This document shows positions 1-14,671 of a stretch of 14,671 nucleotides of DNA, piece by piece (the first letter of the stretch is position 1; every line of letters begins with the position of its first letter). This stretch comes from a virus. Lineage: Duplodnaviria > Heunggongvirae > Uroviricota > Caudoviricetes. The stretch is taken from IMG/VR virus record IMGVR_UViG_2654588181_000003; one strand, given 5' to 3'. A program made the position numbers and the translations under genes. The notes under the pieces were generated by a model. It was not told the DNA's origin and ran no database searches. It saw nothing but the letters and a program-made list of their open reading frames with translations.

Positions 1-324
1 TGGCGGCGTAAGAGGCCCCGGAACGTTATCGTTCACACGGACCGTGGAGGCCAGTACTGTTCAGCAGATTATCAGGCGCAACTGAAGCGGCATAATCTGC
101 GTGGAAGTATGAGCGCAAAAGGTTGCTGCTACGATAATGCCTGCGTGGAAAGCTTCTTTCATTCGCTGAAAGTGGAATGTATCCATGGAGAACACTTTAT
201 CAGCCGGGAAATAATGCGGGCAACGGTGTTTAATTATATCGAATGTGATTACAATCGGTGGCGGCGGCACAGTTGGTGTGGCGGCCTCAGTCCGGAACAA
301 TTTGAAAACAAGAACCTCGCTTAG
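1..324 (+). CDS. insF: IS3-family DDE transposase OrfB (InsF-like), C-terminal ~107 codons, 5'-truncated by the window edge
   Basis: Frame 1 is open from base 1: [25 protein letters not shown]...[24 protein letters not shown]...[16 protein letters not shown]. The HTDRGGQY and DNAxxESFFxxLK motifs are the second D and the E region of the IS3-family DDE triad; the ENKNLA C-terminus matches IS3 InsF as I remember it. Confidence 0.85.
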
Positions 325-354
325 GCCTGTGTCCATATTACGTGGGTAGGATCA
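1..354 (+). mobile_element. IS3 insertion sequence, 3' portion only (element continues left of the window); right terminal inverted repeat ends near 354
   Basis: Reverse complement of 315-354 reads TGATCCTACCCACGTAATATGGACACAGGCCTAAGCGAGG, which I recognise as the IS3 terminal inverted repeat. It lies directly after the transposase stop codon. The other end is not in the window, so target-site duplication cannot be assessed. Confidence 0.8.
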
Positions 355-1775
355 TTCTTGCCATTGGCGTAACTTCGTGAATTAGGATGGTAGCCCTATT
401 TTGCCTTAAAGTTCCGCTTGTTACGAGCTTATACAGCGATTAATTATTATCTGATTTTAGTGTTTTCGTTCAGCTCAGCAAGTGCAATGACTCATGGGGT
501 AAGTGCTTTGTAACAGGGTTGTTGATGTCAGTCGTTGGCCCTCAATGGAGTCACGGTCATAGGCATAATTGCTGTATAGCTGTTAATGTTTGTCTGGGTG
601 AATTTCTACTATTCGGACTAACACCAAGTGAGTTCCATACTACATAACTGTGAGAATTTTCTGTACCCTTCACTCTATCCTCTTCTTGCATATTTACAGG
701 AAGATAAAGCAAAAGATACAAAACTTTGTAATCAAAAAACTGTCTTAATGTACTTACATCACGTTTAGTTATTAAATTTTTTGTCATGGTGAAAATTTTT
801 ACTTGGTCATTAAAATTCATCGGGTGTTAATATTCTAAACGAATAGGATGTCAAGCTAAAATGATGTGTCAAGTTGTTTGTAAAGTGAGAGGTTTATTTT
901 TGGAAGAAATGCTTAAGAGAAGTATATATGATATTTGCCTGAATATAATTATTGATATGCAAGGTTGGCAGAGGTTTTCTTTCTTTTCTAACCGAAGGGA
1001 AGAAAAGCAAGGGGAACTCGAAGAAGCAAGCGCAGCGGCTTCGCAGAGTTAGCCCTTGCTTCTCTTATAATTGGCATTATTCATTCAAGAACAATAGGAT
1101 CTTCGCTTGTACAAGCGAAGCTATAATAAAAACAATCAATTAATTATTTTTAAAGTATTAAACAAGAACCTATTGACATTCATAAAATACAAGTTATTTA
1201 TAATGTATGCCATAAATAAAAAGTTTTATGTCATATGTATCCTGCACTATGTGCAGTTAATGTACCACTTGTCCCATAGATGGGAATATTGGAAAGGTTA
1301 CTTTGTTTTGAAGTAGCCTTTCGTCCTTCAATATTAACGATTACTTATTGCTATTACCAAGTCCAGTCGAATCGAAGAACATCTTTTATCTGAAACGACT
1401 CCTAATACCCGGTTAAAGCCACAATATCTCTCGCATACGTAGACCAAAGAAAAATTATGATATTAAATATGTGATTTTTTTTAGTGTTAAGTTGAATAAT
1501 TAAATACTGGAGAGTTTTCTGTGCACTACCAATTGCTGGTTCATCTGTTCTGCCGCTGATGTTTCTGACGAATCTCCCGGTGACACAGAACTGTCCCTCT
1601 CTACCAGCCTTTATTCGACTCAATGTCCGGCTGCTGATACGCAGTTATCCCTTCGTATCAATGACTTACACTTAAACGTAATGCTTTGGTTGCTGGCGTA
1701 TCTGACAGCATCTTCGGCGTGAAGGTCGTTGTGTAAGTATACTTCTTGGTTTATTTAGGCTATATAAAACCATGA

Positions 1776-2672
1776 CTATGACTTGCTGTTTTCAGTAAGA
1801 GTCTTATCATCCAAAGAATTTATTCTAGAAATTCTTTTTAACTCATTAAGATAATCAACCTCGTTTTCTAAGAACCAATGAAGAACTTTAGAATTGCCAA
1901 GTAATTTATTAATATATGACTGGATTATAACGAATTTCAACATATCTGAACCATACTCGGTTTGAAGCTTTTTCGTTTCTTCCGAAGTTGTTGCCATTTC
2001 TTGTTCCAGACGAAGTATGGTTTTTTTTATGTCCTTTTTATAGGGAGTGTTTTTCCCTTTATTTACTATCATCGATGCCGGTGTTGCATCCAAGATGCTC
2101 ATTGCAAATTTTTTACTATAATTATCAAAATTAATCATTGTACCGACTGCTTCAATTTGGCGAATTGGCTTCATTTTCCTCAAAACGTCAAATGTAGCCT
2201 TAGGTATAGGTTTATCAGAAAGTTTCGCAATTACACTTGAATCTATGCCGTTCATCACATTCGCTTTATCTTTTATGGCATCAACAGATATGCCCAAAGC
2301 AGCACTAAGTTTTTCAATTGATACTTTTGCCAGAGACTTAATTATCATTCTATGTTCTTCAACTACATTTATATGATTCACTTGTTTGTTAGGAGTGAAA
2401 GCATCATCTATGCTCGAAAGTATACATGGAGCTTTTTCTATACCTAAGTCTTTTAAAGCCTCAACCCTTAAATGGCCATCAAGTATCTTAGTGACATCTT
2501 TATCTTTGTCATAGAATACTATTATTGGTTCAATAATACCTAAGCTTTCGATAGAGGTAACTATTTGATGATATTTATGGCTTCGCTTTACGTTTTCTAA
2601 TAATTCCTTAGATGGAATTAACTTATTAGTTTCCAGGTAAATAAAATTATCGCCAAAACGTATCTGAATCAT
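1776..2672 (-). CDS. ParB-like (ParB/sulfiredoxin-fold) domain protein, 298 aa, distal gene of the three-gene operon
   Basis: ORF-track protein contains GIIEPIIVFYDKDKDVTKILDGHLRVEAL (ParB N-terminal box-like segment) and a helix-turn-helix-like stretch VSIEKLSAALGISVDAI. Start ATG overlaps the upstream stop (ATGA at 2669-2672). Visibly AT-rich coding sequence. Confidence 0.65.
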   Translation of the reverse strand: MIQIRFGDNFIYLETNKLIPSKELLENVKRSHKYHQIVTSIESLGIIEPIIVFYDKDKDVTKILDGHLRVEALKDLGIEKAPCILSSIDDAFTPNKQVNHINVVEEHRMIIKSLAKVSIEKLSAALGISVDAIKDKANVMNGIDSSVIAKLSDKPIPKATFDVLRKMKPIRQIEAVGTMINFDNYSKKFAMSILDATPASMIVNKGKNTPYKKDIKKTILRLEQEMATTSEETKKLQTEYGSDMLKFVIIQSYINKLLGNSKVLHWFLENEVDYLNELKRISRINSLDDKTLTENSKS

Positions 2673-3565
2673 TTTAATACCTCTTTGTTTACTGGGGTTA
2701 ATATCTGAGATGGTAGTTCTGAAAGATTCTCTTGTTCAAGTATATGTTGAAAGCTTTTATTCATCATTATGATGTTAAAAATCTCATTTACTATTAGTAG
2801 GTTGGTTTTTATGAATTTTGAGTTGTTATAAACAGATTTATGTTCAGCGATACTATTTTCATAAAGCTCAATCAACTCCTCTGCAGTCATCCTTTTTGAT
2901 GGTTTGTGATAATAAAATCCGGCTGCTTTTGCACCTTTATTCCCAACTGTTCTTTGATTTAGAATGTGTTTTATCTTTATAATGTCCCGACTTTTTATTA
3001 ATTTTTTATCATATGCTTCGGTAAGAATATCTTGTGCTTCCTCAGTTTCACATCTTGCAAATTGCACTGCGAGATACAGAGGCAAATTACCCCGTTCGAC
3101 TGCTGAGAGAAGTTTATGCTCTCCCTTATCAAGTAGCATATTAATACTGCTCACCCAGTTCGATGAATATCCAGTAATCTCACTTATTTCGGAGTCTGAA
3201 AGTCCTCTGATTTTCATGTCTTTAATCACCTGTAATAACTCATTAGAACGTGGTCTTCTCCTTGCAATGTTTTCAACTAAACTCATAACGTAAGCATCTT
3301 CTTCTGATACATCTCTTATAATTGCTGGAATAATAGTTTCACCTAATGCAACGAGAGCCTCTATTCTCCCTTGACCACAAATTAAAGCATATTTGAAATC
3401 GCCTTCATCAATAGCTCTTACGCTTATAGGCTTGCTTAATCCTCTTTTTTTTATGCTTTCCTTTATTTCTTCATGCACTACCTTATTTCTTGTTCGTGGG
3501 TTAAGAAATTTTATTTTTGCAATCTCAATTTGAATTATTGGGAATTCATTTTTTTCAGGCAGCAT
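2669..3565 (-). CDS. ParB/Spo0J-like N-terminal domain protein with helix-turn-helix, 298 aa, middle gene of the operon
   Basis: Motifs in the translation: IAKIKFLNPRTR, GLSKPISVRAIDEGDFKYALICGQGRIEAL, LVENIARRRP (ParB arginine-patch-like), and GLSDSEISEITGYSSNWVS (helix-turn-helix). SD-like GAGGG lies 6 nt upstream of the ATG at 3565. The start overlaps the recombinase 3' end by 11 nt. Confidence 0.7.
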   Translation of the reverse strand: MLPEKNEFPIIQIEIAKIKFLNPRTRNKVVHEEIKESIKKRGLSKPISVRAIDEGDFKYALICGQGRIEALVALGETIIPAIIRDVSEEDAYVMSLVENIARRRPRSNELLQVIKDMKIRGLSDSEISEITGYSSNWVSSINMLLDKGEHKLLSAVERGNLPLYLAVQFARCETEEAQDILTEAYDKKLIKSRDIIKIKHILNQRTVGNKGAKAAGFYYHKPSKRMTAEELIELYENSIAEHKSVYNNSKFIKTNLLIVNEIFNIIMMNKSFQHILEQENLSELPSQILTPVNKEVLK

Positions 3566-5111
3566 ATAGTTCCCTCACTTTCATGCGAGTAATAATTTGT
3601 AGAAGTTTATCAAGATTATCAAATCTATAGAGATCTAATCGAATGTTGTTTGTTTCCGTCATGCACATTTTATTATATTCGTTTTCAATCTTTGGTATGA
3701 TATAAAAATCAAGAGGTGAAATATTTTGTGAATTCATTCGTATAACAATTGTTATGTCTGCTTTCTGTGAGTTATCAAACCGGACTTTCCATCTAAGTTT
3801 ACCTGATTTCATATGTATGCATTTAGTAACAAGGACGGAAATTAAAAACTCATCATTGATGTAAAGCATTGGGGCATATTTATACTCGTCTATATGACAG
3901 TTACTTTTTAAAATTTCACCCTTAAAATCCTCAATTATCTCTGAGTAAAATGATCTTAGTGCTTCATTTATTTTGAGATAGCTGTAATCATGTTCTGGCT
4001 TATAACCAATCAAAGTATATGCTCTTAAAAGACCACCAAATCGGGTTCTATAAACAGAAGATGAAGGGCCTGTATCATCTTCATCAATGATAAAGCCTGA
4101 TAGTTTTCCATTAGATTCTAATTTTTGTTTTAGTTTTTCTAATAGATCTTCATTAGTCAAATGAATGGATCGGAGCTGAATTATTTCTTGAGCTTTATTG
4201 TATTTTTTCTTTGAAATAATAGGTTTATATGCCTTGTCACATCTAACCCATTCATGTTTGGGGTTTTTTACAAGCCTACTTTTTAATTTAGATGAGGTTT
4301 TGTTATATATGTTGTTTCCAATATATTTTTCATTTGTCAAAATTTGATGTATTTTTGCACGAGTCCATAATGTTCCATTTTCTGCAGGTATGTTCTGTTC
4401 ATTTAATCTCTCAGCAATAATGAATTCTGGGACGTTATTATCTATAAAGAGATCATATATTCTATTTACAATTTTTATTTCATTTTTTGGTCCCGGAATT
4501 AATATTACCCTATCTGTTTGAATACTCTTTCTTTTGCGGAAACTCAATATTTCTTTAGCTATGCCATTTTCGTCTACTAAAAGACGTCTCAGCCCATAAC
4601 CAGCCATACCGCCTTGATGATAACCAAGCTTTATTAAATTTACTTGCCCTATAAATACCTTTTCAGATAGATTCCTGCTGTGATATGCAGCACTAGATCT
4701 TTTTATATTCAGTATAACAGAGGACTCTAAAGGGAAATCTTTAGTGGGTATAGGTTCGGAACAATATATAAGATCTACACCATTTCTCTCAAATAGAAAG
4801 GAATAATATGCCGCTTCATCACTATTTTGAAAACGACCAAAACGGCTCACATCATAAAATAATACAGCCTGTATATCTATTTTCTTTTGTTCTACATCGC
4901 TAAGTAACTGCTGCAAAGAATGCCTGCCTACGATACTGACTCCGCTCTTACCTGCATCATCGTAGGTATAAGCGATTTCCATATTGTTCTTTTCAGCATA
5001 ATCTTTGATATATTCGGACTGATTATGTAAAGAATATTGCTGATGGTCGGTAGACATCCTCAAGTACTGCGCGACCCTAACTCTATGATTTTTTTCATTT
5101 TCGCTAGCCAT
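3555..5111 (-). CDS. Large serine recombinase (resolvase/invertase catalytic domain plus recombinase domain), 518 aa
   Basis: N-terminus RVAQYLRMSTDHQ carries the catalytic-serine motif (YxRxSTxxQ). DDAGKSGVS, LQQLL and DVSRFGR match the serine-recombinase catalytic core. The roughly 370-aa extension is typical of large serine recombinases (phiC31 Int / TnpX / Ccr class). GAGG lies 8 nt upstream of the ATG. Confidence 0.8.
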   Translation of the reverse strand: MASENEKNHRVRVAQYLRMSTDHQQYSLHNQSEYIKDYAEKNNMEIAYTYDDAGKSGVSIVGRHSLQQLLSDVEQKKIDIQAVLFYDVSRFGRFQNSDEAAYYSFLFERNGVDLIYCSEPIPTKDFPLESSVILNIKRSSAAYHSRNLSEKVFIGQVNLIKLGYHQGGMAGYGLRRLLVDENGIAKEILSFRKRKSIQTDRVILIPGPKNEIKIVNRIYDLFIDNNVPEFIIAERLNEQNIPAENGTLWTRAKIHQILTNEKYIGNNIYNKTSSKLKSRLVKNPKHEWVRCDKAYKPIISKKKYNKAQEIIQLRSIHLTNEDLLEKLKQKLESNGKLSGFIIDEDDTGPSSSVYRTRFGGLLRAYTLIGYKPEHDYSYLKINEALRSFYSEIIEDFKGEILKSNCHIDEYKYAPMLYINDEFLISVLVTKCIHMKSGKLRWKVRFDNSQKADITIVIRMNSQNISPLDFYIIPKIENEYNKMCMTETNNIRLDLYRFDNLDKLLQIITRMKVRELYAA

Positions 5112-5393
5112 GCACGAAACCTCATGGATGATTCAATACAATGTAGTGGATAAAATTGATCAAATTTTAACCGAATTCAACTGTTTTATCATTGATTAGA
5201 GCGAATTTGGTAGATCTTCGAGGTGTATGATAATCGAGAAGAGATGTGAATTATTTAGCTGATATGACCGACAGCTTTCGTTATGTGGACTCAATGTCCC
5301 CATTTGTAAATGGCTATGCTTAGTCCACATAGGTTAATGGTGTGATTATTAATTCTTTAACTAAATCAAGATAGTTAATCCATCATGGGAGAG

Positions 5394-6623
5394 TTATGCG
5401 GCAATAACTTTGCATTTTTGAGACGAAACATAGTCACTCCACCATTGCATGAGAACCACCCGTTCAGTGAGATACTCTGCACGATTGTAGGCTGCAATTA
5501 TTTCATCTTTCTTCGAGTGGGCAAGGGCGGCTTCTAAGACATCAGTCCTAAACTTGCCAGACTCCTCAGCAGCCGTTCTAGCAATGGATCGCATACCGTG
5601 AGCTACAAGCTCACCTCCGAAACCCATACGGATTATGGCCGCATTAGCTGTTTGTTCATGCATGTGATTGAGTGGAGCTTTGATACTGGGGAACACCCAC
5701 TCTCTATGCCCGCTGATGACTTTCATTAAATCCAAAACTCGCAAAGCTTCTTTGCTCAGTGGAACTTTGTGAGGCTTCTTCATTTTCATAAACTCCGCCG
5801 GGATGTTCCACATGCCAGTTTCAATATCAATATCTGACCATCTTGTGCGAACAGCTTCACCTGGGCGAACCCATGTGAGAAGTTGCCACTCAATCAGTAG
5901 CCTTGTTTCCAAACGGATAGAAGCATTGTTTAGAGCAACCAAGAAGCGAGGGAGTTCGGAAGGGGGTAATGCTGGCATATTCTGTTTTTTTGGCTTGCTG
6001 AACCGTTGCCCCAGGTTGTCTGCCGGGTTGAATTCTATGAGTTCTTCTGTTGCTGCATAGCGGAAAATTTCATTCAGGCGGGATATGATGCGGCGAAGTG
6101 TTTCAAGGACACCTCGTTTTTCTATGGGTTCTAAATGCTGTTTAAGCATTTTAGGGCGAATCTCCTTAATTGGGGTATCACCCAATGTGGAAAAGATATT
6201 TCTCTCTAGGCTTCGCCAGATGTCGTTAGCATGATCTTGGGAGATGCCTGACGTTTTGACTTTCTCATCAAGCCACTTCTTGGCTACTGCTTGAAATGTA
6301 TGTTCCGTGGCATCTTTCAGTGCATTGGCTTTTTGGTTGTTATGAACTTGGGGGTCTATACCATTTGTAAGCAACGACAAGTATTCATCACGTAAAGCTC
6401 GTGCCTTCGCAAGTGTAAGGTGAGGATAGGTTCCTAAGCTCACCTTAGTTCGCTTTTTGGTCACAGGCACTGCATATCTGAAATACCAATTTTTCTTCCC
6501 TCCCTTCGCCAGGGGAGCGATTCGCAACAGCAAACCATCGCCGTCAAAAAGGTTAACCTCTTTTTCGGCAGGTTTGGTGCTTTTGATTTCAGTGTCAGTG
6601 AGCTTCTTAGCGATTTTGGCCAT
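5394..6623 (-). CDS. P4-type tyrosine integrase (CP4-57 IntA-like), about 409 aa from the internal Met
   Basis: MAKIAKKLTDTEIKSTKPAEKEVNLFDGDGLLLRIAP...KNWYFRY is the characteristic P4-family integrase N-terminus. I take the start at 6623 (MAKIAKK, preceded by GAGGG 7 nt upstream) rather than the ORF-track start at 6704. It lies about 165 nt downstream of an ssrA 3'-end copy on the same strand. Confidence 0.85.
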   Translation of the reverse strand: MAKIAKKLTDTEIKSTKPAEKEVNLFDGDGLLLRIAPLAKGGKKNWYFRYAVPVTKKRTKVSLGTYPHLTLAKARALRDEYLSLLTNGIDPQVHNNQKANALKDATEHTFQAVAKKWLDEKVKTSGISQDHANDIWRSLERNIFSTLGDTPIKEIRPKMLKQHLEPIEKRGVLETLRRIISRLNEIFRYAATEELIEFNPADNLGQRFSKPKKQNMPALPPSELPRFLVALNNASIRLETRLLIEWQLLTWVRPGEAVRTRWSDIDIETGMWNIPAEFMKMKKPHKVPLSKEALRVLDLMKVISGHREWVFPSIKAPLNHMHEQTANAAIIRMGFGGELVAHGMRSIARTAAEESGKFRTDVLEAALAHSKKDEIIAAYNRAEYLTERVVLMQWWSDYVSSQKCKVIAA

Positions 6624-6721
6624 GTTTGGGACCCTCGATTTTAGGACCCATCTTCGTGGGTCCCATTCAGGGTGCCATAACTCGTAGTTCTCAGCAATTC
6701 TCACTAGACTACAATAGACGT

Positions 6722-6755
6722 AAAAAAGCCCGCAGAGCTTGTGCTGTGCGGGCTT
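6722..6755 (-). terminator. Rho-independent terminator on the minus strand, between the ssrA-end repeat and the integrase
   Basis: Minus-strand reading AAGCCCGCACAGCACAAGCTCTGCGGGCTTTTTT: a 7-bp GC-rich stem (GCCCGCA/TGCGGGC), a short loop and a U tract. Confidence 0.5.
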
Positions 6756-6789
6756 AGTAGACTTTACTGAACTTCAGTACATCAATATT

Positions 6790-6824
6790 TGGTGGAGCTG
6801 GCGGGAGTTGAACCCGTGTCCGAA
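6790..6824 (-). other. 35-nt copy of the tmRNA (ssrA) 3' end; att-site direct repeat, not a complete gene
   Basis: Minus strand reads TTCGGACACGGGTTCAACTCCCGCCAGCTCCACCA, matching the E. coli ssrA 3' terminus as I recall it with one mismatch. Similarity to ssrA stops immediately 5' of this segment (plus coordinates above 6824). Confidence 0.75.
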
Positions 6825-6899
6825 TATTTGCAATGCGTTGATTTATAACGAATAAAATTTAAAGTTGGTTCTTACGGCTCTTTTGCGGATATTTTACTA

Positions 6900-7718
6900 T
6901 CAATTCGTAGTCCTGCCATATTTACGTTTTTTCTTGCGGTTTGTTTCTGGTTTCTTCTCTCGGTTATTGTCTACTTTTTCATGTATATCCATATTGAACC
7001 AAGAAGCATGCGAAACCTCACTTAATGGAAATATGATACTGGTATCAACTCCATCAAGATCGTTGTAATCATTTGAAAACAGGACCCTTAGTGTGTCCTT
7101 GTCCCTGTAACCAGATATGATTGGGCTAATAGAAATTTCAAGGTTAGGGCCTTGTTTTTCGTTTGGCTCACTAATCATGTTAACTGTTCCGACATATACT
7201 TTGCGGCATTTCAGGCTTATCAGTACCGGTCTGTTTGTAGTCGCTGAATCAAAGAATAGCTGACCAAGTGAGCCATCAGACAACAGTTTTTCCAACTCAT
7301 TAAGCCTGATTAGTTGCTTTGCGAAATTGATAGAAATTGCATTATTGGATGCAGAACTAATAGTTTTTGCTGCCACAAACATACGAAATTTGCATATCTG
7401 CAACCAAATAAAAGCAACTCCACAAGTCGCCACTGATAGCAGGATGAGCCATGATGTTATCCTGTTTTCTTTAGGGTCTGCACTACCATCAATAAGATGT
7501 GATACCCATGTGACCAGTGTAAGGCTTGGTATAAAGTACTTGGTTGCATACGCCAGCACGACTGCAACAATGAACGAGTACACACCGTACGTGGCCACCT
7601 TCATATAGAGAAGCTGGCCGTCGTAACGGTGGAGTCGATAGAATAATTTGATGTTATGGGGCGATGTAACCAGTAAGGATCCACTTACTAAAAGTGGAAT
7701 GATCAGCAATGCAAACAT
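6900..7718 (-). CDS. Hypothetical integral membrane protein, 272 aa; three predicted N-terminal transmembrane helices, soluble C-terminal domain with a lysine/arginine-rich tail
   Basis: Hydrophobic segments FALLIIPLLVSGSLLV, YGVYSFIVAVVLAYATKYFI and ITSWLILLSVATCGVAFIWLQI; C-terminus NNREKKPETNRKKKRKYGRTTN. The ATG at 7718 is 3 nt after the upstream gene's stop codon (7722-7724). No recognisable family. Confidence 0.55.
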   Translation of the reverse strand: MFALLIIPLLVSGSLLVTSPHNIKLFYRLHRYDGQLLYMKVATYGVYSFIVAVVLAYATKYFIPSLTLVTWVSHLIDGSADPKENRITSWLILLSVATCGVAFIWLQICKFRMFVAAKTISSASNNAISINFAKQLIRLNELEKLLSDGSLGQLFFDSATTNRPVLISLKCRKVYVGTVNMISEPNEKQGPNLEISISPIISGYRDKDTLRVLFSNDYNDLDGVDTSIIFPLSEVSHASWFNMDIHEKVDNNREKKPETNRKKKRKYGRTTN

Positions 7719-7721
7719 TTG

Positions 7722-7970
7722 TTAGTCGTCATTGTCCATTGAGTTAGCTTTAGCGGCTGCAACAGCTTTTGCATCCTGCTCGACGAATTTTCTAGCTGCT
7801 TTCCTAAGCTGAGTGATTTTTTCTGGGTCAGTAGATGGGTCTACAATAACTGCACCACGCCCTACGACCTTGATGTTTTTAACACCAGATTTGTTCAAAC
7901 GATCGGCCATGGCTTGTCCGCCTTTGACCAAATCATTCAGCCCAAACATCTTCATGACTAGTTCTGACAT
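7722..7970 (-). CDS. Hypothetical small soluble protein, 82 aa, first gene of the two-gene operon
   Basis: A near-consensus SD (AGGAGG) lies 5 nt upstream of the ATG at 7970. The protein is hydrophilic and alanine/lysine-rich with an acidic C-terminus (SMDNDD). No recognisable motif. Confidence 0.55.
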   Translation of the reverse strand: MSELVMKMFGLNDLVKGGQAMADRLNKSGVKNIKVVGRGAVIVDPSTDPEKITQLRKAARKFVEQDAKAVAAAKANSMDNDD

Positions 7971-8265
7971 AAAGACCTCCTTTCAGTCCCCCCAATGTAT
8001 CCTTTTGAGGCATTTATTGCTCCCCGCAGAACGGGGCGCGGGATTTTACCATAATCTACGTACTGGCTCCAAGATTTCCCGCGTGTTCCTAGTACTAGGA
8101 CAGCTGCCTGAGTACCAAGTTCACCTATAACATATATACTTGGTTCGAATTTTTGCAAGGTAAAAAGTGCCTTATGTTTAAGTATGTATGATGTGGATAT
8201 GACGAACATAACCACATCACAAATAACTTTTTATCAGGTTTCAGTGGCTATTTGTTCGGGCAGCA

Positions 8266-8920
8266 TCAAGCCTGTTTTGTATCATTAGTATTTTTAGCGG
8301 TATGTCCGTCATATGCAGCAAGGTAACTGCCATAGTGACGAAATAGCATTTCTGGTCCCTTATGGCCCATCTGGCCTGCAAGCCAGAACAGGTTCGCACC
8401 ACGGCTGATATGGCTGGTGGCGAATGTATGCCTGGTCTGATATGGGTTACGGTACCGGATACCTGCTTTACGTAAGGTTGGTATCCACGCTTTTTTCCTT
8501 ATCGCATCGGCGCTGGCCCACGGTTTGTTTGTCTTTGGATCTTCAAAGACAGTAGCATCCTTCATGAATGTAAATGGCTTCTGATTTATCAGCGCCAACA
8601 TTGCCTCTTCTGTCAGTTCAACTTTACGAGTACCGGCTTTTGTCTTTGTTCCTTTGATAACACCGACAACACTTGCGCTCTGGACATGGGCAGTTTTTCC
8701 AACAAAGTCGATATCACGCCATCGAAGGGCACATAATTCAGAACTACGCAGGCCTGTATGTATAGCGAACCGGAACAGATTTTCCCATTGTTTGTTTCCG
8801 GCTGCTGCTAGTAATGCATCAACTTCTGCTGGTGATAGCGGATCAACCACGTAGCTGCTTTCTGCTTCTGACTTATCACTTTGGTAGCGCGAAGCAGTTA
8901 CCAACGATACGGGGTTAATT
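8266..8920 (-). pseudogene. Tyrosine integrase (phage/lambda-type) C-terminal catalytic-domain fragment; the N-terminal half is missing
   Basis: The translation ends with the catalytic region ...ELCALRWRDIDF...RKVELTEEAM...RHTFATSHISRGANLFWLAGQMGHKGPEMLFRHYGSY (R...HxxR...Y signature). The first ~40 residues of the ORF-track protein are just the antisense of the adjacent head gene, so only about 215 residues are integrase-derived. Confidence 0.7.
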
Positions 8921-8923
8921 TGA

Positions 8924-10255
8924 AGTACCCCAGCCTCCCGGACGCCAGTGCAGGCAGCAGCACCCGTGGTGGATGAAAACAGTATCCGTGCGCAGGTACT
9001 GGCAGAGCAAAAAGCGCGTGTAAACGGTATTAATGATCTGTTTGCCATGTTTGGCGGGCGTTATCAGACGCTGCAGGCTCAGTGTCTTGCCGATCCTGAA
9101 TGTTCGCTGGAGCAGGCCCGCGAAAAGCTGTTGAACGAGATGGGGCGCGAGTCCACGCCATCCAATAAAAATACCCCGGCTCATATTTATGCCGGTAACG
9201 GTAATTTTGTGGGGGACGGGATCCGCCAGGCGCTGATGGCGCGTGCCGGATTTGAAAAAACCGAACGTGATAATGTCTACAACGGGATGACCCTGCGTGA
9301 ATATGCCCGTATGTCACTGACTGAACGGGGTATTGGGGTTTCCAGTTATAACCCGATGCAGATGGTCGGTGCGGCGTTCACACACAGTACGTCTGACTTC
9401 GGTAATATTCTGCTGGATGTTGCGAACAAAGCCATTCTGCAGGGCTGGGAAGATGCCCCTGAAACCTATGAACAGTGGACGCGGAAAGGTCAGTTGTCTG
9501 ATTTTAAAATTGCCCATCGTGTGGGTATGGGGGGCTTCAGTGCTCTGCGTCAGGTGCGTGAAGGGGCGGAATATAAATACGTCACCACCGGAGATAAACA
9601 GGCCACTATTGCACTGGCGACCTATGGCGAGCTGTTCAGTATCACCCGTCAGGCCATTATCAATGATGATCTGAATATGCTGACCGATGTCCCGATGAAA
9701 CTGGGCCGTGCGGCGAAATCCACTATTGCCGATCTGGTTTATGCCATTCTGACGTCTAACCCGAAAATCTCCACAGATAATGTAAGTCTGTTCGATAAAG
9801 CAAAACATGCAAACGTACTGGAGAGCGCTGCAATGGACGTGGCATCGCTGGATAAAGCCCGCCAGTTGATGCGCGTTCAGAAAGAGGGGGAGCGTCATCT
9901 GAATATTCGTCCTGCGTTCGTACTGGTACCGACGGCGATGGAGTCTGTTGCTAACCAGGTCATTCGCTCCTCAAGTGTCAAGGGGGCTGACATTAACGCC
10001 GGTATTATTAACCCGGTGAAAGATTTTGCGACCGTTATTGCAGAGCCTCGTCTTGATGATAACAGCCAGACCACCTTCTACCTGGCTGCGTCAAAAGGCT
10101 CCGATACTATTGAAGTGGCTTATCTCAACGGTGTGGATACGCCATATATTGATCAGATGGAGGGCTTCAGTGTGGATGGCGTGACAACGAAAGTGCGTAT
10201 TGACGCCGGTGTCGCGCCAGTTGATCACCGCGGTCTGGTGAAATGTACGGCGTAA
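8924..10255 (+). pseudogene. Phage head morphogenesis protein fragment (major capsid or prohead protease/scaffold family), N-terminally truncated
   Basis: An in-frame stop at 8921-8923 precedes the open frame. The ORF track begins at a GTG (8948) with no RBS, and the frame runs directly into the antisense integrase fragment. Lambdoid head-gene order (large head protein, then a ~108-aa DUF2190-like decoration gene) supports the call. The exact family is assigned from memory only. Confidence 0.55.
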
Positions 10256-10341
10256 ACGTCGCAGACAACAACTCTGATGGCCCGTAAGGGCTTTTTTTGT
10301 ACCTGAAATCAGCCCCTGAACGGGGCTGTGCGGAGACAGTT

Positions 10342-10665
10342 ATGGCAAAGAATTTTGTAGAAGAAGGAAAAACGGTGGCGATTGTTGCCAGTGCAGCCAT
10401 CAGCAGCGGAGATCTGGTGCAGGTGGGTGATGTTTTTGCGGTGGCACTGACCGATATTCCACAGGGTGAAACAGGCGACGGCCTGACCGAAGGTGTGTTT
10501 ATGCTGCCTAAGCTGAAAACGGATGACATGAAAACGGGTAAGAAGGTTTATCTGAAGTCCGGAAAAGTTCAGCTGACTAACAGCGGCTCTGATCCGCTGG
10601 TCGGGGTTGTCTGGGCAGATGCCGGAACCAGTGCAGAAGAAGTGCCGGTAAAACTCAATGTCTGA
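10342..10665 (+). CDS. DUF2190-like phage head decoration/cement protein, 108 aa
   Basis: GGAGA lies 6 nt upstream of the ATG at 10342 (MAKNFVEEGK). The pattern GDLVQVGDVFAVALTDIPQGETGDGLTEGVFMLPK in a ~110-aa product following a head gene is typical of DUF2190 proteins. The ORF-track start at 10297 has no RBS. Confidence 0.55.
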   Translation: MAKNFVEEGKTVAIVASAAISSGDLVQVGDVFAVALTDIPQGETGDGLTEGVFMLPKLKTDDMKTGKKVYLKSGKVQLTNSGSDPLVGVVWADAGTSAEEVPVKLNV

Positions 10666-10733
10666 TCCCTTTTCCCGGCTGGCAGCGCGTATGGATGCGA
10701 TCACGGTCAGAAAGATGGGAAAGACAGCCTCGA

Positions 10734-11078
<345 letters not shown>

Positions 11079-11439
11079 TCATTGCAAGGGCTCACAACCA
11101 GTAGTGTTGAGAAAACCATCGGAGAAATGAGGCTAAGCCTTTGAATTTACATAGTACAAAAAAGATACTTTTCCTCATAATGTGAGCTAATTTTATGTTT
11201 CGTTTGATGATTGGACCGGTCTCGAAAACCGTAGACACATAGTATGCGTTAATTTATGAACAAACTACTTGTCTGCTGTTTTTCTGTCATTAGTCGTATA
11301 TAGAATGATTCTCTATGCCTAACAAAGCATCACCAGTGCTAGATTACGTTGTAGTCACTGTTTAAATATCCAGATAAAACATTTCCTTCTGGGTTGAATG
11401 AGTGATAAAGTTTCACCCATTAGACCCCTTGGAGGAATT

Positions 11440-12873
11440 ATGTCTGAATTTGAAGTGTTGGCACAGCATCTGCTGAAGGAAGCCGAGGCGGAAGAAAAGC
11501 TGCGACAGGAAAATGATAAAAAGCTTATCGAGAAAGTGCTGGAAATCTATGATCAGAAGTATGTGGCTGAATTACTGAGAAAAGTCGGAAAAAATGAGTG
11601 GAGCCGTGAAACCATTAACCGCTGGATTAATGGCAAGTGTTTACCAAAATCGTTGACTTCAGTAGAAGAGTCTCTTCTGCGTAAGATGCTACCAGAACCA
11701 CCTGCAAACCATCCGGAATATGCTTTCCGCTTCATTGACTTATTTGCTGGAATTGGAGGGATACGGAAAGGTTTTGAGGCCATTGGAGGCCAGTGTGTTT
11801 TTACCAGTGAATGGAATAAAGATGCTGTGCGTACATACAAGGCCAACTGGTTTAACGATGAACAGGTGCATAAATTCAATCTCGATATTCGGGAAGTCAC
11901 GCTGAGTGATAAAACCGATGTATTGGAAACGGATGCTTATGCATATATTGATGAGCATGTGCCGGATCATGATGTGCTTCTTGCGGGGTTCCCGTGCCAG
12001 CCATTTAGCCTTGCTGGTGTTAGTAAGAAAAACTCACTTGGTCGTGCGCATGGTTTTGAATGTGAAGCACAAGGAACACTTTTTTTTGACGTGGCACGTA
12101 TTATACGAGCAAAAAAACCGGCAATTTTTGTGCTGGAAAATGTCAAAAATCTGAAGAGCCATGATAAGGGTAAAACTTTCAAAGTCATTATGGAGACCCT
12201 TGACGAGCTGGGCTACGAAGTTGCCGATGCTGCAGAAATGGGAAAAAACGATCCAAAGATTATCGATGGGAAGCATTTTTTGCCTCAGCATCGTGAACGT
12301 ATTGTTCTGGTCGGATTTAGACGAGATCTGAATATTCACAAGGGGTTTACCTTGCGTGATATCAGTCGTTTTTATCCGGAACACCGCCCATCATTTGGTG
12401 AATTGCTGGAGCCTGTAGTCGACAGTAAATATATACTTACGCCAAAACTATGGGAGTACCTTTATAACTACGCCAAAAAGCATGCAGCCAAGGGGAATGG
12501 TTTTGGCTTTGGGTTGGTCAATCCTGAGAATAAGGAAAGCATTGCACGCACACTTTCTGCCAGATATCACAAAGACGGATCAGAAATTCTTATTGATCGT
12601 GGTTGGGATATGGCAACGGGAGAGGCTGACTTTATGAATGAGAGTAATCAGGCTCGTCGACCACGCAGGCTGACTCCCCGAGAGTGCGCACGCCTTATGG
12701 GATTTGAAAAACCTGGAGGGAAACCATTCCGTATTCCGGTTTCAGATACTCAGTCATATCGGCAGTTCGGTAACTCAGTTGTGGTGCCAGTATTTGAAGC
12801 TGTTGCCAGACTTCTGGAACCCTATATCCTCAAAGCTGTTTCTGCTGATGCTGGTAAGACTGGGCAGCCTTGA
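11440..12873 (+). CDS. ecoRIIM: DNA cytosine-5 methyltransferase, Dcm / M.EcoRII family (predicted CCWGG specificity), 477 aa
   Basis: GGAGG lies 3 nt upstream of the ATG at 11440 (MSEFEVLAQ...). The protein carries [17 protein letters not shown] (motif I, AdoMet binding), [11 protein letters not shown] (motif IV, catalytic Cys), FVLENVKNL (motif VI) and [10 protein letters not shown] (motif X). It is closely similar along its length to E. coli Dcm/M.EcoRII as recalled. Confidence 0.9.
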
Positions 12874-12879
12874 GAACAT

Positions 12880-12902
12880 CTCCCGGCCTTTTAAGCCGGG
12901 AG
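12880..12902. terminator. Perfect 8-bp stem hairpin between the convergent methyltransferase and endonuclease genes (likely bidirectional terminator/insulator)
   Basis: CTCCCGGC-cttttaa-GCCGGGAG sits in the 34-bp gap between stop codons at 12871-12873 (plus strand) and 12908-12910 (minus strand). There is no long U tract on either side, so the terminator role is tentative. Confidence 0.45.
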
Positions 12903-12907
12903 TCAGC

Positions 12908-14116
12908 CTATGATAGTTCAGCGTAAAGCTCTATCAGCTCAGTAATGAATGCTCCGAGCGTTATTAATTCTTCTCTAACTGCTTCTGGGTATTTTTTATG
13001 TAAAGTTGATGGTACAACGAGTCTGACACCCGCATCTTTCATTTCTCGGTATTGTGCTGAAGAAACACCTTCTTGCAGTGTAAATAAATGTACCTGATGG
13101 ATTTTATCTGCTTCATTCAGTATCTGACGCCAGCGATCTTTGCAGGTGGTCTTTACTGCCAGCATACGTAAGTTTTCTACAGGAAATTCAACGTTATGAT
13201 ATGCCTCTGCTGAAGGAAACAGGAAATCTGGTTTTTTATTACCTTCAGTAACTGCCTGAGTGGAGAAATGCCGTAGTCCGTGCTCGATAAAAAGCTTCTC
13301 TAGGTGAAGTTCAAGTGATTTGCCTGCCCTTGATTTACGTCGATTACTGACAGAGTTGGCTAATGCAATAAACTCATCTACAGAATCGAATCCTTTCTTA
13401 ATAATATCAATAACATGTAATTCCTCGACGAGTAGAAAAATATCATACTCGACACGCCGACGGTCAATCAGTTGCTCATCTGGATCCTTGGAGTTTTTAG
13501 CATAATGGCCAGCAGCATATTGAATAATTTCGTTTCCAGAAGGAAAACGCTTCTTCCAGTCTTCAGGAATAACATATTTATGATTTACTGGAGTTTGCTG
13601 AAGAGACAATCCGCCCAAAATTTGTCCGGCAGGGCCGGAAATTAGGGTTCCAGGTATGATTTCGCCAATAGCAGACTCGATGATATCCTCTTCATCGGGA
13701 TTGACGCAGACCCATATATCTACCTCGGAACAGTCAGTGTTCTGTTCGTTTAACCTGAAAGCAAGAATTGTGAGGGCTCCTGTATTTTCAGGGTTCTGTA
13801 ATGGACTTCCTCTCCCCCAGCGCGTAATTCTTTTTTCGTTTCGGGTCTTACCAAAATAACGGTTGTTGTAATAAATTGCGCGTGCTTGGGTATCAGGGCA
13901 ATCATGGGATGATACATGCGCAGTAAGGAAGACTGAAGGGTTCAGTTCGCGAGTATGATTGATAGATGGAAAAAGCTTTTCAACGATATTTGAGGGGATA
14001 TAAAGTCCGACCTGATGGCCACCTGTTGCGCCTGTGTCGTTTGCAGAAAGGCGTTTGATGTAGATAAAGTAATTCCCGCTTGCGATATCAAGCAGCCAGT
14101 TATGAAAAACCGACAT
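12908..14116 (-). CDS. ecoRIIR: EcoRII-like type IIE restriction endonuclease (CCWGG), 402 aa
   Basis: The translation from the second Met (MSVFHNWLLDIASGNYFIYIKRLSANDTGATGGHQVGLYIPS...) matches EcoRII as I remember it nearly end to end, including the N-terminal effector-binding domain and the C-terminal catalytic domain. AGGGA lies 5 nt upstream of the ATG at 14116. Convergent with the methyltransferase, as in the EcoRII system. Confidence 0.9.
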   Translation of the reverse strand: MSVFHNWLLDIASGNYFIYIKRLSANDTGATGGHQVGLYIPSNIVEKLFPSINHTRELNPSVFLTAHVSSHDCPDTQARAIYYNNRYFGKTRNEKRITRWGRGSPLQNPENTGALTILAFRLNEQNTDCSEVDIWVCVNPDEEDIIESAIGEIIPGTLISGPAGQILGGLSLQQTPVNHKYVIPEDWKKRFPSGNEIIQYAAGHYAKNSKDPDEQLIDRRRVEYDIFLLVEELHVIDIIKKGFDSVDEFIALANSVSNRRKSRAGKSLELHLEKLFIEHGLRHFSTQAVTEGNKKPDFLFPSAEAYHNVEFPVENLRMLAVKTTCKDRWRQILNEADKIHQVHLFTLQEGVSSAQYREMKDAGVRLVVPSTLHKKYPEAVREELITLGAFITELIELYAELS

Positions 14117-14193
14117 ATACATCCCTTTGTTAACATACAGTCAGGGTTAACATTTTTCCATAGTTATAGATAAGCGGCTAGGAACTTAAGGGA

Positions 14194-14227
14194 AAAACAA
14201 AAAGCCCGCATAAGCGGGCTTTTGTGT
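14194..14227. terminator. Bidirectional rho-independent terminator
   Basis: AAAAACAAAA-AGCCCGC-ataa-GCGGGCT-TTTTG: a 7-bp GC stem with a 4-nt loop, an A tract upstream and a T tract downstream, so it reads as a terminator on either strand. It sits about 80 bp upstream of the endonuclease start. Confidence 0.6.
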
Positions 14228-14533
14228 CACTCGAGAGCCGCGGCTCCTTTGCGTATCCTTTTTTGTCTCCTCACCGTCTGGTCGGTGTCCTGCTGAGACT
14301 GCTAACTTCCTGTTTTTGTTGGTGTTGTCCTTACACCGTCCAATCATGATTGGTGGGCTGGCGGAGTTTGAATAAATATTATATTGCTTTGATTTTTAAC
14401 GATTTTGTTTAATTCAGTTTTTGTGCGTATACCTAATCGTATACCAATGGCTGTAAGTTAATGTGAAATGAAAGCGCATTTTTACTTGGATTGATGCTAT
14501 ATCGTACAGGAAAAAAATTTTTTTTCGAAAGAA

Positions 14534-14626
14534 CTGTTCACACTGTTCACCCTTTGATTTTCTCCTTTTATTTCATAGTGATAGGTGGTGAATAATGGGT
14601 GAAGGGTGAACATTCGATTCTTCACC
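14534..14626. repeat. Cluster of six GTTCAC/GGTGAA hexamer repeats in both orientations; candidate operator or iteron array
   Basis: GTTCAC at 14536-14541 and 14545-14550 (tandem CTGTTCAC units); GGTGAA at 14587-14592, 14598-14603 and 14605-14610; TTCACC at 14621-14626. The arrays flank an AT-rich core; a 6-bp-stem palindrome CCGGCAttcTGCCGG follows at 14628-14642. Confidence 0.4.
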
Positions 14627-14671
14627 TCCGGCATTCTGCCGGTGTGACTCATACCGGTGATTAATCCCCCG

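Follow-up and report, generated by a model that had tools for sequence, protein, structure and literature searches.

Large serine recombinases, such as PhiC31, Bxb1, SPbeta SprA, TP901-1, CcrAB and TnpX, and the CTP-switch proteins ParB, Noc, KorB and VirB are two well-understood families that are not known to cooperate. The former combine catalytic Ser and Arg residues with a 'recombinase' domain and usually owe site recognition and synapsis control to a zinc-ribbon/coiled-coil module, and the latter are built from a ParB/Srx N-domain, a helix-turn-helix (HTH) and a helical C-terminus. In the parCBA-parDE region of RK2/RP4, a serine recombinase operon with accessory proteins lies beside ParDE; RK2 ParA is a small resolvase, the system is plasmid-borne with a defined res site, and RK2 'ParB' is a nuclease with no relation to the ParB/Srx fold. 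Other ParB/Srx proteins (Osa fertility inhibition, DndB, DpdB, the GmrSD N-domain) act in conflicts as nucleases, NTPases or regulators. ParB-fold proteins with a DGxxR-type motif serve inter-element conflict and defence (PMC10853773, PMC12839542). Here we analyse a locus in which a serine recombinase gene is followed by two ParB-like genes, hereafter the trio.

A three-gene operon in an ssrA island array

The window, by which we mean the whole stretch of 14,671 nucleotides that was analysed, contains the following features.

980-1724, minus strand: ORF-poor 'type A' tail, conserved alongside integrase and trio
1725-1775, minus strand: conserved 3' flank of the trio, 50 bp; homology to 94%-identity variants stops at 1725/1728
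1776-2672, minus strand: ParB-like protein 2 (ParB2), 298 aa; Pfam RepB and weak ParB_N
2669-3565, minus strand: ParB-like protein 1 (ParB1), 298 aa; Pfam ParB_N and RepB; TIGR00180
3555-5111, minus strand: serine recombinase, 518 aa; Pfam PF00239 and PF07508
5112-5393, minus strand: leader, 282 bp, from integrase stop to recombinase start; conserved with the trio
5394-6704 (RefSeq CDS 5394-6623), minus strand: P4-type tyrosine integrase; Pfam Arm-DNA-bind_3, Phage_int_M and Phage_integrase; NCBIfam NF007246
6790-6824, minus strand: copy of the ssrA 3' end, 35 nt, 97% identical; att site of the carrier island

The preliminary description of three translationally coupled minus-strand ORFs was accurate in coordinates, lengths and both overlaps: the recombinase and ParB1 genes share 11 nt (3555-3565), and ParB1 and ParB2 overlap by ATGA (2669-2672). 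Pfam bears out the domain identities proposed for all three proteins. The block is AT-rich and foreign-looking, as had been noted, with a GC content of 0.29-0.37 in the trio, well below that of the integrase (0.44-0.47) and the prophage remnant (0.50-0.54). The position claimed for it, at the ssrA hotspot and adjoining a P4-type integrase, agrees with the Pfam and NCBIfam assignments and with complete genomes, which place the block in an ssrA island array; in strain MLI105 the same integrase directly adjoins ssrA. Rfam gives a partial tmRNA match at the 35-nt copy, and ARAGORN found no ssrA gene itself in the window.

The P4-type integrase is the vehicle of the carrier island and lies outside the trio. 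Related integrases (80% identity) occur without the trio in ~500 E. coli genomes, and integrase dS relative to the trio ranges from 0.06 to 0.83, a spread indicating that the trio has recombined onto divergent integrase alleles. The trio is thus optional cargo of these islands. In some strains the trio is followed by a piece of an integrase from a third lineage, indicating tandem islands fused by deletion.

The leader accompanies the trio in every E. coli-type context. A promoter scan places a -35 element at 5192-5187 and a -10 element at 5169-5164, and this only good promoter-like site 5' of the recombinase is overlapped by an inverted repeat (5148-5192); a 50-bp quasi-palindrome lies at 5282-5331. 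No leader repeats were seen in other Enterobacterales, outside the E. coli clade. The 3' flank holds a palindrome, AAGTATACTT (1735-1744), and one unit of a hexanucleotide VNTR, ATGGTT (1768-1773), which is present in 1, 5 or ~14 copies across the aligned junctions. Two island types part after ~1728. Salmonella and Cronobacter keep the type-A tail together with integrase and trio, and Klebsiella keeps only part of it, broken up by an IS3 element. The tail includes a perfect palindrome of 20 bp (1101-1120) and a nested set of inverted repeats (1000-1066). From 980 to 6824 the window is 96.9-99.7% identical to two of the compared loci (L102 and L104), and two Klebsiella loci (L100 and L101, 97.7%) match only from 1628 leftward, L101 also at 980-1113 beyond the IS3 element. 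Type B islands have an integrase 3' fragment instead of the type-A tail, so the tail is optional. None of the inverted repeats at 5148-5192, 5282-5331 and 1101-1120 is conserved across clades.

Domain architecture of the recombinase and the ParB-like pair

The recombinase begins with a catalytic domain (PF00239, 7.7e-22) whose nucleophile is S20 in the motif RMSTDHQ, and a PF07508 recombinase domain (6e-22) follows helix E. Y16, R18, S20, D87, R90 and R93 are invariant among 36-59 homologues. The label 'large serine recombinase' suits the N-terminal 330 residues but not the remainder, from which the zinc-ribbon/coiled-coil module is absent. Specifically, the structural model superposes on the SPbeta SprA, Bxb1 and PhiC31 integrases over only ~330 residues, and nothing in the PDB matched the recombinase profile past residue ~320. 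PF13408 gave no zinc-ribbon match and the alignment contains no CxxC pairs. The C-terminal half (326-518) has no significant Pfam or PDB match, no coiled coil, and no credible structural match in the model comparison; it contains a beta-rich domain and a helical motif (PSSSxYRxRFGSLLRAY) that weakly resembles homing-endonuclease repeats. This half is family-specific.

ParB1 consists of a ParB_N domain (1.6e-13), an HTH and a RepB-like C-terminus, and aligns to Spo0J, ParB and Noc structures. Its GERR box is altered to GQGR and its ENxxR box is kept; G64, G66, R67, E98, N99 and R102 are invariant among 31 homologues. ParB2 matches Pfam RepB (6e-24) and has an HTH and a long helical RepB-type C-terminus. 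Its ParB N-domain is degenerate (DGHLRxEA), with D65, G66, R69 and E71 invariant; DGHLR stands invariantly in place of GERR, and the ENxxR box is degenerate. The structures nearest to its AF2 model (pLDDT 74.6) are Noc, CTP-bound ParB and KorB, and for the two proteins together the closest are Noc, CTP/CDP-bound ParB and KorB. RefSeq names both of them 'ParB/RepB/Spo0J family partition protein'; their scores fall far under the equivalog cut-offs for RepB, Noc and PRTRC ParB.

The identical length of the two proteins had been taken to suggest a duplicated heteromeric pair. They are indeed homologous over their full length (hhalign probability 95.8%), but at 17% identity they are ancient paralogues, and their lengths are unequal in other clades (for example 303/305 and 288/292).

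Conservation, carriers and neighbours

The three genes travel as a unit: the order recombinase, ParB1, ParB2, with overlaps of 1-11 nt, recurs in ~76 of 80 species-level loci, and a reciprocal search from the recombinase side recovers it too. ParB2 relatives occur in at least 446 species, and the recombinase family, clustered at 90% identity, yields over 6,500 clusters. Purifying selection is strong on each gene of the trio (dN/dS 0.045-0.114). With this selection and its conservation across Proteobacteria, the trio is a real unit, far beyond what chance would produce.

The trio is present in about 12% of complete E. coli genomes, in 1-2 places per genome; all 663 E. coli places are chromosomal and none is on a plasmid. 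Where one genome has two copies, these are divergent. Near-identical copies are found in Escherichia, Klebsiella, Salmonella, Cronobacter, Enterobacter and Citrobacter, and DNA identity of the unit between genera is 75-93%. A serine-recombinase transposable element of the IS607 or Tn4451/TnpX type was considered and rejected, given the 1-2 places per genome, the divergent doubles and the lack of terminal inverted repeats. The family is essentially absent from phage genomes, and 90 of 72,556 PLSDB plasmid records, mostly megaplasmids, contain a relative.

Carriers include tRNA/tmRNA integrase islands, mobilizable islands with MobA/TraD genes, prophage ends and rhizobial megaplasmids. In ssrA/tRNA islands the trio fills the first slot behind the integrase, its place in proviral contigs is the accessory zone past the tail genes, and some Dickeya islands consist of integrase and trio only. 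In the island array to which the window belongs, an EcoRII-like restriction-modification (R-M) system lies in the window itself, and the equivalent region of strain CFSAN061772 contains DarTG. Near the trio we found a Gabija-like nuclease and helicase and TIGR04141/Hxs in other E. coli strains; Type III R-M, AbiTii and Mrr/ScoMcrA nucleases in other Enterobacterales; AbiE and Fic on pAtC58; and McrBC, TerB with BrxC/D-like genes, pAgo, DRT-UG5, dGTPase, PDC-S24 and Type I, IIG and IV R-M in other Proteobacteria. The neighbours are usually defence genes, an enrichment that is qualitative and set against no genome-wide background, and this neighbourhood favours a role in defence or exclusion. 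For a module with recombinase and ParB-like genes such an association is weak evidence, since defence islands also gather mobile-element debris.

The trio had not been recognised as a named system, and neither a PADLOC system match nor a paper on it in our literature searches emerged to contradict this. In PADLOC-DB v2.0.0 the recombinase and ParB1 have no match at all, and ParB2 matches only one model, that of a Type II MTase, in its ParB-like N-domain (2.3e-07).

In Alphaproteobacteria the unit also includes a small HTH gene and, at the operon 3' end, a covarying, structured RNA-like element of ~200 nt. Its loop lengths vary and it shows substitutions of the G.U type, so that it behaves like a sense-strand RNA and not like a set of protein-binding half-sites. 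A ParDE-like pair lies 5' of 8-9 of these units. Their right end is exact, immediately past a terminal hairpin of varying loop length, in at least 40 loci with many different flanks; the left end shows no motif matching the right end.

Candidate functions and comparison with known systems

In our best reading the trio is an accessory module, autonomous and exchanged horizontally, and is neither a partition system nor the island's own integration machinery. For its function we lean, tentatively and short of an even chance, towards inter-element conflict or defence, with the ParB-like proteins directing or controlling the recombinase. The two paralogues may jointly act as nucleotide-switch, sequence-specific DNA binders of the Noc/KorB/ParB type, probably as a heteromer, and may use the inverted repeat in the leader to repress the promoter from which they are expressed. 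Loaded on target DNA, the pair would recruit or license the recombinase. Because the latter has no zinc-ribbon/coiled-coil module, its targeting would depend on the ParB-like partners. The likely outcome would be that a competing replicon (phage, plasmid or rival island) is cut or rearranged. Heteromer formation, nucleotide binding, autoregulation, recombinase recruitment and the nature of the target are all points that we infer. In favour of this reading stand the tight coupling and co-conservation of the genes, the purifying selection, the invariant catalytic residues and ParB1 boxes, the optional carriage, the near-identical copies in several genera, the defence neighbours, the accessory-zone position in proviral contigs, the lack of ParA together with the rarity on plasmids and near-absence from phages, and the inverted repeat over the promoter-like site. 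Against it, no target site of the trio was identified, and neither PADLOC nor our literature searches yielded a system or paper that describes it. NEBExpress, an E. coli B derivative, carries the trio at 99.8% identity, and T phages can propagate in B strains; its presence there counts against broad anti-phage activity in laboratory conditions. We know of no defence system with a serine recombinase as its effector.

The main rival, which we judge somewhat unlikely, is a site-specific recombination and maintenance module serving the carrier. Resolution, excision, inversion or stabilisation of the island, IME, prophage or megaplasmid would fall to the recombinase, with the ParB-like proteins as architectural or regulatory accessory factors at a complex recombination site. 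The intact active site speaks for such a module, and the trio is always on or beside mobile elements, from tRNA/tmRNA islands and MobA/TraD elements to prophage ends and megaplasmids, down to the Dickeya islands of integrase and trio alone. Conserved cis DNA points the same way, both in the leader palindromes and in the type-A tail with its 20-bp palindrome, as does the alphaproteobacterial region of ~200 bp beside the genes, which with its occasional upstream ParDE recalls RK2 parCBA/parDE. However, islands with closely related integrases manage without the trio, the GC content of the trio is sharply unlike that of the carrier integrase, and the trio is rare on plasmids, where resolution and partition count most. 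We found no recombination-site pair, the candidate palindromes are not conserved between clades, and the alphaproteobacterial region is RNA-like rather than half-site-like.

The conflict or defence reading can be drawn more narrowly as an element-borne immune or exclusion system, a version that we consider unlikely as a whole. Here heteromeric, nucleotide-switching ParB-like clamps would recognise foreign DNA, load on it and deliver the recombinase, which has no targeting module of its own, as a breaking or rearranging effector, and in Alphaproteobacteria the ~200-nt RNA would be needed as a specificity or scaffold part or as a regulator.

It is improbable, in our judgement, that the trio with its leader and 3' flank is a small mobile cassette, inserted by the recombinase into elements and hotspots and regulated by the ParB-like proteins. 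Its ends are sharp and independent of context (1725/1728 and the integrase stop in E. coli, the exact right end in Alphaproteobacteria), DNA identity between genera is 75-93%, and the recombinase family is very large. A nested integrative element had been proposed, but searches for paired att sites, terminal inverted repeats and an empty site of the trio found none: the best terminal inverted repeats scored 11.4 of 18 against 11.1 in shuffles, and the candidate palindromes at 5282-5331 and 1735-1744 are not a matching pair and are absent outside the E. coli clade. There is no left-end motif, the low copy number and divergent doubles do not fit, the loop of the terminal hairpin is variable, unlike a serine-recombinase crossover site, and the recombinase has no zinc-ribbon/coiled-coil module for att recognition.

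It is very improbable that the trio is a common plasmid ParB system for partition or multimer resolution that has become stranded in the chromosome: both small proteins match ParB_N, RepB and parB_part and bear partition-protein names in RefSeq, and had been called possible partition factors, but no ParA-like gene was found in the window, among recurrent neighbours in 97 loci or in the commonest flank families, and the sub-cut-off scores, the rarity on plasmids, the near-absence from phage genomes and the chromosomal location in E. coli all speak against it.

The trio is among the more widespread conserved modules for which we found no description in the literature. It could show how ParB-type clamps target a serine recombinase that has no site-selection module of its own, which would interest the recombinase-tool and ParB/CTP-switch fields. 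If it is a defence or exclusion system, it has probably been overlooked because its domains are read as 'mobile-element genes'. For the E. coli version, standard strains allow direct tests.

Compared with known systems, the recombinase finds its best sequence and structure matches among the large serine recombinases, whose catalytic residues and 'recombinase' domain it shares, but it differs from them in its C-terminal 190 residues, which lack the zinc ribbon and coiled coil, in having no attP/attB pair that we could find, and in always being accompanied by two ParB-like genes. ParB1 and ParB2 share the domain plan of ParB, Noc, KorB and VirB, and ParB1 keeps GxxR and ENxxR, whereas the trio has no ParA, always pairs two divergent paralogues, replaces GERR with GQGR (ParB1) or DGHLR (ParB2), and is coupled to a recombinase; no conserved parS-like site was identified for it. 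The likeness to RK2/RP4 parCBA-parDE lies in a serine recombinase operon with accessory proteins beside ParDE, as in the alphaproteobacterial units. The ParB/Srx conflict proteins have no recombinase partner, and they differ from ParB1 and ParB2, in which the ParB-type HTH and C-terminal architecture is complete. Finally, the trio occupies the same slots as defence cargo, in P4-type islands and at prophage ends beside known defence systems, but it matches no catalogued system and within a sub-lineage is steadier than the cargo that follows it.

The gene trio and its setting in the window

The preliminary description had proposed that three translationally coupled, AT-rich genes, for a large serine recombinase and two ParB-like proteins, lie on the minus strand beside a P4-type integrase at the ssrA hotspot, and database comparison bears this out. 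The recombinase stop overlaps the start of the first ParB-like gene (ParB1) by 11 nt, and ParB1 and the second (ParB2) share an ATGA overlap. Pfam finds Resolvase and Recombinase domains in the first gene product, ParB_N and RepB in ParB1, and RepB with a weak ParB_N in ParB2, in agreement with the earlier domain reading, while NCBIfam gives only sub-threshold, domain-level matches to CcrB, parB_part, Noc, and RepB. The GC content of the trio is 0.29-0.37, against 0.44-0.47 for the integrase and 0.50-0.54 for the prophage remnant. Comparison of the window with 94%-identity variants gives dN/dS values of 0.045-0.114 for all three genes. Complete genomes put the whole block inside an ssrA island array. 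The ssrA gene itself was not found within the window, and homology to the reference ssrA region extends only ~20 nt into the gene, which means that the window is probably separated from the true ssrA by a further island. The features of the window are:

980-1724 (-): tail of one island type (type A)
1768-1773: hexanucleotide VNTR (ATGGTT)n, directly past the ParB2 stop codon
1776-2672 (-): ParB2, 298 aa
2669-3565 (-): ParB1, 298 aa
3555-5111 (-): LSR-like serine recombinase, 518 aa
5112-5393 (-): leader, from integrase stop to recombinase start
5394-6704 (-): P4-type carrier integrase
6790-6824 (-): island att site, a 35-nt copy of the ssrA 3' end
6820-8288: slot bounded by the ssrA att copy and a truncated integrase, with one ORF of 272 aa at 6900-7718 (-) and one of 82 aa at 7722-7970 (-)
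10734-11033 (-): 99-aa ORF with a LEM-3-like GIY-YIG nuclease domain (Pfam, 1.9e-13), between prophage remnant and restriction-modification genes
11398-12873 (+) and 12908-14122 (-): intact EcoRII-like Type II restriction-modification pair (PADLOC models: cytosine methyltransferase, 4e-230; 404-aa endonuclease, 4e-234)
~14349-14375: second ssrA-like 3' end, divergent, close to the window's right edge (reverse complement TTCAAACTCCGCCAGCCCACCA)

The VNTR has a single repeat unit in the window, against 5 in strain 58-3 and ~14 in strain 2020CK-00188, with equivalents at comparison loci L090 and L089. Upstream of the integrase, 6722-6866 partially matches the IsrM sRNA at 55 bits, far below the gathering score. 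In strain CFSAN061772 the equivalent of the 6820-8288 slot holds DarT/DarG (25449-26765 of locus L001), which looks like a cassette swap. Neither protein of the slot has a significant Pfam match, the 272-aa protein has no PADLOC match either, and its N-terminal sequence looks membrane-spanning. The two genes suggest an uncharacterised toxin-antitoxin or defence pair.

The recombinase and its ParB-like partners

The recombinase catalytic residues Y16, R18, S20, D87, R90, and R93 are invariant among 36-59 homologues. The C-terminal half of the protein is also conserved, with motifs that include LSGxIIDE and PSSSxYRxRFGSLLRAY. In PDB sequence and profile searches, only the catalytic and recombinase domains find matches (TP901-1, TnpX, SPbeta SprA, and PhiC31), and the AlphaFold model (pLDDT 68.6) superposes on the SprA, Bxb1, and PhiC31 integrases only over ~330 residues. 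Residues 326-518 contain no zinc-ribbon cysteines, so the enzyme is LSR-like but falls short of one hallmark of the phage-type large serine integrases. The sole Pfam signal in this region, seen in the E. coli and alphaproteobacterial proteins, is a sub-threshold likeness to a homing-endonuclease-associated repeat (PF18780), and attempts to name the domain with Pfam, PDB profile search, and Foldseek yielded nothing further.

ParB1 aligns with Spo0J, ParB, and Noc; its boxes, GQGR in place of GERR and an intact ENxxR, are invariant across the family. ParB2 carries an invariant DGHLRxEA motif, and its model (pLDDT 74.6) is nearest to Noc, CTP/CDP-bound ParB, and KorB. The identical length of the two proteins had been taken as a sign of a duplicated pair. 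They are indeed homologous across 251 columns (hhalign 95.8%), but at 17% identity, with BLASTP covering just 63 residues; the matching lengths in E. coli are incidental. Judged from these alignments, ParB1 and ParB2 are ancient paralogues.

Distribution, carriers, and neighbours

Of 5,426 complete E. coli genomes, 661 carry trio DNA, always on the chromosome and at 1-2 places per genome, and PLSDB plasmids give no DNA-level match to it. Near-identical proteins occur in Klebsiella, Enterobacter, Citrobacter, Cronobacter, and Salmonella; a first, profile-free search with the recombinase yielded such sequences only and was unfit for alignment building. Relatives of ParB2 are found in at least 446 of 100,044 species-representative genomes, mainly Rhodobacterales and Rhizobiales plus Enterobacterales, and ~76 of the best 80 loci hold the full, tightly coupled order of recombinase, ParB1, and ParB2. 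Clustered at 90% identity, the recombinase family falls into more than 6,500 clusters, and lookups that start from the recombinase recover the same trio. By tblastn, relatives lie on only 90 of 72,556 plasmid records, mostly rhizobial megaplasmids, including pAtC58 of A. fabrum C58. A phage-borne module was considered and rejected: 50,697 phage records gave one unverified match, and the 56 matches among 2.9 million viral contigs (IMG/VR) are mostly provirus edges. In ~25 of these 56, the trio sits 1-4 kb from the provirus end and is followed by opposite-strand tail genes, which marks an accessory zone.

Alphaproteobacterial units bring two additional features:

L079:6993-7391 (-), L098:6083-6490 (-), and 23 other loci: divergent ~130-aa HTH-like ORF upstream of the recombinase (MSFPKKGKFFP...WTGANEKTVKNWFSG)
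L024:4811-5007 and 37 other loci (alignment A8), outside the window: ~197-nt element directly 3' of ParB2

Pfam shows nothing significant for the ~130-aa protein, which probably acts as a regulator and for which the E. coli leader yielded no counterpart. The ~197-nt element is more conserved than coding DNA, and its consensus fold has 7 helices and 45 pairs, with 98.5% of cells paired. Compensatory changes affect 15 of the 45 pairs, where 5.9 are expected, none of 500 shuffles reaches 15, and slid controls give 1-5; many C-G to U-G changes are compatible only with the sense strand. Rfam holds no family for the element, and a search for a counterpart in E. coli and other Enterobacterales found none. 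This covariation pattern makes the element a likely novel structured RNA associated with the trio.

Integrase and trio are identically spaced in E. coli, Klebsiella, Salmonella, and Cronobacter. What these genera have in common corresponds to 980-6824 of the window; this core is complete in Salmonella and Cronobacter, and in Klebsiella its tail is broken by an IS3 at 1628. The tail (980-1724) is ORF-poor, 97-99.7% conserved together with integrase and trio in Salmonella and Cronobacter, and absent from type-B islands, the second type. It contains a perfect 20-bp palindrome, CTTCGCTTGTACAAGCGAAG (1101-1120), and nested repeats (1000-1066); it may represent a binding site, a transfer origin, or an RNA. 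Cargo past the core varies, with Mrr/ScoMcrA nucleases or HNH_5/DUF5677/DUF6602 as alternatives. Behind the trio in Klebsiella and Cronobacter (L101:15773-20091 and L104:15071-19389) lie a UvrA-like ABC ATPase and two ThiF/E1-like proteins, then a DNA methylase and DUF4928, a set that looks like an uncharacterised defence-type cluster.

Type-B islands split off 50 bp past ParB2 and continue with a 244-bp integrase 3' fragment, then Gabija-like genes or TIGR04141/Hxs. The fragment shares 81% identity with the upstream integrase and 74% with another lineage. We considered that the trio had inserted into an integrase gene and rejected this, as the fragment belongs to a third integrase lineage and no uninterrupted 'empty' version was found; its origin instead indicates tandem islands fused by deletion. 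Several type-B islands (L002:9529-14552, L004, L005, and L089) have a His-Xaa-Ser radical-SAM system (hxsDBCA) behind the trio, accompanied by a TIGR04141 'sporadically distributed' protein or by Gabija-like nuclease and helicase genes.

The ssrA integrase or a relative of it occurs in ~1,150 E. coli genomes and the trio in only ~620-660; an 80%-identical integrase has unrelated genes behind it instead. When set against that of the trio, synonymous divergence of the integrase spans 0.06 to 0.83. The trio is thus modular, optional first-slot cargo and not an obligatory island core. It is the sole cargo behind a P4-type integrase in Dickeya, follows integrase and Fic gene in Salmonella, and adjoins MobA/TraD mobilization genes and Type III restriction-modification in Raoultella and Buttiauxella; many trio islands adjoin tRNA genes. 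In a Raoultella island (L091:4456-7113, L092:308-2966), the trio lies directly past pilS and a shufflon-type pilV, a position held on IncI plasmids by the Rci recombinase.

When all flanking ORFs of 97 loci were clustered, the recurrent neighbours were the small divergent ORF (25), P4-type integrases (15), and a ParDE-like pair (8-9); ParA was not among them. A Pfam and PADLOC scan of 121 flanking ORFs from ~25 alpha- and betaproteobacterial loci revealed no family common to the loci. Known defence genes are numerous among these ORFs and include DRT-UG5, pAgo with its partner, Type I/III/IIG/IV restriction-modification, dGTPase, PDC-S24, HKD-Snf2, and WYL, and transposases and integrases are present likewise. 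PADLOC models do not match the trio proteins, apart from the generic ParB N-domain of a methyltransferase model. The pAtC58 unit, at ATU_RS24135-24150, is flanked by AbiE and Fic, one on either side. Three unrelated lineages have a Fic-family gene as immediate neighbour of the trio, each time in a different orientation: Salmonella (L093:6385-7002), Agrobacterium pAtC58 (L098:9965-11146), and an alphaproteobacterial metagenome genome (L163:8374-9396). This could reflect coincidence or a functional link.

Role of the trio and comparison with known systems

The trio is an autonomous accessory module. We tentatively favour a role in conflict or defence, in which the module acts on other replicons, because it is optional for its carriers, rides on four different kinds of carrier, and occupies cargo slots among defence genes. 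Against this reading, NEBExpress, which we take to be an E. coli B laboratory derivative, carries the trio at 99.8% identity (NZ_CP053599.1, 1803415-1807315; hit H45), and E. coli B strains are permissive for T phages. Common expression hosts may thus already contain the system silently, and they lend themselves to its study. Somewhat less probable, though still a serious possibility, is a service to the carrier, in which the module would act on its own host element by resolving, excising, inverting, or stabilising it.

That the recombinase moves the trio cassette itself appears improbable. Sharp unit ends speak for it: in E. coli, homology between contexts stops at 1725/1728, just beyond the palindrome AAGTATACTT, and in Alphaproteobacteria, where the unit is 75-93% identical between genera, the right end falls exactly after a terminal hairpin in at least 40 loci. 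However, the hairpin loop varies in length, unlike a crossover site, the left end has no matching motif, no empty site was found, and copy number is low. Terminal inverted repeats are likewise missing, as a three-locus hint of such repeats or target duplications in the alphaproteobacterial units failed (11.4 of 18, versus 11.1 in shuffles). In the E. coli leader, an inverted repeat (5148-5192) does overlap a promoter-like site, and a quasi-palindrome of 50 bp lies at 5282-5331, but these features are clade-specific, and the quasi-palindrome, confined to the E. coli clade, was rejected as a general recombinase site. Plasmid-type partition, which the preliminary description had entertained, is effectively excluded by the scarcity of relatives on plasmid records and the lack of a recurrent ParA.

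Full-text literature, searched also by protein accession, yielded no description of the trio. Each protein comes from a known superfamily, and it is their combination that was not found described. We consider it rather doubtful that the trio represents an immune or exclusion system of an entirely new kind, and classify it as a site-specific recombination module with unprecedented partners. The ParB-like pair would provide the recombinase with DNA recognition and nucleotide-gated control, and the recombinase would have lost its usual targeting module. Phage-type large serine integrases possess a zinc-ribbon/coiled-coil module, whereas the trio joins an LSR-like enzyme without this module to two orphan ParB paralogues with no ParA.

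Follow-up and report, generated by a model that had tools for sequence, protein, structure and literature searches.

Why does an intact P4-type integrase gene stand next to a short copy of the 3'-end of the tmRNA gene ssrA rather than next to the gene itself? The question is raised by positions 6722–6824 of a 14,671-nt stretch of viral DNA (IMG/VR record IMGVR_UViG_2654588181_000003, Caudoviricetes). Further in this study the whole stretch is referred to as the window. The original prediction, made from the sequence alone, held that islands are arranged in tandem at the tmRNA gene, so that other DNA lies between the real ssrA and the island carrying the integrase. In our analysis, the region 6722–6824 is very probably a seam inside an array of integrative elements that stand in tandem at this gene.

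Read as its reverse complement, the plus-strand sequence of 6790–6824, TGGTGGAGCTGGCGGGAGTTGAACCCGTGTCCGAA, coincides with the final 35 nt of E. coli ssrA at 34 of 35 bases. It comprises a perfect 27-nt block (6790–6816), the mismatch at position 6817, where the minus strand has A and ssrA has G, and seven more matching bases (6818–6824); at 6825 the similarity to ssrA ends. Alignment with the annotated ssrA genes of three complete E. coli genomes placed the 35-mer at the extreme end of the gene, its last 35 nt. A pattern search allowing up to three mismatches found this site alone in the window, and 200 dinucleotide-preserving shuffles gave no match at all. A permissive Rfam search yielded a 5'-truncated tmRNA match ending at 6790 (E = 6.7e-6, 19 bits vs the gathering score of 47). 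Neither ARAGORN nor Rfam at gathering thresholds found a tmRNA gene in the window, hence no intact ssrA overlaps the site there; a full-length tmRNA structure with a tag reading frame is absent from the window, which holds just the 19-bit 3' fragment. The search and the ssrA alignments agree with the original description of the copy, that is, 35 nt of the tmRNA 3' terminus with a single mismatch and then no similarity. The reported order of features was also reproduced: the copy, the terminator and the P4-type integrase follow each other on the minus strand. The features of the window are listed in Table 1.

Table 1. Features of the window, ordered by position.
Feature	Position	Strand	Remarks
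Two ParB/RepB-like proteins (island C cargo)	2669–3565 and 1776–2672	−	genes overlap
Large serine recombinase (island C cargo)	3555–5111	−	
Intact P4-type tyrosine integrase, 409 aa	5394–6623	−	100% identical to WP_001062342.1 (E. coli GPEC87-32-644)
Intrinsic terminator	6720–6755	−	hairpin 6726–6755 and U tract
Displaced ssrA 3' copy	6790–6824	−	attR (distal att) of prophage remnant B; also bounds island C proximally
Non-coding P arm of prophage B beside the att core	6825–6899	−	identical in TA8571 and MB06171
272-aa protein, phrog_3630	6900–7718	−	homologue among phiES15 gp01/gp02
82-aa protein, phrog_35771	7722–7970	−	homologue among phiES15 gp01/gp02
Prophage B tyrosine integrase, C-terminal catalytic part	8266–8932	−	N-terminal part lost by internal deletion
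Head-gene fragment: capsid part of ClpP-capsid fusion and cement/DUF2190 protein	8931–10736	+	100% identical to the MB06171 prophage interior
Truncated GIY-YIG gene	10734–11033	−	ssrA-proximal end of prophage B
m5C methyltransferase	11398–12873	+	ssrA-proximal end of prophage B
Type II restriction endonuclease	12908–14122	−	ssrA-proximal end of prophage B
Terminator-like hairpin and T run	about 14201–14226		ssrA-proximal end of prophage B; read by eye
Degenerate ssrA 3' copy, TTCAAACTCCGCCAGCCCACCA	14351–14372	−	three indels relative to ssrA; junction of satellite A and prophage B
Distal end of P4-like satellite (element A)	14373–14671	−	downstream of the primase gene as in AR_0013

The integrase at 5394–6623 belongs to what we call island C. 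Its Arm-DNA-bind_3, Phage_int_M and Phage_integrase domains scored 81, 85 and 72 bits, respectively, each above the Pfam cut-off of 27, which is the three-domain architecture of P4-type integrases; the protein also passed the cut-off of NCBIfam PRK09692 (NF007246; 444.6 vs 434). In E. coli GPEC87-32-644 the gene order is smpB, intact ssrA, the same terminator, the same integrase, the serine recombinase and the two ParB/RepB-like genes, and the DNA from the ssrA 3'-end into the integrase is identical to window positions 6816–6600. Since the protein and the DNA upstream of it are identical beside the intact gene in this strain, the usual place of island C is next to intact ssrA, and the original assumption about where such an integrase normally sits is thus borne out. 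The serine recombinase and the two ParB/RepB-like genes (1776–5111) form a trio that is conserved beside the integrase in several genomes. PADLOC produced no defence-system match for this trio, its one weak similarity, ParB-N-like, being that between the second ParB gene and a methyltransferase model. Island C has no recognisable transfer genes. Its distal att copy was not found in the window, a search at up to four errors yielding no third ssrA copy. Window positions 1–1776 contain short ORFs only, and the comparison genomes have IS3-family fragments annotated there; the distal part of the island appears to be disrupted by IS elements.

The DNA on the other side of the copy can be read from two comparison genomes. 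In TA8571 the junction is 100% identical to window 6640–7300. To the right of it TA8571 carries the 272-aa and 82-aa proteins (WP_000457798.1 and WP_001293201.1, respectively), an intact 391-aa tyrosine integrase and a complete lambdoid prophage; the intact ssrA, followed by smpB, is located 47.6 kb from the junction and has the same orientation as the displaced copy. In MB06171 a prophage of the same type lies directly at the intact ssrA. The endonuclease, methyltransferase and GIY-YIG genes form the ssrA-proximal end of this prophage, and its distal end, with the 272-aa/82-aa pair and the integrase, abuts a different integrase island. Window positions 10735–14350 end in the arm that abuts the intact ssrA in MB06171. 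Relative to this genome, about 21.5 kb were lost at the deletion junction 8931/8932, which removed the N-terminal part of the integrase, and about 16.9 kb at 10735/10736, which truncated the GIY-YIG gene. The flanking matches overlap by 2 nt at each of the two deletion junctions. Since the pieces of the region 6825–14350 map to the MB06171 prophage, the region, judged by this mapping, is a 7.5-kb deletion remnant of an approximately 46-kb phiES15-like lambdoid prophage (prophage remnant B). The membrane operon and the restriction-modification system, which had been listed as separate cargoes of the inserted DNA, do belong to the same inserted DNA and are the two ends of one decayed prophage type. 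The ORF at 12908–14122 was also considered as a second integrase, as it follows a degenerate att copy and a terminator; this assignment was rejected, the product being a type II restriction endonuclease.

Cronobacter phage phiES15 (NC_018454) is an inducible temperate phage obtained by UV induction. Its annotated attP (positions 1–26) coincides with the last 26 nt of ssrA and is followed by gp01 and gp02, which are homologues of the 272-aa/82-aa pair (75% DNA identity), and by integrase and excisionase genes; this integrase and the intact one of prophage B in TA8571 share 67% identity. The same integration module, i.e. an att core formed by the last 26–27 nt of ssrA, homologues of gp01/gp02 and an integrase, is found in the window, with the integrase truncated at 8932. 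Prophage B differs from phiES15 in the morphogenesis genes and the host; in the window it retains only a truncated integrase, the excisionase and most of the phage having been lost by deletion. Searches of Pfam, PADLOC and NCBIfam with the 272-aa and 82-aa proteins found nothing, and PHROGs gave only families of unknown function. The pair occupies the slot between att and the integrase in the window (6900–7970, minus strand), TA8571, MB06171 and phiES15. Alternative contents of this slot are DarTG in strain H2 and an AAA ATPase with a Dam methylase in E. coli 042 (loci L001, 17967–19283, and L007, 25726–28438). The 272-aa/82-aa pair could be a defence or exclusion module.

The second ssrA copy of the window, at 14351–14372, is degenerate. 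To the left of it the DNA is identical to the sequence following intact ssrA in MB06171, and to the right of it positions 14373–14671 match AR_0013 at approximately 99%. The order in AR_0013 is intact ssrA, a P4-like element (integrase, helicase, psu, delta/ogr, icd-like and primase-helicase genes), the same degenerate copy and the same restriction-modification end. The end of element A thus matches an element with the gene set of P4-like satellites. Phage P4 integrates at a tRNA-Leu gene, whereas the site of element A is ssrA, of which it has left a degenerate displaced copy. At least three elements stand in tandem, because this second copy separates remnant B from satellite A. The head of the array is extrapolated from AR_0013, as the intact ssrA and the integrase of element A are located outside the window, the latter being seen in AR_0013. 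By the same comparison, approximately 11 kb would separate the right end of the window from the intact ssrA.

Both exact window copies of the octamer TGTTCACC, as well as 5 of its 16 one-mismatch matches, lie within 14535–14626, where TGTTCACC/GGTGAACA repeats, the exact copies along with three near copies, form a cluster. The octamer is the iteron of the P4 replication origin; the cluster resembles the ori/crr iterons of P4 and fits the end of a P4-like satellite. Displaced copies from several unrelated junctions, namely in the window (14351–14372), in AR_0013 and at the distal att of MB06171, lack the same T (CAGC-CCACCA vs CAGCTCCACCA), and in the displaced copy of Salmonella enterica subsp. 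diarizonae two bases are missing at this place; the loci concerned outside the window are L004 (18613–18634), L006 (14403–14424) and L022 (about 6400–6420). As far as the aligned copies tell, a simple single-crossover history does not explain the recurrent missing T, which may reflect a class of elements crossing over at the extreme 3'-end or else recurrent decay.

We propose that the array, read on the minus strand from right to left, would consist of the end of satellite A (14671–14373), the degenerate copy (14372–14351), prophage remnant B (14350–6825), the 35-nt copy (6824–6790) and island C with its terminator and intact P4-type integrase. Integration at the 3'-end of a gene rebuilds the gene at one end of the element and leaves a displaced fragment at the other (PMC4383910, PMC7192596), and either of the restored cores may then receive a second element (PMC7192596). 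In the same way each tyrosine integrase here would recombine the ssrA 3'-end copy borne by its element with the chromosomal one. The functional ssrA would be rebuilt at the head of the array, a short 3' fragment would be left at the far end of each element, and further elements could enter either restored core, giving a tandem array. Both ssrA copies of the window, 6790–6824 and 14351–14372, are on the minus strand, having the common orientation that Islander takes as the sign of displaced fragments (PMC4383910). Within the window island C has an intact integrase, prophage remnant B has a truncated integrase and the fragment 6790–6824, and element A has the fragment 14351–14372. Homologous arrays in TA8571, MB06171 and AR_0013 are headed by intact ssrA. 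The exact combination of elements was observed in none of the 5,426 complete E. coli genomes, and none of them covers at least 80% of the window. The comparison with GPEC87-32-644 and TA8571 supports the original claim of tandem islands with other DNA between the real ssrA and the integrase island; what did not stand is the view of all DNA to the right of 6825 as one element, as this DNA consists of three parts.

The 35-mer itself would be composite. Its part on the 5' side of the crossover (in the ssrA orientation), including A at 6817, would come from the arm of prophage B. The part on the 3' side, along with the terminator and the integrase leader, would be the arm of island C, the one that completes intact ssrA in other strains. 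The nucleotide at the position corresponding to 6817 varies with the prophage arm. A accompanies the B arm bearing the 272-aa gene in the window, in TA8571 and in the distal att of MB06171, the last being located beside an unrelated island; at its opposite end this MB06171 prophage adjoins an intact ssrA, which has G. The same island C is joined to three prophage arms, with A, T or G at the mismatch position: T is found in E. coli 042 (AAA ATPase and Dam cargo), and G in strain H2 (DarTG cargo), which has a different upstream arm. The 27-nt block CGGGTTCAACTCCCGCCAGCTCCACCA is common to all variants, and the annotated attP of phiES15 equals its last 26 nt. On these alignments, the G-to-A mismatch is a polymorphism of the prophage-derived arm and the 5' limit of the identity block, and the seven further matching bases (6818–6824) are residual similarity in the same arm. 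Since the mismatch bounds the perfect 27-nt core, the strand exchange would have occurred 3' of it. The suggestion that the mismatch marks the crossover region is thus correct in that the mismatch bounds the identity block, and has to be amended in that the crossover is placed 3' of this position and not at it. A displaced copy with the same G-to-A change (TTCGGACACGGG) and a different upstream arm was observed in Superficieibacter electus (L018, about 1540–1610), so the A-bearing att arm is not limited to E. coli.

A rho-independent terminator, that is, a G+C-rich hairpin followed by a U tract, is predicted from the sequence at 6720–6755. The 121-nt stretch 6710–6830 that includes it folds at −35.5 kcal/mol (z = −3.4), and no shuffle folds as well. 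Where island C borders an intact ssrA in comparison genomes, this terminator sequence is found 34 nt past the gene, at the place of the ssrA terminator. Going upstream on the same strand of the window, the first gene met is that of the 272-aa protein, whose end is at 6900; a scan from its stop codon to the hairpin 6726–6755 found no terminator-like site between them. Probably transcripts of the 272-aa gene, or of the prophage cargo pair, now end at this hairpin. The Rfam model of IsrM (RF02763) matches positions 6722–6777 (minus strand), i.e. the terminator module of island C, almost perfectly over its last 55 nt. The score is 55.1 bits vs the gathering score of 376, only the terminator end being aligned and the body of the model unmatched. 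Membership in the IsrM family was therefore rejected: the Salmonella sRNA and the window have in common just the terminator and 22 nt before it. In LT2 IsrM is located between STM2762 and STM2763, approximately 66 kb from smpB; no IsrM match was found in the S. enterica subsp. diarizonae locus, the one Salmonella locus searched. The shared end suggests an island-borne ssrA terminator as the 3' part of IsrM, and possibly IsrM itself is seated at such an ssrA seam.

Within the tandem array, the order in which prophage B and island C arrived is not readable from the junction sequence alone. Had B resided at ssrA first and C later integrated into its displaced 3' copy, the same succession of B arm, core and C arm would have resulted; the 27-nt junction core is perfect, and entry of a second element at either restored core is allowed (PMC7192596). 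Hence the separation of ssrA from the island, as originally stated, holds, whereas the sequence of events stated with it, insertion between the gene and the island, is not fixed by the junction, as C could equally have entered the displaced copy of B. Still, we consider C arriving after B the less likely order, and tend to the view that B arrived after C, entering the intact gene beside the resident island. This is favoured because island C beside intact ssrA is widespread, being found there in many genomes, and because one and the same C arm is joined to three B arms, which is explained most simply if mobile B-type phages repeatedly landed beside resident C. Moreover, B-type phages are mobile, phiES15 being inducible, whereas island C lacks recognisable transfer genes and is disrupted by IS elements on its far side.

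Other explanations do without an att site or assign the seam a function. The 35-mer could be a stump, i.e. what a deletion or rearrangement left of a chromosomal ssrA, given that only the 3'-end is present and the window has no intact tmRNA gene. However, in TA8571 and MB06171 what lies 5' of the 35-mer is prophage B, arm and cargo without interruption, an intact ssrA exists elsewhere in the same array, and the free phage phiES15 has the same core as annotated attP beside the same genes; a stump is thus hardly credible. Chance similarity to ssrA is discarded altogether by 34 coinciding bases of 35, by the shuffles, none of which matched at up to three mismatches, and by flanks identical to known ssrA-adjacent DNA. 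The fragment and terminator might instead have been co-opted as a functional RNA end, either of an sRNA or as the 3' UTR of the cargo pair, by analogy with IsrM. The near identity of 6722–6777 to the end of the IsrM model, the location of IsrM in LT2, and the stop codon of the 272-aa gene 75 nt upstream on the same strand, with no terminator-like site before the hairpin, point in this direction. Against it stand the low IsrM score with the unmatched model body and the lack of an IsrM match in the S. enterica subsp. diarizonae locus; besides, the module is fully accounted for as an ordinary ssrA terminator carried by an island. We regard co-option as improbable, and its specific version, recruitment of the fragment and terminator as the 3'-end of the transcript of the cargo pair (7970–6900) as a counterpart of IsrM, as slightly more improbable still. 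If it were true, the 3'-end of the RNA would consist of a T-arm and acceptor strand like those of tmRNA and then a stable hairpin; such an RNA might function as an sRNA or have SmpB or tmRNA-processing factors as partners.

Separation of such integrases from the tmRNA gene, our preferred reading being a tandem array, was also surveyed beyond the window. The 34-nt terminator was found in 16 species-representative Enterobacterales genomes. In all 16 it is followed by an integrase match, which is full-length or cut only by the sequence end in 14 and a fragment in loci L022 and L023. An intact tmRNA gene ending 34 nt before the terminator precedes it in 11 loci, and the 3' fragment alone in three (S. 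electus, Photorhabdus heterorhabditis and S. enterica subsp. diarizonae); the remaining two are cut by the contig end before the terminator. For E. coli, 60 evenly spaced records were sampled from 4,745 matching the junction query. At least 170 nt of the integrase-proximal module were matched by 16 of the 60; ssrA was annotated under the match in 11 of these and not in the other 5, hence the fragment-only state is common. Two loci come from metagenome-assembled genomes labelled Clostridiaceae (L011) and Sphingobacterium (L023). Both are short contigs with the enterobacterial ssrA 3'-end, the terminator and an integrase homologue (91% identity over the full length in L011; a partial match at 78% in L023), and their taxon labels are probably due to mis-binning.

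A related arrangement is that of the cryptic prophage CP4-57 of E. coli K-12, in which ssrA is followed by intA. Like island C, it has a P4-type integrase, which lies approximately 200 nt downstream of ssrA, and the DNA between the two contains a related terminator hairpin (AGCCCGCA..GC.CAAGC.CTGCGGGCTTTTTT). Island C has a different integrase allele and cargo (the serine recombinase and two ParB-like genes), and is displaced from the gene. MB06171 seems to carry a CP4-57-like arm with a related terminator.

Tandem arrays of elements at the tmRNA gene have been described (PMC7192596, PMC4383910), and PMC7192596 cites Williams 2003, 'Traffic at the tmRNA gene', for them. As in those arrays, the elements here follow each other head to tail downstream of ssrA, bounded within the window by 3' fragments in the same orientation, and an integrase gene adjoins a fragment (Islander/TIGER databases, PMC4383910). 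There is no difference in kind; the array of the window has one decayed member, prophage remnant B, and its head is outside the window. The arrangement is thus real but common and already described, with nothing new in kind.

The value of the finding is, in the first place, that of annotation: it sets exact boundaries of three mobile elements in the window, one of them a dead prophage remnant. With its perfect 27-nt core and the intact integrase of island C, the seam may still be a substrate for integration or excision. New biology is more likely to come from the variable cargo slot between att and the integrase than from the att copy. As for the question posed by this locus, a P4-type integrase without a tmRNA gene is no anomaly, being very probably the outcome of successive insertions at one gene.

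Follow-up and report, generated by a model that had tools for sequence, protein, structure and literature searches.

Among the closest described systems is SpoIISA-SpoIISB of Bacillus subtilis, a bicistronic locus encoding proteins of 248 aa and 56 aa, in which the small partner binds the cytoplasmic domain of the toxin (PMC3057836). The locus analysed here resembles it in being a two-gene operon for a protein with three transmembrane (TM) segments and a cytoplasmic domain and for a small soluble partner (272 aa and 82 aa, respectively). It is unlike SpoIISA in the fold of the cytoplasmic domain, modelled as Sm/LSm-like here and GAF-like there, and gave no Pfam match to it; it is also unlike SpoIISA-SpoIISB in gene order, which is reversed, with the small gene first, and in its occurrence in Proteobacteria and their phages rather than in Bacillus.

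Lambda RexAB and Kiwa KwaAB are likewise borne by prophages or defence islands and likewise combine a cytosolic partner with a polytopic inner-membrane protein, and in such systems the membrane proteins are generally regarded as suicide effectors (PMC9122126). The present pair differs from both in having no PADLOC match and in that its membrane protein carries a large conserved cytoplasmic domain of its own. The RexA partner is a protein of 279 aa, compared with 82 aa here. A further likeness is to MscS, which assembles as a heptameric ring and has three TM segments in an N-out/C-in orientation followed by a cytoplasmic Sm-like beta domain, the same order as is predicted for the membrane protein of the pair. 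Unlike the Sm/LSm/Hfq barrels and the WYL barrels (DriD, BrxR, CapW, PafBC), the domain in question is membrane-anchored and has no HTH. In location the pair is comparable to the old and tin cargo of phage P2, homologous pairs being found in the same gpA-gpQ slot in Salmonella, Klebsiella and E. coli phages, whereas the copy in the window (the whole 14,671-nt stretch of DNA that was analysed) belongs to another type of phage and is located at att-int.

Literature searches by accession, PHROG identifier, phage name and keyword found no study of the pair, its accessions are absent from the DefensePredictor supplements, and there was no sign of its separate testing in Rousset et al. 2022 (PMC9122126). 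The pair is presented here as a candidate membrane-effector defence or toxin-antitoxin (TA) module from uncharacterised protein families.

Layout, expression signals and prophage setting

The features of the region, all on the minus strand, were as follows.

6726..6740, minus strand: terminator-like hairpin with T-run, just beyond the att core (terminator scan, sequence)
6790..6828, minus strand: ssrA (tmRNA) 3'-end repeat, att core bounding the prophage remnant (exact match and annotated ssrA)
6900..7718, minus strand: membrane gene, 272 aa (ORF call)
7716..7724, minus strand: junction of the small and membrane genes, TAA-CAA-ATG (sequence reading)
7722..7970, minus strand: small gene, 82 aa, soluble product (ORF call)
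7976..7981, minus strand: Shine-Dalgarno (SD) sequence AGGAGG, 5 nt ahead of the small-gene ATG at 7970 (sequence reading)
7990..8036, minus strand: 5' leader with two stem-loops (alignments)
8043..8051, minus strand: extended -10 promoter-like element TGGTAAAAT, pattern TT.TG.TA.AAT over 8043-8054 (conservation)
8129..8158, minus strand: second promoter-like block, TTGCAA, 18-nt spacer, TATGTT (conservation)
8266..8932, minus strand: truncated lambdoid integrase, catalytic domain only (colinearity, Pfam Phage_integrase matches)

The 82-aa and 272-aa reading frames claimed in the first-pass annotation were both found at their coordinates on the minus strand and, as read from their spacing, form one tightly spaced operon: the stop codon TAA (7724-7722) is followed by CAA and then by the ATG of the membrane gene (7718-7716), leaving a 3-nt gap with both genes in one frame. 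The strong AGGAGG that had been described ahead of the small gene was read at 7976-7981, and the segment comprising this SD and the ATG was invariant in an alignment of seven related loci. The junction showed no strong SD belonging to the membrane gene, which suggests translational coupling, as the annotation had concluded from the 3-nt spacing. The whole module measures ~1.4 kb, and the GC content of the pair is low (38-44%, versus 50-53% in the phage late genes).

Mean column identity of the upstream spacer was ~56% over the seven related loci. Within it the pattern TT.TG.TA.AAT of the extended -10 element was invariant, and so were the columns TTGC..A and TAT..TA of the second block. A strict sigma-70 consensus scan called no promoter in this spacer; as it is conservation that points to the two blocks, they are treated as putative promoters. 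The two stem-loops of the leader pair CCCCG with CGGGG (8022-8036) and CCTCAA with TTGGGG (7990-8010). The latter helix was paired in 92.6% of cells and had two pairs with compensatory changes, and is modestly supported, since its value was equalled in 39 of 500 shuffles. Using RNAalifold, almost no consensus structure was obtained for a broad set of 5' leaders, one hairpin being supported in the closer set only. At the other end of the operon, the hairpin at 6726-6740 is likely to form the 3' end of the pair's transcripts in this arrangement.

The annotation had further placed the pair between an ssrA att repeat and a decayed integrase, and both were recovered. The 3' end of ssrA is matched exactly at 6790-6816 (chance expectation 0), and window positions 6700-6828 align with the annotated ssrA of other E. 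coli strains, the window itself being E. coli chromosome; the Rfam tmRNA match at the repeat was weak, and ARAGORN detected no complete tmRNA in the window. On the integrase side, the window is colinear with the prophage of strain TA8571, which is intact, from 3196 to 8932 only, where a deletion junction joins the integrase remnant to capsid genes. The integrase gene is intact in TA8571 (1176 nt, 391 aa), whereas the catalytic domain only is left in the window. At the far end of the prophage remnant are an EcoRII-type endonuclease, a Dcm-type methylase and a GIY-YIG fragment, and this EcoRII/Dcm end adjoins a degenerate second ssrA repeat.

Such a layout can be read as a classical TA or addiction module, in which a lytic or depolarising membrane toxin would be paired with a labile small antitoxin and the main role would be stabilisation of the prophage or island. 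The small gene precedes the membrane gene and is tightly linked to it, as in type II TA operons; the combination of three TM segments and a cytoplasmic domain with a small partner is that of SpoIISA and SpoIISB (PMC3057836); and the pair was retained in a heavily deleted prophage remnant, as expected of an addictive module.

The two proteins and their families

The topology of the membrane protein was predicted from hydropathy and from the distribution of charged residues. Three hydrophobic segments were found, at residues 1-19, ~38-62 and ~88-110. Downstream of TM3 come a ~160-aa soluble domain and, at 255-272, a tail rich in K and R. Counts of K and R gave +3 for loop 20-37, a net -1 for loop 63-87 and +3 after TM3, and from these an N-out/C-in orientation is predicted. 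In an AlphaFold2 model with a pLDDT of 79.8, helices extend to residue 161 and six strands occupy residues 165-240, which is consistent with a layout of three TM segments and a soluble domain. Hydropathy, K/R counts and AlphaFold thus agree with the three N-terminal TM helices, the ~160-aa domain and the basic tail of the original description, for which a check of TM topology had been proposed. Invariant residues are L29, R31, G34 and Y38 in the loop after TM1 (within RLHRYDGQLLY, 28-38) and K173, Y175, G177, P185, S202, G203 and R205 in the C-terminal domain. The family has motifs of its own, K-x-Y-x-G, EP (EPNE) and SGYR, all within the barrel domain, while the periplasmic loop and the linker vary, the N-terminus and loop 63-87 being both short and variable. 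Given the N-out/C-in topology, the conserved motifs would face the cytoplasm, and the protein is predicted to be a polytopic inner-membrane protein with all of its conserved parts cytoplasmic.

Residues ~150-245 of the model form an Sm/LSm/WYL-like beta-barrel, with likeness at the level of fold only. The N-terminal helix and five strongly bent strands of the Sm fold are present in the modelled domain; the Sm1/Sm2 motifs are not, and the Pfam models for LSM, Hfq and WYL gave no match. Foldseek searches of PDB and BFVD with the model returned weak Sm-domain matches only and no full-length structural match, and no relative of either protein was found by PDB sequence searches with the family profiles.

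Relatives of the membrane protein are numerous. It matches phrog_3630 (PHROGs, function unknown), and a word-indexed search returned 104 homologs, each of them labelled hypothetical and none with a Pfam domain; their sources are Enterobacterales, Vibrio, Shewanella, Moritella, Photobacterium and Lautropia. At E<=1e-3 the family profile matched 2,843 cluster representatives (50% identity), the best matches being almost all full-length (240-340 aa), and the taxonomic range covers Gamma-, Beta- and Alphaproteobacteria together with their P2-like and lambdoid phages.

For the small protein, a helix, a beta-hairpin and a second helix are predicted, the invariant VVGRG forming the hairpin turn according to the alignment and the AlphaFold2 model. 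The pLDDT of that model was 64 (low confidence), making it too uncertain for a fold search. The protein matches phrog_35771 at 1e-45 (PHROGs, function unknown) and has 25 close homologs. Its 'VGRGxvxIP' segment led to consideration of an AbrB/MazE-like antitoxin; the helix-hairpin-helix order and the zero profile matches speak against this.

In agreement with the earlier statement that neither protein has a recognisable motif, Pfam and NCBIfam gave no match for either window protein, and PADLOC-DB v2.0.0 returned 0 families at E<=1 for both; pair homologs from phage SEN5 and from the Klebsiella phage also had no PADLOC match. Homology to RexA, RexB or SieB was absent (PADLOC, Pfam), the Pfam models for SieB, SpoIISA (SpoIISA_toxin) and MscS gave no match, and no MS_channel homology was found that would place the protein in the MscS family. 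Family and PDB sequence searches also failed to reveal homology to a housekeeping transporter or sensor; such homology was what the annotation had named as weighing against its proposal.

These results lower the standing of the addiction reading set out above. Neither protein has homology to TA families, and profile searches recognised no DNA-binding antitoxin fold (RHH, AbrB, HTH) in the small protein; in addition, the conserved, putatively ligand-binding loops of the cytoplasmic domain point to sensing over simple neutralisation. A classical TA module with stabilisation as its main role is considered rather unlikely. Many TA modules abort infection too, and it therefore overlaps with the explanation preferred below.

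The protein features also bear on superinfection exclusion without cell death, where the membrane protein would block the genomes of incoming phages at the inner membrane, in the way of Sie- or Imm-type proteins, and the small protein would serve as an assembly or regulatory cofactor. A predicted inner-membrane protein of temperate phages that resides in slots for exclusion genes (P2 old/tin) is what this reading would call for. The periplasmic parts are short and variable, however, the conserved motifs are all cytoplasmic, and Pfam SieB did not match. The Sie and Imm proteins known so far each consist of one small membrane protein, which also counts against it, and the reading is judged improbable.

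Co-conservation, distribution and genomic neighbours

Co-conservation was analysed at 156 membrane-family loci taken from a one-genome-per-species collection and from IMG/VR viral contigs. An adjacent upstream ORF of 50-125 aa on the same strand was present at 147 of the 156 loci (94%), compared with 172 of 680 control genes (25%), so that the pairing is far above chance. The stop codon of the small ORF is mostly within a few nt of the start of the membrane gene, and overlap is frequent. An iterated profile built from the small-protein alignment recognised 111 of the upstream ORFs as homologs. The ORFs beyond those 111 pair with the most divergent membrane subfamily; they gave a weak, in-register match to the small-protein profile (hhalign E 4e-4, probability 34%), and a hairpin-then-helix core is common to both groups. 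In the reverse direction, the membrane gene was present at 21 of the 21 small-gene loci that have downstream sequence. Pairwise distances of the two proteins were correlated in a mirror-tree comparison (r=0.886), with 0 of 500 permutations as high. The pairing is thus obligate, and the two proteins co-diverge across Proteobacteria. Absence of co-conservation would have spoken against the first-pass annotation; the forward count, the reverse count and the distance correlation all upheld its proposal. Strict co-occurrence in both directions is equally what an addiction module would show, and a Hok/Gef gene, which adjoins the pair in ZYB62, also favours that reading.

The distribution of the pair is patchy. 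The variant in the window was found in 17 of 5,426 complete E. coli genomes and the P2/IetAS-linked variant in 32; only 114 family matches were obtained in the one-genome-per-species collection (~100,000 species), and 220 on viral contigs. TA8571 and Cronobacter phage phiES15 share the arrangement att(ssrA), membrane gene, small gene, int, xis, and the annotated attP of phiES15 is at the position equivalent to the ssrA repeat of the window, so that the lambdoid slot of the pair lies between integrase and attP. P2-like phages carry a homologous pair between replication gene A and the portal gene, as in Salmonella phage SEN5, Klebsiella phage ST15-OXA48phi14.1 and E. coli ABWA45. This gpA-gpQ region is an anti-phage hotspot, occupied in P2 by old and tin (Rousset et al. 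2022, PMC9122126), and Table S5 of the same study records an E. coli pair, WP_000457800 and WP_021570510, as 'hypothetical' in the hotspot beside Peptidase_S8 and AAA genes (PMC9122126). The latter two genes correspond to IetAS. With both the lambdoid att-int slot and the P2 hotspot occupied, the cargo-like location claimed for the pair is well borne out. An arrangement 'always beside integrase' was rejected, as an integrase lies within 1.5 kb at only ~26 of the 156 loci, a figure that may be an under-count.

A different explanation is that the pair serves lysogenic conversion or host fitness outside phage immunity, or regulates from the membrane the life cycle of the prophage that carries it; an Sm/WYL-like domain would then bind RNA or a ligand at the membrane and act on the envelope, stress tolerance or the timing of induction or lysis. 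Proteins with Sm, Hfq and WYL folds bind nucleic acids or ligands in regulatory roles, and the accessory slots of phages carry non-defence genes, bor and lom of lambda being examples. In the lambdoid arrangement the pair follows int and is oriented like it, and early leftward transcripts could enter it. Members of the Pseudomonas fluorescens and syringae groups carry the pair in the chromosome, at a recurrent position defined by synteny breakpoints, and many genes next to chromosomal copies have metabolic or regulatory roles (AstB, permeases, TetR), as a fitness factor might have it. Against these points, at least three unrelated types of phage have the pair, at different positions (att-int, gpA-gpQ and a nin-like region), which disfavours a role tied to the life cycle of a single phage, and its distribution is patchy.

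The neighbours of the pair bear on the same question. IetS/IetA adjoin it at eight viral or genomic loci, plus E. coli, and bSEFIR adjoins it in the Klebsiella phage (IetS 1e-273, IetA 6e-132, bSEFIR 7e-103). Further neighbours are Avs2 (Pseudomonas koreensis), a type I restriction enzyme (a MAG of Nitrosomonas), a short pAgo (a Nostoc-labelled contig) and the candidate PDC-S49 (a viral contig). Among 138 nearest-neighbour representatives there were a CBASS cyclase, AbiLi and a type II restriction-modification system, and most others were non-defence genes. The pair thus has both marks of defence-island or hotspot cargo, a recurrent slot and defence neighbours, the latter as named instances in unrelated genomes. 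The preponderance of non-defence genes among nearest neighbours favours a conversion or fitness role, and repeated adjacency to bona fide defence systems in distant taxa argues against it; on balance that role is regarded as unlikely, although it retains appreciable weight. The pair was also considered as an accessory of IetAS, with which it co-travels in E. coli; this reading was rejected, since the pair stands alone in the window, TA8571, phiES15 and SEN5.

Proposed function and its meaning

We infer the function of the pair from genomic association only. The explanation that we prefer, and to which we give about an even chance, is a phage-borne exclusion or abortive-infection module composed of a membrane effector and a small partner. 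Residence in the P2 hotspot, the defence neighbours and the EcoRII/Dcm genes at the other end of the remnant strengthen a role in defence, and the low GC content, patchy distribution, strict pairing, predicted N-out/C-in topology and Sm/WYL-like cytoplasmic fold are counted in its favour. Genes for virulence or fitness are likewise found in the accessory slots of phages, and guilt by association is to that extent an imperfect guide. As for the architecture of abortive-infection, exclusion and TA modules that the annotation had recognised, the defence slots and neighbours speak for the assignment, whereas no known Abi, Sie or TA family matches either protein.

According to this exclusion or abortive-infection explanation, the pair would be an autonomous accessory ('moron') module of temperate phages that protects the lysogen against other phages and is expressed there from the conserved extended -10 promoter that it would itself carry. 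The membrane protein would act as effector, and the sensor or gatekeeper could be its Sm/WYL-like domain, the small partner or both. The small partner may either keep the effector inactive, in the manner of an antitoxin, or pass on a signal of phage origin, for instance a nucleic acid or a phage protein. Infection would then bring about depolarisation of the membrane or a block to DNA entry. Sm-like domains could assemble the effector into a ring whose 18-21 TM helices would form or perturb a membrane pore. This last proposal is drawn by analogy with Sm/Hfq rings and with the heptameric MscS, in which three TM segments are likewise combined with an Sm-like beta domain. Hexameric or heptameric rings are typical of Sm-like domains; WYL domains usually act as regulators in the form of dimers rather than rings, which counts against the idea. 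The fuller proposal, of a new and widespread anti-phage system in which a membrane-anchored Sm-like ring with three TM helices per subunit opens as a phage-triggered, MscS-like pore, with sensing of a phage nucleic acid or protein by the 60-110-aa partner or by the barrel and with depolarisation of the cell or a block to genome entry as the outcome, is offered tentatively, as one that we doubt more than we believe. With a module of ~1.4 kb that apparently carries its own promoter, these proposals would be easy to test.

If the pair does defend its host, it would add a large family (~2,800 clusters at 50% identity) that escapes present defence-finding tools. It would also represent a new effector design, an Sm-like barrel tethered at the membrane, by which an RNA- or ligand-binding fold would be tied to membrane immunity, and it would account for one of the 'hypothetical' gene sets catalogued in the P2 hotspot.

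Possible regulatory features upstream of the small gene

The stretch upstream of the 82-aa small gene of the pair (7990-8158) may be a regulatory leader. It carries two conserved promoter-like blocks and two hairpins, and in the hairpin at 7990-8010 compensatory changes in two loci encoding homologues of the pair (L089 and L095) preserve pairing.

8043-8051, minus: conserved extended -10 element, TGGTAAAAT
within 7990-8158, minus: second conserved block, TTGCAA-N18-TATGTT
8022-8036 and 7990-8010, minus: two leader hairpins

Two repeats were located in the spacer between int and the small gene. The sequence around them varies among the aligned related loci, and the repeats might serve, in a strain-specific way, as operators or as sites for recombination proteins.

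8087-8100 and 8183-8225: perfect palindrome TCCTAGTACTAGGA, and inverted repeat (19 nt, 84% complementary)

The prophage remnant and its ssrA-linked surroundings

At 8932 a deletion junction leaves the truncated integrase fused to late genes of the phage, and the prophage early region, present in TA8571 (a strain with an intact related prophage), is missing. The N-terminus of the 260-aa 'integrase' ORF is foreign.

8948-10255: Phage_capsid_4
10297-10665: cement protein

More cargo was found at the opposite end of the pair's own prophage remnant (10734-14372), closed by a degenerate repeat of the ssrA 3' end. In strain MB06171, intact ssrA and smpB immediately adjoin the same GIY-YIG, Dcm-type and EcoRII-type cargo genes.

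10734-11033: LEM-3-like GIY-YIG gene, truncated
11398-12873: C5 methylase, Dcm-type
12908-14122: endonuclease, EcoRII-type
about 14351-14372: degenerate ssrA 3'-end repeat, ttggtgggctggcggagtttgaa

To the left of the remnant (1-6790) lies a second, tandem ssrA-linked island, in which the end of the ParB_N/RepB-like gene tandem overlaps the start of the large serine recombinase gene.

61-336: IS fragment
1776-2672 and 2669-3565: two successive ParB_N/RepB-like genes
3555-5111: large serine recombinase
5394-6704: P4-type tyrosine integrase

A sub-threshold Rfam match to IsrM, a Salmonella island sRNA, was obtained at 6722-6866 on the minus strand (55 bits versus a gathering score of 376). The matched region takes in the ssrA repeat together with its terminator; the match probably reflects ssrA-junction sequence in common.

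Homologous pairs beside defence genes

In the Klebsiella phage ST15-OXA48phi14.1 (L161), a 69-aa ORF (5853-6062) separates the pair from the gene for bSEFIR, a known defence gene.

Some E. coli carry a version of the pair, 47% identical, that forms one convergent four-gene block with the known defence genes IetS/IetA.

L163 (E. coli ZYB62), 6658-11497: four-gene pair and IetS/IetA block
L164 (E. coli ABWA45), 6771-11211: four-gene pair and IetS/IetA block

Because this block is present in two different phage backbones, one at the P2 gpA-gpQ hotspot and one in a lambdoid nin-like region adjoining hok/gef, the arrangement suggests a mobile mini defence island.

Follow-up and report, generated by a model that had tools for sequence, protein, structure and literature searches.

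The window (the whole stretch of DNA that was analysed, 14,671 nucleotides of a Caudoviricetes record) carries two convergent genes, an ecoRIIM-like gene for a C5-cytosine methyltransferase, hereafter M, and an ecoRIIR-like gene for an endonuclease, hereafter R, together with the features collected in Table 1. Both reading frames are free of internal stops and of frameshifts, and their stop codons are separated by a gap of 34 bp (12874-12907). An earlier reading made from the sequence only had described an intact Dcm/M.EcoRII-like methyltransferase and a full-length EcoRII-like endonuclease with both of its domains, each preceded by a good ribosome-binding site, converging on a 34-bp gap with a perfect 8-bp stem, and it had noted the lack of a vsr-like gene at the 3' end of M. 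All of this was borne out, including the last point, as a tblastn search of the window with the K-12 Vsr protein returned no homologue (top match E=7.5).

Table 1. Features of the restriction-modification cassette and of the prophage remains around it, in window coordinates.
Feature	Position	Strand	Description and evidence
Rest of decayed prophage	6790..10736	.	ssrA repeat, phage ORFs, integrase, protease-capsid fusion, decoration gene
Exact ssrA 3'-end repeat	6790-6812	-	
Two phage ORFs	6900-7970		Function not assigned
Truncated integrase	8266-9048		
Protease-capsid fusion	8948-10255		N-terminally truncated
Head decoration gene	10297-10665		
PD-T4-3/CMoRE remnant, GIY-YIG endonuclease	10734..11033	-	First 99 of 257 codons; Pfam LEM-3_GIY-YIG
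Left flank specific to the R-M module	11235..11357	.	From the end of CMoRE-module homology to the start of EcoRII homology
M leader, promoter/operator candidate	11358..11439	+	Inverted repeats CCAGA..TCTGG and GTGATA..TCAC; Shine-Dalgarno
M gene, ecoRIIM-like	11440..12873	+	477-aa C5-cytosine methyltransferase with N-terminal regulatory domain; Pfam, NCBIfam, identity, motifs
Stem-loop between the convergent stops	12880..12902	.	8-bp perfect stem, 7-nt loop
R gene, ecoRIIR-like	12908..14116	-	402-aa Type IIE endonuclease, N-terminal effector and C-terminal catalytic domain; Pfam, PDB 1NA6
R upstream region	14117..14190	-	Conserved TATAAC / ATGGAAAAATG block; aligned with plasmid EcoRII and 18 relatives
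Phage attP flank, ssrA-proximal prophage end	14199..14372	-	Intrinsic terminator and degenerate ssrA 3'-end copy (~14350-14372)

The open reading frame of M spans 11398-12873, and its real start is the ATG at 11440, which lies 4 nt downstream of a GGAGG Shine-Dalgarno sequence and yields a protein of 477 aa. A 491-aa product starting at the ATG at 11398 was rejected: the 14-codon extension is frame-shifted by 1-nt indels in several relatives, and since this ATG is out of frame in five of them (L021, L030, L035, L037 and L071) the extension is non-coding. As its frame is broken by indels while the DNA itself is conserved, it is better understood as a regulatory leader. The M protein matches the Pfam families DNA_meth_N (6.6e-27, residues 28-84) and DNA_methylase (PF00145, 4.4e-78), scores 927 bits against the NCBIfam model PRK10458 (cut-off 710), and carries the motifs FAGIGG, PCQPFS, ENV, QHRER and GNSV at residues 102, 185, 233, 283 and 444, respectively, the catalytic cysteine being that of PCQ. 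It is 90.6% identical to the M.EcoRII protein of plasmid EcoRII, for which pACN001-A served as reference, and 64% identical to K-12 Dcm. Between the window and plasmid genes dN/dS is 0.034, at a dS of ~1.6, so that M is under purifying selection. From these comparisons M is predicted to methylate CCWGG. The N-terminal domain (PF18284) is also present; in M.EcoRII this domain mediates autorepression, and the same is predicted here by analogy.

The evidence for R is of the same kind. Both Pfam domains of EcoRII, a Type IIE/IIP endonuclease specific for CCWGG, are found far above their cut-offs, EcoRII-N, the B3-like effector domain, at residues 16-163 (3.9e-61) and EcoRII-C, the PD-(D/E)XK catalytic domain, at residues 227-391 (3.6e-71), and PDB 1NA6 aligns over the full length (residues 1-401, E=2.5e-242). 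R is ~87% identical to the crystallised EcoRII and 86.6% identical to the plasmid protein. In a gap-free alignment of 404 codons with plasmid EcoRII, residues E271, D299, K324, E337 and Y308 are identical; the first four, in EcoRII numbering, are those that we take, from the structural literature, to be the catalytic residues. Purifying selection is evident for this gene as well (dN/dS 0.050 against plasmid EcoRII, dS ~1.6). The start at ATG 14116 is preceded, 5 nt upstream, by the Shine-Dalgarno sequence AAGGGA. An alternative start at ATG 14122, which would give the 404 aa of the PDB entry, was discarded, for the relatives keep the ATG at 14116 and not the one at 14122.

Homology to plasmid EcoRII starts abruptly at 11358, and from there to the start codon of M the leader is near-invariant in 18 relatives, while the DNA further upstream is unrelated. 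This leader is probably the promoter and operator of M; M.EcoRII is known to repress its own promoter (review PMC12707154, citing Som & Friedman 1994). On the other side of the cassette, the conserved TATAAC / ATGGAAAAATG block probably contains the promoter of R, which is predicted to be weak by consensus, with TATAAC at -10 and a poor match at -35. The left flank listed in Table 1 is delimited by a prophage that carries CMoRE and lacks the R-M genes (ETEC1739, L091) and that matches the window just up to 11234.

In the gap between the two genes, the stem is formed by CTCCCGGC (12880-12887) and GCCGGGAG (12895-12902), and in RNA of the R sense it grows to 10 pairs closing a 3-nt loop. Taken alone the hairpin is statistically unremarkable, with a fold z-score of -1.3 against shuffled sequences (single sequence, 66-nt context). 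Comparison with relatives tells more: of 31 related loci without vsr, 28 have a stem in the corresponding position, every cell of the alignment of 16 distinct sequences pairs, and three of the eight pairs change on both sides. In plasmid EcoRII the stem is kept and its flanks have diverged. Judged by this alignment, the stem is real, conserved and covarying. A canonical bidirectional terminator can be dismissed, given that no T-run follows the hairpin on either strand, that a terminator consensus scan raised no flag and that the z-score is only -1.3; with no U-tract, a role of the hairpin in termination is uncertain.

The surroundings of the cassette are those of a decayed prophage. The attP flank is 90% identical to the attP and tmRNA-pseudogene region of phage LLS and contains a strong terminator on the minus strand (14223-14200; 10 pairs followed by a T-run, fold z-score -4.4). 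At the corresponding position the real ssrA gene starts in strains MB06171, IAI39 and EC20017429. Within the window, Rfam and ARAGORN detected no tRNA, tmRNA or structured RNA genes, and the only pieces of ssrA are the 23-nt att repeats. At the other side of the cassette, window positions 10600-10736 are 100% identical to positions 2398-2534 of a related locus (L001), after which the alignment jumps to its position 19436. This jump points to a deletion of 16.9 kb in the window prophage, with its junction at 10735/10736, and because of this deletion the neighbouring CMoRE gene was cut to 99 codons. Seven independent contexts of the cassette were examined, and each is the end of a prophage except for one, a circular phage genome; in five chromosomal contexts the cassette visibly adjoins ssrA or a further element integrated there, and in strain Sanji it is presumably linked to ssrA as well. 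The same slot holds the cassette in intact lambdoid prophages, in myovirus-type prophages and in a circular phage genome of 43.6 kb. The varied coordinates of the matches had raised the suspicion of a spread over many chromosomal sites, which the chromosomal contexts examined dispelled by proving to be prophage ends at the ssrA locus. The cassette therefore belongs to the prophage, as the occupant of an attP-proximal accessory slot of ssrA-integrating phages. The sequence-only reading had placed it on an island beside prophage debris, which stands with the correction that the cassette is itself part of that prophage. Among deposited phage genomes none carries the cassette: at the DNA level only the attP flank is matched (phage LLS), and at the protein level the matches are distant and limited to Burkholderia phage KL3 and two faecal contigs.

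The allele of R found here (at least 99.3% identity) is present in 262 of 5426 complete E. coli genomes (~5%) and is annotated in RefSeq. This count comes from a search with R only, as a broader figure of 379 genomes had mixed the window allele with plasmid EcoRII. The allele occupies 263 chromosomal places and four on records labelled as plasmids; a single one of these four was inspected, and it proved to be a circular phage genome. In an evenly spaced sample of 40 E. coli matches, R is a single 1209-bp piece in 39, at that identity and with no net indel; such high identity could reflect recent spread by phages rather than selection within E. coli. A literature search by RefSeq protein accession found no mention of the protein. 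EcoRII has classically been described on a conjugative plasmid, and the chromosomal site had accordingly been flagged as remarkable. The site is indeed chromosomal, but it is not unusual, in view of the 262 annotated genomes; many EcoRII-type relatives also lie on Mb-sized contigs. A chromosomal location is common for EcoRII-type systems, and the plasmid location of EcoRII is historical, not mechanistic.

Taken together, these observations make it very probable that the window encodes a functional, CCWGG-specific Type IIE restriction-modification system of the EcoRII type, carried as a moron cassette at the attP-proximal end of a degraded ssrA-integrating prophage. The specificity, activity, regulation and biological role that we infer for it would be as follows. 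By homology, M would methylate the inner cytosine of CCWGG, and its N-terminal domain would repress the M promoter in the conserved leader. R, also by homology, would be autoinhibited by its own N-terminal effector domain and would cleave unmethylated CCWGG only when at least two sites are bound at the same time, with 5mC at the inner cytosine preventing the cut. The two genes would be transcribed convergently, each from its own promoter, and the GC-rich stem-loop may mark or protect the 3' ends of both mRNAs and limit read-through, although the absence of U-tracts sets it apart from canonical intrinsic terminators.

What such a system would do depends on the host methylase. The dcm-vsr pair is found in 5359 of the 5426 complete E. 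coli genomes (98.8%). In a dcm+ host the cassette could be established without risk to the host, since Dcm already makes the methylation in question, and because ~99% of E. coli genomes have dcm-vsr it would restrict only DNA arriving from Dcm-negative donors. This is consistent with work on plasmids, in which those from dcm+ donors escape EcoRII and those from dcm- donors are restricted (PMC11602122). Loss of the cassette from a dcm+ host would likewise not be lethal, which would make it a weak addiction module. A mainly selfish cassette, stabilising the prophage or its remnant through post-segregational killing by residual R, is thus improbable. Plasmid EcoRII is known to kill in this way (PMC3874152), and the cassette has survived here despite the 16.9-kb loss next to it and that of most of the neighbouring gene; yet the CCWGG sites are also methylated by chromosomal Dcm, which suppresses EcoRII-mediated killing (PMC3874152, PMC2993543), almost every complete E. 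coli genome carries dcm-vsr, and there are carriers whose R has been inactivated. Overall, addiction is an unlikely role for the window system.

The inactivated copies bear on a further alternative, in which R is silent or inactive and the cassette serves as a second, phage-supplied Dcm that keeps the CCWGG sites of phage progeny fully methylated and thereby protects them in EcoRII hosts. R is frameshifted in strain H2, where M is intact, and split in strain 203740, so the loss of restriction is tolerated, and the redundancy of M with Dcm would make R dispensable; plasmid-borne dcm genes, moreover, give ~2700-fold protection against EcoRII (PMC11602122). A silent R would, however, hardly be expected to keep its low dN/dS, its catalytic residues, its start codon and its upstream block, or to lack net indels in nearly all of the sampled carriers, and we regard this alternative as having little chance of being correct. 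Finally, a drift of specificity away from CCWGG (to CCNGG or a subset, for example), which would make the system non-redundant with Dcm, is highly improbable: ~13% of R residues differ from EcoRII and R gives weak matches to the related catalytic domains of Ecl18kI (CCNGG) and PspGI, but the target-recognition stretch of M (residues 296-405) is 95.5% identical to that of plasmid M.EcoRII and largely common to Dcm, a change of specificity in R alone would be lethal, and the substitutions in R are spread evenly, its N domain being 86.0% identical to that of EcoRII and its C domain 86.9%.

Apart from the EcoRII-type pair itself, the truncated neighbour of M merits attention. The full-length CMoRE homologue of strain WAT is recognised by PADLOC as PD-T4-3 (7.4e-139) and matches PDB 9U75 (6.6e-170), and CMoRE has been described as a Type IV enzyme that depends on 5hmC or glucosyl-5hmC (PMC12923530). 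In all the intact contexts that were examined, CMoRE lies next to M and is transcribed divergently from it. The intact cassette might then be a paired, two-tier "cytosine-state" defence module beside attP, in which DNA with unmodified CCWGG would fall to R and DNA with 5hmC or glucosyl-5hmC to CMoRE, leaving the 5mC made by M and the host Dcm as the sole safe state; the pairing would have been selected, and the lineage of the window would have lost the Type IV half. We put this forward as a speculative and rather unlikely reading; CMoRE also occurs without the R-M genes (~867 genomes, versus 262 for R).

As a close orthologue, under strong constraint, of a restriction enzyme that ranks among the best studied, the system holds little value for enzymology. 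Its value for population biology is modest and lies in the presence of a full EcoRII-type system on temperate phages in ~5% of complete E. coli genomes, where pre-immunisation by Dcm is near-universal. This is a convenient natural setting in which to study the advantage of a restriction system whose host already has an isospecific orphan methylase, the candidate answers being a barrier between species (not between strains), the protection of phage progeny, and simple hitch-hiking on the CMoRE gene beside it. For annotation, the locus is best recorded as a prophage-borne Type II restriction-modification system adjoining a truncated PD-T4-3/CMoRE gene.

With respect to known systems, one comparison is with Burkholderia phage KL3, a temperate phage with a CCWGG-type module composed of an EcoRII-C endonuclease, Vsr and an EcoRII-type methylase (PMC3091744). 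Its endonuclease aligns only to residues 169-395 of the window R, at 38.6% identity (tblastn), and its three genes, vsr included, are co-directional. Chromosomal EcoRII-like clusters that bear vsr, such as those of Yersinia, Rouxiella, Pseudomonas, Hyphomonas and Lachnospiraceae, share with the window a two-domain EcoRII-family endonuclease and a Dcm-family methyltransferase. Of 80 EcoRII-like loci, 38 have a vsr homologue in the cluster, which often separates M from R, and it is found in none of those whose R is at least 73% identical to that of the window.

The dcm-vsr locus of E. coli resembles the window in the methyltransferase subfamily (PRK10458), the motifs, most of the recognition region and the predicted product, C(5mC)WGG. 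It differs in that Dcm is only 64% identical to M, overlaps vsr, lacks an endonuclease partner and lies in the core genome at yedJ-dcm-vsr-yedA, a neighbourhood other than that of the window. The sequence-only reading had contrasted the layout of the cassette with that of dcm-vsr, and rightly so; as a departure from the EcoRII norm the layout fails, because plasmid EcoRII and the whole clade match it.

The closest system is EcoRII of plasmid N3 and its relatives, compared through pACN001-A and the PDB entries 1NA6, 3HQF and 3HQG, with an M of 477 aa bearing an N-terminal regulatory domain, a two-domain R of 402/404 aa, a convergent arrangement without vsr in which a gap of 33 bp (34 in the window) contains the same CTCCCGG..CCGGGAG stem, and, as further conserved parts, the leader of M and the block upstream of R. 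The differences are the ~79-81% nucleotide identity to the window pair (dS ~1.6) and the location, the window cassette being in an ssrA prophage slot, with flanks unrelated beyond 11358 and ~14190. In the EcoRII clade as a whole, it is the norm for M and R to converge, without vsr, on a covarying hairpin; the features singled out earlier are thus ordinary within it, and the window system is an intact, uncharacterised and unexceptional relative of classic EcoRII.

The methyltransferase (M) and endonuclease (R) genes form a real EcoRII-type restriction-modification (R-M) system, as had been proposed by the sequence-only reading, which described an intact, convergent pair with a 34-bp gap, a perfect 8-bp stem and no vsr-like gene overlapping the methyltransferase 3' end. 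The ORF listing and direct reading confirm its coordinates and its description of both genes, gap and stem, no Vsr homologue is present within the window, and the domains, the identities to the plasmid enzymes and the low dN/dS uphold the interpretation. R comprises EcoRII-N and EcoRII-C domains, can be aligned over its full length with crystallised EcoRII (1NA6; E=2.5e-242) and retains its residues E271, D299, K324, E337 and Y308. It is 86.6% identical, without gaps, to the endonuclease of plasmid EcoRII (pACN001-A), and the differences are distributed evenly across both domains. M presents DNA_meth_N and DNA_methylase domains, scores 927 bits against NCBIfam PRK10458 (cut-off 710) and is 90.6% identical to the pACN001-A methylase, compared with 64% for K-12 Dcm. 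All C5-methyltransferase motifs are found in M, whose sequence between motifs VIII and IX shares 95.5% identity with M.EcoRII, so that CCWGG specificity can safely be inferred; set against this likeness, an altered specificity of the system is the less likely reading. With respect to plasmid EcoRII, R has a dN/dS of 0.050 and M one of 0.034, at a dS of about 1.6, where synonymous sites are near saturation. These values are those of an old, strongly constrained EcoRII orthologue, not a decaying copy, and beside them a silent R, with M protecting the phage progeny, appears less probable.

Coordinates of the R-M genes and neighbouring features
Feature	Position	Strand	Details	Source
M ORF	11440-12873	+	ATG at 11440, GGAGG upstream; stop TGA 12871-12873	ORF listing, direct reading
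R ORF	12908-14116	-	AAGGGA upstream; alternative ATG 14122; stop TAG read from 12910-12908	ORF listing, direct reading
Gap between stop codons			34 bp	
Central stem	12880-12887 and 12895-12902		CTCCCGGC and GCCGGGAG; perfect 8 bp, 7-nt loop	
PD-T4-3/CMoRE remnant	10734-11033	-	first 99 of 257 codons left	
Intrinsic terminator	14223-14200	-	strong; 10-bp stem and T-run, fold z=-4.4	
ssrA 3'-end repeat, exact	6790-6812	-		
ssrA 3'-end repeat, degenerate	~14350-14372	-	one deletion and substitutions	

The start of M is assigned to 11440 because in several relatives 1-nt indels separate the upstream in-frame ATG at 11398 from the M reading frame; for R, the ATG at 14116 is kept in relatives, whereas that at 14122 is not. 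Homology to plasmid EcoRII upstream of M starts abruptly at 11358, and the next 80 nt hardly vary across 18 relatives, whose sequences beyond this block are unrelated. This leader contains two inverted repeats, CCAGA..TCTGG and GTGATA..TCAC, and fits the autorepression of the ecoRIIM promoter by the N-terminal domain of the methylase, as described in a review (PMC12707154). In Pantoea sp. R13S299, the 9-bp unit CCCATAAGA of the conserved M leader is repeated in tandem ~11 times just before the Shine-Dalgarno sequence; such an array may work as a length-variable switch for expression of the methylase. Upstream of R, a conserved TATAAC / ATGGAAAAATG block is likely its promoter. The terminator, part of the phage attP flank, follows the ssrA-like 3' end at a distance of ~125 nt and directly precedes the R promoter region; in lysogens it probably serves as a phage-supplied terminator of ssrA and shields R from read-through.

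As a single sequence, the hairpin between M and R is unremarkable (z-score -1.3) and has no U-tract; on the R-sense RNA its stem grows to 10 pairs. Of 31 related loci whose two genes converge directly, 28 nevertheless show a GC-rich stem in this position. When 16 distinct sequences are aligned, every cell is paired and three of the eight stem pairs are altered on both sides, while sliding the partner columns as a control lowers pairing to ~30-55%. Taken together, this comparative evidence identifies the hairpin as a conserved RNA or DNA structure between convergent genes, with a presumed role in setting 3' ends or stopping read-through. Three vsr-less relatives, Kluyvera sichuanensis, Phytobacter and Rouxiella silvae, have no intergenic hairpin, and their convergent genes are 12, 3 and 0 bp apart, respectively. 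The absence of vsr is a property of the clade and not of this window alone: none of the loci whose R is at least 73% identical to the window's R carries it, and the 38 of 80 EcoRII-family loci that do (Yersinia, Rouxiella, Pseudomonas, Hyphomonas, Lachnospiraceae and others) are mostly more distant, often with vsr between M and R.

Positions 10735-14368 share 98.5-99.9% identity with a module that lies at the end of intact prophages, either lambdoid siphovirus-type (strains WAT and MB06171) or e14-like or Mu-tail myovirus-type (IAI39, EC20017429, Sanji and AR_0013), and the module also occurs in a circular phage genome of 43.6 kb that was deposited as a plasmid (strain CT01). In every context examined, its place is between the tail-fibre genes and attP/ssrA. 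The attP/"tmRNA pseudogene" region of phage LLS, a phage without the cassette, is matched by window 14199-14368. Positions 10600-10736 are identical to 2398-2534 of the WAT-type lambdoid prophage (locus L001), after which the match jumps to 19436. The 16.9-kb deletion (L001 2535-19435; junction 10735/10736, flanks with a 2-bp overlap) took everything from the gene after the head-decoration gene, including all tail genes, to the tail fibres and on into CMoRE. The R-M system therefore forms one element with the prophage debris, which refines the sequence-only reading, where the system was placed on an island next to such debris.

The two ssrA repeats bound a prophage remnant of 7.6 kb, with a truncated integrase, an N-terminally truncated protease-capsid fusion and a head decoration gene, and the window belongs to a tandem array of ssrA-integrated elements. 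Adjoining the distal att site, 6900-7970 (-) encodes two phage ORFs of 272 aa (phrog_3630) and 82 aa (phrog_35771), neither with Pfam or PADLOC matches, in a position corresponding to LLS gene 31, between attP and int. Left of the remnant, a separate integrated element (1776-6704, -) encodes two ParB/RepB-like proteins, a 518-aa large serine recombinase and, abutting the att repeat, a 436-aa tyrosine integrase; many E. coli strains (e.g. 042) share this element at ~99% identity, and in strain H2 a DarT/NADAR pair lies just past it. To the right of the att remnant, 14373-14671 runs on, in AR_0013, into a P4-like satellite, also at ssrA, with primase-helicase, Icd-like and ogr/delta-like genes.

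Divergent from M lies the remnant of PD-T4-3/CMoRE, whose full-length homologue in strain WAT matches PADLOC PD-T4-3 at 7.4e-139 and PDB 9U75 at 6.6e-170; CMoRE is a Type IV endonuclease of the GIY-YIG family and cleaves DNA with 5hmC or glucosyl-5hmC (PMC12923530). The gene is full length beside the same cassette in WAT, MB06171, IAI39, EC20017429 and AR_0013, and frameshifted in Sanji. Its gene region is matched in 867 complete genomes (at least 80% of the query in 801); in a spread sample, most matches end ~200 bp upstream of the CMoRE start, before M, and the one such locus opened, in ETEC1739, has no R-M genes. These boundaries place the R-M module proper at ~11235-14198.

At an identity of at least 99.3%, the R allele is carried by 262 of 5426 complete E. 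coli genomes; 263 of its places are chromosomal and four lie in plasmid records, the one examined among these four being a circular phage genome. R is one 1209-bp piece in 39 of 40 evenly spaced hits; among carriers it is split in one strain and frameshifted in H2. Since dcm-vsr, the chromosomal orphan methylase and repair endonuclease, is present in 5359 of the 5426 genomes, nearly all carriers are also Dcm+. By homology with EcoRII, M would methylate the inner cytosine of CCWGG, and R would be autoinhibited, needing to bind several unmethylated sites before it cleaves. For a Dcm+ species three consequences would follow, each backed by published work: establishment of the cassette would be safe, its loss would be non-lethal because Dcm suppresses EcoRII killing (PMC3874152, PMC2993543), and restriction would be limited to DNA from Dcm-negative sources; for EcoRII, plasmids from dcm+ donors are unrestricted and those from dcm- donors clearly restricted (PMC11602122). 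An addiction module, with such suppression of killing, is a less likely account of the cassette. The window has somewhat fewer CCWGG sites than expected (10, compared with 18.1 ± 4.3 in 200 dinucleotide-preserving shuffles, all with at least 10); M contains one of them (12712) and R another (13650).

The system is an ordinary one, an uncharacterised EcoRII allele with the standard architecture of its clade, already annotated in RefSeq and located in a prophage accessory slot of a known type. The sole mildly interesting angle is its repeated pairing with CMoRE and the survival of a restriction system largely neutralised by the host Dcm. EcoRII-family proteins are plentiful in Enterobacterales, many on Mb-sized contigs, and plasmid EcoRII is found at ~80% nucleotide identity on more than 580 plasmids. 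No close full-length homologue was found in deposited phage genomes, where Burkholderia phage KL3 comes nearest with its EcoRII-C/Vsr/methylase module.
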